Source: Escherichia coli phage KS_S14
Sequence record: LC788706.1
Strand: one strand, 5' to 3'
DNA: 64,000 bases
Position numbers and translations under genes: made by a program. The notes beneath the pieces were generated by a model. The model had not been told where the DNA came from. It ran no database searches and saw only the letters and a list, made by a program, of their open reading frames with translations. This document shows positions 1 through 64,000 of this stretch, one piece after another (positions within the stretch are counted from its first letter, which is position 1; the number at the start of each line of letters is the position of its first letter).

Positions 1-36
1 AGATACAAAATTAAGGTTAATCAAGGAACCTAATAA

Positions 37-522
37 ATGGATCACAGAACAAGTATAGCACAAGCTCTGGTTGATCGAATAGCCAAACAAATGGATGGCT
101 CTCAACCAGATGAATATTTTAATAACTTGTATGGAAACGTCTCACGTCAAACTTATAAGTTTGAGGAGATACGAGAGTTTCCTTATGTTGCAGTTCATAT
201 CGGAACTGAAACTGGGCAATATCTTCCCTCAGGTCAACAGTGGATGTTTTTAGAACTTCCTATCCTGGTGTATGATAAAGAGAAAACAGACATTCAAGAG
301 CAACTTGAAAAACTCGTAGCGGATATAAAAACCGTTATTGACACAGGTGGAAATTTAGAATATACTGTTAGTAAACCTAATGGATCGACCTTCCCATGTG
401 AGGCGACTGATATGAGCATTACATCAGTTAGTACAGATGAGGGTCTACTGGCCCCATATGGTTTAGCAGAAATAAATGTAACAGTGAGGTATCAGCCTCC
501 ACGTAGGTCACTTCGCAGATAA
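37..522 (+). CDS. tail completion / tail terminator-like protein (position of T5 p142-class gene)
   Basis: 161-aa ORF ending 27 nt upstream of the tail tube gene; assignment by synteny only, no motif recognised. Confidence 0.45.
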   Translation: MDHRTSIAQALVDRIAKQMDGSQPDEYFNNLYGNVSRQTYKFEEIREFPYVAVHIGTETGQYLPSGQQWMFLELPILVYDKEKTDIQEQLEKLVADIKTVIDTGGNLEYTVSKPNGSTFPCEATDMSITSVSTDEGLLAPYGLAEINVTVRYQPPRRSLRR

Positions 523-548
523 GTTACAGATTAGGAGAAAATAATTAA

Positions 549-1946
549 ATGTCTTTACAACTATTACGTAATACTCGAATCTTCGTGTCTACGGTTAAGA
601 CTGGTCACAACAAGACCAACACGCAAGAGATTCTAGTTCAGGATGATATTTCTTGGGGTCAGGACAGTAACTCAACAGATATTACTGTTAACGAAGCTGG
701 TCCGCGTCCTACTCGTGGTTCTAAACGATTTAACGATTCCTTAAACGCAGCTGAGTGGAGTTTTTCTACTTATATCCTGCCATATATCAATAAAGATGAT
801 CAGAAGCAAATCGTTCCTGACTATATGTTATGGCATGCACTTTCTAGTGGTAAAGCTATTAACTTAGGAGGTAATACAGGAGCACACAATAACGAAGCTA
901 ACTTCATGGTTAACTTCAAAGATAACTCCTATCATGAGTTAGCAATGTTACATATTTATATTCTGACTGATAAAGCATGGAGTTATATCGATTCCTGTCA
1001 GATTAACCAGGCAGAAGTTAACGTTGATATTGAGGATATTGGTCGTGTAACTTGGTCCGGTAATGGTAATCAGCTTATTCCTCTGGATGAGCAACCATTT
1101 GACCCAGATGAGTTAGGTATTGATGATGAAACTTATATGACTATCCAGGGTTCTTATATTAAGAACAAACTAACGATCTTGAAGATCAAGGATATGGATA
1201 CCAATAAGTCTTATGACATACCTATTACTGGTGGTACTTTCACTATTAATAACAACATCACGTACCTAACCCCGAATATTATGTCTCGTGTTAATATTCC
1301 GATCGGTTCATTTACTGGCGCATTTGAACTAACTGGTTCATTAACTGCTTATCTGAATGATAAATCTCTTGGTTCTATGGAGCTATACAAAGATCTTATC
1401 AAGACTCTGAAGGTAGTTAACCGCTTCGAAATTGCTCTAGTACTTGGTGGTGAATACGATGAAGAACGTCCTGCGGCTATTCTGGTAGCTAAACAAGCAC
1501 ACGTTAATATTCCTACTATTGAAACTGATGATGTACTTGGTACTTCAGTAGAGTTTAAAGCTATTCCATCTGATCTGGATGCTGGTGATGAAGGTTACTT
1601 AGGCTTCTCTAGTAAATATACCAAAACAACTATTAATAACTTGATTGTTAATGGTGATGGTGCTACTAATGCTGTAACCGCAATTACTGTTAAATCTGCT
1701 GGTGATGCTACTACAGTAAATAACTCGGCTACTCTTCAAATGAGTGTTGAAGTTACTCCTTCTTCCGCAAAGAATAAGGAAGTTACTTGGGCTATCACTG
1801 CCGGTGATGCAGCTACAATTGATCCAGAATCTGGCCTATTAACTGCGGACACCACTAAAACTGGTGAAGTAACTGTAGAAGCTACTGCTAAAGATGGTTC
1901 TGGAGTTAAAGGTACTAAACAGATTACTGTAACAGCAGGTGGCTAA
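549..1946 (+). CDS. major tail tube protein (T5 pb6-like) with C-terminal Ig-like (Big_2-type) domain
   Basis: 465 aa; C-terminal ~85 aa Thr/Val/Ala-rich beta-sandwich-like segment (TVKSAGDATTV...EVTVEATAKDGSGVKGTKQITV) typical of Ig-like decoration domains; RBS aggag upstream; position before chaperones and tape measure. Confidence 0.75.
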   Translation: MSLQLLRNTRIFVSTVKTGHNKTNTQEILVQDDISWGQDSNSTDITVNEAGPRPTRGSKRFNDSLNAAEWSFSTYILPYINKDDQKQIVPDYMLWHALSSGKAINLGGNTGAHNNEANFMVNFKDNSYHELAMLHIYILTDKAWSYIDSCQINQAEVNVDIEDIGRVTWSGNGNQLIPLDEQPFDPDELGIDDETYMTIQGSYIKNKLTILKIKDMDTNKSYDIPITGGTFTINNNITYLTPNIMSRVNIPIGSFTGAFELTGSLTAYLNDKSLGSMELYKDLIKTLKVVNRFEIALVLGGEYDEERPAAILVAKQAHVNIPTIETDDVLGTSVEFKAIPSDLDAGDEGYLGFSSKYTKTTINNLIVNGDGATNAVTAITVKSAGDATTVNNSATLQMSVEVTPSSAKNKEVTWAITAGDAATIDPESGLLTADTTKTGEVTVEATAKDGSGVKGTKQITVTAGG

Positions 1947-1950
1947 TTAA

Positions 1951-2850
1951 ATGTACTACTCTCTAATGAGAGAGTCAAAAGTTATAGTTGAGTATGATGG
2001 TAGGGCATTTCATTTTGATGCCCTATCAAACTATGATATACAGACTTCCTACGAGGAATTCAAGACTCTTCGTAGGACTGTTCATCGTAGAACTAACTAT
2101 GCAGACTCTATTATAAATGCTCAAACCCCTTCTTCTATCTCTCTAGCAGTAAATTTTAGTAATACTCTTACTGAAGCTAACTTCTTTGAATGGTTAGGTT
2201 TTGATAGAAAAGGTAATACTTTCTTACTCCCATTATATAGTAATAATATTGAACCTATTATGTTCAATATCTATATAGTAAACAAAGATAATAACTGTGT
2301 ATATTTTGAAAACTGTTATGTATCTACAGTAGATTTTTCTTTAGATAAGAATATACCAATTCTTAATATTGGTATTGAGTCTGGGAAATTCTCAGAAGTA
2401 TCTACCTATAGAGAAGCAGCTTCTATTATACAGGGTGAAGTAATGTCTTACAGCCCAGTAATAGCTTCTACTAATGGCAGCATCTTACCCGGTCTTATCT
2501 CTGCTTCCTTATCTTTCCAACAGCAGTGCTCCTGGAGAGAGGATAAGAGTGTTTTTGATATAAATAAAATTTATAATAATAAAAGAGCCTATGTAACTGA
2601 AATGAATGCTTCGGCAACCATTTCTCTATACTACTTAAAACGTTTTGCAGGAGATATGGTTTACAATATCGAACCGGAGACAGATGTACCTTTAAATATA
2701 AGAAATAATAATATTTCTATAGATTTTCCTTCAGCACGTATTACAAAACGCCTAGAGTTCTCAGATGTGTATAGAGTTGAGTGGGATGTTATACCTACTG
2801 CTTCTTCAGACCCAGTGAGAATAGATTTCTTTGGAGAAATTAAAAAATGA
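1951..2850 (+). CDS. hypothetical tail-region protein
   Basis: 299-aa ORF, AT-rich codon usage, start 5 nt after tail tube stop, stop overlaps next start (ATGA). Confidence 0.55.
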   Translation: MYYSLMRESKVIVEYDGRAFHFDALSNYDIQTSYEEFKTLRRTVHRRTNYADSIINAQTPSSISLAVNFSNTLTEANFFEWLGFDRKGNTFLLPLYSNNIEPIMFNIYIVNKDNNCVYFENCYVSTVDFSLDKNIPILNIGIESGKFSEVSTYREAASIIQGEVMSYSPVIASTNGSILPGLISASLSFQQQCSWREDKSVFDINKIYNNKRAYVTEMNASATISLYYLKRFAGDMVYNIEPETDVPLNIRNNNISIDFPSARITKRLEFSDVYRVEWDVIPTASSDPVRIDFFGEIKK

Positions 2851-3251
2851 TTAATTTAAAAGATATTACTCTTGATACTCGTACTATTACTCTTTCCTAC
2901 CCAGGTATGCCGAATTTTAAACTAGAACTTAACTATATGTCTCGTGCTACCTCTAAACGTGTTATTTCTTCTGCTAAACGTGATGAATGGGTTAATGGTA
3001 CGCTGATACAAGTACAGGATGATGATAAGTTTATTGAAGCCTTTGTTGATGCAGCTATTAAAGGCTGGACTGGCTTAACTGTTGGTGACGTTGAAAAACT
3101 GATGCTGATTGAAACTGATGCTGATCCTGAAACTGAAGTTCCTTTTAGCCGCGACAATGCTGTAATGCTTATGCAGAACTCTGCTGCGTTTGATTCTTGG
3201 ATCAACCAGACAGTGTTCCACTTAGACACTTTTCGTAGCCCAAAAGCGTAA
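2847..3251 (+). CDS. putative tail assembly chaperone
   Basis: 134-aa acidic ORF, first of two small ORFs immediately upstream of the tape measure gene (conserved G/GT-like arrangement). Confidence 0.5.
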   Translation: MINLKDITLDTRTITLSYPGMPNFKLELNYMSRATSKRVISSAKRDEWVNGTLIQVQDDDKFIEAFVDAAIKGWTGLTVGDVEKLMLIETDADPETEVPFSRDNAVMLMQNSAAFDSWINQTVFHLDTFRSPKA

Positions 3252-3312
3252 AGAACTCCTAGATGCTGTTGCTGATTTTGCAGATAAGTGTATTAAAAGC
3301 TCAGCATCTAAA

Positions 3313-3681
3313 ATGACTAAACAACAATATTTAATACTTTGTGAATCAATGGGTATAGAGCCTGATCCTAAGGCCATACCTGTTGAACTTGAAGACTTTC
3401 CACCTATTGTAGCTACTAGTATGAATATTTATAATAGTCTAATTGACTGTTTCATACCTGGTGACTTCCCTATCTTTATAGGTAAAGACAAAGCTGCTCT
3501 AGGTGTTTTATTTGATATTTATGGGATTACTGATCCTATAGAAAAAGAATTTGTTCTACACATTATCAATATATTTGATGCTAAAGCTGTAGATGCTGCA
3601 CGTAAACGTGCTGAGAAGCATAAACCGCAAAACGGAAGGATTCCTAACGTTAAGCCACATGCTAGATCTCGTGCACGGTAA
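3313..3681 (+). CDS. putative tail assembly chaperone extension ORF (possible frameshift fusion partner)
   Basis: 122-aa ORF in +1 frame relative to upstream ORF; its frame is open from 3226, overlapping the end of the upstream ORF; weak own RBS. Confidence 0.45.
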   Translation: MTKQQYLILCESMGIEPDPKAIPVELEDFPPIVATSMNIYNSLIDCFIPGDFPIFIGKDKAALGVLFDIYGITDPIEKEFVLHIINIFDAKAVDAARKRAEKHKPQNGRIPNVKPHARSRAR

Positions 3682-3765
3682 AAGTTTCCTCCAATGGGCG
3701 TTCCACGATGAGGCTTGGCTCTGGGTGATTTGCCCAGAGCCTTTTTTTATTGGGAAAAATAAAAC

Positions 3766-6700
3766 ATGACTGATAAGCTAATACGAGAATTACTAATAGA
3801 CGTTAAACAGAAGGGGGCAACTCGTACTGCAAAGTCTATTGAAAACGTATCTGATGCGTTGGAAAATGCTGCTGCTGCTTCCGAACTGACAAATGAGCAG
3901 TTAGGTAAAATGCCCAAAACTCTTTATTCCATTGAGAGGGCAGCAGACAGAGCAGCAAAAAGTCTTACTAAAATGCAAGCTAGTAGGGGTATGGCTGGTA
4001 TCACCAAATCTATTAATGATATTGGTGATAAACTAGATTACCTAGCTATCCAACTTATTGAAGTAACAGATAAACTAGAAATTGGATTCGATGGAGTTTC
4101 TAGATCTGTTAAAACAATGGGCAATGATGTTGCAGCTGCAACAGAGAAAGTTCAAGATAGGTTATACGATACTAATAGAGTTTTAGGCGGTACAACCAGA
4201 GGTTTTAATGATACTGCTGGTGCCGCTGGTAGAGCGTCTAGAGCCATTGGTAATACTTCTGGTTCAGCACGTGGTGCAACTCGTGATTTTGCAGCAATGG
4301 CTAAGATAGGTGGTAGTTTACCTATTATGTACGCAGCTCTTGCTTCCAACATCTTCGTTTTGCAATCAGCATTTGAACAACTTAAACTAGGTGATCAGCT
4401 AAATCGTTTAGAAAAATTTGGTGTTATAGTAGGTACTCAGACAGGTACTCCTGTTCAGACCCTTGCTAGATCACTACAAGAAGCTGCTGGATATGCTATT
4501 TCTTTTGAGGAAGCAATGAGACAGGCATCTTCAGCATCAGCTTATGGGTTTGATGCCGAACAACTTAATAAATTTGGTTTAGTAGCTCGTCGTGCGGCTG
4601 CTGTTCTTGGCGTTGATATGACTGATGCACTTAACCGTGTAATTAAGGGCGTATCTAAACAAGAAATCGAACTTCTGGATGAACTTGGTGTCACCATTCG
4701 TCTTAATGACGCATACGCTGATTATGTTAAACAGTTAAATGCTGCAAACACAGGTATAACATATAATGTTAATAGTCTTACCACTTTCCAGAAGCAACAA
4801 GCATACGCTAATGCGGTAATTGCTGAATCTACTAAGCGTTTTGGCTACCTAGATGAAGTACTACGTGCAACTCCATGGGAGCAATTTGCTGCTAATGCAG
4901 ATGCTGCACTAAGAAAAATACAACAAGCTGCTGCTAAGTATTTAGGGCCAGTAATTGATGCTATCAACACAGTATTTTATACATCTCAGGCTTCTATATC
5001 TGCTGAGGCAGCTAGGGCCCAAGAAAAAACTAATAGACAGATAGACCCTACCAACGTTGGTGCTGTTGCTTTAAGTTTAGCTGCATCTGAAGAAGGCTAT
5101 AATAAAGCTCTAGATATGTATAAGGAATCTCTTGATAAGCGTAATAAGCTAAAATCTGAGTTCGATAAACGAATGGAACAAGCAGATTTCTATACAAAAC
5201 TAGCTATACGTCAAGTTGGTGAAGGTATTCCTATTGGTCTTGCAGCAGCAGGTGCCTCGGAGGCCAATAAGCAATTTGTAGCAGAAACTGCAGCTATGGG
5301 TCTACAAGTAACTAGACTTGGTAAGGAAGTAGAGGATTCTACAGAGAACCTCAATGCTTGGAAATCAGCGTATCAAGCTGCCGGGGCTGCTGCTGCAAAG
5401 GCTAGTCCAGAGTTTCAGAAGCAAATTAATCTACAGAGAGATACTACTGATCCTGGTGCTGTATATGATTTTAACTCTACTGTATTAAAAGGACTAACTG
5501 AGCAGCAGAAAGCATACAATCAGACTAAGAAAACTGCTAGTGACTTAGCTAATGATATACAGAACGTTGCTCAGAATACAGATACTGCTGCTAAAACTAG
5601 TGCTACTTTAGCAGATGCTATAAAAAACATAGAATCTCTATCTCTAGGTACTGGTAAGAGTGCTGATGAATACGTTAAAAATCTTAACCTAGGCTATAAT
5701 ACTCTGTCTGAAATGAAAACTGCGTCTCAGGCCTTATCTGAGTACGTTAAACTAACTGGTAATGAGACTAAGAACCAGTTAGCAGTTCAACAGAAGATAG
5801 CTGACGTATACAACCAAACTAAAGATAAAGAAAAAGCACAGGAAGCTGGTAGGCGTTTAGAACTCCAACAGTTAGAAGAGCAAGAAGCTGCTTTACGCCG
5901 TGTACTTCAAACTAATCAGGGAAATAAAGCTGTTGAGAAAGAAATTGAAAAAATTCAGCTGGAGAAACTTAAACTTACTAATCAGGGTATGGAGGCTCAG
6001 AAGAAGGTTAAGGATTATACAGATAAAATCCTGGGTGTAGATCGTGAGATAGCTCTCTTAAATAACCGTACTATGACAGATACTCAGTATCGTCTAGCAC
6101 AGTTAAATCTTGAATTGACCATTGAAAAGGAAAAGTACGAATGGTATACAAAACAAGCTGATAAACAGAAAGAGGCTGAACAGTCTAGACGTGCTCAAGC
6201 CCAAATTGAACGTGAAATCTGGAAATTCCGCCAAGATCAGATTGCTTCAATGGCTGCTGGTAGAGAGGAAGAACAGCAAAGACAATTTACTGCTAAACCA
6301 CTAATGGGAAATGCGGAGCGCTTACAGGAACAGCTAAAATTATATGAAGACTTAAAGCAGAAAACATTAGGTAATGCTGCGGCACAAGCGGAGTATAATA
6401 AAAAGATAGCTGAAACTAGGGCACAACTAGCAGGTTTAAGGGCACAGAGAAATGCGGAGATGCAAGCTTCTGTTGGATCTTCTTTAGGTGCTGTGTATAC
6501 TCCTACAACTGGACTATCTGGAGAAGATAAAGATTTTGCTGATATGGGAAATAGAATGGCTTCTTATGATCAGGCAATTTCTAAACTATCTGAGTTAAAT
6601 TCCGAAGCAACTGCTGTAGCTCAAAGCATGGGTAATTTAACCAATGCTATGATTCAGTTCTCTATGGGGTCTTTAGACACTACTTCCACGATCGCAGCAG

Positions 6701-7446
6701 GTATGCAGACTGTAGCCTCTATGATTCAATATAGTACTAGTCAACAGGTTAGTGCGATTGATCAGGCTATTGCAGCAGAGCAGAAACGAGATGGTAAATC
6801 AGAAGCATCTAAAGCTAAGTTGAAGAAGTTGGAAGCTGAAAAGCTGAAGATTCAACAAGACGCAGCTAAGAAGCAGATTATCATCCAAACTGCAGTAGCT
6901 GTAATGCAGGCAGCCACCGCTGTTCCATATCCGTTCTCTATTCCACTAATGGTTGCGGCAGGTTTGGCGGGTGCCTTAGCTCTTGCTCAAGCATCTTCTG
7001 CTTCTAGTATGTCAAGTATTGCTGATTCGGGAGCTGATACAACTAGTTACTTAACCTTAGGAGAGCGTCAGAAGAATATAGATGTGTCTATGTCTGCTAA
7101 TGCAGGTGAACTATCTTATATTCGTGGAGATAAAGGCATAGGCGGTGCTAACTCTTTCGTTCCTCGCGCTGAGGGTGGTAATATGTACCCTGGGGTTAGC
7201 TATCAAATGGGTGAGCATGGTACAGAAGTAGTTACCCCTATGGTTCCTATGAAAGCTACACCTAATGATGAGCTAAAAACCTCATCTAACTCAACTTCAG
7301 GAAGACCTATCATCTTGAATATTAGTGCTATGGATGCTGCAAGTTTCAGAGAGTTTGCTTCTAGTAATAGTAGTGCTCTAAGAGACGCAGTAGAATTAGC
7401 TCTGAATGAGAACGGTGCTAGTTTGAAAACATTAGGAAATTCTTAA
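3766..7446 (+). CDS. tail tape measure protein (T5 pb2-like)
   Basis: 1226 aa, long Ala/Gln/Lys-rich coiled-coil, hydrophobic segment near C-terminus (VPYPFSIPLMVAAGLAGALALAQA); size and position as tape measure. Confidence 0.85.
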   Translation: MTDKLIRELLIDVKQKGATRTAKSIENVSDALENAAAASELTNEQLGKMPKTLYSIERAADRAAKSLTKMQASRGMAGITKSINDIGDKLDYLAIQLIEVTDKLEIGFDGVSRSVKTMGNDVAAATEKVQDRLYDTNRVLGGTTRGFNDTAGAAGRASRAIGNTSGSARGATRDFAAMAKIGGSLPIMYAALASNIFVLQSAFEQLKLGDQLNRLEKFGVIVGTQTGTPVQTLARSLQEAAGYAISFEEAMRQASSASAYGFDAEQLNKFGLVARRAAAVLGVDMTDALNRVIKGVSKQEIELLDELGVTIRLNDAYADYVKQLNAANTGITYNVNSLTTFQKQQAYANAVIAESTKRFGYLDEVLRATPWEQFAANADAALRKIQQAAAKYLGPVIDAINTVFYTSQASISAEAARAQEKTNRQIDPTNVGAVALSLAASEEGYNKALDMYKESLDKRNKLKSEFDKRMEQADFYTKLAIRQVGEGIPIGLAAAGASEANKQFVAETAAMGLQVTRLGKEVEDSTENLNAWKSAYQAAGAAAAKASPEFQKQINLQRDTTDPGAVYDFNSTVLKGLTEQQKAYNQTKKTASDLANDIQNVAQNTDTAAKTSATLADAIKNIESLSLGTGKSADEYVKNLNLGYNTLSEMKTASQALSEYVKLTGNETKNQLAVQQKIADVYNQTKDKEKAQEAGRRLELQQLEEQEAALRRVLQTNQGNKAVEKEIEKIQLEKLKLTNQGMEAQKKVKDYTDKILGVDREIALLNNRTMTDTQYRLAQLNLELTIEKEKYEWYTKQADKQKEAEQSRRAQAQIEREIWKFRQDQIASMAAGREEEQQRQFTAKPLMGNAERLQEQLKLYEDLKQKTLGNAAAQAEYNKKIAETRAQLAGLRAQRNAEMQASVGSSLGAVYTPTTGLSGEDKDFADMGNRMASYDQAISKLSELNSEATAVAQSMGNLTNAMIQFSMGSLDTTSTIAAGMQTVASMIQYSTSQQVSAIDQAIAAEQKRDGKSEASKAKLKKLEAEKLKIQQDAAKKQIIIQTAVAVMQAATAVPYPFSIPLMVAAGLAGALALAQASSASSMSSIADSGADTTSYLTLGERQKNIDVSMSANAGELSYIRGDKGIGGANSFVPRAEGGNMYPGVSYQMGEHGTEVVTPMVPMKATPNDELKTSSNSTSGRPIILNISAMDAASFREFASSNSSALRDAVELALNENGASLKTLGNS

Positions 7447-7450
7447 AACT

Positions 7451-7480
7451 GGAGGAGGACTTTGAGTCCTCCTTTTCTTT
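7451..7480 (+). terminator. rho-independent terminator after tape measure gene
   Basis: GGAGGAC-TTTGA-GTCCTCC followed by TTTTCTTT. Confidence 0.7.
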
Positions 7481-7555
7481 ATGGAAAAATAAAAATTTCT
7501 TGATAAAATTTTCTAATACTATTATAATATTGTTATTAAAGAGGAGAAATTAACT

Positions 7556-8170
7556 ATGAGATTACCAGACCCATACACGAATCCAGAACTTTCAGGCTTA
7601 GGATTCGAAAGTGTTAACCTGATTGATAATGACCCAGTAATTCGTGATGAGTTACCAAATGGTAAAGTTAACGAAGTTAAGGTATCTGCTCAATACTGGG
7701 GTATAAATATTTCTTATCCAGAATTATTTCCAGATGAATATAGTGTTCTAGATGCATTTATTCTAGAATACAAAAGGACTGGTGGTTATATAGATGTTAT
7801 ATTACCACAATACGAAGCTTTTAGAGTTAGAGGTAATACTAGCCTAGTAAATATACCTGCTGGACAGAAGGGTTCTAATATAACTATGGATACAAAAGGA
7901 CTTCTCACAGGTATTCCAAAACCAGGGGATCTATTTAAGCTATCTAACCATCCAAAAGTATATAAAATAACATCATTCAATAAATCAGGCAATACGTGGT
8001 CTATAAACTTATACCCTGATTTATTTATAACTACTACTGGGGCTGAGAAACCAGTGTTTAACGGAATACTATTTAGAACAAAACTCATGAATGGTGATGC
8101 TTTCGGATCTACATTAAATAATAACGGAACATATTCCGGCATCTCATTAAATTTACGGGAAAGTTTATGA
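7556..8170 (+). CDS. distal tail protein (T5 pb9-like Dit)
   Basis: 204-aa ORF directly after tape measure; RBS gaggag; size and synteny. Confidence 0.55.
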   Translation: MRLPDPYTNPELSGLGFESVNLIDNDPVIRDELPNGKVNEVKVSAQYWGINISYPELFPDEYSVLDAFILEYKRTGGYIDVILPQYEAFRVRGNTSLVNIPAGQKGSNITMDTKGLLTGIPKPGDLFKLSNHPKVYKITSFNKSGNTWSINLYPDLFITTTGAEKPVFNGILFRTKLMNGDAFGSTLNNNGTYSGISLNLRESL

Positions 8171-11016
8171 AGAAAATACTAGATAGTGCTAGAAACTACT
8201 TAAAAAATAATAGCAGAATAAAAACTGCTAGTCTAATTTCCCTAGAATTACCTGGCTCTACTGGTACTAGTACTGCTTTTATTTATTTAACTGATTATTT
8301 TAGAGATGTACTATATAATGGTATTTTGTACCAGGCCGGTAAGGTTAAGTCCATTAGCACACATAAACAAAATAGAGATTTATCTATTGGCAGTCTATCT
8401 TTTACTATTACGGGTACAGCGCAGGATGAAGTACTGAAATTAGTGCAGAATGGTGTGTCCTTTTTAGATAGAATAGTAACAATCCACCAAGCAATTATTA
8501 CAGAGGATGGTTCTATTTTACCTGTAGACCCAGACACAAATGGCCCTTTATTATACTTTAGAGGGAGAATTACCGGTGGGGGTATTAAGGACAACATTAG
8601 TACTTCTGGGGTTGGAACCTCCACAATTACTTGGAATTGTTCTAACCAATTCTATGACTTTGATAGGGTTAACGGTAGATTTACTGATGATGCTTCTCAT
8701 AGAGGGCTTGAGGTTGTAGCAGGGCAATTAGTTCCATCTAACGGGGCTAAAAGACTTGAGTACCAAGAAGATTATGGGTTCTTTCATGCTAATAAAAGTA
8801 TCTCTATTTTAGCAAAATATCAGGTACAGGAAGAGAGATACAAGCTAAAGTCTAAGAAAAAGCTATTTGGCCTATCTAGAAGCTATAGTCTTAAAAAGTA
8901 TTATGAGACTGTTACTAAAGAAGTAGATATAGATTTTAACCTTGCTGCTAAGTATATACCAGTAGTTTATGGTGTACAGAAAATACCAGGAATACCTATT
9001 TTTGCGGATACGGAACTACACAATCCTAATATAGTTTATGTAGTATACGCCTTTGCTGAAGGGGAGATAGACGGTTTTCTTGACTTTTCCTTCGGGGATA
9101 ACCCTATGATTTGTATGGACTCTAATGATAGCTCTGCTAGAACCTGTTTCGGTGTTAAAAAAGTAGCAGGAGACACCATGCAAAGAATAGCATCAGGAAT
9201 ATCTTCTAGTAGTCCTTCTGTGCATGGTCAGGAATATAAGTATAATGATGGTAATGGTGATATAAGGATTTGGACTTATCATGGAAAAGCTGATCAAACG
9301 GCTTCTGAAGTATTAGTAGACATAGCGAAAGAACGTGGGTTCTACCTTCAGAATATGAATGGCAATGGACCGGAGTACTGGGATGCTAGGTATAAACTAC
9401 TAGATACTGCATACGCAGTGGTGCGCTTCACTATTAATGAAAATAGGACTGAGATTCCTGAAGTTAGTGCTGAAATTCAAGGTAAAAAAGTAAAAGTCTA
9501 TCATTCTGATGGTAGAGTAACTGCTAATAGTACTAGTTTAAATGGTATTTGGCAAACACTTGACTACTTAACCTCCGATAGATACGGTGCTAATATTACC
9601 ATTGATCAGTTCCCTCTTCAGCAATTAATACAGGAAGCAGCTATTTTAGATATTATAGATGAATCCTATCAGGTATCTTGGCAGCCATATTGGAGATACG
9701 TTGGGTGGACTGATCCACTAGCAGAAAATAGACAAATAGTACAAATGAATACTATTCTGGATACATCTGAATCAGTATTTAAAAATGTGCAAGGTTTATT
9801 AGAGTCCTACGGTGGGGCTATTAACAACTTATCTGGCCAGTACAGGATTACTGTAGAAAAATACTCTAATACTCCATTAGAGATTAATTTTCTAGATACT
9901 TACGGTGATTTGGAGCTATCAGATACTACTGGTAGAAATAAATTCAACTCAGTTCAAGCATCTATCGTAGATCCAGCCCTTAGCTGGAAAACTAATTCCA
10001 TTACATTCTATAACTCCAAGTATAAGGAACAGGACAAGAACCTAGACAAAAAATTACAATTATCTTTTGCAAATATAACTAACTACTATACTGCTAGAAG
10101 TTTTGCAGACAGAGAACTTAAGAAATCTAGGTATTCTAGAACCCTCTCATTTTCTTTACCATATCAATTCATTGGTATTGAGCCTAATGATGCTATTGCA
10201 TTTACATACGACCGTTACGGATGGGATAAGAAGTACTTTTTAGTAGATGAAGTCGAAAACTCTAGGGAAGGAAAGATAAATGTTACTCTACAGGAGTATG
10301 GAAAAGATGTATTCATCAACTCTGATCAAGTAGATAATAGTGGTAATGATATACCAGATATTAGTAACAACGTTCTTCCTCCTAGAGATTTTAAGTATAC
10401 TCCTACACCCGGTGGCTTAGTTGGTTCTATAGGTAAAAATGGTGAGTTATCCTGGCTTCCGAGTCTAACCAATAATGTAGTTTATTACTCTATTGTGCAC
10501 TCAGGCCATGCCGAACCTTACATAGTACAACAGTTAGAGACCAATCCTAACGAACGTATGATCCAAGAAATAATTGGGGAACCAGCAGGTCTGGCTATAT
10601 TTGAGATAAGAGCAGTAGATATTAATGGTAGAAGAAGTTCCCCGGTGACTCTGTCTATAGAACTTAACTCTGCTAAAAACCTTAGTGTAGTATCTAATTT
10701 TAGGGTAACTAATACTGCTTCTGGAGATGTAACTGAGTTTGTTGGCCCAGATGTAAAACTAGCTTGGGATAGAATACCTGAAGAAGATATAATAGAGAGT
10801 ATATTTTATACACTTGAAATACACGATTCGCAAAATAGGATGTTAAGAAGTGTACGTATTGAAAATCAGTATACTTATGACTATTTATTAACATATAATA
10901 AGGCAGACTTTGCTCTCCAGAACAGCGGTGCTCTAGGTATAAATAGAAAATTGTATTTTCGTATTAGGGCTGAAGGGGATGATGGAGAACAGTCTGTGGA
11001 GTGGGCATCCATTTAA
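8167..11016 (+). CDS. baseplate hub protein (T5 pb3-like)
   Basis: 949-aa ORF following Dit homologue, start overlaps upstream stop; size and synteny. Confidence 0.6.
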   Translation: MKKILDSARNYLKNNSRIKTASLISLELPGSTGTSTAFIYLTDYFRDVLYNGILYQAGKVKSISTHKQNRDLSIGSLSFTITGTAQDEVLKLVQNGVSFLDRIVTIHQAIITEDGSILPVDPDTNGPLLYFRGRITGGGIKDNISTSGVGTSTITWNCSNQFYDFDRVNGRFTDDASHRGLEVVAGQLVPSNGAKRLEYQEDYGFFHANKSISILAKYQVQEERYKLKSKKKLFGLSRSYSLKKYYETVTKEVDIDFNLAAKYIPVVYGVQKIPGIPIFADTELHNPNIVYVVYAFAEGEIDGFLDFSFGDNPMICMDSNDSSARTCFGVKKVAGDTMQRIASGISSSSPSVHGQEYKYNDGNGDIRIWTYHGKADQTASEVLVDIAKERGFYLQNMNGNGPEYWDARYKLLDTAYAVVRFTINENRTEIPEVSAEIQGKKVKVYHSDGRVTANSTSLNGIWQTLDYLTSDRYGANITIDQFPLQQLIQEAAILDIIDESYQVSWQPYWRYVGWTDPLAENRQIVQMNTILDTSESVFKNVQGLLESYGGAINNLSGQYRITVEKYSNTPLEINFLDTYGDLELSDTTGRNKFNSVQASIVDPALSWKTNSITFYNSKYKEQDKNLDKKLQLSFANITNYYTARSFADRELKKSRYSRTLSFSLPYQFIGIEPNDAIAFTYDRYGWDKKYFLVDEVENSREGKINVTLQEYGKDVFINSDQVDNSGNDIPDISNNVLPPRDFKYTPTPGGLVGSIGKNGELSWLPSLTNNVVYYSIVHSGHAEPYIVQQLETNPNERMIQEIIGEPAGLAIFEIRAVDINGRRSSPVTLSIELNSAKNLSVVSNFRVTNTASGDVTEFVGPDVKLAWDRIPEEDIIESIFYTLEIHDSQNRMLRSVRIENQYTYDYLLTYNKADFALQNSGALGINRKLYFRIRAEGDDGEQSVEWASI

Positions 11017-13073
11017 TGATTTCAAATAATGCACCAGCCAAAATGGTCTTAAATAGTATAATGACTGGATATACTTTGGCTTATGTCCAGCACTCCATTT
11101 ATACTGATTATGATGTTATTGGTAGATCTTTTTGGTTAAAAATAGGAGAAAGTATAGATAGACGTGATTACACCGGTATAGATACTTTCTTCGTAATGAT
11201 TAATAATTTAACCCCCTCTACCTCCTATGAGATTCAGGGGGCTTTCTATGACTCAATTATTGACTCAGAGTTACTAGAAGCTAAGATTGGTATCAACCTC
11301 TCTAATGAAACTAACTTTAGAACAAAGGAAAAGCCAATAATTACTGCAGCAAGATCTGAATCAGAACCCGTTGACGTTGGTGTTGGTGCTCCAATAGTTG
11401 TTGTAGAGACTGCTGGTGAGGCTAGTTACTGCACTATTGAATTAAAAAGTACTGCATCAGAAGATAGTGAATGGGTTAAATATTACATAGGAGCACTGGG
11501 ACCTACTATCAAATTTGGTGGTGTTCCTGTTGGCAACTATAAGATCAGAATATCTGGTCAAGTTACTATGCCAGATGGTGTTACAGTTGACTCATCTGGC
11601 TATTATGAATATCCTAGCGTTTTCACTGTAGCTTATAATTTCGTACCACCTACTGCACCTACTAACATTGACTTTAAAGCTGCACGAATCGCAGACGGTA
11701 AGGAACGATATGATGTTAGAATAGAGTGGGACTGGGAACGTGGTGCTGGTGCTAATGTCCGTGAATTTCTGGTTACTTATATAAACTCTGAAGAATATTC
11801 TAAGACTGGCTGGGCTAAAGCTCAAAAGATAAACGTTGGTGCTGCCAGAGCCGCAACGATTATATCATTCCCATGGAAAGTTGAGCATACTTTTAAGGTA
11901 TCATCAATTGCCTGGGGACCAAATAAGCAAGATATAGCAGAATCAGCTCCTGTAACGTTTATACTTAATGAAGATACTCCTCTAGACAACAGCTTTGTCA
12001 ATGAGACTGGTATTGATGTTAACTATGCCTTTATTAAGGGCAGCATGAAAGATGGAGAAATCTGGAGACAGACATTCTTAATCGACGCAGCTACTGGTGC
12101 TATTAACATTGGTCTGCTAGATGAAGAAGGAAAAGCACCTATTTCTTTTGACCCTATAAACCGTGTTGTTAACGTTGATGGTAAAGTAATTACTAGAGAT
12201 ATTAATGCTGCGAACTTTATCATGACTAACTTATCTGGTAAGGATAATCCAGCAATTTACACTCAAGGTAAATCTTGGGGTGATAATAACTCCGGTATTT
12301 GGATGGGTATGGATAATACTTCTGCCAAAGCTAAACTAGACATTGGTAACGCCACACAATGGATACGTTATGATGGTGATGTGCTACGTATTTCTAGTGG
12401 AGTAGTTATTGGAACTCCTAATGGCGATGTAGATCTGGGTACTGGTATGCAAGGTAAGCAAACAGTATTTGTTTATAAGTTAGCAACATCTCTACCTGCT
12501 AAACCACTAGAACAAGATTATCCGCCTCCTGGTTGGTCAAAAACTCCACCTAACCGTACAGATATGACACAAAATATCTATACCACTACAGGTACGCTTG
12601 ATCCAGTTACTAATAGGTTATTAGAGGGTACTAGCTGGTCGGATGTAGTTCAGTGGAGTGGTACTGAAGGTACTATAGGGCATGATGGACAACGTGGTCC
12701 TGGGATGTATTCTGTAGGTATAGCAGGTTTAGGTGGTTGGGATGATGGACAAGCTAATTCCTTCTTTCAAAGTAACTTCGGTTCTCCACCAGTTAAATAC
12801 GATGTATTAACTGAATTTAATAGTAATGCCCCCCAATCAGCATTTACAAGGCAATGGAATGGGTCTGGTTGGGTTAACCCTGCAATGGTTCTCCATGGAA
12901 ACATGATTGTTAATGGGACGGTGACGGCAGATAAAATTGTAGCAGGAAATGCTTTCTTATCTCAGATCGGTGTTAACATCATTTATGATAGGAATGCTGC
13001 ATTATCGGGAAACCCTGAGGCATACTACAAGATGAAGATAGACCTAAATAGTGGGTATATCCATATAAGGTAA
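11016..13073 (+). CDS. central tail fibre / baseplate tube protein (T5 pb4-like)
   Basis: ~685-aa ORF; ATG at 11016 overlaps hub stop (TAATG); ORF track shows alternative GTG start at 11001. Confidence 0.55.
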   Translation: MISNNAPAKMVLNSIMTGYTLAYVQHSIYTDYDVIGRSFWLKIGESIDRRDYTGIDTFFVMINNLTPSTSYEIQGAFYDSIIDSELLEAKIGINLSNETNFRTKEKPIITAARSESEPVDVGVGAPIVVVETAGEASYCTIELKSTASEDSEWVKYYIGALGPTIKFGGVPVGNYKIRISGQVTMPDGVTVDSSGYYEYPSVFTVAYNFVPPTAPTNIDFKAARIADGKERYDVRIEWDWERGAGANVREFLVTYINSEEYSKTGWAKAQKINVGAARAATIISFPWKVEHTFKVSSIAWGPNKQDIAESAPVTFILNEDTPLDNSFVNETGIDVNYAFIKGSMKDGEIWRQTFLIDAATGAINIGLLDEEGKAPISFDPINRVVNVDGKVITRDINAANFIMTNLSGKDNPAIYTQGKSWGDNNSGIWMGMDNTSAKAKLDIGNATQWIRYDGDVLRISSGVVIGTPNGDVDLGTGMQGKQTVFVYKLATSLPAKPLEQDYPPPGWSKTPPNRTDMTQNIYTTTGTLDPVTNRLLEGTSWSDVVQWSGTEGTIGHDGQRGPGMYSVGIAGLGGWDDGQANSFFQSNFGSPPVKYDVLTEFNSNAPQSAFTRQWNGSGWVNPAMVLHGNMIVNGTVTADKIVAGNAFLSQIGVNIIYDRNAALSGNPEAYYKMKIDLNSGYIHIR

Positions 13074-13079
13074 TAAATA

Positions 13080-13502
13080 ATGAGTACTGAAAATAGAGTT
13101 ATAGACTTAGTAATAGATGAAAAAGTACCTTATGGTCTAATGATGCAATTCTTAGATGTTGATGATAGTACTTATCCACCTACAAATACCCCTGTTAACT
13201 TAACAGGGTATTCCCTAAGGGGTACTATAAAGGCGGGGCTTGATGAGAACGCGGAAACTTTGGCATCTTTTACTACTAAAATTATTGATGCTGCTCAAGG
13301 TGCTATAGCTATAAGTTTACCTGTAGAGGCGGTAGATAATATTGGTGAAAAAGCTACCAAAGAGAGAGATAAGTATAACCCTCGCCAACGTTTTGCAGGA
13401 TACTATGATATAATTATGACACGAGATGTCATAGGATCAGCTATTAGCTCTTTTCGTATAATGGAGGGTAAAGTATTTATCAGTGATGGGGTAACTAGAT
13501 AA
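13080..13502 (+). CDS. tail collar protein (T5 p132-like)
   Basis: 140-aa ORF between central-fibre and side-fibre genes; size and synteny. Confidence 0.5.
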
Positions 13503-15175
13503 TGGCAATAACTACTAAGATTATTGTACAACAAATATTAAATATTGATGATACTAAAGCTACTGCTAGTAAATTTCCTAGATACACAGTAACTCTTGGA
13601 AATTCTATTAGCTCTATTACTGCTAATGAGTTAGTATCTTCTATAGAGGCTGCTGCTAAATCTGCTGCGGCTGCAAAAGATTCTGAAATAGCTGCTAAAA
13701 CCTCAGAACTTAATGCTAAGAACTCTGAACAGAAAGCTGCTATTTCTGCTACTGAAGCAGGAAAACAAGCTACTAATGCTGCTAATAGTGCTAATACTGC
13801 TAAAACTGAAGCCGATCGTTCAAAAACTGAGGCTGATAGATCAGAAGCTGCTGCTAATTCTACCCCCGACATTCAACCTCTTCCAGATGTATGGATACCG
13901 TTTAACGATTCTCTAGATATGATCACCGGCTTTGCGCCAGGCTATAAAAAAATAACAGTCGGTGATGAGGAAATAACACTGCCCAGTGACAAGATTGTTA
14001 GCTTTACACGTGCATCAACTGCGACATATATTAATAAATCAGGTGTATTAACTGTTGCGGGGATTGATGAACCTAGATTTGAAAAGGATGGTTTGCTCAT
14101 TGAGGGGCAAAGAACTAACTATCATCTTAACTCACTTACGCCATCTAAGTGGGGAGCTACAACAAGTGTAACTATAACAGAAAGTGGTGTTGATGAGTTT
14201 GGATTTACTTATGGGCGGTTTCAAATAAAGGACGAAAAAATTGGGACAAATACGGCAATGAATATCGCTGCGATTTCAGGAGGAAGAGGTGTCGATGTTA
14301 CCGGAACTGAAAAGTATGTTACAACATCATGTCGTGTAAAAAGCGATAGTGCTAATATACAATGTCGTATAAGATTTGAAAGATATGACGGATCCGCATA
14401 TTTTTATCTAGCAGATGCATATCTTAATATAACAGATATGTCCATTAGAAAAACGGGAGTAGGGGCTGCAAGAATAACCGCCCGAGCGGAGAAAGAATCT
14501 AATGGATGGATTTATTTCGAGGTTACATATCAATCTGAAGCTATTGATAATATGGTTGGCTCTCAGATCCAAATTGCTCCACCTGTTTCACCTGGCACTT
14601 ATTCTGGTGGAGAGTACTTACAGGTAGCTACCCCTCAAGTTGAAGGCGGGGCGTGCGCTTCATCGTTTATTATTACAGAAGCGACTCCAGTAACACGGGC
14701 AAGCGATATGGTCACATTACCAATAAAAAACAACCTTTACAATTTGCCGTTTACAGTACTTGTGGAAGCTCATAAAAACTGGAGTATAACGCCAAATGCA
14801 GCGCCACGTGTTTTTGATACCAGCGGTCATCAAACCGGAGCGGCTATTATTCTTGCTTTCGGATCTGCCGAAGGCGATAATGATGGTTTCCCTTATTGCG
14901 ATATAGGTAAATCAAACAGAAGGGTTTACGAGAATGCAAAACTAAAAAAGATGATCATGGGAATGAGAGTAAAGAGTGATTACAATACTTGCTGTGTAAG
15001 TAATGCCAGAATATCAAGCGAAACAAAAACGGAATGGAGATACATACAATCAACGGCTACTATAAGGATTGGAGGACAAACAACTACGGGCGGACGTCAT
15101 CTTTTCGGGCACGTTAGAAACTTTAGAATCTGGCATAAGGAACTAACTGATAGACAAATGAAGGAGTATGTATGA
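13502..15175 (+). CDS. L-shaped side tail fibre proximal subunit (LtfA-like) with C-terminal LamG/ConA-like lectin domain
   Basis: 557 aa; N-terminal Ala/Lys/Ser-rich coiled region; C-terminus ends RHLFGHVRNFRIWHKELTDRQMKEY, resembling the terminal strand of LamG-type jelly-roll domains. Confidence 0.6.
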   Translation: MAITTKIIVQQILNIDDTKATASKFPRYTVTLGNSISSITANELVSSIEAAAKSAAAAKDSEIAAKTSELNAKNSEQKAAISATEAGKQATNAANSANTAKTEADRSKTEADRSEAAANSTPDIQPLPDVWIPFNDSLDMITGFAPGYKKITVGDEEITLPSDKIVSFTRASTATYINKSGVLTVAGIDEPRFEKDGLLIEGQRTNYHLNSLTPSKWGATTSVTITESGVDEFGFTYGRFQIKDEKIGTNTAMNIAAISGGRGVDVTGTEKYVTTSCRVKSDSANIQCRIRFERYDGSAYFYLADAYLNITDMSIRKTGVGAARITARAEKESNGWIYFEVTYQSEAIDNMVGSQIQIAPPVSPGTYSGGEYLQVATPQVEGGACASSFIITEATPVTRASDMVTLPIKNNLYNLPFTVLVEAHKNWSITPNAAPRVFDTSGHQTGAAIILAFGSAEGDNDGFPYCDIGKSNRRVYENAKLKKMIMGMRVKSDYNTCCVSNARISSETKTEWRYIQSTATIRIGGQTTTGGRHLFGHVRNFRIWHKELTDRQMKEYV

Positions 15176-15450
15176 GAGATATAATCCTAAAATTCACGGA
15201 TAAATCAGCATATAAAGATTTTCTCTTAAAAATAGAGTGGGATACTAATGAAAATTTGCAAAACCAAATAATGCTTGACGAAATTGGATATACTTATACT
15301 GAAATCTCTCCGCTAGGTGATGAGGAACCTAGATGCATCCGTAATGAAGGGTATTATATTAATGTAAGGATTCTTGATGAATCCTTTACTTACGAATCCT
15401 TCGAGCCTTTTATAGTTCAGCTAGAACAGCCTCTTAGAGTATGGGCATAA
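15172..15450 (+). CDS. hypothetical small protein in tail fibre locus
   Basis: 92-aa ORF translationally coupled (ATGA overlap) to the LtfA-like gene. Confidence 0.45.
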   Translation: MRDIILKFTDKSAYKDFLLKIEWDTNENLQNQIMLDEIGYTYTEISPLGDEEPRCIRNEGYYINVRILDESFTYESFEPFIVQLEQPLRVWA

Positions 15451-15459
15451 GGTTTTATA

Positions 15460-17228
15460 ATGGTAACTAAAACAGTAATTCCTACGGATATTACAAAACT
15501 TAAAAATGAGTCACTTAATAAAAATAATAACCTGAGTGACTTAGCAGACCGTGCAGCAGCATGGCTAAATGTGCGTCCTATTGGATCTACCCCTCTTGCT
15601 GGAGATCCTGTTAGTGACTATGATGCCGCAACTAAGCGTTGGGTGGAGAACAAACTTAATACTGGCACAGTAGGACCCACAATGAATGGTGTTATGAACT
15701 ACGGGGTGGGGGATTTTCATCTTCGAGATAGCCGTGCGTATATTCAACCTTATGAGGTAGTTTCTGATGGGCAGCTTCTTAACAGGGCTGACTGGCCTGA
15801 ACTTTGGGCGTATGCACAAATGGTTGGAGCTATAGATGATTCAGTTTGGTTAGCAGATGTAGGACAACGTGGGAAATATTCTACGGGAGATGGTACCACT
15901 ACTTTCCGCGTCCCAGATCGTAATGGTGTGCAACTAAATTCAATCAAAGGGTTATTCGCTCGTGGTGACGGTGGGGGGATGCTGGTCAAGCTGGTTCAAT
16001 ATCAGAAGCTGCAGCACCCAATATTACTGGTAGTTTTCCTGGCGCTATTGCTGGTGCATATGAAGAAGCGCTTAATAGATATTCATCTAGATTTGGTCTT
16101 ATTGGGGCGATTGGTGGTGAAAACGGCTTAGGTGCCGCTCCTGGAGGTGCATCTAAATCATTCGCCGTAGTTAATCCTGATAACCAATACGGATTTAGTT
16201 TTGATGCAAACTTAGCGGACCCTGTTTATGGGCGTTATGGAATAAAAGGTACTATTATTCCAAACAGCTTTATAGGTGTCTGGGTAATCCGTGCTTCTGG
16301 TGGGTTCGTGGCTGCAAAGACTTCGTGGAGTGTTATTAGTGGTGATGCTGTCAAACCTAATACTGGTACTACTGTTTATGGCGGGAGTGTACTATCTGAG
16401 TATAAAGTAGGTACTAGTAGTGAGGCTGTAAGTACACTACGAGCTAAAGCTACTATTGGTGGCACCTACTCTACTGAACTACTAATAGACAATAAATCTA
16501 CCGGTAAATCGAATTCCGCCCAGCTTGTAGATAATGGGGATTTTGTAACGGATCGTTTTAAAGCTAGATTAGTTACTGGCATGGCGTGGTCTCAGACTGG
16601 CTGGGTACAAGGTACTCTTTCTCAGAACGAGGTCAATATAGGTAGTACATTTAACTTTAATAGTATATTGAGCGGTTCCCAGTCTTCTTCCGCAGGGTAT
16701 AAGACATCTGCACATTTTGGATTAATTCATAATGACTTAGGCTCATTTGCAGATTCTTGTTGGCAGGTAGCGGGAGATGATGATAATAAATTTGGTGTGC
16801 GTTTAAAAATTCAGCCGAATAATAATAGTATTTATTTTTATTCTTGGTGGCCAGGTGCTTCAGCAACCTATACTTTGCAATTAAATGCTGTATCTGATTC
16901 TCGCTTAAAGCATGATATTAAGGCTATAGACGCAACTAAGTCCATCGAGGTATTAAAAGGATTAGAATTCCAATCCTTTGTATATAATAACGATGAAAAA
17001 TCTCGTGTCCGACGTGGGGTTATTGCTCAGCAAGTAGAGACTATAGAACCACTTTATGTAAAAACTAGAAAATTTTATAATGATGACGGAATAGAGCAGG
17101 AGCAAAAGGAATTAGATACAACTCCAATGCTTCTTGACACTATGCATGTTGTGCAAGATCTTATTAAACGGATTGAAGATCTAGAGAAAGAGCTTGAGCA
17201 ATTAAAGGTACAATTAGTATCACAATAA
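15460..17228 (+). CDS. side tail fibre distal subunit (LtfB-like): tail-collar domain + C-terminal S74-type intramolecular chaperone; reading frame interrupted at a G6 run
   Basis: Frame 1 (15460-15977) encodes collar-like motif (SDGQLLNRADWPELWAYA...TTFRVPDRNG); frame 0 opens after TGA at 15966-68 and continues to 17228 with Gly/Ala-rich fibre sequence and C-terminal chaperone-like block (SDSRLKHDIKAIDATKSIEVLKGLEFQSF...). Junction is GGGGGG at 15973-15978. Confidence 0.55.
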
Positions 17229-17231
17229 AAG

Positions 17232-17270
17232 AAAACCCCAGTGGACAAAATCCACTGGGGTTTATTATTT
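17232..17270. terminator. bidirectional terminator between convergent tail-fibre and dut genes
   Basis: 10-bp stem CCCCAGTGGA/TCCACTGGGG, loop CAAAA, A/T runs on both sides. Confidence 0.75.
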
Positions 17271-17284
17271 ATTTTATATGTAGA

Positions 17285-17731
17285 TTACTTACTTCCTGAA
17301 CTTCCAAATCCTCCTTCTCCACGTACAGTCTCTTCTAACTCATCAACGATTTCAAAATTATGAGTTGAGTAATGTGGCAATACCACTAGCTGACAAAGTC
17401 TCTCGAAATTCTCCAGAGTTTGCATTTCAGAACCGTAATTATAGAGGTTCATCTTAATAGTACCACGATAGTCTGAGTCGATCACCCCTGCGGTGTTTGC
17501 AATCATCAAATAGCGCTTACCTAAAGAGCTACGAGGAACCACCAAACCGAACCAACCTCGCGGAATTTCTACCGCGACACCGGTGTCAATCATTAGGGAT
17601 TTGCCTGGCGCAATAGCACGTAAATCTGCGGCAGGGTTTGTACCAAAGAATGCTCGCAGATCCATACCTGCGGCATCTTCGGAACCAATCTTAGGCATAC
17701 AATCTGGATTAGTTAATTTAATTTTAATCAT
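17285..17731 (-). CDS. dut: dUTP diphosphatase
   Basis: 148 aa; dUTPase motifs (AGMDLRA, AGVIDSDYRG, C-terminal GGFGSSG). Confidence 0.85.
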   Translation of the reverse strand: MIKIKLTNPDCMPKIGSEDAAGMDLRAFFGTNPAADLRAIAPGKSLMIDTGVAVEIPRGWFGLVVPRSSLGKRYLMIANTAGVIDSDYRGTIKMNLYNYGSEMQTLENFERLCQLVVLPHYSTHNFEIVDELEETVRGEGGFGSSGSK

Positions 17732-18603
17732 TGTTCTGCAATCTCCAAAATATCTTTTGTAAACTTATCTAATACATCTTGACCTACAGCAGCAATAGCG
17801 TCCACACAGTAGGTAGGTAAATCAACTAAAATTAGGTTTCGATAAAGCAATTCTTCCGAAGCATTTAAATTCTGTATATATTTCTGTTTTCCAGGTAGTG
17901 GAAGCTGATCAATAATATCCAGAACGTTACCAAATTCACGAATAATATTATACCCGCGTTTTGCCCCAATACCTTCAACACCACGGATATTATCCCCTAA
18001 ATCACCCATAATTGCTTTCAGAGAGATAAACTGCTCTACATCGTCAACATTATGGTGCTCATACATATCACGAAGATGATATTCACGACGTGTTGTAAAA
18101 GAGAAGCGAGAAACTTTATCAGTTAATAAAGTATCCCAGTCACCATCGGTAGAAATTAGCCAAACATGATCATATAGATGCCCAATCAGCTTAACAATAT
18201 AAGCTGCCATATCATCTGCTTCTACACCACGAATAGTGAAGGTTGGGAATGTAGTTTCACATAGTTCGAAAGCATCTTTCAAATACTCGAAAAACTGCTC
18301 ATCTAACGCTTTTTCCTCTTCCGTACGCTGAGAGTATTTCTCATCTCGATTCCCTTTATACTCTGGAAGATGCTCTAGGCGGAATGCAGACTTTCCTTTA
18401 TCCCCTAAAACTATTGTAGTTCTAGCAGAATAAGATTTTGCTAGAGACTGAATAGTGGAAACATAACTTGAGGCAAATGGTTTTTTACTATTGTTATGTT
18501 TGAAGCGGAAGCCTAAGTTAGTTCCATCAACAATCATTAGGTTACGACGGGAAGCCATTTCAGCTTCCTCTTCTTCAATAAATTTTCCCCAGGATTTACT
18601 CAT
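17728..18603 (-). CDS. flap endonuclease / 5'-3' exonuclease (T5 D15-like)
   Basis: 291 aa; N-terminal MIVDGTNLGFR nuclease motif; acidic clusters typical of FEN family. Confidence 0.85.
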   Translation of the reverse strand: MSKSWGKFIEEEEAEMASRRNLMIVDGTNLGFRFKHNNSKKPFASSYVSTIQSLAKSYSARTTIVLGDKGKSAFRLEHLPEYKGNRDEKYSQRTEEEKALDEQFFEYLKDAFELCETTFPTFTIRGVEADDMAAYIVKLIGHLYDHVWLISTDGDWDTLLTDKVSRFSFTTRREYHLRDMYEHHNVDDVEQFISLKAIMGDLGDNIRGVEGIGAKRGYNIIREFGNVLDIIDQLPLPGKQKYIQNLNASEELLYRNLILVDLPTYCVDAIAAVGQDVLDKFTKDILEIAEQ

Positions 18604-19085
18604 TATTTAATTAAGTCCTCAACAGATGCATGATGTAGCCACGGTTCAAATAAACCAATTACGATTTCCATGTCTTTCTTATTTAACACCATATGGGTAC
18701 GACTCATTAAGTTGTCAACCATCGGGTCTGCGCTATCCAAAGCTATTAACCACTGTCCTCTGTCTTTTTTGAATATTAATGCAGACTTGGAGTTCATCTG
18801 CTCACCTTCACGTGAGCATTGCTGCCACCACTTCTCTAGAGTGGATTCACCGACATTAAATAAATTACTTGATATATTATCATCTTTATACCACTTAACT
18901 TCGAAGCAGTATTTACTAATGTGTCCGCTTTGTGGTGGAAGGTAGATGTCACCTTTCAGTCCGTGGCTCTGGCCAAAAGCACCAGAGCCAGGAACACGTT
19001 CCCACTCAAGACCTGTACGCTCGCGTAGAATATCTCTTACCTGATATTCACCACGTTTACCTTTCTCTCTACTATCTACAGCCAT
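18603..19085 (-). CDS. hypothetical protein (D14 position)
   Basis: 160-aa ORF between FEN and SbcC-like genes. Confidence 0.5.
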   Translation of the reverse strand: MAVDSREKGKRGEYQVRDILRERTGLEWERVPGSGAFGQSHGLKGDIYLPPQSGHISKYCFEVKWYKDDNISSNLFNVGESTLEKWWQQCSREGEQMNSKSALIFKKDRGQWLIALDSADPMVDNLMSRTHMVLNKKDMEIVIGLFEPWLHHASVEDLIK

Positions 19086-19088
19086 GTT

Positions 19089-20927
19089 TTATTCTAAGTA
19101 GGAAAATCCTTCTGCATCTTTTTTGACAGTAATCTTATGGGCCAATGGATGCGTATGCCCATGAGAAACAATGATAGAGTTTAGACTTTCTTCCTCATTT
19201 AATAATTCAACAAGGGTGTCAAGTCCTTTCGTATCAATAAAGCTAATTACTTCATCAAGGAATAGAAGATTAATATTAACTTTACTAATAGATGTTAGTA
19301 GCATTCGAATAGCTAACAGAGTTGCTAGGTTGATTCGACTTTGCTGACCAGTAGAGCAGTTCTCCATACTGGTACGGTTTCCATCATTGAAGATTACTAC
19401 TTGTAATTTTGTTTCATCAAGTTCAAATCCAAGTGCGAACTTACCACCAGTCATAATGGAAAGGTATTTATTAATTAGTTCTTCAAATACTTTCACACTA
19501 TGCTCTAGCTTATACCCTACCAGATTTTTCAATGCGGCGATCAGAATATCGAGATCAGCAACAGCTTCTGATACTTCATCCAGTTTGGAAGTAATCTCAG
19601 ACATTTCTGCCTCAGCTTTCTCAATCTGTTCTAGTTTCGCTTTATATTTTGCATTGGCTAATTCAACATTTGCATTATGCTCTTTGGCAATTGCAACCTT
19701 AGAACGTCCATCAGCAATTTCCTGTTCTAATTGTCGTATTTGCACCTGTAGGTTTTGCACATTGAGTTCTTCAAAAGAAGCATCACTCATTGAATTTTTG
19801 AACTCGTCTCTAGCTGCTACTGCTTTATCCAAAGCATCCTTTGCTCTAATATACGTAGTGTACTCAAGTTGTTCTTTCTTCAGCTGTTCTAGCTTGGTTT
19901 CAAGAGATTGCTTCTCTTTGAACAGAGGATCATATTCTGTTCTAGCCATATCCATTGCTTTTTGAGCAGCAGTTGTATCCAGGTGAGTACCACAAGTAGG
20001 ACATTCAGTATTTGAAGCCTCTTGCTTGAACTTCTGATAACGTTTCTTGACTTCGCCCGCACGTGAGGTCACAATCGTTAGGTCACGCGTAACACTCGAG
20101 ATCTCTTCATTTTGGTCGGTGGGCGCAGGCAAATTTTTGAAAGGCTCGAAAGATTGTTCGGCAACTTGTACAGCTTTGTCCAAATTACGCAATTTAGTAA
20201 TATTAGCCTCTTGAGACTTGGCTAATGCCGCCTTAATTTTCGATTCTGTAAGTTCTTGTGCTAATGGTTCTTCATCAAATTCTGGTACTTCGACTGGTTC
20301 TTGTAAGGTTCCCAAGTTATTCTTTCCATTAAGGATTTTTGTAATTACAGCCATTTGGCCCTGCAAATTATTTAAGGTATTTGCTATTTCTTTACGGTCA
20401 GCCTTAATAGTTTCTGACATTTCTTTATACTGTTCTTGATTGAACAAGTTAACAAGAAAAGCCTTACGTGTTGCATCTGTTGCTTTGAGGAAGTCTAGAT
20501 TGGAACCAACAGATTGATAGATTAGTTTAGTGAATGTTTGGAAGTCACCACCCATAATCTCTTCAATCATCTTGTACGTTTGAGTTGCTGTGTGTCCACT
20601 GATATCTTCTCCATTCTTAATCAGTGTAACCTTAGCAGTTGATTTAACTACTTTATGCAATTCATACTCATCTTCATCTTTCGAGAAGTAAGCATGCATA
20701 TCATACTCTTTCTTCGGAGAACCCCAAGAGAATAGGGCGTCCTTCTTGATACCACGTGAGTTCTTGTTATAAAACAATTCCTCAATAACAGTAGCAATAG
20801 TGGACTTCCCTAGACCGTTTCCTCCGATTAACTGAGTAACTGGATTCTTATCGAAATGAATTACGATGTCCCTACCGTAAGACATAACGTTACTAAATTT
20901 TAGTGTCTTAATTGTAATCTTTGACAT
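19089..20927 (-). CDS. SbcC/Rad50-like ATPase (T5 D13-like)
   Basis: Walker A GGNGLGKST, long coiled-coil, signature-like STGQQ and Walker B LLFLDEV; start taken at MSKITIK (ATG 20927) rather than the longer ORF-track start at 21002. Confidence 0.75.
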   Translation of the reverse strand: MSKITIKTLKFSNVMSYGRDIVIHFDKNPVTQLIGGNGLGKSTIATVIEELFYNKNSRGIKKDALFSWGSPKKEYDMHAYFSKDEDEYELHKVVKSTAKVTLIKNGEDISGHTATQTYKMIEEIMGGDFQTFTKLIYQSVGSNLDFLKATDATRKAFLVNLFNQEQYKEMSETIKADRKEIANTLNNLQGQMAVITKILNGKNNLGTLQEPVEVPEFDEEPLAQELTESKIKAALAKSQEANITKLRNLDKAVQVAEQSFEPFKNLPAPTDQNEEISSVTRDLTIVTSRAGEVKKRYQKFKQEASNTECPTCGTHLDTTAAQKAMDMARTEYDPLFKEKQSLETKLEQLKKEQLEYTTYIRAKDALDKAVAARDEFKNSMSDASFEELNVQNLQVQIRQLEQEIADGRSKVAIAKEHNANVELANAKYKAKLEQIEKAEAEMSEITSKLDEVSEAVADLDILIAALKNLVGYKLEHSVKVFEELINKYLSIMTGGKFALGFELDETKLQVVIFNDGNRTSMENCSTGQQSRINLATLLAIRMLLTSISKVNINLLFLDEVISFIDTKGLDTLVELLNEEESLNSIIVSHGHTHPLAHKITVKKDAEGFSYLE

Positions 20928-21885
20928 ATTTCGCAGCTCTAGCCAAGATTCTATCAATGTCGCCTTGAGACAGCTTCTCGACTTCACGGAAGTAAAGTTC
21001 AAGTTCCCCTAACATATCAAGATCAACAAGATTTAACTTAGCGTCTTTAGTAACTCGATGGTTAATCTTCTTATCTAACAAATCAGAGTCTTTAATAGAC
21101 TTTAATTGAACAACGTCACCAGTAACTTCATAGACTACACGATCATAATCACTAGGTTCCATCTCTTCACCTGCTCCGATTGTTTTACGAATCAGTTGTG
21201 GTAAATCACCTAGTTCAATCCATTCTACTTTTAATGTGTCGGTATCAATGATAAAGCAACCATTTGTACCTTTTGTGCGTTCTCTATGGAACGATGTAGT
21301 TAATGGAGATCCTGGGTAGAGAAGTCTAGTAGATCCGATAGTCTGGCTATTAGTATAAGAATGTAAATCGCCAGCAATTACAGTATCATAACAGTTGTAC
21401 TTAGTTAGATCAATTTCTGGTTTTACATGTGGAGGGATTTCACCACGAACATGCGTGAAACATAGTTTTGATACAGGAGGTTTCCACTTAGATTTATGGA
21501 TTTCGTCATATGGAACAATATCAAATTCAGGGGAACGATATGGTTTGGTAATTACTTCCCACTTACCACTCGTTACTTTATTAATAACTCCTGCATAATG
21601 ATATAGGCATGAAATAGTCTTAGTTATTAATTCATGATTACCTGTAAATACCATTCCTATATGATCTAGCCTAGACATAAATTTTTCTAGAAGTTCTACT
21701 TCTTCCGACGACGGGTCGGAATGATCAAATAAATCACCACCAATAATATGCAAATCACAGTTATGATTATGGAATATATCATTTAACCGTTCTCCTAGCA
21801 TCAGGAAGCGACGCTTCTGCCATTCTTTGGGTATCTTATCTTGGCCCAGCTTAATATGATGATCAGCACTAAATAATATTCTCAT
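20908..21885 (-). CDS. SbcD/Mre11-like nuclease (T5 D12-like)
   Basis: 325 aa; calcineurin-like phosphoesterase motifs (SADHH, GGDLFDH, TGNHE). Confidence 0.8.
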   Translation of the reverse strand: MRILFSADHHIKLGQDKIPKEWQKRRFLMLGERLNDIFHNHNCDLHIIGGDLFDHSDPSSEEVELLEKFMSRLDHIGMVFTGNHELITKTISCLYHYAGVINKVTSGKWEVITKPYRSPEFDIVPYDEIHKSKWKPPVSKLCFTHVRGEIPPHVKPEIDLTKYNCYDTVIAGDLHSYTNSQTIGSTRLLYPGSPLTTSFHRERTKGTNGCFIIDTDTLKVEWIELGDLPQLIRKTIGAGEEMEPSDYDRVVYEVTGDVVQLKSIKDSDLLDKKINHRVTKDAKLNLVDLDMLGELELYFREVEKLSQGDIDRILARAAKYVKDYN

Positions 21886-21897
21886 AAGTTAAAAAGA

Positions 21898-21916
21898 AAG
21901 GGGCCGAAGCCCCTCT
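21898..21916 (-). terminator. hairpin terminator after D11-position gene
   Basis: GGGGC-CGAA-GCCCC; T-run on minus strand. Confidence 0.55.
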
Positions 21917-21921
21917 ATTTA

Positions 21922-22695
21922 TTAGTCGTCCAGATCGCTTGCAGCTTCTGTGTCAATACCTTTCTGGGAGCCTGCATTGCTATTACCAGATTTGGCATCA
22001 TCATCTTTATTCTCACGACCCTCCATGAAGGCTTGAATTGCTTCTTTCTGCTCTTCATAGGTAGGAACCGGATAGGTTTGTTCCAGAGAAGGAACTTTTT
22101 CGAACTTAATGATGTCGCCATCTTCATCACACATAGCTTCACCGATCAGATCTACATCTGCAGCATATTGCTTAGATTCTGCACTGTTAGGATCTTGCAG
22201 CTTAATCTGGAACTGCATAGCAGCAATCTGCTGTACATCATACTCAGTATCGAAACCTTTACCTTTTTTCTCGATAGAAATATCAATATCAAACGGAGTT
22301 GCCAGATTCAACTGCTTCATGATAGACTGGATGCCTTTCAGAATAGTAGCCTTGACTTCCATTACTTTCAGTTTGTTATCAGAACGGTCGATAACAAAAG
22401 CGATATAGTTTTTCTTCGGTTTCAGCGGAACACGATTACCGTCTTTATCCAGCTCTTTCTCGAAGAAGCCCATCTCATGAACCGGATCAGCTTTACCACG
22501 AACAAAGCTCTCTTTGTCACGGTTAAAACGGAGACATTCAAAAGGAGCTACGTTACCCTCTTTATTAGTCAGCCAATAGACATAACGTGGAAGAACACCA
22601 GAAACGATACGGACACGAGTGATACCGTTGTTGAACTTCAGGAATTCGATTTTATCGTTAGAACCGCCAGTAGTTTCGCCCCAAGACTTAGCCAT
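21922..22695 (-). CDS. hypothetical protein (D11 position)
   Basis: 257-aa ORF, RBS agagga; followed by hairpin terminator. Confidence 0.5.
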   Translation of the reverse strand: MAKSWGETTGGSNDKIEFLKFNNGITRVRIVSGVLPRYVYWLTNKEGNVAPFECLRFNRDKESFVRGKADPVHEMGFFEKELDKDGNRVPLKPKKNYIAFVIDRSDNKLKVMEVKATILKGIQSIMKQLNLATPFDIDISIEKKGKGFDTEYDVQQIAAMQFQIKLQDPNSAESKQYAADVDLIGEAMCDEDGDIIKFEKVPSLEQTYPVPTYEEQKEAIQAFMEGRENKDDDAKSGNSNAGSQKGIDTEAASDLDD

Positions 22696-22972
22696 ATTTT
22701 ATTTCCTCTTTAAAGATTAATTTCGATTTGTTAATTGCGATTAGTGGGTTAGTGTCGATTACTAAACGTGGTATCCATACTGGAACATATTGTATGTTCA
22801 AACTAGGATCGTTTGTAAACTTGTATTCGGCATAATTTCGTAGACTTAAAATTCCTAGATATTCTGCCAGTTGTCTATTAGACAATTTATTTGGATTATC
22901 AACTATTGTTGACTCATTCAAAATGAATGAGTAACCGACCAATAATTGGTGAACATCAGGCTCTATGAGCAT
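22688..22972 (-). CDS. hypothetical protein
   Basis: 94-aa ORF downstream of tandem promoter copies. Confidence 0.4.
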   Translation of the reverse strand: MLIEPDVHQLLVGYSFILNESTIVDNPNKLSNRQLAEYLGILSLRNYAEYKFTNDPSLNIQYVPVWIPRLVIDTNPLIAINKSKLIFKEEIKYG

Positions 22973-23039
22973 TCTTTTGAATAACTTAATAATTAGGTCG
23001 GAATTTCCTCTAGCTAGTAAGTATAGCTTTTCATAATCG

Positions 23040-23230
23040 AAGAATTTAATTTTTGTTTTCTCCTCGAATTTATGTATATATTATACTAGATTTCGAGAGA
23101 ATTTAGCAACTAAAATTTTTATTTTTCTGCTTCGGACTTTCTTATCAATCCGAAACTTTCTCTCTCAAATTTATGTATATATTATACATCATTTATGAGC
23201 TGTTGCCAAATGCAATTTTAGCTAATTGAA
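23040..23230 (-). promoter_or_regulatory. two tandem promoter copies on minus strand
   Basis: Repeated block GAATTTATGTATATATTATA at ~23066-23085 and ~23168-23187 (plus-strand view), each with -10 TATAAT on minus strand and upstream TTGCTA / TTGGCA. Confidence 0.5.
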
Positions 23231-24545
23231 CTGCTTTCTCAGGAGTCATGGTAATAGTTTTCCACCCATTGTTACGATATACTGCCATACGTCCAGAAGC
23301 CTGCCTTAGTCCAGTGCCACCTTTCATAATTAGATCTACAACAATAGGGTCGAGTTTACCATCGACAATACGTTGAACACGTCCTGCAAGCTGTTCAATG
23401 AGAGATTCATTATTAATGAGGCTTCCCATTATTAAACAAGACAGCTCATTAAGGGAAATACCTTCAGAGAAGATACTTTGAGCTGCTGCAAGTACACAAG
23501 GCCCACCTTTTGCTATATCTTCCTGAATTTTTAATCGGTCATCCAAGTGAGTTGCCCCTATAATTTCATATGTTGTAACACCACGTTGTGCAAGAGCTTC
23601 TAGTACTGTTTGGATTAACTCTGTTCTATCACTTACAATGAGTACTTTATGTCCCATATTCACATATAAATGTGCTAGGTTTATAATAGTTTCTCGATAT
23701 TCAGGATGATTATACACATCATTAGCACGTAATGCCCACGGTACGTTTTGGTTTCCAGACAACTCAACTGGTACGGAGTACCTGTGGATTGTAGGTGCAA
23801 CAGTATTATTAACCGGTGGGCTAAAGATCTTATATCCAAAGAAATCTTTGAACATAACTTGTAGACCATCTTTACGTTTTAATGTTCCAGATAGCCCAAT
23901 CTTATAGCGAGCACATGATATTTCTAGGAAGTTAGTGAAAGTTGTAGCCACACAATGGTGAACTTCATCAACTATAACAGTACCGAATACTTTAGAAAGA
24001 TTATTCGCATGTTTATTCACTGTTTGAATATTACTGACTACAATTGGTGGATCAATATTGTATTTCCCAGAACCTATAATACCTGGCTCAAATCCAAACC
24101 ATTTACGAACTTCTGCTGCCCACATCTCACGAATAGATGTGTTAGTACAAATTACCAGAGTTTTCTGGCCAAATTTATACGCAAGTGCAAGGGCTAGGAT
24201 AGTTTTGCCAAATCCAGGCTTACCATTAATAATACAGGTATCATCACACTCTTCATATATTGGGAGCTGGTCTTCTTCACGCAGCTTGAACTTAGGTTTT
24301 GGTATATCTACCGGAGCTAATGTGCGTTTATCGACTAATTCGTATTTTACTCCTTTAGCATCTAGTAAGTCCAGACGCGTAATAGGAATCCACTTAATCT
24401 CTTTGGCAACAACACCACTATTCTTATACATAATAGGGTATTTACTAGTCATTGTCTCAATGTGATAAGTGGTTTGCTTACTACAATAATCCCAAAGTTC
24501 ATCATCGGGCTTGAAATAGGCTTTATTAGATATAACAACCTTCAT
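23193..24545 (-). CDS. SF2 DNA helicase (T5 D10-like)
   Basis: 450 aa; Walker A GKPGFGKT, DEVHH box. Confidence 0.75.
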   Translation of the reverse strand: MKVVISNKAYFKPDDELWDYCSKQTTYHIETMTSKYPIMYKNSGVVAKEIKWIPITRLDLLDAKGVKYELVDKRTLAPVDIPKPKFKLREEDQLPIYEECDDTCIINGKPGFGKTILALALAYKFGQKTLVICTNTSIREMWAAEVRKWFGFEPGIIGSGKYNIDPPIVVSNIQTVNKHANNLSKVFGTVIVDEVHHCVATTFTNFLEISCARYKIGLSGTLKRKDGLQVMFKDFFGYKIFSPPVNNTVAPTIHRYSVPVELSGNQNVPWALRANDVYNHPEYRETIINLAHLYVNMGHKVLIVSDRTELIQTVLEALAQRGVTTYEIIGATHLDDRLKIQEDIAKGGPCVLAAAQSIFSEGISLNELSCLIMGSLINNESLIEQLAGRVQRIVDGKLDPIVVDLIMKGGTGLRQASGRMAVYRNNGWKTITMTPEKAVQLAKIAFGNSS

Positions 24546-25039
24546 AATTTTATTCTAAGTCTAGGAATTTCAGGCTCCTCTTGATGGACTTGATAAATAA
24601 CAGGGCTATTATTTACCAGAATATAGCTTATATAAGCTGGAACATAGGATAATACAAATGGATAAGGAACTTTAGCCACATAGCATTGGTATTTTCCATT
24701 ATAAATTCTAGCTGAATGCAAAACTTTAGAGGTGACAACATCATAGAACGTAGTTTTCTTCCAGTTAATAAGATTTCCATCAGAATCTATAAATTGGCTA
24801 CGCTTTGACCCAACTAATTGAGACAACATTGATATTCTACCTCTAATAGGGTAGAGCTTGTATGGTAATTCTTTCCGTTTCTCAAATAGAATAAGTCTAC
24901 GTTGAGAAAACGTGCCAGGCAACTTCCTGTTATCTAGCACATATTTATTATATCTTGTTGTAATTACGGAATAATCACCTTCTTGCTCAATTGATACAAA
25001 CGCCCGTAAAGCATATACGGGCAATTTGAAATTAAGCAC
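24542..25039 (-). CDS. hypothetical protein
   Basis: 165-aa ORF coupled to polymerase gene. Confidence 0.45.
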   Translation of the reverse strand: MLNFKLPVYALRAFVSIEQEGDYSVITTRYNKYVLDNRKLPGTFSQRRLILFEKRKELPYKLYPIRGRISMLSQLVGSKRSQFIDSDGNLINWKKTTFYDVVTSKVLHSARIYNGKYQCYVAKVPYPFVLSYVPAYISYILVNNSPVIYQVHQEEPEIPRLRIKL

Positions 25040-27599
25040 CGAGAATCCTTCTCACGTTATCCAAATCTTTACATATAGCAATAAACTTATCATCCTTGTA
25101 CTTGCTATGATCTGGATGCTCTTTATCCATTGCAGCTAGTTTCTTATACTCGAACTCTGCATCAAGTAATACACCCTTGACATAACGAGTATATTCATCA
25201 TCATCAATACAAGCGATTGATGGGTGCTGTTTCTTCATCTTACCACAAGAATAGTCACGAGAACCTCCTGCTTCAGAATCTGAATCAATACCAATCGGAC
25301 AGCCAGGAATACTAATACCACGGTCTTTCTGAATATTACGAATCAGGATTTCATTGTATTGGTCGATCAAGTCTTCACGAACAATAGCAACTACGGAGTC
25401 ATGAACTAGCATAACAATCTTCATCTCTTGTTCTAGGCCAAGAGAAATGATCTCATTATCTGCATCTACAGCACCTAAAAGGAGACTGTCGGAAGAAGCA
25501 GACTGAATGATTGCGTTAAATCCAGAACGGATTTCTTCACCCTGAACACCACGGTCTTCGGAATGGATATTATGCAGACGACGTTTACGACCAAAGTGAC
25601 TATAGATAAATCCATGATTCTTGATCTGGTCGTGACACTTATCAATCCAACGCTTAAGCTGCGGGAACTGACCGAAGTAAGTTTCGATATAGTCCTTCGC
25701 ATCCGCAACAGTACACTCTACAAACGGTTCACCTGTCTTAGCAGCCTGTTCCAGAAGAGCTTCGTTAACAGAATGAGCTACTTTAGCCGGGCCAGAACCA
25801 TACAGAATACCAAAGGTGATTGCTTTAGCAGCCTGACGCAGAGCTGGGAATAACTTTTTAACATCACGAGGCTCGCATTGGAGTTTAAATACCATGTGTG
25901 CGATGTTAGAGTGGAAGTCAGGGTATTTATCAGGTTCATTTCTCATGTTGATAAATACTTGTTGCATATTTCTATCCCCAGATAGAACAGCAGCATAATA
26001 AACTTCCGCAGTTGTTAAGTCCCATGCAATTACACGATACCCGGGAGGAGCTACTACACAACCCTTGATAATAGATTCATCACGAGGTAACTGTTGCAGG
26101 TTCAGTTTACCAGAAGAACTCAGACGACCAGAAGTAGTCATATGTTCATGGAAACCAGTACGAATGCAACCATCTGCATCAATACTCAGAAGAATCTTCT
26201 CAACATAAGTAGAGATCAGCTTAGTCAGCTTACGAATCTCTAGTAGAGTCTTAGCAATTGGATGCTGCGTAGCCAGTTCATTCAGAGCTTCTGCATCTGT
26301 AGAGTCTGCCCCAGTATCCGTCAATTTACCTGTTGGAGTTAAGCCAACATAATCAAACAGAAGAACACGCAGTTGCTTAACAGAGTTTGGGTTAAACGCC
26401 TCGTTCTGGTCTTTTTCTAGCTGAACGACTTCTGGATAAGTATACAGTTTCTCACGAGCCTTATTCAGATTATGGGTTAACTGGTACTGAGCTTCTTTTA
26501 AACGATCAATAGAAATAGGTACACCACGATCCTCAACACGCTGGAGAAATACACAACCAGGCATTAGGACATCATAATACAGACTGCAAAGTTTTTCATT
26601 CTTCTCAATTTTTGGTAAGAAGAAGTTGTGCAAACGTATGGTGGCATCGGTATCTTTTGCAGCGTAAGGCCACATAATATCAAACGGAATTAAATCATAG
26701 GTGAAATCTTCTTTCTTGATTTTATGTGCTTTGCAGTAATCCTCCTTGAACTTATCTAGTTCAAAGTCATAGTCGCCCATATCGGTATACTTCATTGCTA
26801 GAGATTTCAAGCCATGAGTACCACGACGCTCATCTAGAACATAATGCTGCAACATGGTATCATGGAGCCTGCGTTCTTTATGTGCTTTATCAAAAGTAAG
26901 TCCCAGATGGTACTTATAAAAGTGCATATCAAACTTCAAGTTGTGAAAAACAATAGTGTGGTTTTCACTATCCAGAATTTTCTGGAGATAATATACTGCA
27001 ACCTCTGTGAGACAATCAGAATCGATATATACACCCTGATACTCTTGGTGAGACATAGAAACACCAAGCAGATAACCATCTCGACAGTATAGTGCTGAGG
27101 TTTCGGAGTCGAATGCGACAGGTCCGATAACCATATTATACACCATCTTGATATATTCTTCCGCCTCGTCAGGGTCAGTAATAGGACGGTAATCACCAGC
27201 TTTTGCAATCTTCTCACGACCATTGATAATATCGTGGATATTCTCTACTGTTGCATCGAAAACTGGTTTCATTTCAGGCTTAAAGTGTAACTGGGCGGGG
27301 CTGATACTCGCAATCCAGTTAGCATATCCATTATACTCTACACGTTTACCAGTATAGTCACCAATGCCTTTCTTACCTGCAAAGTACAGGAAAGGCTCGG
27401 CACCTACCAGTATAACAAAATCATAATCATTCGGGTCAAATGGGTTTTCCGGAGTCCCGATAGTAATATGCTTTTTGAGCAAACGACCGGATAACTTCTC
27501 GTTACACATATGGAATACATCAACTTCCTCGCCGTATAGCTGGAAATGTTTATCATAACGAGTGTTATTTAGAGCTTTATCAACTACTGCGATTTTCAA
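25032..27599 (-). CDS. DNA polymerase, family A, with 3'-5' exonuclease domain
   Basis: 855 aa; motif B RQAAKAITFGILYGSG, motif C LVHDS; N-terminal exo region. Confidence 0.9.
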   Translation of the reverse strand: MKIAVVDKALNNTRYDKHFQLYGEEVDVFHMCNEKLSGRLLKKHITIGTPENPFDPNDYDFVILVGAEPFLYFAGKKGIGDYTGKRVEYNGYANWIASISPAQLHFKPEMKPVFDATVENIHDIINGREKIAKAGDYRPITDPDEAEEYIKMVYNMVIGPVAFDSETSALYCRDGYLLGVSMSHQEYQGVYIDSDCLTEVAVYYLQKILDSENHTIVFHNLKFDMHFYKYHLGLTFDKAHKERRLHDTMLQHYVLDERRGTHGLKSLAMKYTDMGDYDFELDKFKEDYCKAHKIKKEDFTYDLIPFDIMWPYAAKDTDATIRLHNFFLPKIEKNEKLCSLYYDVLMPGCVFLQRVEDRGVPISIDRLKEAQYQLTHNLNKAREKLYTYPEVVQLEKDQNEAFNPNSVKQLRVLLFDYVGLTPTGKLTDTGADSTDAEALNELATQHPIAKTLLEIRKLTKLISTYVEKILLSIDADGCIRTGFHEHMTTSGRLSSSGKLNLQQLPRDESIIKGCVVAPPGYRVIAWDLTTAEVYYAAVLSGDRNMQQVFINMRNEPDKYPDFHSNIAHMVFKLQCEPRDVKKLFPALRQAAKAITFGILYGSGPAKVAHSVNEALLEQAAKTGEPFVECTVADAKDYIETYFGQFPQLKRWIDKCHDQIKNHGFIYSHFGRKRRLHNIHSEDRGVQGEEIRSGFNAIIQSASSDSLLLGAVDADNEIISLGLEQEMKIVMLVHDSVVAIVREDLIDQYNEILIRNIQKDRGISIPGCPIGIDSDSEAGGSRDYSCGKMKKQHPSIACIDDDEYTRYVKGVLLDAEFEYKKLAAMDKEHPDHSKYKDDKFIAICKDLDNVRRILGA

Positions 27600-27654
27600 A
27601 TTTAATCTCCTCTTGGTAAGTAAGTATAACTTCAGTGTTTCTTCTCTAACTTAC

Positions 27655-27695
27655 CAATATATTATATCAAAATATTGGGATAATAGCAAATACTA
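27655..27695 (-). promoter_or_regulatory. T5-type promoter (minus strand) upstream of DNA polymerase gene
   Basis: Plus-strand attata 27661-66 and tagcaa 27684-89 = minus-strand TATAAT and TTGCTA, 17-bp spacer. Confidence 0.55.
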
Positions 27696-28022
27696 TTTAT
27701 AGGTGTGAAGTAATTTACGCATTTCATTGCGCTGCTTTTCTAGTACCCGAAATTCTTCATCTATACGCAGAAAAGCATCTAGCGCTTTCATAGATTGCTC
27801 AGTATTTTCTACAACAGCCCAATCATATGTTAGGTATACCTCTTGACCTGTATCTTTTACTTTAAAGTAAATATAAGATGCAGGTAATTTAGGATCACCA
27901 AATAAATGGAAATTCTTTCGTTTATTAAGGGACTCCAGTGTTGTAAACCGCTCTAGTTTAACCTCTTTGTGTGTTACACTATCATACACTGGAACATCCG
28001 CATAAATATATACATATTCCAT
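27693..28022 (-). CDS. hypothetical protein
   Basis: 109-aa ORF. Confidence 0.45.
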   Translation of the reverse strand: MEYVYIYADVPVYDSVTHKEVKLERFTTLESLNKRKNFHLFGDPKLPASYIYFKVKDTGQEVYLTYDWAVVENTEQSMKALDAFLRIDEEFRVLEKQRNEMRKLLHTYK

Positions 28023-28048
28023 AGTAGCTCCTCAGTTATTTAGGACTA

Positions 28049-28939
28049 TTATACCAAATCTTTAAGCGATTCAGCAACTAAAATTTCAATACGTTTTGCT
28101 AACATATCAATTTCATCTTTGTTTAAATCACCTGGATCTTTGCCTTCAGGTAGGAGAAAGTTAGCAACTACAGGTGTTAAACGCGTTTTTGTACGAATTA
28201 GCTTAGCCAATGCTTGTGCAGCTTTATTACCAGAAGCATCATTATCTAGTAAGATAACAACAACTTTTACACCAGCAATAATATAAGGACTGAACTTATC
28301 TGCAATGTTATCCGAAGTAAACTGATGTGTACCAAAGCAGCAAGAAGCATAGTCTATACCATTATCCTCTAGGTTCAGCATATCAAAGATACCTTCAACT
28401 AGAATAAGAACTGGAGTATTATATCGTACAGGGAAAATCGGTGGTGAAACTTGTTTTGGTTTTACTAAGTATTTAGGAGGGGCAGAACTGTTTATAGAAC
28501 GACCCAAAAATAGGATATTGCGTCCAACAGCATCTGTGATTGGGAATACAATTCTGCCTTCCCAGTCTGCTTGGTGTTGGAAAGCAAAATATTTCTTCAA
28601 GGTCTTAGAACTTATACCTCGGAAATCACCTTCGAAAAGGTAAGCAGATTCAGGAATTGCAAGATTCGTAGATCCATTCCTAATCTCTGAAATCTTTTTA
28701 CGTACCTGCGATAGTCTTGGAGACTGTCGGTACTGAGTCTCATTAAAATAATGGTAAATGCTCGGTATACCTTTACCGAAGCCACAACTCAAGCAGTGCA
28801 TAATACCTGTTTCAGGGTCAATACGCAAACTTGGGTGTTTATCGTCATGATCTGGATTGAGACAACAGATGAGGATGTCCCCACCTGTGTCTTTATATTC
28901 AATGCCTTTCAGATCAAGTAGTTCTGTTATTCTACTCAT
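28049..28939 (-). CDS. DNA primase (zinc-binding + Toprim)
   Basis: 296 aa; Cys/His cluster CLNPDHDDKHPS...HCLSCGFGKG and Toprim-like VLILVEGIFDMLNLEDNG. Confidence 0.75.
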   Translation of the reverse strand: MSRITELLDLKGIEYKDTGGDILICCLNPDHDDKHPSLRIDPETGIMHCLSCGFGKGIPSIYHYFNETQYRQSPRLSQVRKKISEIRNGSTNLAIPESAYLFEGDFRGISSKTLKKYFAFQHQADWEGRIVFPITDAVGRNILFLGRSINSSAPPKYLVKPKQVSPPIFPVRYNTPVLILVEGIFDMLNLEDNGIDYASCCFGTHQFTSDNIADKFSPYIIAGVKVVVILLDNDASGNKAAQALAKLIRTKTRLTPVVANFLLPEGKDPGDLNKDEIDMLAKRIEILVAESLKDLV

Positions 28940-30408
28940 ATATCGCTGGCCTGTTCACCTGTTGAATTTTCAGCTTTGTCTTTCTTAGCACGTTTAGATT
29001 GAGCCGGCTTATCCTTCTCAATAGGGATAACGAACTCAGCTTCCATTTGAGATATATCTTCCATTGCTAGGTTGGTAGTGTTATCCATCCGCAGGGTTTC
29101 CCAGTTCATTTTAGGCATAAACTTCACGCTATCAGAAGAACGAGTCTTAACGAAGTCAAACATAATAGCACCTTGACCATTATCAGCTTTTGCAGCATTA
29201 AGATTAGCAGCCATGTCTGCAGAATCAAGAATCCCCTTTGACATACGTGTTCTACCATCTTGATCGATCTGGTAAGGAGCTACACCAGCCACGTTATGTT
29301 TCTGGCAGATGGATTTGAAAGACGAGCTAACAACCATCTGTTCTTTCCAGTCATACATATCAATGGTTTTAGAGTCTGGAAGTCTGGTTTGGTTAATATA
29401 GTCCAGTAAAGCTACTGTAACTTTATCCCCATATCTAGCAACTAATTTATTTAATTCTACATCAACTGTTGTAATAGACAGCTCAGGGTCATAAACAATA
29501 ATCATAGGAGTATGTAGCTCATACCCTTCTATTAGCTTACTCTCCATATCGTAGAAATCACTCATCTTAGCCATTGTGTACTGTTTAACGAAGTTGTCGA
29601 AAAGCTCTTCACCACCATTAAACATTCTAGCTCTAGTTCTGGCTAATCTCAACAGAGCTGCACCTTCTAGAGTATTATTACGCATTGCTAGTGCTGATAC
29701 ACCAGCTAACATGGCTAGATTACGTCTAAATACTTCATGTTCTTTCATTTCAATTGAGAAGTATGGAGCAATATCTCCATTCAAATATTGCTGAACCTGT
29801 ATGTTTGAACAGATAATGGATTTACCAGTACCACGCCAACCACCAAGCAGTAACGTTTCTGTGCGAGCTAAACCAATTTGAGCGTCGAACTCATTACAAA
29901 TACCAAGAGCGATTAAGTTCAGTTTGGTATCTTCTTCTCTCTGGAAAATACGCATGTTATCTGCGTTGAATACTTTTCCAGTATTCGTTACTTTCTCTTC
30001 TAATTTTAAGTGAAGGGAGGCAACTCGGTTGAGAATTTCTCCCTGATCCAGCATTGTTAAATCTTGAAGCACGTCTGTTTCTAGAAGCTTCAGGAATAAA
30101 TCCTGTGTATATTCAGCCTCTAGGACTTCAAGTGCCTGTTCCATGCTAACTTCTGGAATTTGAGTGTTAGCTAAAACGACTAGAGCTTGAGAAAGGCGGG
30201 CGTTCCTATTAGCCTCAAGCATCAGTGCGTCAATGGACGGCATTGTGTTATATTTTTTATAATAATTCTGGACGGCTTGGTAAATTGAGGAGAAAGCGTC
30301 ATTAAAATGATCTTTATGCAGTTTTGAGAATGTTTCCAATGCTATTTGCTTCTGTTCGGAAGCTAGAAGCATCTTCAACACTACAGCTTGCACGTTAAAC
30401 AAGGTCAT
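28936..30408 (-). CDS. replicative DNA helicase (DnaB-like)
   Basis: Walker A GGWRGTGKS; start taken at MTLFNV with RBS aaggag (ORF track gives longer 30459 start). Confidence 0.75.
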   Translation of the reverse strand: MTLFNVQAVVLKMLLASEQKQIALETFSKLHKDHFNDAFSSIYQAVQNYYKKYNTMPSIDALMLEANRNARLSQALVVLANTQIPEVSMEQALEVLEAEYTQDLFLKLLETDVLQDLTMLDQGEILNRVASLHLKLEEKVTNTGKVFNADNMRIFQREEDTKLNLIALGICNEFDAQIGLARTETLLLGGWRGTGKSIICSNIQVQQYLNGDIAPYFSIEMKEHEVFRRNLAMLAGVSALAMRNNTLEGAALLRLARTRARMFNGGEELFDNFVKQYTMAKMSDFYDMESKLIEGYELHTPMIIVYDPELSITTVDVELNKLVARYGDKVTVALLDYINQTRLPDSKTIDMYDWKEQMVVSSSFKSICQKHNVAGVAPYQIDQDGRTRMSKGILDSADMAANLNAAKADNGQGAIMFDFVKTRSSDSVKFMPKMNWETLRMDNTTNLAMEDISQMEAEFVIPIEKDKPAQSKRAKKDKAENSTGEQASDI

Positions 30409-30490
30409 TCTCCTTTGCACGCTTTCGTGCCTTCTAAATGCAAAAAGGGGAAGGAGCATAGCCCCCTCCCCTTAGGTTTAATTTACCAGA

Positions 30491-31258
30491 TTATTCAGCA
30501 GCCGCAGCTTTTGCATCCAGTTTAGCACGCTTAGCGGCACCATCATAGTCCTTAGCAACCAGACCACGACGAGACAACATAGATTTAACACCACGCTCAG
30601 ACTTACCAGTTTTCTCAGCGATCTCAGCAACGGTCATGTTAACCAGATCCAGACCTTCTAGCAGATCTTCACGAGTTTTAGCACTTGAAGTTTCCTGTAC
30701 CGGCATAGCAGCGATACGACCTTCACGAAGCAGGCTCAGAGCTTTACCACGGATCTGCTTGATATTACGACCGAAGTGAGCAGCGATAGCTTCAATAGTA
30801 GCTCCAGCAACAACCTGATTAACAAAATCGGTTTCTTCATCAGGAGTGAAGGAACGAACAGCAGCAGCTTTTTCAGTTGGTTTAACAGAGGCGGTCATTT
30901 CCAGACTCAGGATCTTACCCTGTACCTGCTTAGCACCAAATTGACCACCAACTACAGCAGCAGCGATTTCAGCATAAGTATACTGACCAGCATGAGCGTT
31001 CAGGAAATCAACCAGTTCAGCTTCCTGCTCAGGAGTCCATGGGGATTTCTGTACTTCGTTAGCTTTCTGTACTTCAAAACCTTCTTTACGCAGTTTAGAG
31101 CCAACAGAGCGAGCAGTAACATCTTTGCCAGTTTCAGCAGCCAGTTCAGCAGCAATAGCAGCTACTTGTTCTTGAGAGATTACAGAAACACCCAGAGCGG
31201 TGGCTTTTGCTTTCAGAGACTCGGTTACACCTTCTACGTTCCAGTTCAGTTTAGACAT
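30491..31258 (-). CDS. putative DNA-binding protein (D5 position)
   Basis: 255-aa Ala/Lys-rich ORF with repeated helix-rich segments; synteny only. Confidence 0.45.
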   Translation of the reverse strand: MSKLNWNVEGVTESLKAKATALGVSVISQEQVAAIAAELAAETGKDVTARSVGSKLRKEGFEVQKANEVQKSPWTPEQEAELVDFLNAHAGQYTYAEIAAAVVGGQFGAKQVQGKILSLEMTASVKPTEKAAAVRSFTPDEETDFVNQVVAGATIEAIAAHFGRNIKQIRGKALSLLREGRIAAMPVQETSSAKTREDLLEGLDLVNMTVAEIAEKTGKSERGVKSMLSRRGLVAKDYDGAAKRAKLDAKAAAAE

Positions 31259-32024
31259 TATTATTTTTCTCCAATAGTTCTTTAATCGACAGGATTTCTA
31301 TCCCATTCGTTTCGGCTTTCTTATAAGATGAGGAAGAACGCTTCGATTCATCCTCACAGATTAGGTATTTGACGTCTTTGGTAACGGATTTCTTAACCGT
31401 GTATCCTAGACCTTCTAAATAGTTTGTTGCATCCGTTCGGTTTGCAAAGTCTTGCAAAGATCCGGTAATACATACCGCGATTCCATTTGGCTGGGCAACT
31501 AAATCATCAGTAACGACGGTTTTAGCTTTAGCACCAGTTGAGAATTTCCACGGTAATTCGATAACATCCTTGCCTTGTGGGGAATTTAGCCAGGCTTTAT
31601 AGTTTTCTCCAGCCTTGCCGTCAGCCTTCACATCGTGAAAGCCAGTGCAATTTTGGGATAATTTCTTTGCTGCAACCTCTCCAATTAGAGGGATTCCTAA
31701 AGAACCGAGAACTGAACCAAAGTCAATGTCTCCGCGAACTTTAGTATTTAATTCGCTAATTAACTTAGCGGCAACCTTGCTACCCACGGCTCTAACCAAA
31801 TCTTCTTCGGTTAGGTAAAATAGTTCTGAAATCTTCGTCAGCTCCAGCTTCTCAATAGTTTTCGGGCCAAAGCCCTTTAACTTCATTTTTGTACAGAAGT
31901 TCTCAATTAACTTACTTGATTGCGCTGGACAGTTGGACTTATTCCGACAGAATAATTGTCCGTTGACAAGATCTAGCTTAGAACCACAAGAGGGACATTG
32001 TGTTGGAATTTCGATTTTCATCAA
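31251..32024 (-). CDS. NAD-dependent DNA ligase, C-terminal part (Zn-finger, HhH, BRCT-like)
   Basis: 257 aa; CPSCGSKL...C..C zinc-finger-like start, GFGPKT HhH-like motif. Confidence 0.75.
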   Translation of the reverse strand: MMKIEIPTQCPSCGSKLDLVNGQLFCRNKSNCPAQSSKLIENFCTKMKLKGFGPKTIEKLELTKISELFYLTEEDLVRAVGSKVAAKLISELNTKVRGDIDFGSVLGSLGIPLIGEVAAKKLSQNCTGFHDVKADGKAGENYKAWLNSPQGKDVIELPWKFSTGAKAKTVVTDDLVAQPNGIAVCITGSLQDFANRTDATNYLEGLGYTVKKSVTKDVKYLICEDESKRSSSSYKKAETNGIEILSIKELLEKNNNV

Positions 32025-32044
32025 ATTTCTTCCTTATCAATTTA

Positions 32045-32090
32045 TATAAATATTATAGCAAGTATTTAAGCATTTAGCAACTACAATTTT
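32045..32090 (-). promoter_or_regulatory. T5-type promoter (minus strand) upstream of ligase C-terminal gene
   Basis: attata 32052-57, tagcaa 32075-80, 17-bp spacer. Confidence 0.55.
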
Positions 32091-32139
32091 AACTAACTTT
32101 GCTTACCCTCGCCATAACTTTCTATCCCTCAACTGAATG

Positions 32140-32185
32140 ATAATAGTATATACCTAAGCGGCGAAAATGTCAATAACCACTTTAT
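32140..32185 (-). promoter_or_regulatory. sigma70 consensus-like promoter (TTGACA type) on minus strand in ligase spacer
   Basis: Minus strand reads TTGACATTTTCGCCGCTTAGGTATATACT (TTGACA, 17 bp, TATACT). Confidence 0.4.
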
Positions 32186-32223
32186 AATTCCGATATGGTA
32201 GATGGGTAGCAAAGGGTTATGTA

Positions 32224-33195
32224 TTAATCATATACTCGCTCTACTATGCACGGGATTACACCACCAGCACGAATCACTCGAATCTGGCAACCGATCTCTA
32301 GATCAAGAGAGTTAATATAATCAACGTTATTAAGAGTCGCTTTAACAATTGTAGCATCATCAATAATTACCGGTTCGAAATAACCAACTGGAGTTACTTT
32401 ACCAGAGGCCCCTACCTGCCACTCAACTTTAGTAAGAGTAGTAATCTCACCTTCTTCATCCTCTTTAATAGCGAATGCTCCACGAGGGAATTTATTAGTC
32501 CAGCCTTCTCGGAAGAATTTGTTGTTGTCATTAATACGAACAACTTTACCATCCGTTGGAATCCACTTAAAGAAGGAACGCACATTAACAACTGTTAAGA
32601 AATCTTCATTCTCTAGCCAAAGCATATCTTTTAAATACGTTTCTGTAATACCTACAGATTCAGCAGAACACTGGATACCATATGCAACGAAGATTAAACC
32701 ACCTTCCCCTATACGTTGTACGAAATCATCGCTATCTTTGAGGTTAATAGCACCAGAGGCAAAGTTACGTTTATTTTCTACTTCTTTTGTAATTAGAACT
32801 TCACCAGTGATTTGAGTAGGTACTTTTTGGGAAATCTTTTGAGGGATGTTCAGCAATCTTACGTTGCTTGTGACATCATTCCCTAGAATACCATTACCAC
32901 GAGTTAGTGCTTGAACAAATTCGCCATTAATATATAACAGAGAAATCGCACAACCATCTAACTTATCAGTTTCTACCTGACCTAATGGGTTAAACGGAGG
33001 TTTATCTCCACGATTATAATAAACTTTCTGTAAAGAATACATACGATACAGATGTGGAATATCGCCCTTAGGCCCGATCTCTTCTTCTAACGGAAATCTT
33101 TTAATCAGACGATCATATTCTTCGTCAGAGATTAAAGACATTCCCTGGTAATATGCTTCTTGGCAACGTTTAATAAAGTCTTTTACATTAGTCAT
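32224..33195 (-). CDS. NAD-dependent DNA ligase, N-terminal part (adenylation + OB domains)
   Basis: 323 aa; N-terminal Ia-like region and KLDG adenylation motif. Confidence 0.8.
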   Translation of the reverse strand: MTNVKDFIKRCQEAYYQGMSLISDEEYDRLIKRFPLEEEIGPKGDIPHLYRMYSLQKVYYNRGDKPPFNPLGQVETDKLDGCAISLLYINGEFVQALTRGNGILGNDVTSNVRLLNIPQKISQKVPTQITGEVLITKEVENKRNFASGAINLKDSDDFVQRIGEGGLIFVAYGIQCSAESVGITETYLKDMLWLENEDFLTVVNVRSFFKWIPTDGKVVRINDNNKFFREGWTNKFPRGAFAIKEDEEGEITTLTKVEWQVGASGKVTPVGYFEPVIIDDATIVKATLNNVDYINSLDLEIGCQIRVIRAGGVIPCIVERVYD

Positions 33196-33219
33196 TTATT
33201 TGTATCTCTCATTAATTTA

Positions 33220-33262
33220 TATAAATATTATATAACAAAACTGAGTTGAAAGCAAATACATT
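33220..33262 (-). promoter_or_regulatory. T5-type promoter (minus strand) upstream of ligase N-terminal gene
   Basis: attata 33227-32, aagcaa 33250-55, 17-bp spacer. Confidence 0.55.
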
Positions 33263-33282
33263 TATAAAGAAAAAGCCAAGAA

Positions 33283-33591
33283 CTAGGCATTCTTGGCTTT
33301 GAGTTCTTCAGCTCGTTTCTGTACTTCATGTAAAACCTCAGATTCGCTAAGAATCTGTGTAAACGCATAGAAAAGCTGCGATGTTGTTTCTAGGGTGTAA
33401 GGAAAAGAGAAGCCAGATTTCGTTGGAAACCATTCATCATTAATATCAAGAAGCCAGTAACGAATACCCATGTATAGATTCCCACGAAATTCAGATACTG
33501 TTAATCTTACTTGTTCTCCCTCCTTCTCCCAGAGTATGATGGACTGGTCATCAACGTGTCCTTCATAGTTTTGATTTACCTGTTCGCTCAT
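33283..33591 (-). CDS. hypothetical protein
   Basis: 102-aa ORF. Confidence 0.4.
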   Translation of the reverse strand: MSEQVNQNYEGHVDDQSIILWEKEGEQVRLTVSEFRGNLYMGIRYWLLDINDEWFPTKSGFSFPYTLETTSQLFYAFTQILSESEVLHEVQKRAEELKAKNA

Positions 33592-33607
33592 TTACATATC
33601 CCAAATA

Positions 33608-33632
33608 CACAAAAAGCCCCATATAGGGGCTA
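33608..33632 (-). terminator. rho-independent terminator (minus strand)
   Basis: GCCCC-ATAT-AGGGGC; minus strand followed by TTTTTGTG. Confidence 0.6.
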
Positions 33633-33641
33633 ATTGGTTTC

Positions 33642-33938
33642 TTATCGGCCTACTGGAGAAGCACGATCTAACTCTGATTGGAGGCTAGTCACACGACGGA
33701 CTTTCTCGACAGGAATAAAACGGAAGCTATCATTAGTACGAGAGAAGACAAGGATCTCATCATCTTTCGCTTTACGAATACGTTCACGTTTAATACGCTC
33801 AGCCAGATATTTATCTTGGGCTGGATCAAATTCCATCGTACCCTGAAGGTACGTGGTTCCTTTCTGACGAAGTTTCTCGTAATGAAGATAAAACTCACCA
33901 AATTTTTCACATTGTGCGATAATTTCAGCTTTGGTCAT
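33642..33938 (-). CDS. hypothetical protein
   Basis: 98-aa ORF followed by hairpin terminator. Confidence 0.4.
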   Translation of the reverse strand: MTKAEIIAQCEKFGEFYLHYEKLRQKGTTYLQGTMEFDPAQDKYLAERIKRERIRKAKDDEILVFSRTNDSFRFIPVEKVRRVTSLQSELDRASPVGR

Positions 33939-33974
33939 AACTGTGTTCCTTTTGTTGGTGGATTTATCTAAAAA

Positions 33975-34385
33975 TTACTTAGTGATAGCTCGGATTGCTT
34001 CTGCCAGATGAGCAGCCGCTTTACCAGTCAGTTTGTCGATAATTGCATCATCCAGAAAATCTGGTGCTAAGCCAGCATCAGAGAATGCTGAACGAAGATC
34101 GGCATGAGCTTGGGCTTTGGAAGTACGAGAACCACCAGAAGCTTTTTCTCCAGTAGATGCGCTAGATTTAGAAGCAGAGCCAGCAGCTTTCTTGATATAC
34201 ACACCTGCTTTAGTTAGCTTCATACGAAAACCGTTCGGAGTTACACCATTTTCCTGGGCAATTTCGCTAACAATTTCCATGCTAACACCCGGACGTTCAT
34301 CCTCTGGGAATTGCTCCATACGAGCAACGTATTCGGAAGACATTTTTTCGAACAGTTCATCAGTCCACTGAGTTGGAGTAGTCAT
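33975..34385 (-). CDS. hypothetical protein
   Basis: 136-aa ORF with T5-type promoter upstream. Confidence 0.4.
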   Translation of the reverse strand: MTTPTQWTDELFEKMSSEYVARMEQFPEDERPGVSMEIVSEIAQENGVTPNGFRMKLTKAGVYIKKAAGSASKSSASTGEKASGGSRTSKAQAHADLRSAFSDAGLAPDFLDDAIIDKLTGKAAAHLAEAIRAITK

Positions 34386-34434
34386 ATTTTATATTTCCTT
34401 AATTAATAATTAAACAGAATAGTTCTTTCAAACT

Positions 34435-34480
34435 ATGAGAATATTATATCAAGAATTATAGGATTAAGCAACTGAAATTT
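34435..34480 (-). promoter_or_regulatory. T5-type promoter (minus strand)
   Basis: attata 34443-48, aagcaa 34466-71, 17-bp spacer. Confidence 0.55.
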
Positions 34481-34491
34481 TTCTGTAATTG

Positions 34492-34779
34492 CTACACATC
34501 TAGCTCAACGATCTCCCAATCATCCGCCAGAGCTTCTTCTAGGGTTAGGGAGGAGGTTTTCCATGTTGCGTCTTTTATATCGAACTTGGTATACCCATCT
34601 TCATTGGGCCACCAGGTAAACTCGACAATATCATTATTATCAACATCTACTTTTATAATGGTAGAGTAATAAGTACGAGCGTCCCAATTACCCCAGCTAT
34701 CCCGCTGGAGATATTTTACATCTCCATCTTTAAGCAAATCTGTTAGCTTACTCACGGCGTTTTCCTTTTTCTTTATCAA
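34492..34779 (-). CDS. hypothetical protein
   Basis: 95-aa ORF. Confidence 0.4.
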   Translation of the reverse strand: MIKKKENAVSKLTDLLKDGDVKYLQRDSWGNWDARTYYSTIIKVDVDNNDIVEFTWWPNEDGYTKFDIKDATWKTSSLTLEEALADDWEIVELDV

Positions 34780-35452
34780 GCTTCAGGGCGGCCTTAACAG
34801 CTTCGTTAATCAACGTAATAATTTCTTCACGAGTCCACTTGTACCCTAGAGATTTTACGTCAACCCCTAACTTTTCTAGATGCTTAACAGAGGCCAACTC
34901 GTAATTCATATAATGGACGTTCTGTTGTTTGCCTTCCGATAGAAGCCATACACGGTAACAACCAACAGGATTATCCATTGCTTTTTTGATTTCACCGATA
35001 CACTGGTATCCAGGAACCCAAACAAGCTCACCAACTGCAAATTCTTCTGCTACAGCATCATCAGGAATAATTGGAGGATTCAATGGATCTACAATATCGT
35101 TCAAACGAAGTAGAGCACCATATCGTTCCAGAACAGATTTAACCATTGCTACAGAGCGGTAATTACGATCGGCAATTTCTTCAAAAGAATCACCAGATAA
35201 ATACTGCTCAATAACGTTAGCTAACTCAATGCCTTCAATGAGTGTGCCACGTTTCTTTTTCTTCATTTCGGCAACTTGAATCTGGCGGTCTTGCCATTCT
35301 TCAATCATTCTTTCCATAGTTGGATTAGATGATACGCCGAGCATTTCACATGCTGCTTTCTTAGTACCACCGTTCTCCAGATGCTCTATAACCTTTTTAA
35401 AGACTTCATCCGGGATTTCATGGATATGTTTCTTTCTACGAGAACCAGCCAT
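34748..35452 (-). CDS. putative HTH DNA-binding protein
   Basis: 234 aa; HTH-like segment GGTKKAACEMLGVSSNPTMERMIEEW. Confidence 0.45.
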   Translation of the reverse strand: MAGSRRKKHIHEIPDEVFKKVIEHLENGGTKKAACEMLGVSSNPTMERMIEEWQDRQIQVAEMKKKKRGTLIEGIELANVIEQYLSGDSFEEIADRNYRSVAMVKSVLERYGALLRLNDIVDPLNPPIIPDDAVAEEFAVGELVWVPGYQCIGEIKKAMDNPVGCYRVWLLSEGKQQNVHYMNYELASVKHLEKLGVDVKSLGYKWTREEIITLINEAVKAALKLDKEKGKRRE

Positions 35453-35474
35453 ATTTAAACTCCTCTCTCAAATT

Positions 35475-35520
35475 TATGAATCTATTATACAGAAATTTTT
35501 TGCACTATGCAAATAAATTT
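35475..35520 (-). promoter_or_regulatory. T5-type promoter (minus strand) upstream of HTH protein gene
   Basis: attata 35482-87, atgcaa 35505-10 (= TTGCAT), 17-bp spacer. Confidence 0.55.
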
Positions 35521-35763
35521 TTACGATTCCTTGAGCAAAGAAGCAAGTTCAGCATAGACTTTATCTAATTCAAAGCCGATGCGAAGAGACACGTTTGTTT
35601 TCCGTTGTTTAAGTAACCACTCGGATATGTTAGGGATGCCAGCTAATCTATGCGGTACCACCCTACATAGCTTTTCCGAAGTGTCGTAAACAGGAACTTT
35701 ACGTTCTTTTACTGGAAACTTCCTTGTTTCCCATTTTTTATTCTTCACTGTCATTTCTAGCAC
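35521..35763 (-). CDS. hypothetical protein
   Basis: 80-aa basic ORF. Confidence 0.4.
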   Translation of the reverse strand: MLEMTVKNKKWETRKFPVKERKVPVYDTSEKLCRVVPHRLAGIPNISEWLLKQRKTNVSLRIGFELDKVYAELASLLKES

Positions 35764-38605
35764 CTAGCTCTGCCATTGCTTCATCATGCATATGTTTCTC
35801 CTCATCAGTCATAAACTTATACGGGATTGGCATACACTCGATTTTACAATAGGTTCTGTACCAGTCTACAATATTCTCCGTGTTCATATCCTTACCAATA
35901 CCCATCATACCAAGATACATTCTAGCATATTTTGGGTTAGCACTCTGACCTGTTTTAAGGAAGAAATCTTTCTTCTTACCTTTCAGAGCTTCTATAAATG
36001 GTTTGATAGTGACATTTGAACACTTCTTAATATCTTCCCAGAACATCTCGTGCATTTTATGGAAAAATGCCGCTCGATCATTCGGTTTATCCTTAATATA
36101 TTGTTCAACATGCTCAACTGTTACATCTTTAATAGACTCAAGATGATAATAGCGAACAAGAAGTAGTTTAGCTTCATACGCATCAGCATGGCGTGGAGCA
36201 CAATAATCAGGGGTTGAATATAAAATAGCTTTGATTCGCTCTTCCGTATATTCCTTCCCAGCACCTTCGATAGTTCCCCAGCTTTCACTGAAAATATCAA
36301 TAGTTGCACCCTGATCAAGCAAGTAATAACGTAAAGTACTAGTATAGTTCCTAGATTCCAGCTCTCTACGACGTGCGTATAATTGCTGTGCTAACTCCAG
36401 CCAACCTTCATCAATGTTATATTGCTCAGAACCTGCGGAGAATCCACTCGTAGATTTATCAATAAAATAATAAATGTTCTGAGCGCCACGGTCGCGCCTG
36501 ATTGCTTGAAAACGCATGTTTGGCGCTTGGTTGCTGGTTCTAGTAATAACGAATACGTTATCAAAATAGTTGAAGTCAACACCACTAGTTACGGAGGGAC
36601 TACATAATAAGCAATCAATTTGTTGATCAATTAGCTCATTAGTTGTGTAATCCAGAATACGTCGAATATCTACATCAGACGTAGAGTTTGAGTGGATTTC
36701 CTTAACTAACGCACCCGTATTACGACGCAGCGCCATACCCTTCTCATTCAGTTCATCCGGGCCACAATCAGATACCAGAATAGATTTCTCCCCCATTTCT
36801 AGAGAAGTCTGAAGTGCAACCCAAATACTGGATTCATCAGGGAACTCATAAGCATGAGCTTTTGACAGCATTTTACGGTGATGATTATAAAATGCAACCG
36901 GTTTATCAAACTCAATTAAAGAACCATATGCTTCAATTGTTTCTGCACTAATATCCCCATCAGATAATATAATAATTTTTGCAGTTGCAAGAATGTCACG
37001 TAGAACTTGAATACATTCGCGACGTTGTTTAACAACCGGGGCGAATAATAGGTCATTCATTACAGCATCACATTCATCGATAAAGATTGCATCAATTTGA
37101 CCAATAAAACTCTTGAACTTATGCAAAGAGTGAATAGTTGTGGACATACGGTCAATAGCACCACGCTTAAAATTAAGCATATCTACAGACTTATCATATT
37201 GTCCTGCACTAAATTTCTTAGCATTTGAAGATACCAGTGCTCGAGTATTGGTAATTGCTAAGAAATTACCTTTAATAACTCCTGAATCTAACCAACGCAC
37301 AACCGCCGTAGTTTTACCTGTACCTAGACTTGCTTTTACAAAAGTCATATAACCTTCTGGTGGTACAGTATTTAATTTCAAGAAGTTATCAGTTTCTAGA
37401 GAATTAGTTTCTAGCTTTTTAAGTGGAATACCTTTTAAAACATCAGGTATATCGCGTTTAGAATTATTAACAAACGCTTTCAGAGCCTGTTTACGGCCGT
37501 TATTAAAGTAATCTTGAATATTACGACTATTATCTTTAGTTGCAATATATTCTGATAAGGCTGGACGGATTTCTTTTTCTAGCCATGCAAAATCAACACC
37601 ATCCTCCAAAGCTCTATGATAGAGTTTAGGTATAATACGTAGATACACCCCATCCTCAGCTTCTTCTAGTTCGCTGATAGTTTCCTCTACTTTATCAGAG
37701 GCAGCTTTTTTACCTTTAATTTGATCGAGTAAAGAGTAAAACTCCTCCTTAAACTCACCTCTAGTTGTTTCATAGTCAACCAGATTATTGGGTAAATTTA
37801 CTTTAGAACCCTTAACAAATACCAGACGTGAAGCACCCTCCGCTTTAAACGGATCTACTATACCATCGGTAAATAACGGATCTGCAAAATAATGGAGCTG
37901 TACGGAAGAGTAATACGCTAAGTCGGCAATATCAAAGCCATACTTTTGTCTACTACTTTCGTTGATAGATGTAAATAAGAATTTGATTTGACCCTGAGTT
38001 ACTTTAACATTAGATTCTAGTATTAAGTGCATTCGGATACCTGGTTTTAGCCCAGACGAAGACGATGCATGAGCGATAAACCCTGCATCAAGAGGAAACA
38101 TATCCTCACTAATACTATTTAACATTCTAATAATATGTCGAGCCATGCCAACAAGATCAAACTTGTTACAACCACCTGTATCTACAATACCATCCACGTC
38201 CATTGCAATTATATGACTTGGGTTAGATACATTAAAGTTGCCCTTCTTACGTCGCACATTATTTTTAGGTGCAAGACATCGACCTCGTACCGCAACGATA
38301 TGAGGGTCAGACGTTAAACGTCTCATAAGAGGGAGCATTTCTACTAGGGTTTGAGGATCAACTTCATCAATTACATCAAACTTGAAGGGCATTGAAGCTG
38401 GTTTACCTTCAGGATGCTTTGAGGAAAATCTTTTAGCAAAAAGATAGTCTTCTGCTTTAACTTCTCGCCAATTGCCTGTGGCTAAATCGCGATGAAATCC
38501 TGCATGACCTTGTAGGATTGAGAACACAACGATACTCCTGTGTTGGAAATGAAATAAGTTTTCTTTAGGACTATTCAGAAAGAATAGAACAACTGTTACT
38601 GTCAA
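35738..38605 (-). CDS. large P-loop ATPase, putative origin-binding / helicase-like replication protein
   Basis: Walker A SLGTGKTT, Walker B-like FIDECD; start uncertain (ORF track start is TTG at 38605; an internal ATG near 38400 is possible). Confidence 0.6.
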   Translation of the reverse strand: MTVTVVLFFLNSPKENLFHFQHRSIVVFSILQGHAGFHRDLATGNWREVKAEDYLFAKRFSSKHPEGKPASMPFKFDVIDEVDPQTLVEMLPLMRRLTSDPHIVAVRGRCLAPKNNVRRKKGNFNVSNPSHIIAMDVDGIVDTGGCNKFDLVGMARHIIRMLNSISEDMFPLDAGFIAHASSSSGLKPGIRMHLILESNVKVTQGQIKFLFTSINESSRQKYGFDIADLAYYSSVQLHYFADPLFTDGIVDPFKAEGASRLVFVKGSKVNLPNNLVDYETTRGEFKEEFYSLLDQIKGKKAASDKVEETISELEEAEDGVYLRIIPKLYHRALEDGVDFAWLEKEIRPALSEYIATKDNSRNIQDYFNNGRKQALKAFVNNSKRDIPDVLKGIPLKKLETNSLETDNFLKLNTVPPEGYMTFVKASLGTGKTTAVVRWLDSGVIKGNFLAITNTRALVSSNAKKFSAGQYDKSVDMLNFKRGAIDRMSTTIHSLHKFKSFIGQIDAIFIDECDAVMNDLLFAPVVKQRRECIQVLRDILATAKIIILSDGDISAETIEAYGSLIEFDKPVAFYNHHRKMLSKAHAYEFPDESSIWVALQTSLEMGEKSILVSDCGPDELNEKGMALRRNTGALVKEIHSNSTSDVDIRRILDYTTNELIDQQIDCLLCSPSVTSGVDFNYFDNVFVITRTSNQAPNMRFQAIRRDRGAQNIYYFIDKSTSGFSAGSEQYNIDEGWLELAQQLYARRRELESRNYTSTLRYYLLDQGATIDIFSESWGTIEGAGKEYTEERIKAILYSTPDYCAPRHADAYEAKLLLVRYYHLESIKDVTVEHVEQYIKDKPNDRAAFFHKMHEMFWEDIKKCSNVTIKPFIEALKGKKKDFFLKTGQSANPKYARMYLGMMGIGKDMNTENIVDWYRTYCKIECMPIPYKFMTDEEKHMHDEAMAELGARNDSEE

Positions 38606-39019
38606 TTTCTCAACAAATTAATTGCAAATACTGAAGTGGGGTGGCAACTTCCACTTTCACGCTACACTGCCGCTTCACTATACCGCACAAATCCTTGAGG
38701 ATGGCCGCTAAGCCAGATTTGCTCACCTAATGCTTCATGTACTAGCTCATACTAGATGTAGTATACCTTACGTCATCACTTCTCAGAGTTTTTCACTCTT
38801 CCCGTCTCACTTCACAACCACCTCACACTAGGTTGCTTCGAGGCCTTACCAGGGTTCCTACGGGATGTAGATCGCTAAGTATTCTATTAATTATTTGTTT
38901 AAAAACTAACACGTAACAGTTAAAACAACCCTTAATGGGGCAGCCTAACTGTTCCGTATCGCGGATTGTAAACAAGAAAAATTAGCAAAATCAATTTTTA
39001 CTAATGTCTCTCAATTCAA

Positions 39020-39065
39020 TATAAATATTATATCAAGATTTTGGGCATCCTGCAAGTAAAATTTT
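39020..39065 (-). promoter_or_regulatory. T5-type promoter (minus strand) ~400 nt upstream of large ATPase gene
   Basis: attata 39027-32, ctgcaa 39050-55 (= TTGCAG), 17-bp spacer. Confidence 0.55.
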
Positions 39066-39131
39066 CCGGATGGTGCTATCATTGGTCTTGAGTACGGATA
39101 AAACCGAGCCAAAATGACTCGGTTATGTGGA

Positions 39132-39329
39132 TTAGACACTTAAAATACTTCTAATCTCTTCTATATACTTATCTACTTTTTTAGCATCTACTTTACTTAG
39201 TTTTCCTATGTCAAAATCAGGATCAGTAAACATTCTAGCTATCTCTATCTCTAGAGACTTACTAATTTTCCCTGTAGTATTCCACTTAGAAATCTTCCCT
39301 TTTATTTTCCAAAATTCCTTATTCATCAT
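39132..39329 (-). CDS. hypothetical protein
   Basis: 65-aa ORF, last gene of coupled operon. Confidence 0.35.
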   Translation of the reverse strand: MMNKEFWKIKGKISKWNTTGKISKSLEIEIARMFTDPDFDIGKLSKVDAKKVDKYIEEIRSILSV

Positions 39330-39711
39330 TTAATCCCGGAACATATACCCCAACACGATTTAATTGTTCTTTAGCTTCTTTGAGAATATCTGGAGTGTAC
39401 TCCCAAATATCATCTTCCACCTGTAAAAGATGGGGCGAACAACTATCATCAGGCACACGACATATGGCCAAACCACGTGGATGGAACAAAGAGAAGTTTA
39501 GGGCAACAATCAAGCCCATAGCAGACAACTCATTCCAATCCAGTTCCCATTCCCCGGCGTATCCAGACAGGAAAACGCCAATGCATGGATCATCTATTTG
39601 CTGCTCAGGAAAAGTGAAGGAGGCTTGTCTTACCCCCAACCAACGTTGTAGCAGCTTCTCCGCACGTTTCACCAAACTAGGGTCAATCTGACGCCAATAT
39701 ACTTGTTCCAT
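39319..39711 (-). CDS. hypothetical protein, paralogue of adjacent 142-aa ORF
   Basis: Shares PCIG, MGL..ALN..LF.P and C-terminal PGL motifs with 39721-40149 product. Confidence 0.5.
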   Translation of the reverse strand: MEQVYWRQIDPSLVKRAEKLLQRWLGVRQASFTFPEQQIDDPCIGVFLSGYAGEWELDWNELSAMGLIVALNFSLFHPRGLAICRVPDDSCSPHLLQVEDDIWEYTPDILKEAKEQLNRVGVYVPGLNDE

Positions 39712-39720
39712 TGTGCCCCC

Positions 39721-40149
39721 TTAGGCGGTTAAACCCGGAATTTGATAACCAAAACGACGAAGTTTTTGGATACCATCATTTACTTCTTCTGGTGAGTAAG
39801 ACCAACCATACCGTTCATTAACTTGAAAACCAGGAGATTCGTTGGTTTTATAGTTAACAACAATACGGTGTTTATTAGGCATAAACAGCCTATAGTTTAA
39901 CGCAAAAACCAAGCCCATTTCATCCAACTCTTTCCAGCCAACAATCTCTTCAAGACCCTCCTCTACCTGCACAATTAAACCAATACAGGGAGCTTCTTCA
40001 ATCTCGCCTTTAAAAGCAAAGGAGATTTCATTATTCTCACACCATATTTTCAGAGCATTAATAGCCTCATTGTACAGGTTGGCTGGAAGAGTACGCCAAA
40101 AATTAACCAATATCGGGTTAGCCTCTTTAGAGAATACATTATTGAACAT
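39721..40149 (-). CDS. hypothetical protein, paralogue of adjacent 130-aa ORF
   Basis: See paralogue; tandem duplication. Confidence 0.5.
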   Translation of the reverse strand: MFNNVFSKEANPILVNFWRTLPANLYNEAINALKIWCENNEISFAFKGEIEEAPCIGLIVQVEEGLEEIVGWKELDEMGLVFALNYRLFMPNKHRIVVNYKTNESPGFQVNERYGWSYSPEEVNDGIQKLRRFGYQIPGLTA

Positions 40150-40151
40150 AT

Positions 40152-40658
40152 TTACACCTTAAATTGTTGTAGGGCTTTACACATTTCAAGATCTGGGCTA
40201 AATTCTAACATATAGCTAACAGCTCTTAAATCTTGAAGATTTATTCCAGTTCTACCATTGACTATAACCGTTGGATACTGATACATCATAGCACCAGCAT
40301 CATCCAGCACACACCAATGTTTGAGCCTATGCTTTTCAACGAAGCGAAGAACAGAATTACCCCTAGATAATCCACCACCAGTAAAATCCGTTGTACCAAG
40401 AAAACGATCAATAAGATCTAATCCGGTCATAATCTGAACGTTCTCCATCTCATTCCTGACAGAGAACCATGAAGATACTCCAACAATCATTATTGGGGAA
40501 GGACGAATAAAGTCCTGAAAAGCCTTGAGAAGCGGTTTAAAAACCCAGTCACTTCCAAAGAAAATCTTTTCATCATCAGGTGCATGGTGATGGGAGATGC
40601 TCGAGTTGAGCACCCCATCAATATCTAGAAAAATAATTGGAGTATTACTTATTTCCAT
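40152..40658 (-). CDS. HAD-superfamily phosphatase-like protein
   Basis: N-terminal IIFLDIDGVLN (DxDG motif I) and later VLDDAG. Confidence 0.5.
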   Translation of the reverse strand: MEISNTPIIFLDIDGVLNSSISHHHAPDDEKIFFGSDWVFKPLLKAFQDFIRPSPIMIVGVSSWFSVRNEMENVQIMTGLDLIDRFLGTTDFTGGGLSRGNSVLRFVEKHRLKHWCVLDDAGAMMYQYPTVIVNGRTGINLQDLRAVSYMLEFSPDLEMCKALQQFKV

Positions 40659-40827
40659 TTTTGTCCCTTTCTAAGAACGTATCATACTCAACCGTATCAA
40701 CATATATGACACCATAGTCATCGGATTTATAGTCCATTTCCCATAGCTCACACCGATAGCACCAACTACCATCCGCCCATACAAATATATCATCTGGATG
40801 TGTATACACAGATTTAACTATGGACAT
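40645..40827 (-). CDS. hypothetical small protein
   Basis: 60-aa ORF overlapping both neighbours. Confidence 0.3.
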   Translation of the reverse strand: MSIVKSVYTHPDDIFVWADGSWCYRCELWEMDYKSDDYGVIYVDTVEYDTFLERDKNGNK

Positions 40828-41642
40828 ATTTGTTTTCCCGGCATATAAGGTCTACCCTCTAAATGGGCTTCCACACGAGCAATAAAACCAGGGTCACTGA
40901 AAGCATCTACCGCACCTTTACTCCAGTAAGAAATACCCCGATCTTCCAGTTGGTACATATCACTACGAGTCATGCCTTGATAGCCTGGTTCTGCCGCTAG
41001 GGCACTATCGTAGTAGTTAACCACCATAAGTTTCGCAGCAGTCAAATTAAGAATAGGAAATAATTCCCAGTAGAAGTTAATTACTTGGTTAGAGCAACCA
41101 ACTACAACGATCATATCTTGACTGGTAATACCATCAAAAATATTGTACATTTCTGCGTACGCTGGAGCATGCTCACCAAAGAAGATTACATTAGGTTTAA
41201 CCCATTTATAATCATCTGGGTCAATAGAGCTATACCCAACATCAATAACTCGTTTATTGCTACTATTGTAGCTGTCAGCTACAACAACCTCTTTTAAATA
41301 CCCATGAATATGCAAAATGTCACTATGCGGAACACCAGCACGCTCAATAAGGTCATCAACGTTAGTAGTCAAATTTACTACTTGACCCGGATATTTCTTA
41401 TACCATTCACCAATACGCAAGTGTGCAAGATTGGGTTCAACAGTTTTTAGCTCTTCACGTCGCTTGTTGTAAAACATATGGGTTTTATGATAAAAATTAC
41501 CACGAAAGGCATGAATATTACATACCTCTTCTAAGTCATACTCATCCCACAATGCTTTACCACTGGCAGTATCAGTACGGAAGGCTCGTACACCACTTTC
41601 GACACTCAAACCCGCACCGCTAATAATAATTAATCTACGCAT
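40818..41642 (-). CDS. Sir2-family (sirtuin-fold) NAD-binding protein lacking the zinc ribbon
   Basis: ISGAGLSVESGVRAFR (GAGIS.ESGI..FR motif), TTNVDDLIERAG, HIHGYL catalytic-His motif; no CxxC...CxxC pair. Confidence 0.7.
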   Translation of the reverse strand: MRRLIIISGAGLSVESGVRAFRTDTASGKALWDEYDLEEVCNIHAFRGNFYHKTHMFYNKRREELKTVEPNLAHLRIGEWYKKYPGQVVNLTTNVDDLIERAGVPHSDILHIHGYLKEVVVADSYNSSNKRVIDVGYSSIDPDDYKWVKPNVIFFGEHAPAYAEMYNIFDGITSQDMIVVVGCSNQVINFYWELFPILNLTAAKLMVVNYYDSALAAEPGYQGMTRSDMYQLEDRGISYWSKGAVDAFSDPGFIARVEAHLEGRPYMPGKQICP

Positions 41643-41856
41643 TTTTCACCTGTTCTCTGAAGTTTTGCCCAATACTGTCTAATAGCTCAGCTAATTCTTT
41701 ATTGCCTTCCTCCATTAAGGTATTAGCAATAACTTCTAGCATAGTAGCGCAGGATTCAACACCATCCTTATAGCCAGTTTCCCAGTGCTGCATTAATGCG
41801 TTTTCCAAAGCGGCGTTTAAACCCTTATCTGGTAGCATCGGCTTCGAGAATGCCAT
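41635..41856 (-). CDS. hypothetical protein
   Basis: 73-aa ORF. Confidence 0.35.
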   Translation of the reverse strand: MAFSKPMLPDKGLNAALENALMQHWETGYKDGVESCATMLEVIANTLMEEGNKELAELLDSIGQNFREQVKNA

Positions 41857-42028
41857 AAAGTTTCTCCTCTAGTTCCATAACACGATTTTCATAAGAGGCA
41901 CGCAACTTTTCAATTGCCAGCGCACGCACTGTAACCTCATTAGAATTAATAGCTAACTGGGCCAGATCTTCTGTTTCCATACGTCCGTTGTAAATTAAGC
42001 GATATTTAAGATGTTTTACGTTTTTCAT
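41825..42028 (-). CDS. hypothetical protein
   Basis: 67-aa ORF. Confidence 0.35.
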   Translation of the reverse strand: MKNVKHLKYRLIYNGRMETEDLAQLAINSNEVTVRALAIEKLRASYENRVMELEEKLYGILEADATR

Positions 42029-42037
42029 TCTTGTTCC

Positions 42038-42319
42038 TTAGTTCTGTACTGTAAATTCATTCTTATCACAGTGAGCATAATAATACCCATACATACGATA
42101 AATTTTCACAGCCTTAGTAGACCCCTTCGATTCTTCATAATCAATCCAGAGCCACTTGTCTTTACCTACATAATGTACCCGAAACTTCTTAACTTTCTTA
42201 TCATTCCATGTTGCAACAACACGACGATAATCAAATCCGCCCAACCAATCTAGAGCCTTACGTTCTTCACTAGGCCCCCCAAGATGGGAGACATCTACTT
42301 TAGGAAGCAATTCGCTCAT
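42038..42319 (-). CDS. hypothetical protein
   Basis: 93-aa ORF, first gene after T5-type promoter. Confidence 0.4.
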   Translation of the reverse strand: MSELLPKVDVSHLGGPSEERKALDWLGGFDYRRVVATWNDKKVKKFRVHYVGKDKWLWIDYEESKGSTKAVKIYRMYGYYYAHCDKNEFTVQN

Positions 42320-42339
42320 AGCTTTCTCCTCTCAAATTT

Positions 42340-42385
42340 ATAAATCTATTATATATAAATTTTTGGCTGAAAGCAAATAAAATAA
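42340..42385 (-). promoter_or_regulatory. T5-type promoter (minus strand) heading the Sir2-containing operon
   Basis: attata 42348-53, aagcaa 42371-76, 17-bp spacer. Confidence 0.6.
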
Positions 42386-42418
42386 AAGCCAGGTCGACTA
42401 GCAACCCGGCTGATTAGC

Positions 42419-44293
42419 TTATTTAGCTCGAATATCCTGATGTTTCACCCTGCCCATAACCTCGTGCTGTTTGCCGGGGTTAAATGGACGAGCACCTGGA
42501 TTTCCAAGATACCCACAAACTCGACGAGTTACTTCAAGAGTTTCGGGGTCATGATTACCACAGATAGGGCACTTAAATCCATCTTCGGATGCTACTGTTT
42601 CACCTAAGAATCCACATTTACCGCAAGAATCCACTGGAGTATTAATACCGAAGTAATGAACCTTACTAGCAGCATAATTAATAACCCATTCCAGTGCATC
42701 TGGGAATCGTTTCATATCTGGTAGTTCTACATAAGAGATACACCCACCAGAAGCAATCGGAGTAAAGTTAGATTCATAATCAAACTTCACGTTAGGAGCA
42801 ACTTTTCGTTCCACATCAAGGTGGTGAGAGTTAGTGTAGTATCCTTTGGACAGAATATCTTCATGCTCCGGGAAATATTCACGGTCTAGACGACAAAAAC
42901 GGTCACATAGGGATTCTGATGGTGTAGCATACAGGCTATAACCTAACTTAGTTTCTTCCTTCTTCTGATCGACTCTATCCCGCATGTACTGCAATACACG
43001 CTGAACAAACTTGATGCAGGTCTCGGACATTGTGTCTACATCTTTGCCAAACATGAACTGTAGCATTTCATGGCAACCAATATACCCCAGAGATACAGAA
43101 GCACGGTTATAAAAATGATCAAATACATATTCATCAGGCTCCAAGCGTAACCCAAAGGCTCCTGACATATAGAGGATGGGTGCAGCTTTAGCTTGGATGT
43201 ATTTTAAGCGATCAACTCTCCACTCCAATGCTTTTAACGCTGTATCCACACGTAGCTCAAGCAAATCAAAGAATAGATCAATATTTCCTTCAGCTTCGAT
43301 AGCAATTCTAGGCAAGTTTACAGAAACAACACCTAAGTTATTACGGCCAGCAGTTTCACCATCTTCTGCAGCAGCTAGGAATGAACGGCAGCCCATAGAA
43401 ACTTTGTAGTCTCCAGTAACTTCTACAACTTTGTCATAGCTGATATAATCTGGATACATACGTTCAGCAGTACATTTCATAGCTAACTTCTTGATGTCAT
43501 AATTAACATCTCCTGGTTTCATATTTACGCCATCACGAAGTACAAATACCAGTTTCGGGAAGATAGCTGTACGTTTATTGATACCTAAACCATCCATGCG
43601 TACTTTCAGTATTGCCCTCTGTACTAGACGTGCTTCCCAAGAAGTTCCTAGACCAAAACCAAAGGTAATAAATGGACTCTGACCATTAGAGTTGAACATG
43701 GTATTGATTTCATATTCTAAACCCTGACAAGCGTCATAGACTTCTTTTTCAGTCATCTCCGTAGCCATTACGGATGCTTTGGCTTCATCCTTAGTCCAAC
43801 GTTTTGCAAACGCATGATTTTTATCATAGGACTTACGAACATAAGGGGCTAATACTTCATCTAATCGGTCTACAGAAGTACCACCATACTGATGGGAGCT
43901 AACCTGTGTGATAATCTGAGCTGTAATAGCAGCAGCAGTAGTGATAGAGTTTGGAGTGCTAATTTCAGCATTACCAACCTTCATACCATTCTTCAACATA
44001 TCTTCCAGAGCTACCAGACAACAGTTAGTCATGCCTAATGCGGCATAATCAGCATCATGGAAATGAATATCTCCAATCATATGAGCATTTCGAATCTGAA
44101 TTGGCATTTCTTCTAGAATCAGATACTTACTCAATTCACCTGCAAGCATATCCCTTTGTGTAGGGAAACGTTCTGAGGGTTTATTGGCATTATTAAACAG
44201 CAGCTCTTCATCTGCTGATCCTTCGATAATCTCTTTGCAGTTTCTAATTAACGCCTGCATTTCTTTATACTTTAGTTCTTCATTACGATTCAT
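42419..44293 (-). CDS. nrdD: anaerobic ribonucleoside-triphosphate reductase
   Basis: 624 aa; C-terminal zinc ribbon CGKCGF...CPICGN and glycyl-radical motif RRVCGYLG; strong RBS. Confidence 0.9.
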   Translation of the reverse strand: MNRNEELKYKEMQALIRNCKEIIEGSADEELLFNNANKPSERFPTQRDMLAGELSKYLILEEMPIQIRNAHMIGDIHFHDADYAALGMTNCCLVALEDMLKNGMKVGNAEISTPNSITTAAAITAQIITQVSSHQYGGTSVDRLDEVLAPYVRKSYDKNHAFAKRWTKDEAKASVMATEMTEKEVYDACQGLEYEINTMFNSNGQSPFITFGFGLGTSWEARLVQRAILKVRMDGLGINKRTAIFPKLVFVLRDGVNMKPGDVNYDIKKLAMKCTAERMYPDYISYDKVVEVTGDYKVSMGCRSFLAAAEDGETAGRNNLGVVSVNLPRIAIEAEGNIDLFFDLLELRVDTALKALEWRVDRLKYIQAKAAPILYMSGAFGLRLEPDEYVFDHFYNRASVSLGYIGCHEMLQFMFGKDVDTMSETCIKFVQRVLQYMRDRVDQKKEETKLGYSLYATPSESLCDRFCRLDREYFPEHEDILSKGYYTNSHHLDVERKVAPNVKFDYESNFTPIASGGCISYVELPDMKRFPDALEWVINYAASKVHYFGINTPVDSCGKCGFLGETVASEDGFKCPICGNHDPETLEVTRRVCGYLGNPGARPFNPGKQHEVMGRVKHQDIRAK

Positions 44294-44314
44294 TATACTC
44301 TCCTTCTCTAACTA

Positions 44315-44360
44315 AGACTACTATTATAACTCATTCGAGGGCGGATGTCAACAATATTTT
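44315..44360 (-). promoter_or_regulatory. sigma70 consensus promoter (minus strand) upstream of nrdD
   Basis: Minus strand TTGACA (plus 44346-51), 17 bp, TATAAT (plus 44323-28). Confidence 0.6.
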
Positions 44361-44529
44361 ACTATAAAGTTCTGTAACATGATCTGAGTCAAAAAATTTT
44401 ATTTGCCAATCTCTATTAAAAATTATATAATCACGCACTCGTGCACGCGATATAAAATGATTATCTAGTATCACACATCTCACGTTAAAAGCAAGCAAAT
44501 TTTTTATTTAAATGCAATATCATAGGCTT

Positions 44530-44580
44530 ATTTAAAATTGTAGTTGCTTTTTACTGTATATATTGGTATAATATATTTGT
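44530..44580 (+). promoter_or_regulatory. sigma70-type early promoter upstream of phoH
   Basis: TTGCTT (44545-50), 16 bp, TATAAT (44567-72), AT-rich upstream. Confidence 0.55.
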
Positions 44581-44645
44581 AAGTTGATAAACAAGATCTT
44601 TTTGTTGATCCTCTGTTAGCGAAGTACACTATAGGAGTGTTATTT

Positions 44646-45398
44646 ATGGGAAAAGCACGTCAAAAAAGAGAGAACCGCAATGGTTCAAGAAAGCGTGGCA
44701 ACAAATATGAGAATAACGTAATTCAGGCTGATTTTTCTAATGATTACGCTAACCCAGTTGCTAAATCCCTAGTAGGTAAAAACCGCGAGCAAAAATCATA
44801 TATCAATATGATCAAGAACAACACAGTGACTGTGGGTATTGGTGAGCCAGGTACTGGTAAAACCTTTATCCCGTCTGTTCTTGCAGCTCAGGAACTCGTA
44901 GACATTCACTCAGATATTGAGCAAGTGATTCTCGTACGTCCTAATGAACCTCTAGGTAAGTCTCTTGGTATGCTTCCTGGTGATCTAGCAGAAAAGCTAG
45001 AGCCTTGGTTAGAGCCAATAGCTGATGGTATGAAATGGGCCATCGGTGATCATGCGTATAAAGGATATGTCGAACGTCAGAAAATTAAATTTTTGGCTAT
45101 AGAACATGCTCGTGGCAGAACTTTCAACAACTCCTATGTAATTGTCGATGAAGCTCAGAATATTTCCGTTGAGGCAATGGTTTGTCTCCTAACTCGTGTA
45201 GGACAAGACTGCCGTTTAATTATCTGCGGAGATATAGCTCAGAAGGACATTAAAGGTGACTCAGGTCTAGCACTTCTTATGGAAGTTTATGAGAAATATG
45301 AAAATGCTCCATTCTCAATGATCGAATTGATTGATAACGTTCGTTCTGCTGAGTCTAAAGCATTCTACGATATTTTTAAAGACATGGGAAAGGTGTAA
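44646..45398 (+). CDS. phoH: PhoH-like ATPase
   Basis: Walker A GEPGTGKTF, Walker B VIVDEAQN; ATG 44646 preceded by RBS taggag. Confidence 0.85.
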   Translation: MGKARQKRENRNGSRKRGNKYENNVIQADFSNDYANPVAKSLVGKNREQKSYINMIKNNTVTVGIGEPGTGKTFIPSVLAAQELVDIHSDIEQVILVRPNEPLGKSLGMLPGDLAEKLEPWLEPIADGMKWAIGDHAYKGYVERQKIKFLAIEHARGRTFNNSYVIVDEAQNISVEAMVCLLTRVGQDCRLIICGDIAQKDIKGDSGLALLMEVYEKYENAPFSMIELIDNVRSAESKAFYDIFKDMGKV

Positions 45399-45399
45399 T

Positions 45400-45621
45400 A
45401 TGGGAAACGTCGTTCATCTGAGCCGTAAAACTAAAATACATCGTACTTCACTGAGTGCTGCTAATATGATTACACGTAAGGAAGGGGAAGAAAGTCCTAA
45501 GACAACCCTAGCGTGGAAAATTGTAACCTCAAATCCAAATAAACCATTCAATTATAACGAGCTGAGCACCTCCATAGATATTCTATTAAAAGAAGTAGCT
45601 AGAGCTAAAGTAATTGAATAA
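45400..45621 (+). CDS. hypothetical protein
   Basis: 73-aa ORF from ATG 45400 (ORF-track start 45331 overlaps phoH). Confidence 0.4.
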   Translation: MGNVVHLSRKTKIHRTSLSAANMITRKEGEESPKTTLAWKIVTSNPNKPFNYNELSTSIDILLKEVARAKVIE

Positions 45622-45689
45622 GCTAAAAAGCTAGACTGGTAATACATAAGGCCTGGGTATGAAAATACTCGGGCCTTTTCTATCAGAAA

Positions 45690-45730
45690 ATTTTATTTGC
45701 CTAATGACCAATAATAAAGTAGAATATTCC
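45690..45730 (+). promoter_or_regulatory. early promoter upstream of nrdA
   Basis: TTGCCT (45697-45702), 17 bp, TAGAAT (45720-25). Confidence 0.5.
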
Positions 45731-45763
45731 TTAAATCCTGATAACTATAAAAAGGAAAGCCAA

Positions 45764-48094
45764 ATGAGCCATCGCATTGAAAAAGTAATTAAACGTGACG
45801 GTACTGTAGAAGACTTTGCTCCTGAAAAACTCAATGGTTGGGCGGAGTATGGTTGCAAAACAGTTGATGTAAGTTGGTCAGCCATTACTATGGCTGCTCA
45901 AAAAACTCTGCCTAAAGGGGTTGTAGATTCCGATACTCTGATGGATGCGTTAATTAAAGCTGCTGAAAGTCTTATCAAAGATAATCCAGCATACGACGTA
46001 CCAGCAAAGGAACTACGTCTTGCGCAGATGCGTAAACGTCTTTATGATTCCTTCGAACCACCTTCTCTACGCTTCTTCCACGACCATATGGTTAGTGTAG
46101 GTGCATGGGAAGACATGAGTGCATGGATTACCGATGAGCAGTTTGAGGCTTTGAATCAGGTTATTGACCATGATCGCGACCGTCTTTTCACTAGCGGAGG
46201 ATTGAAACAATTCTTTGATAAGTATTCCCGTCGTAATATCGCAACTGGCGAAATTTACGAAACCCCGCAATTTGCCTATATGGGCATGGCAATGGCGATG
46301 TTATCTCAACCTAATTGGACAATTCTAGATGCAATCGACCTCTACAACGCAATGTCGCTACACAAAATCAACATTCCTACGCCGCCATTGGTTGGCTTGC
46401 GCTCTAGTGACCGTGGATTTGCTAGTTGTTGCCTCGTTGATTCCACTGACACATTGGATTCAATCGACACAGCCGAACACATCGTCTTCAAAATGGTCGC
46501 AGCCAGAGCGGGAATCGGGTATCATCTTGAAAGCCGATCAATTGCTGATCCGGTGCGAAATGGGGCATTCCCGCATTCCGGAAAACTGCCATATTATCGA
46601 CACATTGACCGTTCAGTAAAGGCTAATACTCAGCAAACTCGTGGTGGTTCTGCTACTGTATCCTATCCTTACTTTGACCCTGAAATCATTCAATTGATGC
46701 AGGTTAAGCAACAACGTGCTACAGATGAGAATAAAATCGATAAGATGGATTATTCTCTGAGCTTCAACAATCTTTTGTTAAAACGTTATCTGAAAAATGA
46801 AGATATTACGCTAATGTCATACTTCTATGCTCCAGAAGTTCATGAAGCGTTTTATAGTGATGACGAGGCTAAATTTGAAGAAATCTATGTGGCAGCGGAG
46901 AAACGTGTGGCATCTCTTACAAAGATCGACCACGAAGGAAAAACAGTTCCAGCAGCTCCTAAAGTCTCTGCAAAAGAAAGCCTAGATACTTGGCTACGTA
47001 TCCGAATGGAAACAGGACGTATGTATGCTCACCACATCGGGGAATCTAATCGTCACGGTAACTTCCTTGATCCGATCCGTATGACAAACCTTTGTGTTGA
47101 AATTACTCAGCCTACACGTCCGTTCCATCATATCACGGAACTGTATAAAACAAAAGAACAACTTGATCAAATGAAGCCGGAGGATATTGGTGAAGTATCT
47201 CTGTGTAACTTAGGTGGTGTTGTACTAGGACGCATGGAATCTCTGGCTGAGTGGGAAAAGACTTGCTATATTCTTCTGAAATTCGTTGATACCATCATTG
47301 AAATTCAGGACTATCCGTTCCCAACTATGGAATATACAGCTAAGAAACGTCGTAACGTTGGTATTGGCCTTATGAACGCAGCAGGTGCAATGGCAGCAGA
47401 AGGTCTGGCTTATGAAGGCGTTGAAGCACGTAACTGGATCCATCGTGAAGCTGAAAAACTGTCTTACTTCCTGCATAAAGCCTCTGTACGTCTAGCCAAA
47501 GAGCAAGGTGCATGTGAATGGTTCGATCGTACTAAACCATCTAAAGGAATACTAGTAATCGACACGTACAAGAAAACTGTTGATGAACTGGTATCAGTAG
47601 GTCTAGAAATGGACTGGGAATCTCTGCGTGCAGATATTTTGAAATACGGTATGCGTAACTCTGTTCTGACTGCGCAGATGCCGGGAGAGAGTTCTTCCGT
47701 TCTGTTAGGGGTTACAAACTCAATTGAGCCACCTCGTAAGATTGTATCTATCAAGGGTAGTGCAGTGAATAAAGTAATTGCAATTGCTCCAGGTGCAACT
47801 GACTGGGATACTCTCATGAGCTATAAACTGGCTTATGATGTGGATCGTATTGAATGGATCAAATGGGTAGCAACTATGCAGAAATTCTTCAGCCAGTCTA
47901 TCAGTACTAATATGTACTACGACTACACCAAGTTTGAGAATGAAATCATTCCTGGCCCGGTAGTAGTTCGTGATTTCATGACTGCTGTTAAATATGGTTG
48001 GAAGACTTGGTACTACGCAAACTTCAACACTGCAAATGGTGGTGGGGCTGGAGAAGAAGCAGCTGGTTGTGCTTCTGGTGGTTGCCAGTTATAA
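45764..48094 (+). CDS. nrdA: ribonucleoside-diphosphate reductase alpha subunit
   Basis: ATP-cone N-terminus (RIEKVIKRDGTVEDF), class I RNR length; ATG 45764 with RBS aaaggaaag (upstream part of ORF-track ORF contains the promoter). Confidence 0.9.
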   Translation: MSHRIEKVIKRDGTVEDFAPEKLNGWAEYGCKTVDVSWSAITMAAQKTLPKGVVDSDTLMDALIKAAESLIKDNPAYDVPAKELRLAQMRKRLYDSFEPPSLRFFHDHMVSVGAWEDMSAWITDEQFEALNQVIDHDRDRLFTSGGLKQFFDKYSRRNIATGEIYETPQFAYMGMAMAMLSQPNWTILDAIDLYNAMSLHKINIPTPPLVGLRSSDRGFASCCLVDSTDTLDSIDTAEHIVFKMVAARAGIGYHLESRSIADPVRNGAFPHSGKLPYYRHIDRSVKANTQQTRGGSATVSYPYFDPEIIQLMQVKQQRATDENKIDKMDYSLSFNNLLLKRYLKNEDITLMSYFYAPEVHEAFYSDDEAKFEEIYVAAEKRVASLTKIDHEGKTVPAAPKVSAKESLDTWLRIRMETGRMYAHHIGESNRHGNFLDPIRMTNLCVEITQPTRPFHHITELYKTKEQLDQMKPEDIGEVSLCNLGGVVLGRMESLAEWEKTCYILLKFVDTIIEIQDYPFPTMEYTAKKRRNVGIGLMNAAGAMAAEGLAYEGVEARNWIHREAEKLSYFLHKASVRLAKEQGACEWFDRTKPSKGILVIDTYKKTVDELVSVGLEMDWESLRADILKYGMRNSVLTAQMPGESSSVLLGVTNSIEPPRKIVSIKGSAVNKVIAIAPGATDWDTLMSYKLAYDVDRIEWIKWVATMQKFFSQSISTNMYYDYTKFENEIIPGPVVVRDFMTAVKYGWKTWYYANFNTANGGGAGEEAAGCASGGCQL

Positions 48095-48101
48095 TAAAAA
48101 C

Positions 48102-48130
48102 AAGGAGATCTTCGGGTCTCCTTTTTCTTT
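48102..48130 (+). terminator. rho-independent terminator after nrdA
   Basis: AGGAGA-TCTTCGGG-TCTCCT then TTTTCTTT. Confidence 0.7.
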
Positions 48131-48134
48131 GAAA

Positions 48135-48172
48135 TTTTACTTGCTAATCGCTACCTGATTTGCTATAATATT
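48135..48172 (+). promoter_or_regulatory. T5-type early promoter upstream of nrdB
   Basis: TTGCTA (48141-46), 17 bp, TATAAT (48164-69). Confidence 0.65.
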
Positions 48173-48200
48173 CCTGAAATAGTGAGAAAGAGGAAAATCA

Positions 48201-49346
48201 ATGACTACTTTATTAAACCTGAATTGGGATCATACTAACGCTGATCTTTTCCTGGGCGATTCTCTAGGTATCGCAGATTATGTACGCGTAGCACATCCAG
48301 AATTAGAGCGTCTGGCACTTCTGCAACGCTCTCAATTTTGGACTGAAACTGAAATCAGCCTGGAAGCAGATAAGAAACAATGGCCTAACCTCCCACGTGA
48401 AATTCAGGAAATTACACTTCTGAATTTAGCATGGCAGACTCAAACTGATTCCTTTATCAGTCGAGCACCTGAAGCAGCTATTATGCCACTTGTAAGTCGT
48501 CCAGAATTGGAAGGTATGCTAAAGCAGTGGAGCTACTTCGAAGACCTGCATAGTCGTGCCTATAGCAATATTATTCGTAATGTGCTGACTGATCCAGCAG
48601 AATTTATTGATTCTGTAACTAAAAACCAAGAAGCATTTGCACGTATCGCAGATTCTGTTGAACTGTTCGATGAACTGTACCAGTTAGGTCAGTATTTCAT
48701 CGCAGTACGTGATCATCGTGGTGACAATACATATCCAGAAACTGAGTTCCCTGAAGTTAAGCGTGAAACTCAGGCTAAACTGTTAGATGCTTATTTTGCA
48801 ATCTACGGTCTGGAAGCAATGCAGTTCTACGCATCCTTTGCATGTACTTTTGCTCTAGCAGAGAACGATATTCTGCAAGGTATTGCTAAAAATCTGCAAT
48901 TAATCGCTAAAGATGAGGCTCTGCACACCCAGATGTCTAAAGCAATCATCCAGATTATGTTCCAGCAGTTTGATAAAGATCTGGTAGATGAAGCAGTGGC
49001 TAAAGCACCAGCACAGCTCCTGAAAACTCTGAAAACTGAAATTGAATGGGGTCATTTCATTTTCAAAGGTCGTAGTCTGATTGGTTTGAATGCAGAACTT
49101 CTAGAAGAATACTTGTACTTTGTGGGACGTAATGCATTTATGCACATTGGTGTAGAATGGCCTAGTCACTTACCAGTAATCACCAAAAACCCTATTCCGT
49201 GGATCATGAACTGGTTGGATACTACTTCTCTACAGCCTGCTCCACAAGAAATCCAGATTGGTGCAGCCTACCGTGTAGGTCAGGTAACTGAGACCTCTAC
49301 TGATACTCTGAAAGATCTGGGCAATGAATTTGGAGATTTCCTATGA
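48201..49346 (+). CDS. nrdB: ribonucleoside-diphosphate reductase beta subunit
   Basis: 381 aa; di-iron ligand motifs (E..H pairs), C-terminal tail. Confidence 0.9.
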   Translation: MTTLLNLNWDHTNADLFLGDSLGIADYVRVAHPELERLALLQRSQFWTETEISLEADKKQWPNLPREIQEITLLNLAWQTQTDSFISRAPEAAIMPLVSRPELEGMLKQWSYFEDLHSRAYSNIIRNVLTDPAEFIDSVTKNQEAFARIADSVELFDELYQLGQYFIAVRDHRGDNTYPETEFPEVKRETQAKLLDAYFAIYGLEAMQFYASFACTFALAENDILQGIAKNLQLIAKDEALHTQMSKAIIQIMFQQFDKDLVDEAVAKAPAQLLKTLKTEIEWGHFIFKGRSLIGLNAELLEEYLYFVGRNAFMHIGVEWPSHLPVITKNPIPWIMNWLDTTSLQPAPQEIQIGAAYRVGQVTETSTDTLKDLGNEFGDFL

Positions 49347-49876
49347 TTACAGCAATGTACGCAGTTGGGCCGAATGGAGAGTTCGGCCTCCGAGGTAAGC
49401 TTCCCTGGGGTTCTTTTAAAGAAGAACTAGATGCTTTTTATTCACAATTAGATGTACTAAATCCTGATAATATTATTATTGGGGCAGGTACTTATTTAGC
49501 TCTTCCATACGCCGTTAGGGAACGTATGATTGGAGCTTCTGACCTATTTATTCGTGCTGATCGTCCACTGCCAGATGATATTACACACGATATTTACACT
49601 CCCATATCAATGATAGGTGATACATTACCTACTTTTCTAAAAGATCAGCAAACAGTAGTTCTAGGTGGAGCTAATCTTCTTCTAGAAATGTACCAACATG
49701 GACATATTGAAAGTGCTTTTGTATCTACAATTTTTAGCGAGCAGAAGCTAGAGGCAGATACACACCTAGATAGTATGATACTGGATTATAACTATGAATC
49801 CACTCGATTAGTCTATGCAGTTGGCGCAAACAGTGATAACAGCCTGCGATTTGTACAGGAATTGGTTACTTATTAA
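49343..49876 (+). CDS. frd: dihydrofolate reductase
   Basis: 177 aa; N-terminal MITAMYAVGPNGEFGLRGKLPW. Confidence 0.8.
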   Translation: MITAMYAVGPNGEFGLRGKLPWGSFKEELDAFYSQLDVLNPDNIIIGAGTYLALPYAVRERMIGASDLFIRADRPLPDDITHDIYTPISMIGDTLPTFLKDQQTVVLGGANLLLEMYQHGHIESAFVSTIFSEQKLEADTHLDSMILDYNYESTRLVYAVGANSDNSLRFVQELVTY

Positions 49877-50715
49877 TGCAACAATACTTAAAAATTTTGA
49901 CAGATGTAATTTTACTAGGTGAACCCCGTAATGACCGTACAGGAACAGGCACAGTTTCAATTTTTGATTCCTATGCTAAGTTTGACCTACGTGAAGGGTT
50001 CCCGGCTGTAACTACTAAACGCCTGGCCTGGAAATCAGTAGTAGGAGAACTTTTATGGTTCTTGTCTGGTTCCACAAATCTTCATGATCTACGTGTATTC
50101 ACATTTGGGCGTGACGAAGGACAGTGGACCATCTGGACTCCAAATTATGAAGACCAAGCCATAAGTATGGGGTATGATAAGGGTAATCTAGGACCAGTAT
50201 ATGGTAAACAGTGGCGTAACTTTGGTGGGCGAGATCAGATTCTAGAACTTATTGAAGGACTCAAGAATAATCCTCATGGCCGCAGACATCTAGTTTCTGC
50301 GTGGAACGTAGCTGAACTTGATAAAATGGCATTACCACCTTGTCACTACGGCTTCCAGTGTTATGTAAGTAACGATGGATACCTAGATCTTAAATGGACA
50401 CAACGCTCTGTGGATTGTTTCCTCGGTTTACCTTTCAATATTGCTAGTTATGCTTTATTAACGCATATATTAGCAAAACTGACAGGATTAAAACCTCGTT
50501 ATCTTATCTTTAGTGGCGGTGATACTCATATCTATAATGACCACATGGAACAGGTAGAAGAACAGGTAAAACGCAAGCCACGCCCTCTGCCAACTCTAGT
50601 AATGCCAGAGTTTGTAGATCTTTACGATTTATTAGAAAATAATACAGCAGCTTGGTCATTCCATTTAGAGGGGTACGATCCTCATCCAGCTCTTAAAGCT
50701 AAAATGTCCTCTTAA
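49876..50715 (+). CDS. thyA: thymidylate synthase
   Basis: 279 aa; active-site PPCHYGFQCYV. Confidence 0.9.
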   Translation: MQQYLKILTDVILLGEPRNDRTGTGTVSIFDSYAKFDLREGFPAVTTKRLAWKSVVGELLWFLSGSTNLHDLRVFTFGRDEGQWTIWTPNYEDQAISMGYDKGNLGPVYGKQWRNFGGRDQILELIEGLKNNPHGRRHLVSAWNVAELDKMALPPCHYGFQCYVSNDGYLDLKWTQRSVDCFLGLPFNIASYALLTHILAKLTGLKPRYLIFSGGDTHIYNDHMEQVEEQVKRKPRPLPTLVMPEFVDLYDLLENNTAAWSFHLEGYDPHPALKAKMSS

Positions 50716-50719
50716 CTTA

Positions 50720-50745
50720 AATAGCCCTTCGGGGCTATTATATTT
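50720..50745 (+). terminator. hairpin after thyA
   Basis: ATAGCCC-TTCG-GGGCTAT, weak U-tract. Confidence 0.5.
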
Positions 50746-50790
50746 AAAATTTCATTTGCTTATTTAGTGAAATTTTAAATATAATATACT
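50745..50790 (+). promoter_or_regulatory. T5-type early promoter
   Basis: TTGCTT (50756-61), 18 bp, TATAAT (50780-85), AT-rich UP region. Confidence 0.6.
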
Positions 50791-50816
50791 AAATCAACCA
50801 ATATGGACAAACAAGA

Positions 50817-51203
50817 ATGAGCAAAGATATAGAATTAGAACACGCCCTGCATAATTATACCTCTTACTTGGAGGGTAATGAAGTAAAAGAATTAACTAAG
50901 GAACAAATCCTACTAATTCTAGATTCTCTAGTTTTAAAGTTTAAAAAACTAGAGGAATACTACTCCGTAGGTAATGGGGATGAAAGAGTAGAACTATCTC
51001 TAAGTCTTCTAGAAGATATGGGGTGGGATGAAGATGACCAAGTAGGGTACTTGGGGATTTCTGTAGAAATCTTAGAAAACACAGAACATGAAGATATTTT
51101 AGAAGTGAAAAGTAGAACAGCTATTCGTTATGGTACTTATGGAAGTGGAATAACTGGATTAAAAGCGCTTCTTAGTATGGATCTAGGATGGTTAGATGAG
51201 TAA
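50817..51203 (+). CDS. hypothetical acidic protein
   Basis: 128-aa ORF after T5-type promoter. Confidence 0.4.
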   Translation: MSKDIELEHALHNYTSYLEGNEVKELTKEQILLILDSLVLKFKKLEEYYSVGNGDERVELSLSLLEDMGWDEDDQVGYLGISVEILENTEHEDILEVKSRTAIRYGTYGSGITGLKALLSMDLGWLDE

Positions 51204-51741
51204 ACAACCGACACTAGAGAGATTAAAAGAACTTCTAAATTATGATCCTGATACCGGAATATTTACTAATAAAATAAGTAGAGGTAGGGGAGGTAAAGCC
51301 GGAGCAGTTGCTGGTTATTTAAGAAAAGATGGTTATATAACTATAAAAATAGATAAAGTAGATTATCTAGCCCATAGACTGGCATTCCTGTATATGACAG
51401 GGAGTATTCCTGACTTAGTAGATCATATAAATCGTATACGGTCAGATAATAGATGGAAAAATTTAAGAGAATCTACTAGTCAAATTAATAATAGAAACTG
51501 CACTGCCTCTAGCAAATCAGGGTACTTAGGGGTACATTGGAATAAGCAACTACAAAAGTGGCAAGTACAGATAATAAACTGTGAGGGTAAGAATATTTAT
51601 GGTGGAATATTCGAATATCTAGACTTAGAGAACGCCGTATTAAAAGCAAATACCTTGAGACACGAGTTACATGGTAAAGATGCTGTAGAAGAAATATTTT
51701 ATAATAACTATTATCCTACATTAGAGGATCTTAATAAATGA
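51196..51741 (+). CDS. HNH homing endonuclease
   Basis: 181 aa; AHRLAFLYMTG...VDHINRIRSDNRWKNLRE HNH motif. Confidence 0.7.
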   Translation: MSKQPTLERLKELLNYDPDTGIFTNKISRGRGGKAGAVAGYLRKDGYITIKIDKVDYLAHRLAFLYMTGSIPDLVDHINRIRSDNRWKNLRESTSQINNRNCTASSKSGYLGVHWNKQLQKWQVQIINCEGKNIYGGIFEYLDLENAVLKANTLRHELHGKDAVEEIFYNNYYPTLEDLNK

Positions 51742-52214
51742 GTACATTCCACATTTACACAGATGGTGCATGTAAAGGCAATCCGGGTTTAGGTGCTTGG
51801 GGTTTTATTGTCTATGATGATAACGACGATCGTTTAGGTTCTAAATCTGGATATAGTCCTAAAACTACAAATAATGAGATGGAACTCACGGCTATTGTAG
51901 AAGCTCTACGTTGGTCTGTTAAAAAAGATAATAGACCAATTGCTATCTATACTGACTCTGCTTATTGCAAAAATGGCATGGAAAGTTGGATGTTTTCTTG
52001 GCAAAGAAAAGGCTGGAAGAAAGCAGATGGTGAAGTTCCACTTAATCTAGAACTTTGGCAGGAAGCATTTAAATTAACACAGCAGTATATCAACTTTCAT
52101 AATACTAACCCTACCTTTATTAAGGTTAAAGGACATTCTGGTATTAGTGGTAATGAAGCTGTAGATGCATTGTGTAATACTGTTATTACTGAAGCTGAAA
52201 TGGCTGAGATGTGA
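51738..52214 (+). CDS. rnh: ribonuclease H
   Basis: 158 aa; TDGACKGNPG, TNNEMEL, YTDSAYC motifs. Confidence 0.85.
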   Translation: MSTFHIYTDGACKGNPGLGAWGFIVYDDNDDRLGSKSGYSPKTTNNEMELTAIVEALRWSVKKDNRPIAIYTDSAYCKNGMESWMFSWQRKGWKKADGEVPLNLELWQEAFKLTQQYINFHNTNPTFIKVKGHSGISGNEAVDALCNTVITEAEMAEM

Positions 52215-52224
52215 TAAATAAATT

Positions 52225-52270
52225 AAAAATTTTCTTGCTTAAAGCCCTCTAATTTAGTATAATATTCGTA
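52225..52270 (+). promoter_or_regulatory. T5-type early promoter
   Basis: TTGCTT (52235-40), 17 bp, TATAAT (52258-63). Confidence 0.65.
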
Positions 52271-52290
52271 TTGAAAGTGAGGAGGGCTTT

Positions 52291-52575
52291 ATGCGAATTT
52301 ATAACTCAAATTCATCAGGATTTAAACCATTGAGAAAACGTGCACAATCACCTCGTCAAATAAGAAAGGCTAATATTGGTGAGCCAGAGACACGTCTTCC
52401 ACCTCCTCCAGAACAACGTTTAGTTTATCTGGACGAAGAATTAGCTGAACGCGAAAGAAAAGCTCAAGAAGAGATTGAGCGTAAGAAAATGTGTACTGCT
52501 CCAGCCTACTCCAAAGGGGCTTATCAGTATATTTATACAGCCGAGGAGGCTAAAGATGCGGGGCGTAAAAAATGA
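52291..52575 (+). CDS. hypothetical protein
   Basis: 94-aa ORF, RBS gaggag. Confidence 0.4.
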   Translation: MRIYNSNSSGFKPLRKRAQSPRQIRKANIGEPETRLPPPPEQRLVYLDEELAERERKAQEEIERKKMCTAPAYSKGAYQYIYTAEEAKDAGRKK

Positions 52576-53021
52576 AGATTACTGAATTTAAAGGTGCTTA
52601 TAGTTTCTTATCAAACTTTTATTTATCACCAATTACTTTCGAATATCTAAATGAAATATGGCATGCTGATACTGTAGAACATGCTTTTCAGGCTATGAAA
52701 TCAGACCAAAAAGATGATGTAGCTCATGTACTACGATCTCTAAACGCAGGAGTTGCCAAACGTAGAGGACGTAAATTAACTCTACGCTCTGACTGGGATA
52801 AAGTAAAAGATGATGTAATGCTAGAACTTTTACGGTTAAAGTTCGCAATCCCTGATTTGAGAGACAAACTGTTAGCAACAAAAAATGCAACTTTGATTGA
52901 AGGAAATACCTGGGGAGATACATATTGGGGTGTTTGCCGAGGCATCGGGGATAATACTTTAGGAGTTCTTTTGATGCAGGTAAGGTCTGAAATTAAAAGA
53001 AGCTTACAGTTAATAAATTAA
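52572..53021 (+). CDS. NADAR-family (YbiA-like) protein
   Basis: 149 aa; FLSNFYLSPI, HADTVEHAFQAMK, EGNTWGDTYWGV. Confidence 0.65.
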   Translation: MKITEFKGAYSFLSNFYLSPITFEYLNEIWHADTVEHAFQAMKSDQKDDVAHVLRSLNAGVAKRRGRKLTLRSDWDKVKDDVMLELLRLKFAIPDLRDKLLATKNATLIEGNTWGDTYWGVCRGIGDNTLGVLLMQVRSEIKRSLQLIN

Positions 53022-53055
53022 AAATTCATTTGCTAAACGCTTCAAATTCTCGTAT
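53010..53055 (+). promoter_or_regulatory. T5-type early promoter
   Basis: AAAATTCATTTGCTA with TTGCTA (53019-24), 18 bp, TATAAT (53043-48). Confidence 0.65.
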
Positions 53056-53096
53056 AATATACTTCATAAATTGATAAACAAAAAGGAAAACAAATA

Positions 53097-53612
53097 ATGG
53101 CTAAGCAGAAAAACGCAAAAACTCAAGCAGCTCCGGCAGTTAAAACTTTCCCGAAGACTGAGGCTAACCGCAAAGCTCGTCTGGAACGTCACCTGCGCAA
53201 GCATCCTACTGATGCTCAAGCTGCACAGGCACTGAATCGTCCGGCTCCGATTCGTCAAAAGCCGAAGGCTAAGAATGCTACTCGTTCTGTAGCCCGCCTT
53301 GTGACCTATGTACAGGGTTATGGTCACAAATCTGTTCCAGTAACACTGAGTTTCAATGCTGGAGCTGAATTGTTCTCTCGTAATGGTATGTCTATGAAAG
53401 ACTATGAGAAGGCAGTTAACCAGAAGCGTAAACCAACAGCAGATGTATTGCGTGATACTCGTGGACAGTTTGGTTCTGTTAAGCCAAATATCTTTGGCGT
53501 AGAGTATAGTAAAGATAATGTTCGTGCTCTGTGTTACGGTGTAGGCATTAAGTTCACGGGTGATTCTGCTCGTAAATCTGCTAAACCAGCTCGCAAGCGT
53601 AAAGCGAAGTAA
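53097..53612 (+). CDS. highly basic hypothetical protein
   Basis: 171 aa, Lys/Arg/Ala-rich termini, codon usage resembling highly expressed enterobacterial genes. Confidence 0.5.
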   Translation: MAKQKNAKTQAAPAVKTFPKTEANRKARLERHLRKHPTDAQAAQALNRPAPIRQKPKAKNATRSVARLVTYVQGYGHKSVPVTLSFNAGAELFSRNGMSMKDYEKAVNQKRKPTADVLRDTRGQFGSVKPNIFGVEYSKDNVRALCYGVGIKFTGDSARKSAKPARKRKAK

Positions 53613-53620
53613 TAGATAAA

Positions 53621-53637
53621 TAGGGGCGAGAGCCCCT
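53621..53637 (+). terminator. GNRA-tetraloop hairpin after basic-protein gene
   Basis: AGGGGC-GAGA-GCCCCT, no clear U-tract. Confidence 0.4.
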
Positions 53638-53676
53638 ACAATCTACTGATTCTCTAACTAATCAAGGATATTTTTT

Positions 53677-53892
53677 ATGTTCTCTAAGAAACCACGTTCC
53701 GTTACTGAAATCGTTGCTTCCTTTACCACTATCACTGATGAGCTTCAAGCTCGTATTGAGGCTGATCAAAAAATTGCTGCGGATATTCAGAAACAGCAGG
53801 AAGAACTCGCTTTAAAGTTGGCTGAAACCAACAAGAGTGAAAAATCTGCCCAAACTATTATGGAAAATATCCTTAAACTGCTGGGCAAGTAA
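53677..53892 (+). CDS. hypothetical coiled-coil protein
   Basis: 71-aa ORF bounded by hairpins. Confidence 0.4.
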   Translation: MFSKKPRSVTEIVASFTTITDELQARIEADQKIAADIQKQQEELALKLAETNKSEKSAQTIMENILKLLGK

Positions 53893-53900
53893 TTTAAATC

Positions 53901-53925
53901 AGGGGGCGAAAGCCCCTCTTATTTG
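53901..53925 (+). terminator. GNRA-tetraloop hairpin / terminator
   Basis: GGGGGC-GAAA-GCCCCT then CTTATTT. Confidence 0.45.
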
Positions 53926-53933
53926 GAGAAACT

Positions 53934-54170
53934 ATGCGTAATTTTGTAGCAAAGAATGATTTTAACCGTGCTAGCACCCATAAGTCAGCTAGGGATTATA
54001 CACGACTTTCTAGTCATGAGGTAATGGATACCTGTTATGAAGAGCTGGAAGGTAGCTGGAATGAATGGCCCGACTTCTCTATGGAAGAGAACTGGGATGT
54101 CAGTGAGGATATGCTTCCTGGTTTTAAAGACCCCAAGAAGTGGGAGTCTATTAAAGAGACAGCTCTTTAA
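53934..54170 (+). CDS. hypothetical protein
   Basis: 78-aa ORF. Confidence 0.4.
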   Translation: MRNFVAKNDFNRASTHKSARDYTRLSSHEVMDTCYEELEGSWNEWPDFSMEENWDVSEDMLPGFKDPKKWESIKETAL

Positions 54171-54198
54171 TAGTTTTCTACACAATAAAGGATAAGTT

Positions 54199-54900
54199 AT
54201 GAAAGTAAAACCATTTGGTATGCTAGATATTGAATCTCTAGGAACTCCAGGAGATTGTGGTACTACTCATATCGCAATGCCTTCTTTCGCCTTTGTAGCT
54301 ATGCATGGGATTGATAAAGACCCTGACTTAGTATTTGTTACTTTGGATGTGCAGGATCAGCTTAATTCTGGTGCCAAAGTTACAGCATCTACTCTAGCAT
54401 TCTGGATGGATCAGGCTAAACATAGCCCGTCTGCTATCCACATTATGGAAGCTATGAATGAGCGTAATCCAAAACTGATTGCCTTCCAAAATGGTAAACA
54501 TCATTGCACTAATAAACTTGGCTCTAACCATGCTGCCTTCTCTATGGCTCAAAATATTATGGAGTTGGCTCTAGGCGAAAATGCTTTGTATTATGGCAAT
54601 GGCCCAGAGTTTGATATGACTATCTACTCTGCAAACACTTTCCATGCTGGAACCAATGAAGAAATAGTTCCGTGGAAATTCTGGAACTTGGGTAATGTTA
54701 GATCTCTTCGTAATCTCTGGATGCAAACTGGCTATAGTTATAAAGCTCTAGAAACCGAAGGTATTAGCTGGGCAATAGCTAAAATGGAGAAGATGGACAC
54801 CATTCGTTATGGGATCTATCCGGTTAAGCACGACCCAGCATTCGATGCCTTAGTTGAGAGCTATTGTGTTGCAGCTATGATCGAAAAAATGAAAATTTGA
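54199..54900 (+). CDS. DnaQ-fold 3'-5' exonuclease (T4 DexA-like)
   Basis: 233 aa; N-terminal LDIESLGT (D.E motif), KFWN, C-terminal HDPAFDAL. Confidence 0.55.
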   Translation: MKVKPFGMLDIESLGTPGDCGTTHIAMPSFAFVAMHGIDKDPDLVFVTLDVQDQLNSGAKVTASTLAFWMDQAKHSPSAIHIMEAMNERNPKLIAFQNGKHHCTNKLGSNHAAFSMAQNIMELALGENALYYGNGPEFDMTIYSANTFHAGTNEEIVPWKFWNLGNVRSLRNLWMQTGYSYKALETEGISWAIAKMEKMDTIRYGIYPVKHDPAFDALVESYCVAAMIEKMKI

Positions 54901-54935
54901 TTTGCTTCCGGCTCCAAAATTCTGTATAATATATT
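54890..54935 (+). promoter_or_regulatory. T5-type early promoter
   Basis: TTGCTT (54902-07), 17 bp, TATAAT (54925-30), conserved downstream ATATATTCATAAATTTGAGA. Confidence 0.65.
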
Positions 54936-54970
54936 CATAAATTTGAGAAAACAATAAAAGGAAAACAAAT

Positions 54971-55153
54971 ATGCCAGTATCTAAAAATGTTCGTAAAAAT
55001 GGTAAGAAAGCTACTCGTAATCTGGGTATCCGTCGTATGGCTGAACGTCAATCAGGTATCCAGAAAATCTTTGATCTGCTAAATCGTGCTAATCCTAAAA
55101 TTGATAACAGTAACGATACTGTTCTGCGCACTCTGCTGGCAATTGGTCTGTAA
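54971..55153 (+). CDS. hypothetical small basic protein
   Basis: 60-aa ORF with T5-type promoter and RBS. Confidence 0.4.
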   Translation: MPVSKNVRKNGKKATRNLGIRRMAERQSGIQKIFDLLNRANPKIDNSNDTVLRTLLAIGL

Positions 55154-55206
55154 TAGACCAAATTTAAACAAATTCAAATCTCAAACTTCATATAAGGAAG
55201 CAAATA

Positions 55207-55845
55207 ATGACTACTCGTATTTCTAAAACTCGCGCTCTGGCAACTATCAAATCTCTGGAAGCTAAAATTCGTAAAGCTACTGAACAACAGCTCCTGATTG
55301 CTGTTGGTGAAGGTAAGGATAAAAACCAGGTTGTAGTTGGCGCTGCAATCGAAGTAGATGCCCTGTCTACTCGTATTAAGACTGATTTCCAATCTCTGCT
55401 GGATATGATGTCTAAGCGTGATAGTATCAAATCTGCTCTGATTAAGAGCAATGCAGAAACAATAGTTGAGATCGGTTCTCGTAAAATGACTGTTGCGGAA
55501 GCAATTGAAGCTAAGCGTTCTATGGAACTTAAAGCCCAACTGCTGGCTAACATGCGTAAGCAGTTCCATGCCGCTACGGTTAAGTTTAATACGCAGAAAG
55601 CACAGTTTGATGCTAAATATGAGCGTTTGCAGGATAGCATGGCTACCCGCGATAAGAAAACTTCCGAAGATGAAGTTAAAATGCAGCTCAACCTGTTGGA
55701 ACTCAAGAATACTCCATTCTTGATTGATCCGCTGGAGCTGGAGAAGCTGATTAAACAGCATGACGAGGAATACCAGGACTTTGCAACAAATGTTGACTTT
55801 GTTCTGTCCGAGTCTAACGCCTCTACTTTCATTGAAGTAGAGTAA
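55207..55845 (+). CDS. hypothetical protein
   Basis: 212-aa ORF, RBS aaggaag. Confidence 0.5.
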   Translation: MTTRISKTRALATIKSLEAKIRKATEQQLLIAVGEGKDKNQVVVGAAIEVDALSTRIKTDFQSLLDMMSKRDSIKSALIKSNAETIVEIGSRKMTVAEAIEAKRSMELKAQLLANMRKQFHAATVKFNTQKAQFDAKYERLQDSMATRDKKTSEDEVKMQLNLLELKNTPFLIDPLELEKLIKQHDEEYQDFATNVDFVLSESNASTFIEVE

Positions 55846-56219
55846 TAATTTAAAAGCTAGTAAATCGGTAGACGAAAGCCCAAGCATCTTACCTCGCAGC
55901 AGCGGTTGAAATACGAGGTTAAATAAGACCGCTGACCATACTATAAAGTATAATCTATTGGAGATTATGTTTATTACATCAGACATTTAATCTGACACGT
56001 AAAAACAAAGAGTCGTTGATATTACCGACACAACTTCAAAGATCAACATTTAAGTATGAAAGCTGAAAAGTTTAAAGAACTCAAACTTCTAAACTTCTAA
56101 AGCTAAAAGATGCAAAGTATTCGTTGATGATTCAAATCCTAGATCAAAGGTACATGGCTCGTAAGATATGGCCTGTGGCGCCTCTAGGCTGTTTATCGGT
56201 TTACTAGTTTCACAATTTA

Positions 56220-56262
56220 AAAATGTATTTGCTAATTTATTAAGTTATCTGTATAATATATT
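56220..56262 (+). promoter_or_regulatory. T5-type early promoter
   Basis: TTGCTA (56229-34), 17 bp, TATAAT (56252-57). Confidence 0.65.
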
Positions 56263-56287
56263 TTTAAATTGATGAAACGAGGCTATT

Positions 56288-56605
56288 ATGACTTTTCATA
56301 TTTTGATTGATGATGTGCGTAATCTTCACGGAATGGACATTATCATTCGAACCCCAGAAGCCGCTGTAGAGTTTCTGAATAAAACTGATACTACAGGCCA
56401 TTTCGTTTATATGGATAATGACTTGGCTGTAGATGGTATGGAAGGTTATCAAATTCTTCGTTTACTCTTAGAATTTGGGCAGAGACCAAAGAAAGTGGTA
56501 CTAGTAACCTCGAACCCAGTAGCTAAGCAAAATATGCGTAATGATTTGCTTGACTTAGGGTATAAAGAAAATCCCAATCGTGTTGAGTATGATTGGCAGG
56601 AGTAA
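56288..56605 (+). CDS. hypothetical protein
   Basis: 105-aa ORF after T5-type promoter. Confidence 0.4.
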   Translation: MTFHILIDDVRNLHGMDIIIRTPEAAVEFLNKTDTTGHFVYMDNDLAVDGMEGYQILRLLLEFGQRPKKVVLVTSNPVAKQNMRNDLLDLGYKENPNRVEYDWQE

Positions 56606-56610
56606 AAAGA

Positions 56611-57060
56611 ATGAAGGCAGCTTTGCTTTTAGTAGCTGCCCTTACCTTCAGCTTTAGTAGTCAGGCATCGCACGATGCAAAAGAAATAGATTGCATTGCT
56701 AAAAATATCTATTTCGAGAGTCGTGGTGAGGGCATAAAGGGAATGACGGCGATTGCACATGTTACTAAAAACCGTGTAAACTCTGGTAAATTCCCAGATT
56801 CCTACTGTAAAGTAGTATATCAGTCTAACCAGTTCTCTTGGGTATCTAAGAGACCAAAAGTTGATAAAACCGATGAGGCTTGGCAAACTGCTAAGAATTT
56901 AGCTAGAGTGATATACTACGTTGATTTACCACAAGATCCTACACATGGAGCACTATACTTCCATAGTGGTAAAGATAAACCTTACTGGACAAAGAAATTT
57001 AAGAAAACAACTAAGATTAAGGGACATACGTTTTATAAACCTGTTGTCACTAAAACTTAA
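56611..57060 (+). CDS. SleB/CwlJ-type cell wall hydrolase with N-terminal signal peptide
   Basis: MKAALLLVAALTFSFSSQA signal-like N-terminus; IYFESRGEG...AIAHVTKNRV...DPTHGALYFH...GHTFY match Hydrolase_2 pattern. Confidence 0.6.
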   Translation: MKAALLLVAALTFSFSSQASHDAKEIDCIAKNIYFESRGEGIKGMTAIAHVTKNRVNSGKFPDSYCKVVYQSNQFSWVSKRPKVDKTDEAWQTAKNLARVIYYVDLPQDPTHGALYFHSGKDKPYWTKKFKKTTKIKGHTFYKPVVTKT

Positions 57061-57102
57061 AAATTTACTTGCTTAAATACTTAAATTTCTGTATAATACT
57101 TC
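57060..57102 (+). promoter_or_regulatory. T5-type early promoter
   Basis: TTGCTT (57069-74), 17 bp, TATAAT (57092-97). Confidence 0.65.
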
Positions 57103-57128
57103 CATAAACTAATGAGAGGAAGCGAAAT

Positions 57129-57299
57129 ATGAAATCAGTTGTAATTATTGGTGTTAACACTCGCGGTATTCGTACTACGAAAACTGTTAAAACATCTAAC
57201 GTGGCTGAAATTACTACTAACCCTAAAAAGTTTGATTTCGCCAAAGTCTCAGCAGTTATGACAGAACAATCTTTTAACCAAGCGTTAGGAATGAAATAA
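57129..57299 (+). CDS. hypothetical small protein
   Basis: 56-aa ORF below ORF-track cutoff, RBS gagagga. Confidence 0.3.
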   Translation: MKSVVIIGVNTRGIRTTKTVKTSNVAEITTNPKKFDFAKVSAVMTEQSFNQALGMK

Positions 57300-57742
57300 T
57301 GGAAGAGAATATTTTAGATGTTTTGCGTAGAGCTTTGCAGGATTCTAAGTTTAATGGTTCTGATAAAGAAGTCGCTAAAAGCTATCAGACCATAATCGGG
57401 GATCTTCAGCGTATTAATAAAGATTTCATCACTTCTGAACAATTTGTGTCTTATCTCAAAGCTCAACTAAAAAGCATTAACCAGATGAAAGCTAAACTTC
57501 ATGGTCAAGATCTTGATAGTTATAGCTTGCAGTCCGCTCAGTATGAATACATTCTAAATAAGTGGTTGCAGGAGTATCTGCCTCCTCAGTTATCTGATAC
57601 TGAGATTCGTAAATACTTTGCAGAATTAGTTAAGCTAAACCCTGGAATTACAAAAGGTATGCTAATGAAAGCGATTAAGGAAGAATTTCCTGGGCGTTAT
57701 GATGGTGGTACTGCTGCTCAGATTGCTGGCGAATTTAATTAA
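57299..57742 (+). CDS. GatB/YqeY-domain protein
   Basis: 147 aa; C-terminal KGMLMKAIKEEFPGRYDGGTAAQIAGEF typical of YqeY family. Confidence 0.55.
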   Translation: MEENILDVLRRALQDSKFNGSDKEVAKSYQTIIGDLQRINKDFITSEQFVSYLKAQLKSINQMKAKLHGQDLDSYSLQSAQYEYILNKWLQEYLPPQLSDTEIRKYFAELVKLNPGITKGMLMKAIKEEFPGRYDGGTAAQIAGEFN

Positions 57743-57785
57743 AAATTTATTTGCTAAATGCTTATAAATTCTGTATAATATATTC
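57740..57785 (+). promoter_or_regulatory. T5-type early promoter driving tRNA/structured-RNA region
   Basis: AAAAATTTATTTGCTA with TTGCTA (57751-56), 17 bp, TATAAT (57774-79). Confidence 0.65.
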
Positions 57786-58017
57786 ATAAATTAGAGAACA
57801 GCGAGCCGATTACGCTGAACTTGTCTTAATGTAAGATGCGTCAAGCACTAAGATTCGTTGAATAGAGTCGGTGGGTTAGTTGTAAAACTAGTACACAGGG
57901 GGCGGCAATCCCGGTTAGTGGCTAGAACGTGTAAAATGAGGCGTCTGAAACCTCTCCCCTAAACTCTTCTCTAATTTATAAATAGTGGGGTGTGGAAATC
58001 ACTTATGTAGTAACACT

Positions 58018-58089
58018 GCCGTCCTAGTATAATTGGTATTATCAAGCCGTAACTGGTGGAAGATGTAGGTTCGAATCCTACGGTCGGTA
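58018..58089 (+). tRNA. tRNA-like element, possibly degenerate tRNA
   Basis: Perfect T-arm GTAGG-TTCGAAT-CCTAC and acceptor pairing with one U-U mismatch, but no convincing anticodon stem and no encoded CCA. Confidence 0.3.
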
Positions 58090-58591
58090 AGAACTGGATA
58101 ACTGATGCTTTTAACGTAAAAGCTTCCGAGGTTAGTTGCGCACTGCCTAAACCACGCGGTAGTTGGTTCCAGACTAACCAACCAGTCTGCTGAATAGTTT
58201 TATTACGATTTAACTATGTCCAGGCTAAAGAAGAACTTTAGAAGGTATTCTAGGATAGTGAAGTTCTTTCTCCATATCGGAGTAGTTTTTCAAGCTATCC
58301 ACAAAGTGGGAAATGCTGACATGAGAGATGTCACTAATGGTGCACAATAGCACAGGTAATTCGCGATAACTCCTGTTGAGTAGCAGCAAAAGGCGGGAAG
58401 TCATGACCCCAAGCCTAACCGAGTCCTCAATATACCGCAGGACATAACCACTAAGTCACCCTGACTTAAACTGGAAAATAATAGACGTTACTGTATTTTG
58501 TCTTGAAATACTTAATGAGCGAGACTTATGACTCTCCCGGTATCGTCTGTATTTTTAAGAGCTTTTATAAGAGTTCTTAAAAATGCCTAAA

Positions 58592-58666
58592 CGGGGTGTA
58601 GTCTAAGGGAGAGGCAGGAGTCTTCTAAATTCCTTTATGCAGGTTCGAATCCTGTCACCTCGGCCA
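58592..58666 (+). tRNA. tRNA-Arg (anticodon TCT)
   Basis: Hand fold: acceptor CGGGGTG/CACCTCG, anticodon stem GGAGT/ATTCC, loop CTTCTAA, T-arm GCAGG-TTCGAAT-CCTGT, encoded CCA. Confidence 0.6.
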
Positions 58667-58700
58667 ATTTTATTAACTGTAACTAAAACAAAGGAAACAT

Positions 58701-59648
58701 ATGTTTAATACTAAAAATATGAAAGAACTGACTTCTGAGCAGAAAGTAATTCGTACTATTAAACGTTGGGGTATTGGTGCTGTAGTTGGTTTAGCAGGCT
58801 TGATTCTAGCTTTTAATTCATATACTATTGTTTCTGATGGTACGGTTAAAACCCAAACATTCCTGGGTAAAGTAGATCCTAATCCAGTATTGCCTGGTTT
58901 CCACCTTGTAAACCCGTTTGCATCTTTCGATACTTTTAGTACAAAAGATATTGCTGTAAAATTATATAAACTTCAGGTTCCTAGCCAGGATAAGTTTAAA
59001 TCCACTGTTGACCTGACTGTTATGTTGCAGTTTGATGGTTCTAAGGCACCGATTAACCGTATTAACGCAGGTACTCAGGATCAGGCACTAGACAAGTATG
59101 TAACTGAAAAATTACTGTCTACTATTCGTGAGTTTGGTAAGTCTGTACCTAAAGCACAAGATTTATTTGATGCTAAAATTCAGGCTCAATTGCAAACTGC
59201 AATTCAACAGGAAGTTGAAGAGTATGCACGCCCATATGGTTACACAGTTAAGCAGGTGTTCCTTCAGGATATTACTTTGCCACCGGTAATCATGGAACAG
59301 GTACAGAATACCAAAGTTCGTGAAGAACAGGTTAATGCTGCGAAAGCTGAACTGGCTCGCGTTGAACAAGAAGCTCAGCAGAAAGTCAAACAAGCAGAAG
59401 CAGACCGTGAAGCTCGCAACAACCAAGCTATTGCCAATGAACGTGATGCAGATGCTAAACTGTACGCAGCTAAGAAAGAAGCTGAAGCTAACGCCGCATT
59501 GCAACGTACCATTACTCCTGAGATGATTCGCTGGAAGCAACTGGAAGTTGAAATGATTCGTGCTCAGAAATACCAAGGTGGTGTACCGCAGACTGTGGTT
59601 GGCACTGGCTACGATGGTCAAATGATTATGGATATGCGTAATAAATAA
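58701..59648 (+). CDS. SPFH / band-7 (prohibitin-like) membrane protein
   Basis: 315 aa; N-terminal TM helix (GIGAVVGLAGLILAF), SPFH-like core, Ala/Glu/Gln-rich coiled-coil. Confidence 0.65.
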   Translation: MFNTKNMKELTSEQKVIRTIKRWGIGAVVGLAGLILAFNSYTIVSDGTVKTQTFLGKVDPNPVLPGFHLVNPFASFDTFSTKDIAVKLYKLQVPSQDKFKSTVDLTVMLQFDGSKAPINRINAGTQDQALDKYVTEKLLSTIREFGKSVPKAQDLFDAKIQAQLQTAIQQEVEEYARPYGYTVKQVFLQDITLPPVIMEQVQNTKVREEQVNAAKAELARVEQEAQQKVKQAEADREARNNQAIANERDADAKLYAAKKEAEANAALQRTITPEMIRWKQLEVEMIRAQKYQGGVPQTVVGTGYDGQMIMDMRNK

Positions 59649-59672
59649 TATCCACATGTAACACCTGAAGTA

Positions 59673-59708
59673 AGCCCTGCGTTTCCTGGAGAGCGCAGGG
59701 CTTTTCTG
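59673..59708 (+). terminator. rho-independent terminator after SPFH gene
   Basis: AGCCCTGCG...CGCAGGGCT then TTTTCTG. Confidence 0.7.
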
Positions 59709-59724
59709 TACTTAAGATAAAAGA

Positions 59725-59755
59725 AAAGCCCCTAAGTCTTTCGACTAGGGGCTTT
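59725..59755 (-). terminator. terminator for convergent minus-strand Q-rich gene
   Basis: GCCCCTA(A)GTC...GACTAGGGGC; minus strand followed by TTTTCTTTT. Confidence 0.6.
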
Positions 59756-59972
59756 ATTGTTTGGTTCTTCAGAACCATATACTCTTATTACAGCAACCAC
59801 CCATACGGGAGGCCAATCTTGACTGAAAATCTACTCTAGGGGGCAGGATAAGAGTAGGCTTAAAGGCAAACGGATTGAACGCCGGTATTTGCGTAAACAT
59901 TGCTGGAGAGCAACAACGTGCTACAGGCATTGGGCAGCACGAAACAGATTTTCTGCAACACATAATTCCTCC

Positions 59973-60389
59973 TTAGGAGTTATTACCACTATTTTGAGCT
60001 TTTGCAACCTGGCTTTGGCAGAAGCTATTAAACTTACCCATAAGTGATACAAGCTGTTTACCATCCTCTGTCTTTGCGAAGTCTTCGAAAAGGGCTAGTA
60101 CTGCCTGTCCTTCCGCAGAAACCTGCGGTTGTTGGGTTTGCTGCTGAGCTTGCTGCTGCGGCACCTGTTGCTGCATTTGTTGAGGCATTTGCGACTGCCC
60201 GCTCATTTGCTGCATCATTTGCATAGGACTCACACTTCCAGGGTTTTGCTGGAGTTGTTGCTGCATCTGTTGCGCTTCTGCTAAACGCTGTTGCAATTGT
60301 TGTAAGTAGGGGTTATCCAGACCAGGAATGGGCTGCTGGGAGCCCATACTTTGATTAAGTCCGTTATTTACAAAACCATATTTACTCAT
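59973..60389 (-). CDS. Gln-rich low-complexity protein
   Basis: 138 aa, central Q/M/P-rich tract. Confidence 0.5.
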   Translation of the reverse strand: MSKYGFVNNGLNQSMGSQQPIPGLDNPYLQQLQQRLAEAQQMQQQLQQNPGSVSPMQMMQQMSGQSQMPQQMQQQVPQQQAQQQTQQPQVSAEGQAVLALFEDFAKTEDGKQLVSLMGKFNSFCQSQVAKAQNSGNNS

Positions 60390-60410
60390 AATGGGCTCCT
60401 CCCCTTAATA

Positions 60411-61398
60411 TTAAGCCGGCAGTTTAGCCTGCAGACCAGCCAGAGTCTGAGTGATAGCACCAAGACTTACAGCGATTTGATTAATTACCTGACCGTTAGC
60501 ACCGGTACCCGCAGCGATTGCTTCACGTAGGCGACATGCATCTAACTCATCCTGAATACGCGCAGTAGTTACACCAGCGATCGCAGTCTGAAGTTCACAG
60601 CAACATTCAGCGATCTGACGTTCCAGAGAGTTCTGGTTAGCACACATCTGAGCCTGAACAGCGACAAACTGGTTATTAGTTTGTAAAGTCTGCTGGAAAG
60701 CGATCTGTGCAGAATCAAACTTATCTTGTGCACGAGCTATCTGGTTAGCTGCGAAAGATTGATCGATCTGGCGAGAAAGATCGAACTGACCCTGAATAAC
60801 GTTGCGGGTTTCCTGGCAGATCTGATTAGACAGATTAGCACCTGTACCATAGATCGTAGTTAGTACAGACTGAGTATCACGGCTCTGGTTTTGGGATGTC
60901 TGGCTAAAACCATTGTTAACTGCGCTTAAAACAGCTCCAGTACCCTGGTTAGCTTCTGTACGAGTAGTGTTAATAGCTGCTAGAATACTAGCGGTATCTT
61001 GGTTCTGAAGTACTGCATCAACTGCGGTACCTTCACCAACTACACCACGTCCACCGAATCCACCGAAACCACCGAATCCGCCTGTTAATAGAGCACCGAT
61101 TAGGATAGCTCCGAATAGACCCATACCTTCCCCACCGAAAGCACCTGCGTTTGCTGGATAACCACCCAGTAGGCCAGGGAAGCCACTAGTGAATACGTTT
61201 ACTGGTTCTTGCATTTTATGTTTTCCATATTTATGACAATGCTCATCATCGTCATCTTCTTCATCATCGTGTTCACGATGTTTTTCTTCGTAGGCTCTGA
61301 CCTTCTCCCACTTTTTCTTATCTGATTCCTCGTGACGGTGCAGTTCTGCTGCAACGCTAGCGACGGTCTCAGGACTCTTAGCTACTTCTTCTGTCATT
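60411..61398 (-). CDS. glycine-zipper membrane protein with acidic/His-rich N-terminus and Gln/Asn/Thr-rich C-terminal region
   Basis: Start taken at MTEEVAK with RBS aggagg (ORF-track start 61457); GMGLFGAILIGALLTGGFGGFGGFGG segment. Confidence 0.5.
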
Positions 61399-61469
61399 TT
61401 TTGACACCTCCTAGTATATAGAAAATGTGTGTCTCTTTGATCACTCATCCATAACATATACTTTACACT

Positions 61470-61515
61470 ACCCCAGCGAAAATGTCAAGGGGTCTTTAAA
61501 AATTGCCCCCGGATT
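61470..61515 (-). promoter_or_regulatory. sigma70-like promoter (TTGACA type, minus strand) upstream of Gly-zipper/Q-rich gene pair
   Basis: Minus strand reads CCCTTGACATTTTCGCTGGGGTAGTGTAAAGTAT (TTGACA, 17 bp, TAAAGT). Confidence 0.4.
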
Positions 61516-61594
61516 TTTAGTGGGGTCACAAATTTTGGTCCTCACCACTTATCTGCTACCCTTAAGTGCCCTATGATTTTCCTCTAAAAAGTTA

Positions 61595-61640
61595 AAAAAT
61601 TTGATTGCTTGAATGCTAAATTCTCTGTATAATATATCTA
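61595..61640 (+). promoter_or_regulatory. T5-type early promoter
   Basis: TTGCTT (61605-10), 17 bp, TATAAT (61628-33). Confidence 0.65.
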
Positions 61641-61663
61641 TAAATTTGAGAGAGGAACCAAAT

Positions 61664-62182
61664 ATGAATGTTGATGAACTAACAGAACATCTCTTATCTA
61701 GAGGGTTTGATACAGATAAATATCACTGCTGGCTAAGCCCAGAAGGATGGCTAACAGTCCCATTGTATGACTTCTCTGGGATGTTGAGAGGCTATCAGAC
61801 TTATAATCCTTCTGCTCCAAAAGGTCATGGTAAACGCCCCTTTGAAGCTAGATATTTTACTTATTCTACTACACAGTGTGTAGGGGGACTAGAAACTCTC
61901 AATGGAGACGAAAAAGTAGTATTGATTGCTGAATCTGTATTTAAGGCAGTTGCGTTACATAACGCTGGTTATCCAGCCCTGGCAATGTTGGGTTCTTCCC
62001 CTGGAAAAGCGTTGTTAAAGCAATTGAAATTACTACCTTTTAAATTGGTAGCTGTTGGGGATAATGATCCTGCTGGTGAAAAATTTGCTAGACAATTAAA
62101 TGGATTTGTTTCTCCTGTAGATGTGGATGAGATGTCTACCGAAAACTTGAAAAATTTTCTTGCTATGAAGCTAAATTTCTAA
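61664..62182 (+). CDS. Toprim-like small protein
   Basis: ATG 61664 with RBS gagagga; IAESVF (Glu) and VGDNDPAG (DxD) Toprim-like. Confidence 0.45.
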   Translation: MNVDELTEHLLSRGFDTDKYHCWLSPEGWLTVPLYDFSGMLRGYQTYNPSAPKGHGKRPFEARYFTYSTTQCVGGLETLNGDEKVVLIAESVFKAVALHNAGYPALAMLGSSPGKALLKQLKLLPFKLVAVGDNDPAGEKFARQLNGFVSPVDVDEMSTENLKNFLAMKLNF

Positions 62183-62195
62183 TATAATATATTTA
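62155..62195 (+). promoter_or_regulatory. T5-type promoter immediately upstream of tRNA-Ser
   Basis: TTGCTA (62160-65), 18 bp, TATAAT (62184-89); lies in 3' end of preceding ORF. Confidence 0.55.
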
Positions 62196-62202
62196 TAAAT
62201 TC

Positions 62203-62291
62203 GGAAGAATAGCATAACGGTATTGCAGCAGATTGCTAATCTGTCGGTTTGAAATATAGCCTTGTGGGTTCGATTCCCACTTCTTCCGCCA
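62203..62291 (+). tRNA. tRNA-Ser (anticodon GCT), long variable arm
   Basis: Acceptor GGAAGAA/TTCTTCC, 3-bp D-stem, anticodon stem GCAGA/TCTGT, loop TTGCTAA, long variable arm, T-arm GTGGG-TTCGATT-CCCAC, encoded CCA. Confidence 0.7.
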
Positions 62292-62297
62292 AATTCT

Positions 62298-62375
62298 GGT
62301 TCTCAAGCTCATATGGTATGAGCACCCGGCTCATAACCGGAAGGTACGTAGGTTCGAATCCTCGGGGAGCCACCA
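62298..62375 (+). tRNA. tRNA with CAT anticodon (Met or Ile2-type), weak T-stem
   Basis: Acceptor GGTTCTC/GGGAGCC with G-U pairs, D-stem GCTC/GAGC, anticodon loop CTCATAA, TTCGAAT T-loop but only 3 T-stem pairs; encoded CCA. Confidence 0.45.
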
Positions 62376-62395
62376 ACTTAATTAGGGGATTACAA

Positions 62396-62584
62396 GTGGA
62401 ATTATACATAGTTTATGTTGTGTTTATTCAAGATAGAGAATACCCTGATGAATATAAAAAAGGATATAGGTTAGCCAGAGCTACTTCTGAAGCCCAAGCT
62501 ATGGATAAAGTGGCAGATTATATGCTTACAGTAGAAAACGTACACTACATCGACTACCTTGAAGCCTCAAAAGTAATTGACTAA
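62396..62584 (+). CDS. hypothetical small protein
   Basis: 62-aa ORF from GTG 62396 after RBS aggggat; the longer ORF-track ORF from 62249 overlaps tRNA genes. Confidence 0.3.
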   Translation: MELYIVYVVFIQDREYPDEYKKGYRLARATSEAQAMDKVADYMLTVENVHYIDYLEASKVID

Positions 62585-62591
62585 ACTACAC

Positions 62592-62668
62592 GGGGGTGTA
62601 ATCGAATTGGCATAGGTACTGGACTTAAAATTCAGGTTTTGTGGGTTCGAATCCCACCACCCCTACCA
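62592..62668 (+). tRNA. tRNA with TAA anticodon (Leu-like) and short variable loop
   Basis: Acceptor GGGGGTG/CACCCCT, anticodon stem CTGGA/TTCAG, loop CTTAAAA, T-arm GTGGG-TTCGAAT-CCCAC, encoded CCA; short variable loop is atypical for Leu. Confidence 0.5.
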
Positions 62669-62843
62669 AATTAAGGAAATAAGATGTATAGACACCCACC
62701 TCCGCCAACACGTCGTTCTAGAGAAGTTATCCTCATGGAATTGACTAAAAACTTCAAGGCAACTCTTGAGGATAGAGATTTAGGCACGGATGAAGACATT
62801 GATTTTATTTGTAGACTATTAAAGATGAAACTGGAGAAACAAC

Positions 62844-63050
62844 ATGGCTAATCCTGAAATTACCATGCAACGATTCATGGCTAAAGGCATGATAGCTGAG
62901 GCAGGCATTGAACAAGAAGTAAAAAGTTATTACGAACAGATTAAGGGTATTGTAGACTCGGCTAAAAACACCGGAGAAAAAGAACATGGTGCGGCAATTA
63001 TGGCTATAACTCTTATTAGTCTAGACTTGGCCGAAGAATCTGGAGTTTAG
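62844..63050 (+). CDS. hypothetical protein
   Basis: 68-aa ORF, RBS ggaga. Confidence 0.4.
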   Translation: MANPEITMQRFMAKGMIAEAGIEQEVKSYYEQIKGIVDSAKNTGEKEHGAAIMAITLISLDLAEESGV

Positions 63051-63069
63051 CTCCTCCAAACAGAATTTT

Positions 63070-63115
63070 TAAAAATGTACTTGCCTTTTGCTTTAAATTT
63101 CTGATATAATAGTTG
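63070..63115 (+). promoter_or_regulatory. T5-type early promoter
   Basis: TTGCCT (63081-86), 18 bp, TATAAT (63105-10). Confidence 0.6.
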
Positions 63116-63140
63116 TATAAATTGATGAAGGAGTTAACGA

Positions 63141-63416
63141 ATGCAAAATCGTGTTATAGCAACTGGTATTGAAAGTGCAATCTGCAAATCCTGGGAAGAC
63201 TGGGAAGGTGAGATTGAGTGGCTCTATCTCTATAACGTAGAGCTTTTACCAGAAGTTAAAGCTGAATGTATTGAAGCTGGCATGGCTCCAGATGCAAAAG
63301 CTGATATTGATATTTTAATGTCTGAACTTAAAGGTCGTGTAGTTACTGTTAGTACTGAGGGTGAAGAAGTTTTTGAACTTCCGTTCTCCTTAACTGTCAC
63401 TCCTAAGTTCGACTAA
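63141..63416 (+). CDS. hypothetical acidic protein
   Basis: 91-aa ORF, RBS gaaggag, T5-type promoter upstream. Confidence 0.45.
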   Translation: MQNRVIATGIESAICKSWEDWEGEIEWLYLYNVELLPEVKAECIEAGMAPDAKADIDILMSELKGRVVTVSTEGEEVFELPFSLTVTPKFD

Positions 63417-63424
63417 CTAATACA

Positions 63425-63463
63425 GCACTGAGCAAGTTCTTCAAAATTTGACTTGCTCAGTGC
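63425..63463 (+). terminator. inverted-repeat hairpin overlapping promoter -35
   Basis: 12-bp arms GCACTGAGCAAG / CTTGCTCAGTGC. Confidence 0.45.
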
Positions 63464-63485
63464 CTTAAAACTTGGTATAATAGTT
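63440..63485 (+). promoter_or_regulatory. T5-type promoter upstream of tRNA-Tyr/Glu cluster
   Basis: TTGCTC (63453-58), 17 bp, TATAAT (63476-81); -35 lies in 3' arm of an inverted repeat. Confidence 0.55.
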
Positions 63486-63544
63486 ATCTAATTCGGAAAC
63501 ATATTTAAAAGTGTTTAAACTAGTATTTGAATACTTTTAAATAT

Positions 63545-63635
63545 GTTGGATTAGTATCGTAGAGGTAGCGAAGCAGACTGTAAATCTGCCGACTCGGAAG
63601 GGTCTCGGGTGGTTCGACTCCATCATCCAACACCA
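63545..63635 (+). tRNA. tRNA-Tyr (anticodon GTA), long variable arm
   Basis: Acceptor GTTGGAT/ATCCAAC, anticodon stem GCAGA/TCTGC, loop CTGTAAA, long variable arm, T-arm GGTGG-TTCGACT-CCATC, encoded CCA. Confidence 0.7.
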
Positions 63636-63642
63636 AATTTAA

Positions 63643-63719
63643 GTCCTGTTAGACAAACTGGTAAAGTCACTACCCTTTCAAGGTAGGGTTTGCGGGTTCG
63701 ATCCCCGCACAGGACCCCA
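63643..63719 (+). tRNA. tRNA-Glu (anticodon TTC)
   Basis: Acceptor GTCCTGT/ACAGGAC, anticodon stem CTACC/GGTAG, loop CTTTCAA, T-arm GCGGG-TTCGATC-CCCGC, encoded CCA. Confidence 0.7.
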
Positions 63720-63728
63720 ATTAATAAT

Positions 63729-63796
63729 TGGGGTACGCATAGGTTGCAAATGGGCCTCCAAAACCCATGAAAAGGTTTCGAATACCTTTACCCCTG
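63729..63796 (+). tRNA. tRNA-like element with 9-nt anticodon-like loop, no CCA
   Basis: Perfect T-arm AAGGT-TTCGAAT-ACCTT, acceptor-like GGGGTA/TACCCC, 5-bp stem ATGGG/CCCAT enclosing 9-nt loop CCTCCAAAA, minimal D-arm. Confidence 0.3.
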
Positions 63797-63805
63797 CTAA
63801 AATTT

Positions 63806-63880
63806 GCACCTTTAGCTGAGATGGATTAGCGCTTGCCTGAAGAGCTTGAGAGGTTCGTTCGATACGAACAGGGTGCACCA
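63806..63880 (+). tRNA. tRNA, anticodon ambiguous (GAA or CTG)
   Basis: Acceptor GCACCTT/AGGGTGC, D-stem GCTG/TAGC, T-arm GTTCG-TTCGATA-CGAAC, encoded CCA; anticodon stem has two alternative registers. Confidence 0.5.
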
Positions 63881-63892
63881 AATTGAAGGAGA

Positions 63893-64000
63893 TGCTGATG
63901 CATCCTGAAAACTTCTTTATTTACTGCGCGGATAAGTCGCTGAAACGTAGAATTAACAAAGTCTATCATTATCGTGTTAGTCAACAGCCTTATGTATACG
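63893..64000 (+). CDS. hypothetical protein, 5' partial at window edge
   Basis: ATG after RBS aaggag, open to window end. Confidence 0.3.

Follow-up and report, generated by a model that had tools for sequence, protein, structure and literature searches.

In the class III sirtuins SIRT5 and CobB, a Y-x-x-R pair binds an anionic group. Sirtuin catalysis is also paralleled by the two steps of the established Tpt1/KptA mechanism. This Tpt1/KptA analogy was drawn by Iyer, Burroughs, Anantharaman and Aravind (2022), who named a neighbourhood made of a phage sirtuin and a SAK-like HAD, with phage SP15 as the type example, and predicted that it removes RNA 2'-phosphates in a Tpt1/KptA-like, NAD-dependent reaction (PMC9503650). 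Another NAD-handling phage module, NARP1-AP, consists of Adps, the Macro-domain protein Adpp and Namat; it makes the dephosphorylation of ADPR-1''-phosphate a proven phage need, and its description scanned for Macro domains only (Osterman et al. 2026 preprint).

The window analysed here, a 64,000-nucleotide stretch of Escherichia coli phage KS_S14 (LC788706.1), is of Tequintavirus type and contains a locus like that of SP15: a phage-clade sirtuin and a SAK-like HAD are parted only by a 60-aa ORF, and the SP15 proteins are 98–99% identical to those of the window. Both genes belong to a nine-ORF minus-strand block (39132–42319; Table 1), which corresponds to T5.100–T5.107, begins at a single early promoter of T5 type and ends at a conserved terminator. 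An earlier note on this DNA had described nine ORFs of 93, 67, 73, 274, 60, 168, 142, 130 and 65 aa between nrdD and the replication block, and we found exactly this arrangement, with nrdD on one side and an origin-binding gene on the other. The note had also seen in it a candidate for an undescribed system, which does not hold, as T5.102 is annotated as Sir2 in T5 and the sirtuin–HAD neighbourhood is published together with a functional prediction (PMC9503650). The block is thus already known as a well-conserved T5-like early gene block, for which a role as an NAD-using RNA-repair module was predicted in 2022. That paper is silent on the 60-aa partner, the DUF7415 pair, the variants without HAD or DUF7415 and the absence of ligase from T5-likes (PMC9503650), and a literature search found no biochemical or genetic study of the block proteins. 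Here, we confirm that in rV5-like phages this sirtuin clade lies among RNA-ligase, cREC and kinase genes, and we add the persistence of Sir2–HAD linkage through order inversion and the presence of distant HAD relatives in NARP1-type NAD-rebuilding operons.

Table 1. Features of the nine-ORF block, listed in transcription order (window coordinates).
Feature	Position	Strand	Family or details
nrdD intrinsic terminator (upper boundary of the unit)	42387..42411	-	10-bp stem with 6 GC pairs, then TTTTATTTTAT
T5 early-type sigma-70 promoter	42348..42376	-	-35 TTGCTT (42376-42371), 17-nt spacer, -10 TATAAT (42353-42348)
ORF1, 93 aa, basic (pI 9.1), variable cargo	42038..42319	-	phrog_7953
ORF2, 67 aa	41825..42028	-	phrog_5236
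ORF3, 73 aa, acidic, variable cargo	41635..41856	-	phrog_5827
Zinc-less class III-type sirtuin, T5.102 orthologue, phage-specific clade	40818..41642	-	Pfam PF02146
60-aa acidic protein, T5.104 orthologue	40645..40827	-	phrog_5116
Predicted HAD_SAK_2 phosphatase, 168 aa, T5.105 orthologue	40152..40658	-	PF18143, 3e-20
DUF7415 protein A, T5.106 orthologue, 142 aa with two copies of the repeat	39721..40149	-	
DUF7415 protein B, 130 aa, T5.107 orthologue, paralogue of A	39319..39711	-	PF24187, 9e-31
ORF9, 65 aa, basic, lysine-rich, variable cargo	39132..39329	-	phrog_29527
Terminator hairpin (lower boundary of the unit)	39098..39124	-	AACCGAGTC-ATTTT-GGCTCGGTT, then TT-A-T

The genes are tightly coupled, as the earlier note had observed: the junctions measure +9, −32, −8, −10, −14, +2, +9 and −11 nt in transcription order, five of the eight overlapping and no gap exceeding 9 nt. 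In contrast, 12 of 24 junctions in the replication block of S131, a close relative, are gaps of 22–220 nt. A plausible Shine-Dalgarno sequence precedes all nine starts; for ORF3 it is GAGGAG, upstream of the longer start that gives 73 aa. The single T5-type promoter proposed earlier can be read from the sequence, and its counterpart upstream of T5.100 is annotated in T5; the window promoter presumably resembles T5 PN25. A consensus scan overlooked it because TTGCTT fits TTGACA at only three of six positions, and a consensus scan did not report the lower terminator hairpin (~39124–39098). This hairpin is kept in four phages (the window, S131, T5 and SB13), and T5 annotates a rho-independent terminator there; the upper hairpin (42411–42387) lies 8 nt past the nrdD stop codon. 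Against S131, T5 and SB13, dN/dS was 0.00–0.17 for ORFs 1, 2 and 4–8, whereas ORFs 3 and 9 reached about 0.3, and each of the nine ORFs matches a PHROG family. Thus, all nine are real genes, and these comparisons indicate that they are under purifying selection.

The 274-aa protein has the Sir2 fold that had been claimed for it. PF02146 (SIR2) matched residues 9–187 with 88.4 bits against a cut-off of 24 (7e-25), the best PDB match was CobB (1s5p, 7e-18), and an AF2 model (pLDDT 87.9) searched with Foldseek retrieved CobB (TM 0.84), then SIRT5, Sir2-Af1 and Sir2Tm. By sequence and modelled fold, the class III deacylases CobB and SIRT5 are therefore its nearest relatives. Across 21 clade members, G9-A10-G11-S13, F21-R22, T92-T93-N94-V95-D96 and H113-G114 are invariant, and the GAGIS.ESG..FR and HG motifs read earlier are borne out, the former as GAGxS..SG..FR; TTNVDDL stands in place of the TQNID motif, with Q changed to T. 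The segment F57-Y58-N-x-R61-R62, also invariant, aligns with FYNARR of CobB and contains the class III acidic-acyl Y-x-x-R pair (Y58 and R61), the equivalent of SIRT5 Y102/R105 in the established literature. The zinc ribbon is indeed missing, with no cysteine at residues 116–148 here or in 20 diverse clade members, and the model keeps a three-stranded small-domain sheet in its place (strands 114–122, 130–134 and 147–152). In the FGE substrate-stapling loop, the Gly is variable across the clade, and some members have H, E, R or C instead. Thus, the phage sirtuin shares fold, NAD-binding motifs, catalytic His and Y-x-x-R pair with CobB and SIRT5 but differs from them by its lost zinc cysteines, TTNVD for TQNID, a ~60-residue C-terminal extension and membership of a phage-specific clade whose neighbours belong to RNA repair or NAD pathways. 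The clade occurs in 1004 phage records, and the gene evolves with a dN/dS of 0.09–0.16.

Defence NADases of the Sir2 superfamily (ThsA, DSR1/2, SIR2-HerA and SPARSA) also have structures without a zinc ribbon, and the earlier note had judged the configuration more typical of NAD-cleaving enzymes. The data point elsewhere: Pfam SIR2_2 gave no match to the 274-aa protein at E <= 1, PADLOC defence models gave none at E <= 0.01, and the best 50 Foldseek matches of the model are all classical deacylase sirtuins, with no defence NADase among them; the invariance of the class III Y-x-x-R pair also speaks against such an enzyme. Domain profiles of the eight neighbour proteins detected no SLOG, HerA, pAgo, TIR or large C-terminal sensor or partner domain. 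The protein does not resemble defence-type SIR2 NADases: unlike those enzymes, it lacks a sensor or partner domain, is phage-encoded and is expressed early. By Pfam, the block has no Macro-domain gene, the mark of SirTM, and none was seen beside this sirtuin clade in the 2022 study either (PMC9503650).

The 168-aa product is a predicted HAD phosphatase, as had been proposed, with a PF18143 score of 73.3 bits (cut-off 27.5), dN/dS of 0.02–0.08 and all four catalytic motifs intact: D12-x-D14-G-V, S62-S63-W, G-G-G-x-x-R99 and D119-D120 are invariant in 14 sequences with identity down to 32%. This protein is often mislabelled “Sir2”, an error whose source is phrog_18062, and its UniRef name is “RNA repair protein”. 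The 142-aa and 130-aa proteins are paralogues, again as noted before (32% identity, E = 1e-20). Each has two repeats of DUF7415 (PF24187; 112 and 106 bits, cut-off 27), a family without known fold, and dN/dS is 0.05–0.17 for protein B. In Slopekvirus-like phages, a Nudix gene lies two genes from a single-domain DUF7415. In five T5-like lineages the ORF overlapping the Sir2 stop has a common motif, D-I/L-F/L-V-W-x-D/N-G-S-W-C-Y-R, and by this measure the sirtuin of T5-likes always has the 60-aa protein as its downstream partner. Homologues of the 60-aa protein occur in 490 records, and a Felix O1-like phage has it on its own.

Comparison across phages revealed several features of the block: (i) only Sir2 and the 60-aa protein form a constant pair in T5-likes, whereas the presence of HAD, DUF7415 and ORFs 1, 3 and 9 is optional; (ii) Tequintavirus and Epseptimavirus have Sir2, then the 60-aa gene, then HAD, and three divergent T5-like contigs have HAD first, followed by small ORFs and Sir2, so that the linkage of Sir2 and HAD outlasts gene-order inversion; and (iii) between Tequintavirus and Epseptimavirus, Sir2 is 62% and HAD 89% identical, which argues that the two recombine independently. 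The nine genes are one transcription unit, not one coherent system.

In rV5-like phages, the same sirtuin clade (55–61% identical) sits within tight RNA-repair operons. V5, whose sirtuin is 55.7% identical to that of the window, has the order RnlA, cREC, Sir2, plus a divergent PNK-like AAA_33 kinase and a calcineurin-like phosphoesterase; a 142-kb Salmonella phage has a co-oriented run of phosphoesterase, HNH, RNA ligase, cREC, ATPase, Sir2 and DNA ligase, with MazG three genes on. HAD_SAK_2 homologues (36–43% identical) lie directly upstream of Prs-like and NAPRTase-like pairs, which fit the NARP1 signature, in three ~150-kb Vequintavirinae myophage lineages. In Aeromonas phage PX29 the HAD overlaps DUF4326, a predicted ADPr-phosphate phosphatase; its position near rnlA may, we assume from the T4 map, only mirror T4-backbone synteny.

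What could the sirtuin and the HAD do together? An NAD-linked counter-defence role of the block is our leading hypothesis. Tentatively, and with somewhat less than even confidence, we propose a functional core of two enzymes, an NAD-consuming module that would process phosphate esters and counter RNA-targeting defence. From the gene structure, families, intact active sites and patterns of conservation and linkage, we infer possible substrates, an order of reactions and a biological role. Host RNA polymerase would transcribe T5.100–T5.107 early, from one strong promoter to one terminator. The sirtuin would bind NAD+ and, through His113 chemistry, move ADP-ribose onto a phosphate monoester, most likely the 2'-phosphate that an RNA would carry once a tRNA has been cleaved by an anticodon or ribotoxic nuclease of the host and its 2',3'-cyclic end opened. 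This step would free nicotinamide and, as in Tpt1/KptA, expel the phosphate as ADP-ribose 1'',2''-cyclic phosphate. By analogy, the phage protein would thus share with Tpt1/KptA NAD-dependent ADP-ribosyl transfer to the 2'-phosphate followed by 2''-OH attack; it differs in fold (Rossmann sirtuin against ART superfamily), and its activity is a prediction. The HAD_SAK_2 phosphatase may then strip off either the terminal phosphate still on the RNA or the one on the ADP-ribose by-product, so that damaged RNA ends would become ligatable and the defence would be countered. The 60-aa acidic protein is probably a partner or regulator of the sirtuin, the DUF7415 pair may be facultative accessory factors with a tie to nucleotide or RNA biochemistry, and exchangeable cargo would make up ORFs 1–3 and 9.

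Several observations argue for RNA-end repair: the family assignments and intact catalytic motifs of both enzymes, the RNA-repair operons of V5 and the Salmonella phage, the exact coverage of the SP15-type neighbourhood by the published KptA-like prediction, the survival of Sir2–HAD linkage through rearrangement and the independent tie of the HAD subfamily to NAD/ADPR chemistry in NARP1-signature operons and beside DUF4326. The invariant Y58-x-x-R61 anion-binding pair and the about 24 tRNA genes of T5-likes point the same way. Against it, annotation and tblastn showed no RNA ligase, cREC, PNK-like kinase or NARP1 enzyme in T5-likes; specifically, the S131 annotation has no RNA ligase, and tblastn with V5, R7 and PX29 RnlA was negative in the window and the S131/T5 loci. 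Sealing would therefore have to be host-supplied. In addition, the sirtuin is acidic (pI 5.6), which is uncommon for an RNA-binding enzyme, its nearest relatives are protein deacylases, and Klebsiella T5-likes hold Sir2 without HAD. More speculative, and in our view improbable as a whole, is the idea that the zinc-less protein is the first sirtuin with a phosphate-ester acceptor (RNA 2'-phosphate, not acyl-lysine), that HAD_SAK_2 is a new non-Macro ADP-ribose-phosphate or ribose-phosphate phosphatase paired with a sirtuin in T5-likes or NARP1 in Vequintavirinae, and that the 60-aa WxDGSWCYR protein is a dedicated sirtuin regulator. If true, RNA-end healing and NAD salvage would be joined via a shared metabolite, ADP-ribose (cyclic) phosphate.

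Alternatively, the sirtuin could be a plain lysine deacylase. As the phage's own version of CobB, it would take succinyl or acetyl groups off host or phage proteins early in infection and so reprogramme metabolism, with the HAD and other genes as unrelated neighbours. Its best sequence and structure matches (CobB, SIRT5, Sir2-Af1 and Sir2Tm), the invariant NAD-binding motifs, catalytic His and class III Y-x-x-R, and the small-domain sheet retained in the model all fit such an enzyme. We nevertheless consider it unlikely, because all seven NCBIfam CobB/deacylase equivalog models scored far under their cut-offs (best 100 against 243 bits), zinc ligands are lost clade-wide and the FGE-loop Gly varies, the conserved neighbours elsewhere are RNA-end-processing enzymes and not protein-modification genes, Sir2–HAD linkage endures inversion, and CobB is already available from the host.

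The module may also act on small NAD-derived molecules and not on RNA. The HAD would dephosphorylate ADPR-1''-phosphate, ADPR cyclic phosphate or another phosphorylated NAD derivative produced by host NAD-targeting defences, as a non-homologous analogue of the Macro-domain Adpp, and the sirtuin would process or detoxify a related metabolite or signal. NARP1 operons that have acquired an ADPR-1P phosphatase are known, and HAD_SAK_2 relatives take such an accessory position upstream of the three NARP1-signature pairs; the DUF4326 overlap in PX29 and the Nudix gene near DUF7415 in Slopekvirus-like phages agree. The T5 block resembles NARP1-AP in attaching a phosphatase to an NAD-handling module, but Adpp is a Macro domain where T5-likes have a HAD, and a sirtuin replaces Adps and Namat. 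Against this reading, no homologue of Adps (Prs-like) or Namat (Nampt-like) was found in the window or the S131/T5 loci, so T5-likes have neither to use the ADPR produced. Moreover, sirtuin chemistry consumes NAD, also needed by T5's own NAD-dependent DNA ligase, and no Sir2 lies within 30 kb of the HAD–NARP1 operon of ChuuTotoro; the two HAD contexts may therefore reflect different roles. We regard action on small molecules as doubtful, and retain NAD-consuming RNA-end repair as the preferred reading.

Least probable is a mosaic of independent accessory early genes, co-transcribed only through compact T5 genomes and shared promoters: it agrees with the unequal Sir2 and HAD identities, with the absence of HAD from Klebsiella T5-likes and of DUF7415 from divergent ones, and with the 60-aa protein, HAD and DUF7415 each occurring alone in unrelated phage families, but Sir2 and HAD are never more than three genes apart in five T5-like lineages, which show two opposite orders, the pair of Sir2 and 60-aa protein is constant, and the alternative HAD partner is likewise an NAD pathway. 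ORFs 1, 3 and 9 are missing from T5, which also fits a mosaic; ORF9 is 46% identical in S131 and missing at this position from Roth50 and SB13 as well, and ORF3 is just 34% identical in SB13. ORF1, missing also from Roth50, is 98–99% identical in S131 and SB13 (dN/dS 0.08–0.16), and ORF2, again missing from Roth50, is present in S131, T5 and SB13 (dN/dS 0.00–0.09). The T5 and S131 copies of the 60-aa protein are 100% identical to that of the window, though dS is 0.10–0.13.

The window belongs to a T5-like phage. The nine minus-strand ORFs of the block were found where the earlier note had placed them, and the description that it gave of the sequence (ORFs, promoter, spacing) was accurate. Successive ORFs are separated by +9, -32, -8, -10, -14, +2, +9 and -11 nt and each start is preceded by a Shine-Dalgarno-like sequence; packing is tighter than in the adjoining replication block of phage S131, where half of the 24 junctions are gaps of 22–220 nt. 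The terminator hairpin is kept in four phages (the window, S131, T5 and SB13), and the T5 annotation likewise has a promoter before the block and a rho-independent terminator after it. Its counterpart in the T5 reference is T5.100–T5.107, with nrdD (T5.099) on one side and the origin-binding gene (T5.108) on the other; ORFs 1, 3 and 9 have no counterpart in T5 itself. Positions 39000–42420 match 527 phage records, almost without exception Demerecviridae from Salmonella, Escherichia or Klebsiella (best matches, 93.8–95.9% nucleotide identity). The block is the standard, widely sequenced T5.100–T5.107 early unit. All nine ORFs are under purifying selection, with dN/dS at 0.00–0.17 in ORFs 1, 2 and 4–8 and about 0.3 in the two most variable ORFs, and each has a PHROG family. 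For the five small ORFs besides the sirtuin, the HAD protein and the DUF7415 pair, Pfam, PHROG and NCBIfam searches returned only PHROGs of unknown function, and an Rfam search of window 38000–43000 gave no match.

Coordinates of features in and around the block and of related loci in other phages
Feature	Coordinates	Strand	Remark
nrdD	window 42419-44293		
nrdD terminator hairpin	window 42411-42387	minus	block promoter directly after
Block promoter	window, -35 TTGCTT 42376-42371; 17 nt; -10 TATAAT 42353-42348	minus	read from sequence
Block terminator	window, about 39124-39098	minus	9-bp hairpin, then Ts; after last stop codon
Second promoter (TTGCAG-17-TATAAT) and leader of about 140 nt	window 38900-39055	minus	3' of block terminator, in ORF-free stretch 38606-39098
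HAD_SAK_2 + Prs-like + NAPRTase-like loci	L019 6001-9217; L020 5001-8519; L021 5001-8569		ChuuTotoro and relatives
Single-domain DUF7415, Aeromonas phage PX29	L003 7296-7535		directly after rnlA, overlapping its stop codon
Single-domain DUF7415, Klebsiella Jiaodavirus PKO111	L007 3995-4213		wedged between nrdD and nrdG
Single-domain DUF7415, Klebsiella phage Roth27	L015 2992-3249		labelled 'anti-CBASS protein acb1'
122-aa 'pyruvate formate-lyase' fragment, S131 orf97	L009 25791-26159		

The 274-aa product of ORF4 had been called Sir2-like, and rightly so: it matches Pfam SIR2 (PF02146, 88 bits), and its AlphaFold model (pLDDT 87.9) has a CobB-like fold, with a TM score of 0.84 on CobB (normalised to CobB). 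The closest solved structures by sequence are E. coli CobB (7e-18), SIRT5, Sir2-Af1/Af2 and Sir2Tm, and all 50 of the top 50 structural matches of the model are classical deacylase sirtuins. Aligning 21 clade members, with identity down to 56%, we found GAGxS..SG..FR, F57-Y58-N-x-R61-R62, T-T-N-V-D-D-L and H113-G114 to be invariant. No cysteine of the zinc-ribbon segment is conserved among these 21, in agreement with the missing ribbon noted earlier, and the beta-strands of the module are still present in the model. Y58 and R61, which align to the FYNARR segment of CobB, are the Y-x-x-R pair; in SIRT5 and CobB, its role is to bind the carboxylate of a succinyl or malonyl group. All NCBIfam CobB models score the protein far under their cut-offs. 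Because the fold and motifs are CobB-like, the zinc cysteines are missing and the CobB cut-offs are not reached, we assign it to a phage clade of its own, of zinc-less class III sirtuin derivatives. The clade occurs in 1004 phage records, and more than 1000 sequenced phage genomes carry it (T5-like, rV5-like, phi92-like, KVP40-like and jumbo phages).

The earlier note had found this configuration more typical of NAD-cleaving or ADP-ribosylating enzymes than of deacetylases; the NAD-cleaving reading did not survive: the protein has no match to Pfam SIR2_2, no PADLOC defence model matches it, and the top 50 structural matches are classical sirtuins only, which rules out a defence-type NADase. 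SirTM is ruled out by the missing Macro-domain neighbour. Judging by sequence and predicted fold, the protein is a CobB-type enzyme without zinc. Between Tequintavirus and Epseptimavirus (locus L013 compared with window 40152–41642), the sirtuin is 62% identical, the adjoining HAD 89% and ORF1 99%; the sirtuin allele therefore appears to have been replaced by recombination.

Neither is the system undescribed, as had been supposed. Iyer, Burroughs, Anantharaman and Aravind (Viruses 2022, PMC9503650) described a distinct phage sirtuin clade with three conserved neighbourhoods, the Sir2-HAD core included, and the window proteins are 98–99% identical to those of their phage SP15. They proposed that the sirtuin is KptA/Tpt1-like, taking off RNA 2'-phosphates, and that associated phosphoesterases either prepare the 2'-phosphate substrate or act on the ADPr>P that is formed (PMC9503650). 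Our literature search found no experimental work on the phage sirtuin, HAD_SAK_2 or DUF7415. The block is known and ordinary for the T5-like phage family.

Which genes accompany the sirtuin? We verified the second neighbourhood type of Iyer et al. (PMC9503650) in phage V5, where RnlA, cREC (PF20274) and Sir2 (55.7% identical) abut in the same orientation and a PNK-like AAA_33 kinase and a calcineurin-like phosphoesterase lie on a divergent transcript. A 142-kb Salmonella phage whose Sir2 is 61% identical has phosphoesterase, HNH, RNA ligase, cREC, ATPase, Sir2 and ATP-dependent DNA ligase, with MazG three genes beyond the last. Surroundings in phi92-like and Vibrio KVP40-like phages gave no informative context. 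Among T5-likes, three arrangements emerged: (i) Sir2, 60-aa protein, HAD, DUF7415, DUF7415 in Tequintavirus and Epseptimavirus; (ii) Sir2, small ORF, DUF7415, DUF7415 in Klebsiella T5-likes, where the HAD is missing; and (iii) an inverted order, HAD, one or two small ORFs, Sir2, small ORF, in three divergent metagenomic contigs, where DUF7415 is missing. No partner of the sirtuin is more constant than the 60-aa protein, 100% conserved in the window, T5 and S131 although synonymous sites have diverged; five T5-like lineages share a homologous short ORF across the Sir2 stop (motif DIFVWxDGSWCYR), and in a Felix O1-like phage a homologue occurs on its own. The nine genes form one transcript in which only Sir2 and the 60-aa protein, usually with the HAD, are a linked set.

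The 168-aa protein, correctly recognised as HAD-like, is HAD_SAK_2 (PF18143, 3e-20). Its four motifs (DxDGV, SSW, GGGxxR and DD) are invariant in 14 homologues with identity down to 32%; PDB sequences gave no match. UniRef and one GenBank record name it 'RNA repair protein'. The family phrog_18062, labelled 'Sir2 (NAD-dependent deacetylase)', models the C-terminal half of this phosphatase (whole gene, window 40152–40658), and because of this mislabelling many T5-like records (e.g., RefSeq NC_048009 and NC_005859) annotate two 'Sir2' genes, T5.105 included. The HAD gene is thus widely miscalled in annotation practice.

The most distant HAD_SAK_2 homologues (36–43% identical) come from Vequintavirinae (e.g., Serratia phage ChuuTotoro) and from two metagenomic relatives, where the HAD is directly followed by a Prs-family gene and then a NAPRTase-family gene. 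This pair is the published signature of NARP1 (Adps and Namat), a pathway by which NAD+ is made again from ADPR plus nicotinamide. In some NARP1 operons, a phosphatase of the Macro-domain type, Adpp, has been recruited; it converts ADPR-1''-phosphate, an aRES defence product, to ADPR; the accessory scan was limited to Macro domains, and HAD is unmentioned (Osterman et al. 2026 preprint). The placement of HAD relatives in NARP1-type operons is newly noted here, and the protein is possibly a HAD-type analogue of Adpp in NARP1-AP. No Sir2 lies within 30 kb of the ChuuTotoro operon. The block itself has no place in NARP1, NARP2 or NARP3 (PnuC + NadR), since the window holds no Adps or Namat. In Aeromonas phage PX29, the HAD gene overlaps DUF4326, predicted to process terminal phosphates of ADPr derivatives (Iyer et al., PMC9503650); its reading as a NADAR domain is ruled out because the source classes it as a rhodanese-phosphatase clade. 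Since its neighbours in separate phages are the sirtuin, NARP1 or DUF4326, the HAD subfamily has three independent links to NAD/ADPR chemistry.

DUF7415 gave less. Its single-domain form has three T4-like contexts (table), with a Nudix hydrolase gene two genes away in Slopekvirus-like phages (Roth27 and Margaery); the 'acb1' label in Roth27 looks like a mis-annotation. In some proteins the domain is fused to thymidylate kinase, in others to DUF3850/ASCH. Together, these contexts and fusions suggest a general nucleotide or RNA theme only. Tandem 157-aa ORFs of PX29 are not DUF7415. The nearness of the PX29 HAD to rnlA may only mirror T4-backbone synteny (T4 map).

What is the function of the block? 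The explanation we rank best, tentatively and at somewhat less than an even chance, is that the sirtuin would consume NAD in a Tpt1-like removal of phosphate, that the coupled HAD phosphatase would have RNA ends or the ADPR-phosphate by-product as its substrate, and that both would counter RNA- or NAD-targeting defence. Tpt1-type reactions yield ADPR cyclic phosphate and ADPR-1''-phosphate as by-products. In T5, the RNA-repair model has weaknesses: the sirtuin is acidic (pI 5.6) and has protein deacylases as its closest relatives. The S131 annotation lacks RNA ligase, cREC, PNK-like kinase, V5-type phosphoesterase, Adps and Namat, and tblastn against the window and the S131 and T5 loci found none of them; sealing would therefore fall to host enzymes. 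A plain protein deacylase, in keeping with those relatives and the Y-x-x-R pair, is unlikely beside the RNA ligase neighbourhoods. We consider a purely small-molecule NAD/ADPR module equally improbable; the NARP1 and DUF4326 settings of the HAD are in its favour, and because ADPR>p and ADPR-1''P are also Tpt1-type by-products, it shares its metabolites with RNA repair. Most doubtful is a mosaic of unrelated genes: HAD and DUF7415 are each dispensable among T5-likes, but the Sir2-HAD linkage outlasts rearrangement, and this speaks for a functional tie. If the Tpt1-like prediction is true, sirtuin chemistry would extend to nucleic-acid phosphate acceptors, and phage RNA repair would gain an NAD-dependent arm against anticodon-nuclease defences.

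Several features were observed around the block. The second promoter and leader are virtually 100% identical among the window, S131, T5 and SB13; flanking proteins are just 62–71% identical between the window and SB13. Possible identities of this region (RNA fold z-score -2.1, no Rfam match) are a leader RNA, an sRNA and a DNA element related to the origin, ahead of the origin-binding gene; farther 3' there are two allelic versions with a common island, GGCTTAGCGGCCA. T5-likes have nrdD but no annotated NrdG activase, and their 122-aa 'pyruvate formate-lyase' fragment is perhaps a glycyl-radical spare part of the GrcA kind. In the window, the early/replication block on the minus strand covers about 18–44 kb, and the sign of the GC skew flips at about 17 kb and again at about 44 kb (window 16000–18000 and 43000–45000), where transcription direction switches.

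Follow-up and report, generated by a model that had tools for sequence, protein, structure and literature searches.

Why does a T5-like phage carry a stand-alone gene of the NADAR family among its early genes, and which modification would the product remove? The locus that raises this question lies in a stretch of 64,000 nucleotides from Escherichia coli phage KS_S14 (record LC788706.1), which we analysed as a whole and refer to as the window. The window comes from a T5-like phage (Demerecviridae, Markadamsvirinae), and the 2.5 kb around the gene are 94-97% identical to many Escherichia and Salmonella T5-like phages. A first-pass annotation had read here an open reading frame (ORF) of 149 amino acids with a NADAR signature, placed it in an early region, and proposed a counter-defence role for its product, the removal of ADP-ribose that DarT-type toxins attach to guanine.

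The ORF and its family are readily confirmed. The sequence and the ORF list contain it at exactly the coordinates first proposed (Table 1), running from ATG to TAA. When the Pfam HMM check is run, the NADAR profile PF08719 (DUF1768) matches residues 9-142 over profile positions 9-163 of 163, well above its gathering cutoff of 35.1 (78.9 bits, E=6.9e-22). A further match is to PHROG 1017 (E=8e-45), a family of phage proteins without assigned function. A single-sequence comparison with solved structures picks out E. coli YbiA (2B3W, E=3.5e-15) and the NADAR protein of Phytophthora nicotianae (8BAU, E=6.7e-7); in a profile search of solved structures the YbiA match reaches E=9.8e-37. Matches of this strength cannot be put down to chance. 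At the codon level the gene differs from its ortholog in IrisVonRoten (Bas32) at 11 positions, ten synonymous and one nonsynonymous, and from the Lindwurm ortholog by 19 synonymous differences and one nonsynonymous difference. Judging from this synonymous excess (10:1 and 19:1), the gene is under strong purifying selection, which argues for an expressed gene and against a chance ORF.

The most informative relative of the protein has been tested in cells. The window protein shares 148 of its 149 residues with bas32_0066 (QXV80247.1) of Escherichia phage IrisVonRoten (Bas32 in the BASEL collection). The sole difference, K104E, was classed as conservative and falls in a column that is variable in an alignment of 40 homologs, beside the invariant T103. 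The exact window sequence is encoded in other phage records too. The protein bas32_0066 has been described as AdfN^Bas32, and an identical protein is found in Bas33 (Johannesman, Carlson & LeRoux, Nat Commun 2025, PMC11825919; preprint PMC11257639). Expressed from a plasmid, AdfN^Bas32 is enough by itself to neutralise DarT1 in uninfected E. coli, and its ectopic expression brings RB69, T5 and Bas25 back to full titre on DarTG1 hosts (PMC11825919). T5 on the thymidine-modifying DarTG2 is not rescued (PMC11825919). The evidence in that paper for AdfN^Bas32 is ectopic expression only, and our literature search found no report of a deletion of the NADAR gene in Bas32 or another T5-like phage, nor of an assay of purified AdfN^Bas32.

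By sequence, the gene in the window is a one-residue-different ortholog of this tested protein, and the anti-DarTG1 finding itself is already published. The counter-defence claim of the first-pass annotation thus stands for DarTG1, given the identity to AdfN^Bas32 (PMC11825919), and does not stand for DarTG systems in general, as DarTG2 is not countered. We consider it very probable that the gene encodes an orphan ADP-ribosylglycohydrolase of the NADAR family, of the AdfN^Bas32 type and directed against DarTG1.

The predicted fold agrees with the family assignment. An alignment-based AlphaFold model of the protein (pLDDT 97.9, pTM 0.91) consists of helices and two small groups of strands, as expected for the YbiA-like fold, in which an alpha-helical core lies between two small beta-sheets. 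In a Foldseek search of the PDB the model matches YbiA 2B3W with a TM-score of 0.82 and the ADP-ribose-bound Phytophthora NADAR 8BAU with 0.77, and this search gave no further significant match.

Schuller et al. (Mol Cell 2023, PMC11543638) delineated the NADAR active site with the ADP-ribose co-structure 8BAU and with mutants of E. coli C7 DarG1. We took the residue list from that work and obtained equivalences from a profile alignment of the window protein to 8BAU. Four residues have counterparts in both proteins: E36 (E43 in P. nicotianae 8BAU, E88 in C7 DarG1), K43 (K50, K95), K63 (K75, K115) and E110 (E125, E173). A further five are paired with 8BAU: R67 (R79), W75 (W89), K79 (R93), D116 (D130) and W119 (W133). 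The ADP-ribose-binding and catalytic NADAR residues are all present, namely E36, K43, R67, W75, E110, D116 and W119, and E36, K43, E110, D116 and W119 are invariant across the 40 homologs, which are 47-59% identical to the window protein. The pairing of E110 with P. nicotianae E125 is seen in the aligned segments 'LIEGNTWGDTYWG' and 'LYEASR-HDAIWG'. YbiA and the Phytophthora NADAR were the only solved structures among our sequence, profile and fold matches; because no DarG1-type structure was matched, the C7 DarG1 equivalences rest on the mapping in PMC11543638.

These observations suggest a simple course of events. In a DarTG1 host, DarT1 would place ADP-ribose on the N2 of guanine in single-stranded phage DNA and so block replication. 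The phage protein, whose gene is most likely co-transcribed with a small upstream gene (ORF94) from an early T5-type promoter, would bind the ADP-ribose through K43, R67, W75, D116 and W119. It would then use E36 and E110 to cut the N-glycosidic bond between ribose and guanine, restoring replicable DNA. In this it would act as the host DarG1 antitoxin does, with no need of a partner protein. Thymidine-linked ADP-ribose would be left in place, giving no protection from DarTG2.

The specificity proposed here is in keeping with the enzymology of the family: every NADAR subtype tested in vitro hydrolyses guanosine-ADP-ribose and not thymidine-ADP-ribose (PMC11125620). For the window protein itself, we infer the hydrolysis of guanine-linked ADP-ribose from the in-cell results for AdfN^Bas32, which is 99% identical. 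It also fits a DarTG1-directed role that T5, which is blocked by DarTG1 (PMC11825919), lacks exactly the NADAR gene in our genome comparison. The gene would then be what makes the window phage resistant to DarTG1.

How would the gene be expressed? Its neighbours are those of the T5 early nucleotide-metabolism block: ribonucleotide reductase (nrd), dhfR, thyA, an HNH endonuclease, RNase H (rnh) and a T5p088 homolog, here ORF94. On its 3' side lie a DUF7022 protein and then an Rv2179c-like exonuclease-type protein. With thyA, dhfR, nrd and rnh homologs around it and a homolog of the T5 promoter P-H207 a short way downstream, the gene does lie in an early region, as first proposed.

Table 1. Features of the ORF94-NADAR locus, in positions of the window.
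Feature	Position	Strand	Evidence
Probable T5-type early promoter of the ORF94-NADAR unit: A-rich tract, TTGCTT, 17-nt spacer, TATAAT	52235..52263	+	Read by eye; predicted function
ORF94, T5p088 homolog, 94 aa, function unknown	52291..52575	+	ORF list; PHROG 4593 (E=7.8e-54); alignment with T5, BF23 and Bas32
Weak Shine-Dalgarno GGGG, 8 nt upstream of the NADAR ATG	52560..52563	+	Sequence; ribosome-binding site annotated there in Lindwurm
NADAR gene, AdfN^Bas32 ortholog; predicted guanine-ADP-ribose DNA glycohydrolase, putative anti-DarTG1 factor	52572..53021	+	Pfam, Bas32 identity, AlphaFold, Foldseek, residue mapping
T5 promoter P-H207 homolog: TTGCTA, 17-nt spacer, TATAAT	53030..53058	+	Promoter scan (10/12); T5 annotation 'promoter P-H 207'
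DUF7022 protein, T5p087 homolog	53097..53612		

The probable early promoter sits in the intergenic region between rnh and the T5p088 homolog, a region in which a 'putative promoter' is annotated for T5 and an early promoter is predicted in the record of BF23. Our consensus promoter scan did not list it, as TTGCTT agrees with TTGACA at three of six positions. ORF94, for which Pfam gave no match, is preceded in the same intergenic region by a strong GAGGAGG Shine-Dalgarno sequence, and its TGA overlaps the NADAR ATG (ATGA), so that translation of NADAR is probably coupled to that of ORF94. A scan of the plus strand found no terminator-like site between ORF94 and the NADAR stop. Together these signals suggest a unit of promoter, ORF94 and NADAR that would be expressed early. 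The P-H207 homolog, on the other hand, drives the next gene, DUF7022; it lies outside the unit and marks the right boundary of the inserted cassette.

The extent of this cassette becomes apparent when related genomes are aligned. In T5 and BF23, which have no NADAR gene, the T5p088 homolog is followed directly by P-H207 and T5p087. A four-way alignment of the window, T5, BF23 and Bas32 loses identity within the T5p088 homolog, about 22 codons short of its end; this is the left edge of the cassette, and the C-termini of the T5p088 homologs are related as protein and diverged as DNA. Identity with T5, BF23 and Bas32 returns 7 nt past the NADAR stop, shortly before the P-H207 -35 element. The alignment points to a single-gene accessory cassette that consists of NADAR and the diverged 3' end of the upstream gene and nothing else.

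The cassette is far from universal. The region matches 443 T5-like records, 92 of which cover at least 80% of the query from rnh to DUF7022. The NADAR protein is encoded at 95% identity or more in 95 records, i.e. in about 21% or roughly one in five, a count that includes some GenBank/RefSeq duplicates. The Epseptimavirus GreteKellenberger has no NADAR gene at this locus. In another Epseptimavirus, UTK0009, a 60%-identical NADAR gene is found at a neighbouring site, between rnh and the T5p088 homolog, suggesting that this neighbourhood received a NADAR gene twice, in separate events. Further afield, distant relatives (35-55% identity) are found in many unrelated phages of Streptomyces, Vibrio, Bacillus, Xanthomonas and other hosts, and metagenomic homologs number over a thousand proteins. 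One of these, 55% identical, comes from a metagenomic contig of 168 kb, where its neighbours are Thg1, a kinase-like gene (KTI12/AAA_33) and a metallophosphatase.

Could the gene instead belong to the metabolism of its neighbourhood? A YbiA-like damage-control N-glycosidase, acting on reactive intermediates of the riboflavin pathway within the phage nucleotide-metabolism block, would suit the rank of YbiA as the best solved-structure relative, the nearby thyA, dhfR, nrd and rnh, and the public labels 'N-glycosidase', 'GTP cyclohydrolase II' and 'riboflavin biosynthesis protein'. The NCBIfam equivalog-domain model TIGR02464 (riboflavin biosynthesis intermediates N-glycosidase) does match the protein, but its 66.5 bits fall just under the curated cutoff of 73.7, and labels such as 'GTP cyclohydrolase II' and 'swarming motility protein' have been transferred and are not the outcome of tests. 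No rib domain, whether as a ribA/ribD fusion or as a neighbour, was found among the nine flanking proteins scanned; NADAR stands alone. About 79% of T5-like records, T5 and BF23 among them, do without the cassette; such dispensability is typical of accessory or anti-defence genes and not of core metabolism, and the anti-DarT1 phenotype of the near-identical AdfN^Bas32 (PMC11825919) also speaks against a riboflavin role, which we judge to be very unlikely.

The same neighbourhood bears on the thought that the protein serves as antidote to, or regulator of, an ADP-ribosyltransferase of the phage itself, for self-protection and not for counter-defence. There is a precedent in T4-like phages: they express NADARs and phage ADP-ribosyltransferases together as early genes (PMC9503650), and T4 30.3 lies close to alt. 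In the window, however, the nine neighbouring proteins scanned contain no ADP-ribosyltransferase domain, the insertion or deletion that separates the window from T5 and BF23 contains no partner for NADAR, and in uninfected cells AdfN^Bas32 is active by itself (PMC11825919). We give this explanation almost no credence, and a factor directed against the DarT1 of the host is still the account that we favour.

That account has to accommodate some observations that count against it. In sequence the protein is nearer to the housekeeping protein YbiA (40% identity) than to DarG1-type or T4-type NADARs, E. coli YbiA gives no protection from DarT1 (PMC11125620), and the N-terminal extension of DarG1 that is proposed to bind single-stranded DNA is absent. 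In nature, then, the protein's main target may be something other than DarT1-modified DNA, or a wider range of substrates.

What might such a target be? Candidates are ADP-ribosylated nucleic acids of other kinds, such as guanosine-ADP-ribose in RNA and cytidine-ADP-ribose in DNA or RNA, or a soluble ADP-ribose derivative. The protein would then counter defences or toxins other than DarTG1 that are based on ADP-ribosyltransferases, and its action on DarT1 would be one facet of its activity, an idea that is compatible with the explanation that we prefer. NADARs including YbiA and the T4 protein reverse guanosine ADP-ribosylation of RNA (PMC11833690), and YbiA-type NADARs are reported to reverse cytidine ADP-ribosylation (PMC12945103). 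The window protein has the YbiA-type glutamate, E110, along with its 40% identity to YbiA. Iyer et al. argued that phage NADARs target mainly soluble ADP-ribose derivatives (PMC9503650), and the gene neighbours of the 55%-identical metagenomic homolog hint at an RNA-repair setting. On the other side, the sole demonstrated phenotype, that of AdfN^Bas32, is anti-DarTG1 (PMC11825919), and the sensitivity to DarTG1 of T5, which lacks the gene, fits a role directed at that system. We regard a different or broader main substrate as possible but rather unlikely, and retain DarT1-modified guanine in phage DNA as the leading candidate.

In a more speculative vein, one could propose that the protein is a broad-spectrum nucleic-acid de-ADP-ribosylase, which acts on guanine and cytidine adducts in DNA and RNA and against several ADP-ribosyltransferase defences, and that the interval from rnh to P-H207 is a small hot spot of repeated acquisition in the Markadamsvirinae. 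The hot-spot idea arises because two NADAR types sit at two adjacent sites. We offer this proposal tentatively and would not expect it to hold in full.

The scientific gain beyond Johannesman et al. 2025 is small. That said, the results are of use to the curators of phage genomes. About 95 T5-like records label the gene 'swarming motility protein', 'GTP cyclohydrolase II', 'N-glycosidase', 'DUF1768' or 'hypothetical', and these could be renamed as AdfN-type anti-DarTG1 ADP-ribosylglycohydrolases. For phage therapy and host-range studies, the presence or absence of the cassette should predict the growth of T5-like phages on Enterobacteriaceae that carry DarTG1. A question is also raised, namely how a minimal YbiA-like core can be an in-cell antidote to DarT1 when E. 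coli YbiA is not.

Among known systems, YbiA (2B3W) is the closest solved structure. Both proteins consist of the same minimal core with no N-terminal extension; the window protein starts straight at this core, its residue 10 aligning with YbiA residue 26. At the position that defines the subfamilies both carry a glutamate, which is the YbiA-family state. Guanosine-ADP-ribose hydrolysis in vitro is a function that YbiA shares (PMC11125620). The two part company in cells, where YbiA fails to rescue from DarT1 (PMC11125620) whereas the Bas32 ortholog rescues (PMC11825919), and in their genetic setting: YbiA is encoded by a chromosomal gene in a LexA-controlled operon and has a reported role as a riboflavin-intermediate glycosidase. 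We considered net charge as the cause of this difference in rescue and rejected it, as the isoelectric points (9.0 versus 9.1) and the K+R counts are similar. We also note a discrepancy with PMC11825919, which groups AdfN^Bas32 with 'archaeal-type, non-YbiA' NADARs; all of our sequence, profile and structure comparisons put YbiA as the nearest characterised relative.

The DarG1 antitoxins (BC4488 subfamily; E. coli C7, Geobacter lovleyi) belong to the same superfamily, and they likewise reverse guanine ADP-ribosylation by DarT1 and neutralise the toxin without phage factors. They differ from the window protein in three respects. DarG1 has a catalytic aspartate (D171 in C7) where the window protein has L108, with E110 two residues on; it has a beta1-beta2-alpha1 N-terminal extension, the part with the proposed ssDNA-binding role, that the window protein does not have; and it is encoded beside DarT1, while the NADAR gene in the window has no DarT neighbour. 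With no DarT1 neighbour, catalytic aspartate or N-terminal extension, the protein falls outside the DarG1 group.

A role as a defence protein was also considered and set aside. The model for the anti-phage NADAR of DS-32 (NF053876) scores 44.9 bits against a cutoff of 240, the PADLOC model PDC-M42C matches weakly at 27.7 bits, and the context is that of a lytic phage. Both scores reflect shared domain similarity and nothing more.

AdfN^T4 (T4 gp30.3), the founding anti-DarT factor NADAR, is likewise a phage orphan NADAR of about 150 amino acids that counters DarTG1, is guanine-specific and is ineffective against DarTG2. Pairwise similarity between the two proteins is not detectable (BLASTP E=1.1), and hhalign gives a probability of 85.7% over 86 columns, in the N-terminal part only. 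T4-like phage NADARs carry a histidine at the position of E110 (PMC11543638), in place of the glutamate of the window protein. Membership of the T4 AdfN clade is ruled out on these three grounds. The proteins also differ in behaviour, as AdfN^T4 is unable to neutralise DarT1 in uninfected cells whereas AdfN^Bas32 is able to do so (PMC11825919).

The closest counterpart of the locus remains that of AdfN^Bas32. In both phages, which are Tequintavirus-like Markadamsvirinae, the gene lies between the T5p088 homolog and promoter P-H207, with its start overlapping the upstream stop; unlike Bas32, the window has the HNH endonuclease and a 128-amino acid ORF between thyA and rnh. PMC11825919 drew the inference that phages acquired NADARs several times, separately. 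The window gene is a phage-encoded orphan NADAR with no adjacent DarT toxin, as is characteristic of the AdfN class. By the sequence comparisons given here, and in agreement with PMC11825919, its product is a member of the AdfN functional class that belongs to a different NADAR clade from AdfN^T4.

The NADAR gene of the window is not the only one of its kind in these phages. A second NADAR type, recorded as hypothetical, is carried by Salmonella phage UTK0009, where its site, flanked by rnh and the T5p088 homolog, is one gene further upstream than the site used in the window. Because two NADAR types occupy two adjacent sites, the distribution suggests repeated acquisition of NADAR genes in this part of Markadamsvirinae genomes. 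A more distant homolog is found on a 168-kb metagenomic contig that looks like a large phage. It stands in a same-strand run with genes for a dCMP deaminase, a metallophosphatase, a KTI12/AAA_33 kinase-like protein and Thg1 (tRNA-His guanylyltransferase-like), and this gene neighbourhood hints at RNA repair as the role of its clade.

Coordinates of NADAR homologs and of features in the window
Feature	Sequence	Position	Match or setting
128-aa ORF	window	50817-51203	between thymidylate synthase and RNase H
HNH_3 homing-type endonuclease	window	51196-51741	Pfam E=1.2e-14; between thymidylate synthase and RNase H
T5p088 homolog, 94 aa	window	52291-52575	PHROG 4593
71-aa ORF	window	53677-53892	between DUF7022 gene and next small gene
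T5p085 homolog	window	54199-54900	Pfam Rv2179c-like 3'-5' exoribonuclease domain E=3.7e-8; PHROG 255 'exonuclease' E=2.4e-52
Six tRNA genes (Arg-TCT, Ser-GCT, Leu-TAA, Tyr-GTA, Glu-TTC, Phe-GAA)	window	58592-63880	+ strand
Second NADAR type	UTK0009 (NC_111487.1), locus L007	2489-2938	60% identity to window protein
NADAR homolog	ENA ERZ27227484 k141_617669, locus L008	4001-4444	55% identity to window protein

Directly upstream of NADAR, the T5p088 homolog has no Pfam match and is proline-rich in its middle part (RLPPPPEQR). The DNA of its C-terminal tail differs between NADAR-positive and NADAR-negative phages, a difference that is most likely the trace of a recombination breakpoint. Less probably, it may point to a functional link with NADAR, whose translation is probably coupled to that of the T5p088 homolog. 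Further upstream, the 128-aa ORF and the HNH_3 endonuclease are shared with BF23 (hegE) and Lindwurm and are missing from T5 and Bas32 (Escherichia phage IrisVonRoten). The pair therefore represents a mobile insertion that is separate from the NADAR cassette.

On the other side of NADAR, the 71-aa ORF is another small accessory gene. It has no Pfam match; its position carries an annotated gene in Bas32, Lindwurm and GreteKellenberger, an equal-sized gene, oddly labelled 'tail tape measure protein', in UTK0009, and no gene in the annotations of T5 and BF23. The T5p085 homolog is commonly labelled 'metallopeptidase' or 'putative peptidase M14 motif' in public records. With the exonuclease matches listed in the table, we consider the peptidase label to be probably wrong.

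Host names also call for care. Two records of 3.1-3.5 kb titled 'Listeria phage LM 4-14-1' (OR848833.1 and OR848924.1; phage-record matches H26, H48 and H78) contain T5-like sequence, including a NADAR 100% identical to that of the window. Campylobacter phage names are also borne by some T5-like records. Both the Listeria- and the Campylobacter-named records are probably mislabelled or contaminant assemblies.

Finally, the six tRNA genes clustered at the window's right end form, as expected, the T5-type tRNA region.

Follow-up and report, generated by a model that had tools for sequence, protein, structure and literature searches.

Bacillus SleB is a germination-specific lytic transglycosylase that carries an N-terminal peptidoglycan-binding domain, has YpeB as a partner and owes its catalytic activity to a domain of the Hydrolase_2 family. 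In E. coli, soluble lytic transglycosylases of the Slt70 type are periplasmic, work with a single catalytic Glu and form 1,6-anhydroMurNAc. Among phage enzymes, Lyz of P1 and R21 of phage 21 are SAR endolysins set free by membrane depolarisation, and Lys44 of the Oenococcus phage fOg44 is a Sec-exported endolysin with a cleaved signal peptide that acts independently of a holin and is restrained until the membrane is de-energised. Escherichia phage Mangalitsa (Chaseviridae) encodes gp080, a single-domain Hydrolase_2 protein annotated as "SAR endolysin" whose gene lies directly after the holin gene at the end of the late genes, and also a T5-Lys-like L-Ala-D-Glu peptidase, distant from the holin and among early genes; the Mangalitsa genome announcement makes no statement on lysis genes. 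In Gram-negative phages generally, a survey of lysins placed Hydrolase_2 among the dominant catalytic domains, found a predicted signal peptide in 27.9% of the lysins and described a high positive C-terminal charge in those with Hydrolase_2 (PMC8223927). For T5-like phages, a second hydrolase, of SleB type and encoded in the early region at a distance from the holin, was described for AKFV33 in 2012 (PMC3326045) and again for Salmonella phages in 2024, as an "endolysin far from holin" and with the remark that the enzyme on which the phages mainly rely is not known (PMC11180984). Older annotations give the T5 gene of this type, T5.083 (YP_006911.1; NC_005859 42290-42739), the name "cell wall hydrolase SleB"; in RefSeq, with an annotation derived from PHROG, it appears as "endolysin". 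The literature searched yielded no experiment on T5.083 or its orthologues (activity assay, localisation or deletion phenotype), and the supplements of the Bas33 RNA-seq and proteomics paper yielded no expression or protein data for the orthologue.

The window, by which we mean the whole 64-kb stretch of Escherichia coli phage KS_S14 DNA analysed here (LC788706.1), comes from a T5-like phage (Tequintavirus). Megablast against T5 placed it, in reversed orientation, on the part of the T5 genome that begins at about 35 kb, and the 4-kb region around the hydrolase gene displayed 98% identity to genomes of Tequintavirus, among them NBEco001 and SP15, with matches in 450 phage records. The hydrolase gene extends on the + strand from an ATG at 56611 to a stop codon at 57058-57060, exactly as the first-pass annotation had drawn it, and encodes a product of 149 aa (Table 1). 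T5.083 likewise has 149 aa, and the two proteins are 97.3% identical (4 substitutions); proteins from several sequenced T5-like phages were 100% identical to the product. Full-length matches were found in about 442 phage records, and the T5.083-type gene is present in essentially all T5-like phages. The dN/dS ratio was 0.07 against T5 and 0.07-0.25 across T5-like phages of Escherichia, Klebsiella, Erwinia and Enterobacter, and pN was far below pS against the much more distant orthologues of the Klebsiella, Erwinia and Enterobacter phages. The value of 0.07 against T5 and the low pN against distant orthologues show that the gene is real and under strong purifying selection. In T5, too, the gene lies between the T5.084 cREC gene on its upstream side and T5.082 and T5.081 on its downstream side, and its promoters are the same; there is no difference of substance between T5.083 and the gene described here. 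The upstream gene ends with a stop codon at 56603-56605, and a possible TTG start at 56593 (155 aa) was discarded because it is inside that gene, lacks a Shine-Dalgarno sequence and is at odds with all orthologues, which begin MK or MR at the ATG. For an antisense ORF (56629-56886) and an internal inverted repeat (56809-56827/56904-56922), nothing indicated more than chance.

Table 1. Features of the hydrolase locus (positions in the window) and N-termini of diverged orthologues.
Feature	Position	Strand	Basis
T5 early-type sigma-70 promoter, TTGCTA-17-TATAAT	56229..56257	+	Promoter scan; aligns with the annotated T5 promoter upstream of T5.084
T5.084 orthologue, 105 aa, cREC_REC domain	56288..56605	+	Pfam PF20274, E=3.8e-15
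Shine-Dalgarno AGGAG, 8 nt 5' of the ATG	56598..56602	+	Read in the sequence
CDS of Hydrolase_2 (SleB-like) muralytic enzyme, T5.083 orthologue (export and activity predicted)	56611..57060	+	ORF, Pfam, PHROG, PDB, predicted fold, 97.3% aa identity, dN/dS
Predicted Sec signal peptide MKAALLLVAALTFSFSSQA, codons 1-19, predicted signal peptidase I cut after Ala19	56611..56667	+	n/h/c architecture, -3/-1 rule
Predicted mature enzyme, codons 20-149, 130 aa, 15.0 kDa, pI 9.7	56668..57057	+	Predicted cleavage; computed physicochemical values
Predicted catalytic Glu36 codon	56716-56718	+	Conservation and alignment with the SleB groove
Next early promoter (equivalent of T5 P-D/E 33), end of the two-gene unit	57069..57097	+	Alignment with T5 P-D/E33; T5 annotation
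Torridgeon N-terminus, ...SFHAQA then K			
KEY N-terminus, ...SFNSFA then S			
KKP_3711 N-terminus, ...GTVEA then A			
Epseptimavirus group N-terminus, ...NSHA then T			

The product matched Pfam Hydrolase_2 (PF07486) along the whole profile (1-100 of 100 positions), with a score of 89.7 bits where 27 is the cut-off (E=2.2e-25), and PHROG 938, described as "endolysin" (E=5.5e-30), and its only sequence matches in the PDB were SleB 4f55 and 4fet. An AlphaFold2 model built on 41 homologues had a mean pLDDT of 92.4 and, when compared with the PDB by Foldseek, retrieved SleB catalytic domains only, with TMt values (TM-score normalised to the target) of 0.71-0.78 and rmsd of 2.3-2.9 A, the next hit having E > 1. 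The catalytic domains of Bacillus SleB (4F55 from B. cereus and 4FET from B. anthracis), at 28-30% identity, have a fold like that of the product and share with it the Pfam family and a conserved Glu/Arg/Tyr/His groove. In B. subtilis SleB this groove is made of E203, R222, Y278 and H301 (PMC13556211), which align with E36, R55, Y116 and H139 of the product. Conservation was assessed in the 149 cluster representatives that came closest to the product in an exhaustive phmmer scan: R55 was present in 149/149, E36 and H139 in 148/149 each, and position 116 was occupied by Y, F or H. The predicted catalytic machinery of the product is intact. [quoted passage not shown] On these two grounds we discarded SleB proper as an identification. 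Seven neighbouring genes in the window, when compared with Pfam and PHROGs, gave no YpeB-type match. The product has a Cys28/Cys66 pair that is absent from Bacillus SleB. As in the Hydrolase_2 lysins of the survey cited above, with their positive C-termini (PMC8223927), the product has a basic mature form and a Lys-rich C-terminal tail (residues 121-149, with 10 K+R against 1 D+E).

Since the host, an enterobacterium that forms no spore cortex, is devoid of muramic-delta-lactam, the substrate of the phage enzyme must be ordinary peptidoglycan. The characterised members of the family, SleB and CwlJ, need muramic-delta-lactam (PMC13556211), and this would fit an enzyme with little or no activity on the peptidoglycan of E. 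coli, or a gene carried along with no significant function in enterobacterial hosts; the outcome of a knock-down screen of T5 genes, described below, points the same way. Against this stand the dN/dS values, the invariance of the catalytic Glu and groove residues and the retention of the gene in about 440 phage genomes, and we consider either possibility very improbable.

The first-pass annotation regarded such an enzyme among early genes as unusual. This did not hold: the gene is the orthologue of a T5 gene with matches in about 442 phage records, its class is common and a second hydrolase of T5-like phages was already in print. The exhaustive phmmer scan retrieved 14,485 cluster representatives when the limit was E<=1e-3, and 5,389 when it was E<=1e-10, and tblastn located the domain in 1,278 phage records with Escherichia, Salmonella, Pseudomonas, Klebsiella, Aeromonas and others as hosts. 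Moreover, relatives of 35-45% identity were found on large contigs, one of them a 4.9-Mb chromosome, of Rhodospirillales, Burkholderiales, Thiodiazotropha, Skermanella and others. Exported Hydrolase_2 proteins are common in Gram-negative phages and in Proteobacteria and, since T5 carries an annotated orthologue and the class is common, the gene is not novel. Nor is its location odd within T5, because the holin/endolysin cassette is also in the early region.

The N-terminus of the product is composed of an n-region MK, an h-region AALLLVAALTFSF and a c-region SSQA followed by S, which places Ser at -3 and Ala at -1 of the predicted cut. This agrees with the earlier description of a cleavable-looking signal peptide followed by a SleB/CwlJ-type hydrolase domain, the second part of which is borne out by the Hydrolase_2 match. 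We screened the 74 non-overlapping ORFs of the window with a crude von Heijne-style filter, a heuristic that 3 of them passed; the other two were weak false positives, and the hydrolase ORF was the sole one of the 74 with a long uncharged run (19 aa) plus a strong hydrophobic core. The N-terminus contains neither a lipobox (the first Cys is residue 28, after E-I-D) nor a twin-arginine motif, and for these reasons lipoprotein and Tat export were discarded. In diverged orthologues the small-x-small site was kept despite sequence change, as AQA, SFA, VEA and SHA (Table 1), and a hydrophobic segment preceded the domain in 142/149 of the nearest cluster representatives. Signal-like N-termini were also present in all the homologues from the unrelated phages rV5, the phi92-like Phapecoctavirus nepoznato, Mangalitsa and Vibrio phage CHOED.

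A hydrophobic N-terminus of this kind might also be a SAR domain, which would keep the enzyme tethered and inactive in the inner membrane until its release upon depolarisation by the holin. The 19-residue uncharged run is Ala- and Ser-rich, the homologue in Mangalitsa is annotated as a SAR endolysin and adjoins the holin, and a metagenomic subgroup of homologues (MLTLKQLASIAILSTT...) has no obvious cleavage site; in addition, tethering would explain how an enzyme made early causes no premature lysis. However, the run has 0 Gly and a Leu-rich core, whereas the SAR domains of P1 Lyz and R21 are Gly/Ala-rich and of 24 residues, and the h-region, at about 13 residues, is shorter than expected of a transmembrane segment. 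The N-terminus resembles instead the cleaved signal peptides of E. coli DsbA, OmpA, PhoA and MalE, and this resemblance, together with its dissimilarity to the Gly-rich SAR domains, leads us to favour a cleaved Sec signal peptide. Furthermore, while the surrounding sequence changes, all T5-like orthologues have small residues at -3 and -1, a pattern suggestive of selection for cleavage. We thus regard a SAR domain as unlikely, and infer that the product is exported by Sec and cleaved after Ala19. Considering export and catalysis together, the product is very probably an exported, catalytically competent Hydrolase_2 enzyme.

The two cysteines are consistent with a periplasmic location. Cys28 is eight residues ahead of the predicted catalytic Glu36 and Cys66 is in the motif CKVVYQ; both were present in 147/149 of the nearest representatives and, in a set of 14 diverse sequences, 9 had both, 5 had neither and none had only one. 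On the basis of this co-variation, together with the export signal, Cys28 and Cys66 probably form a structural disulfide made by DsbA in the periplasm.

With respect to transcription, the gene was confirmed to be in the T5 early region, behind an early-type sigma-70 promoter, as the first-pass annotation had placed it. The putative promoter at the head of the locus drives a two-gene unit composed of the cREC-domain gene and the hydrolase. Just past the hydrolase stop codon, positions 57054-57123 are a near-copy (70-nt direct repeat) of the upstream promoter element, and both promoters belong to a 70-nt promoter repeat family. The genes that follow 3' of the hydrolase are a DUF7616 gene, a YqeY-like gene, a region matching the T5 stable "RNAX", a tRNA-Arg and a gene for an SPFH membrane protein. 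Erwinia phage KEY and Enterobacter phage KKP_3711 show the same order, and synteny is conserved across Markadamsvirinae. A functional coupling of the hydrolase with the upstream cREC gene was considered and found no support: in Klebsiella phage Torridgeon the hydrolase comes directly after the exonuclease with no cREC gene between them, which shows that the pairing is not obligatory, and in KKP_3711 an extra ORF intervenes between the two genes. The canonical T5 lysis cassette consists of the holin T5.041, the endolysin Lys T5.040 (Peptidase_M15) and the spanins T5.044/045, and its holin and endolysin genes are likewise early-region genes preceded by a sigma-70-type promoter. Its distance to the hydrolase gene is about 22 kb in T5 and about 19 kb in NBEco001, and tblastn with T5 Lys, holin and spanins gave no match in the 64-kb window.

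Concerning function, it had been proposed that the protein could be an alternative endolysin or a periplasmic remodelling enzyme, and both are live hypotheses. On balance we lean slightly towards the T5.083-type protein being an exported accessory muralytic enzyme and a lysis partner of Lys. Host RNA polymerase would transcribe the hydrolase from the early sigma-70 promoter as gene two of the two-gene unit, and the precursor would be exported by Sec and most likely cut by signal peptidase I after Ser-Gln-Ala19. The resulting 15-kDa basic protein would adopt its SleB-like Hydrolase_2 fold in the periplasm, probably with the Cys28-Cys66 disulfide in place. By homology it would be a lytic transglycosylase in which Glu36, as single acid/base, cuts the MurNAc-GlcNAc bond of ordinary, non-spore-cortex peptidoglycan. 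This predicted chemistry, together with the predicted location, is alike to that of Slt70, although Slt70 belongs to SLT/GH23, has no sequence-level kinship with Hydrolase_2 and is a housekeeping enzyme of the host rather than a phage-encoded one. With its export independent of the holin, the hydrolase would already be in place in the periplasm as a second lysis enzyme and, at lysis, it would cut the glycan strands and the holin-released Lys, a cytoplasmic L-Ala-D-Glu peptidase, would cut the peptide stems. Because such an enzyme is made early, its activity must be low or held back until membrane de-energisation, and we speculate, by analogy with SAR endolysins and with secreted ones such as Lys44, that restraint of this kind may operate. 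Lys44 differs in that it is of another catalytic family, has a Gram-positive host and is the only endolysin of its phage, whereas here the exported protein would be a second enzyme beside a holin-dependent endolysin. Against a part in lysis, a soluble transglycosylase that is active and exported early on would be expected to put the cell at risk of lysing too soon, and the 22 kb between holin and hydrolase come with no obvious co-regulation.

The nearest functional data come from a transcriptome-wide CRISPRi-ART knock-down screen of T5, in which T5.083 was scored "Not Fit" (5 guides, mean fitness -3.97), holin Fit and lys Not Fit (PMC11879866 supplement). The sensitivity of this screen in T5 is low, as D10 and D13 (replication, annotated known) and the virion gene N4 were also Not Fit (PMC11879866 supplement). 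Taken at the value of one low-sensitivity screen, T5.083 would be dispensable in laboratory conditions. That lys and T5.083 were both Not Fit is compatible with redundancy of two wall-degrading enzymes, an agreement that is only suggestive and does not amount to proof, because the screen misses D10, D13 and N4.

An enzyme made early and exported could instead act during the latent period, altering or thinning the host peptidoglycan with no part in lysis. Superinfecting phages might thereby be hindered, envelope properties changed or muropeptide turnover products supplied. The early promoter and the distance of 22 kb from the holin are in keeping with such remodelling, as are the gene for the SPFH membrane protein 1.6 kb away, the position of the rV5 homologue, which adjoins rIIA, and the dispensability of the gene for plaque formation that the Not Fit score of the low-sensitivity screen suggests. 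T5 also exports other early envelope proteins (e.g. the Llp lipoprotein, annotated "super infection exclusion"), and the chromosomal homologues that are widespread in Proteobacteria cannot serve in phage lysis, except where a prophage carries them. On the other hand, the T5 holin/lys cassette is early too, so that an early position says little, and we know of no specific T5 process that needs peptidoglycan remodelling. Furthermore, lysis accords better with the place of the Mangalitsa homologue beside the holin and with the repeated association, in several phage families, with another lysin; in other large coliphages, Hydrolase_2 is paired with a GH24 lysozyme or a chitinase-like lysin. We consider early remodelling possible in T5-like phages but improbable. 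Its broader version, in which the recurrent second hydrolase of T5-like, rV5-like and phi92-like coliphages would serve an early envelope takeover by peptidoglycan remodelling and not as a back-up endolysin, is distinctly doubtful; early remodelling, if true, would represent an unrecognised early envelope-takeover function of large virulent coliphages.

Some phages carry muralytic domains in their virions, and the protein could in principle be a virion-associated lysin that pierces the wall at DNA injection. Yet a Sec signal peptide would divert it from virion assembly in the cytoplasm, its gene is in the early region and not in the structural module, and mass spectrometry of AKFV33 virions, covering four gel bands, identified capsid, tail, fibre and pb2 proteins only. 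We give this explanation hardly any credence.

The comparison with Mangalitsa, whose family is unrelated to that of T5, also bears on accessory lysis. As in the phage studied here, gp080 has a single Hydrolase_2 domain, an N-terminal hydrophobic export segment and the Cys pair; it is about 35% identical to the product and differs from it in a linker of about 45 residues between signal and domain. When Mangalitsa and T5 are compared, the same enzyme pair is found with positions swapped, and this swap in Chaseviridae hints at a general design. The evidence inclines us, by a little over an even chance at most, to infer accessory lysis as the role of the hydrolase, with transglycosylase chemistry predicted from its relationship to SleB. 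If it shares the work with Lys, T5-like phages would have a two-enzyme lysis, with a Sec-delivered glycan cutter and a holin-delivered peptide cutter, and this could help to explain why the knock-down of lys was cost-free in one screen. The general picture of phage lysis is unchanged, exported Hydrolase_2 lysins being a known and common class; a conserved second muralytic enzyme matters modestly in that T5 is a model phage. It is also of relevance to enzybiotic mining, as databases call both genes "endolysin".

Orthologues of T5.083, among them the predicted secreted Hydrolase_2 protein of KS_S14, bear the RefSeq label 'endolysin', which is inherited from PHROGs and has no experimental origin. 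The same pair of wall enzymes was found in Escherichia phage Mangalitsa, which belongs to an unrelated phage family and, like T5, combines a signal-bearing Hydrolase_2 protein with an L-Ala-D-Glu peptidase resembling T5 Lys; unlike in T5, however, the two enzymes have exchanged positions relative to the holin. In the published CRISPRi-ART knock-down screen of T5, the holin (T5.041) was scored 'Fit' and the canonical endolysin lys (T5.040) 'Not Fit' (PMC11879866 supplement); both genes lie outside the window. The latter score could reflect redundancy with T5.083, or merely a low sensitivity of the screen.

The small transcription units in this region are flanked by three copies of the T5 early-promoter element (AAxTTAAAAATxTAxTTGCT...CTGTATAAT, followed by a conserved downstream part that reaches as far as the Shine-Dalgarno sequence), two of which were returned by the repeat search as a direct-repeat family. 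In the gene upstream of the hydrolase and co-transcribed with it, the T5.084 orthologue, Pfam recognises a cREC_REC domain ('cyclic-phosphate processing receiver', E=3.8e-15); the same gene also matches a PHROG family labelled 'unknown function'. Its place on the border of the tRNA region, alongside a YqeY/GatB-like protein, hints at a role in RNA or tRNA repair or modification. The YqeY-like protein itself scored 25.4 bits, narrowly under the Pfam threshold of 27, and the 'tRNA amidotransferase' label that both PHROG and RefSeq give it looks over-specific.

Features of the region and of the Mangalitsa wall-enzyme pair
Feature	Position	Strand	Basis or remark
Early-promoter element (~70 nt), copy 1	56214-56283	+	repeat
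T5.084 orthologue, 105 aa	56288-56605	+	PF20274, PHROG 1479
Inverted repeat, 19 nt	56809-56827 / 56904-56922		89% complementary, 76 nt between arms; within hydrolase coding sequence
Early-promoter element (~70 nt), copy 2	57054-57123	+	repeat
DUF7616 protein, 56 aa	57129-57299	+	E=4.7e-33
YqeY-like protein, next after DUF7616 gene	57299-57742	+	Pfam score slightly sub-threshold
Early-promoter element (~70 nt), copy 3	about 57740-57800	+	early promoter at 57751-57779
tRNA-model match, 35.5 bits	58018-58089	+	Rfam, above gathering threshold
Gln-rich ORF, 138 aa	59973-60389	-	composition
tRNA-model match, 40.3 bits	62298-62372	+	Rfam, above gathering threshold
L006 and L090, Mangalitsa (MN045229.1)	50226-50780 and 8917-9315		wall-enzyme pair

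The third promoter copy (57751-57779) marks the start of a stretch, ~57780-58590, that is the counterpart of the 719-nt T5 'RNAX, stable RNA with unknown functions'. The first of the two Rfam tRNA-model matches falls inside it; despite these matches, ARAGORN called no tRNA at either site.

Two further propagated labels look wrong, namely 'tail fiber protein' (PHROG 1491) for a 212-aa early-region protein at 55207-55845 (+), which had no Pfam match, and 'lipoprotein' (PHROG 200) for an SPFH/Band 7 membrane protein at 58701-59648 (+). The inverted repeat within the hydrolase gene showed nothing pointing beyond chance. The 138-aa ORF is extremely rich in Gln (e.g. QQLQQRLAEAQQMQQQLQQ and QMPQQMQQQVPQQQAQQQTQQPQ) and lies within a short block of opposite orientation, the counterpart of T5.077-T5.079.
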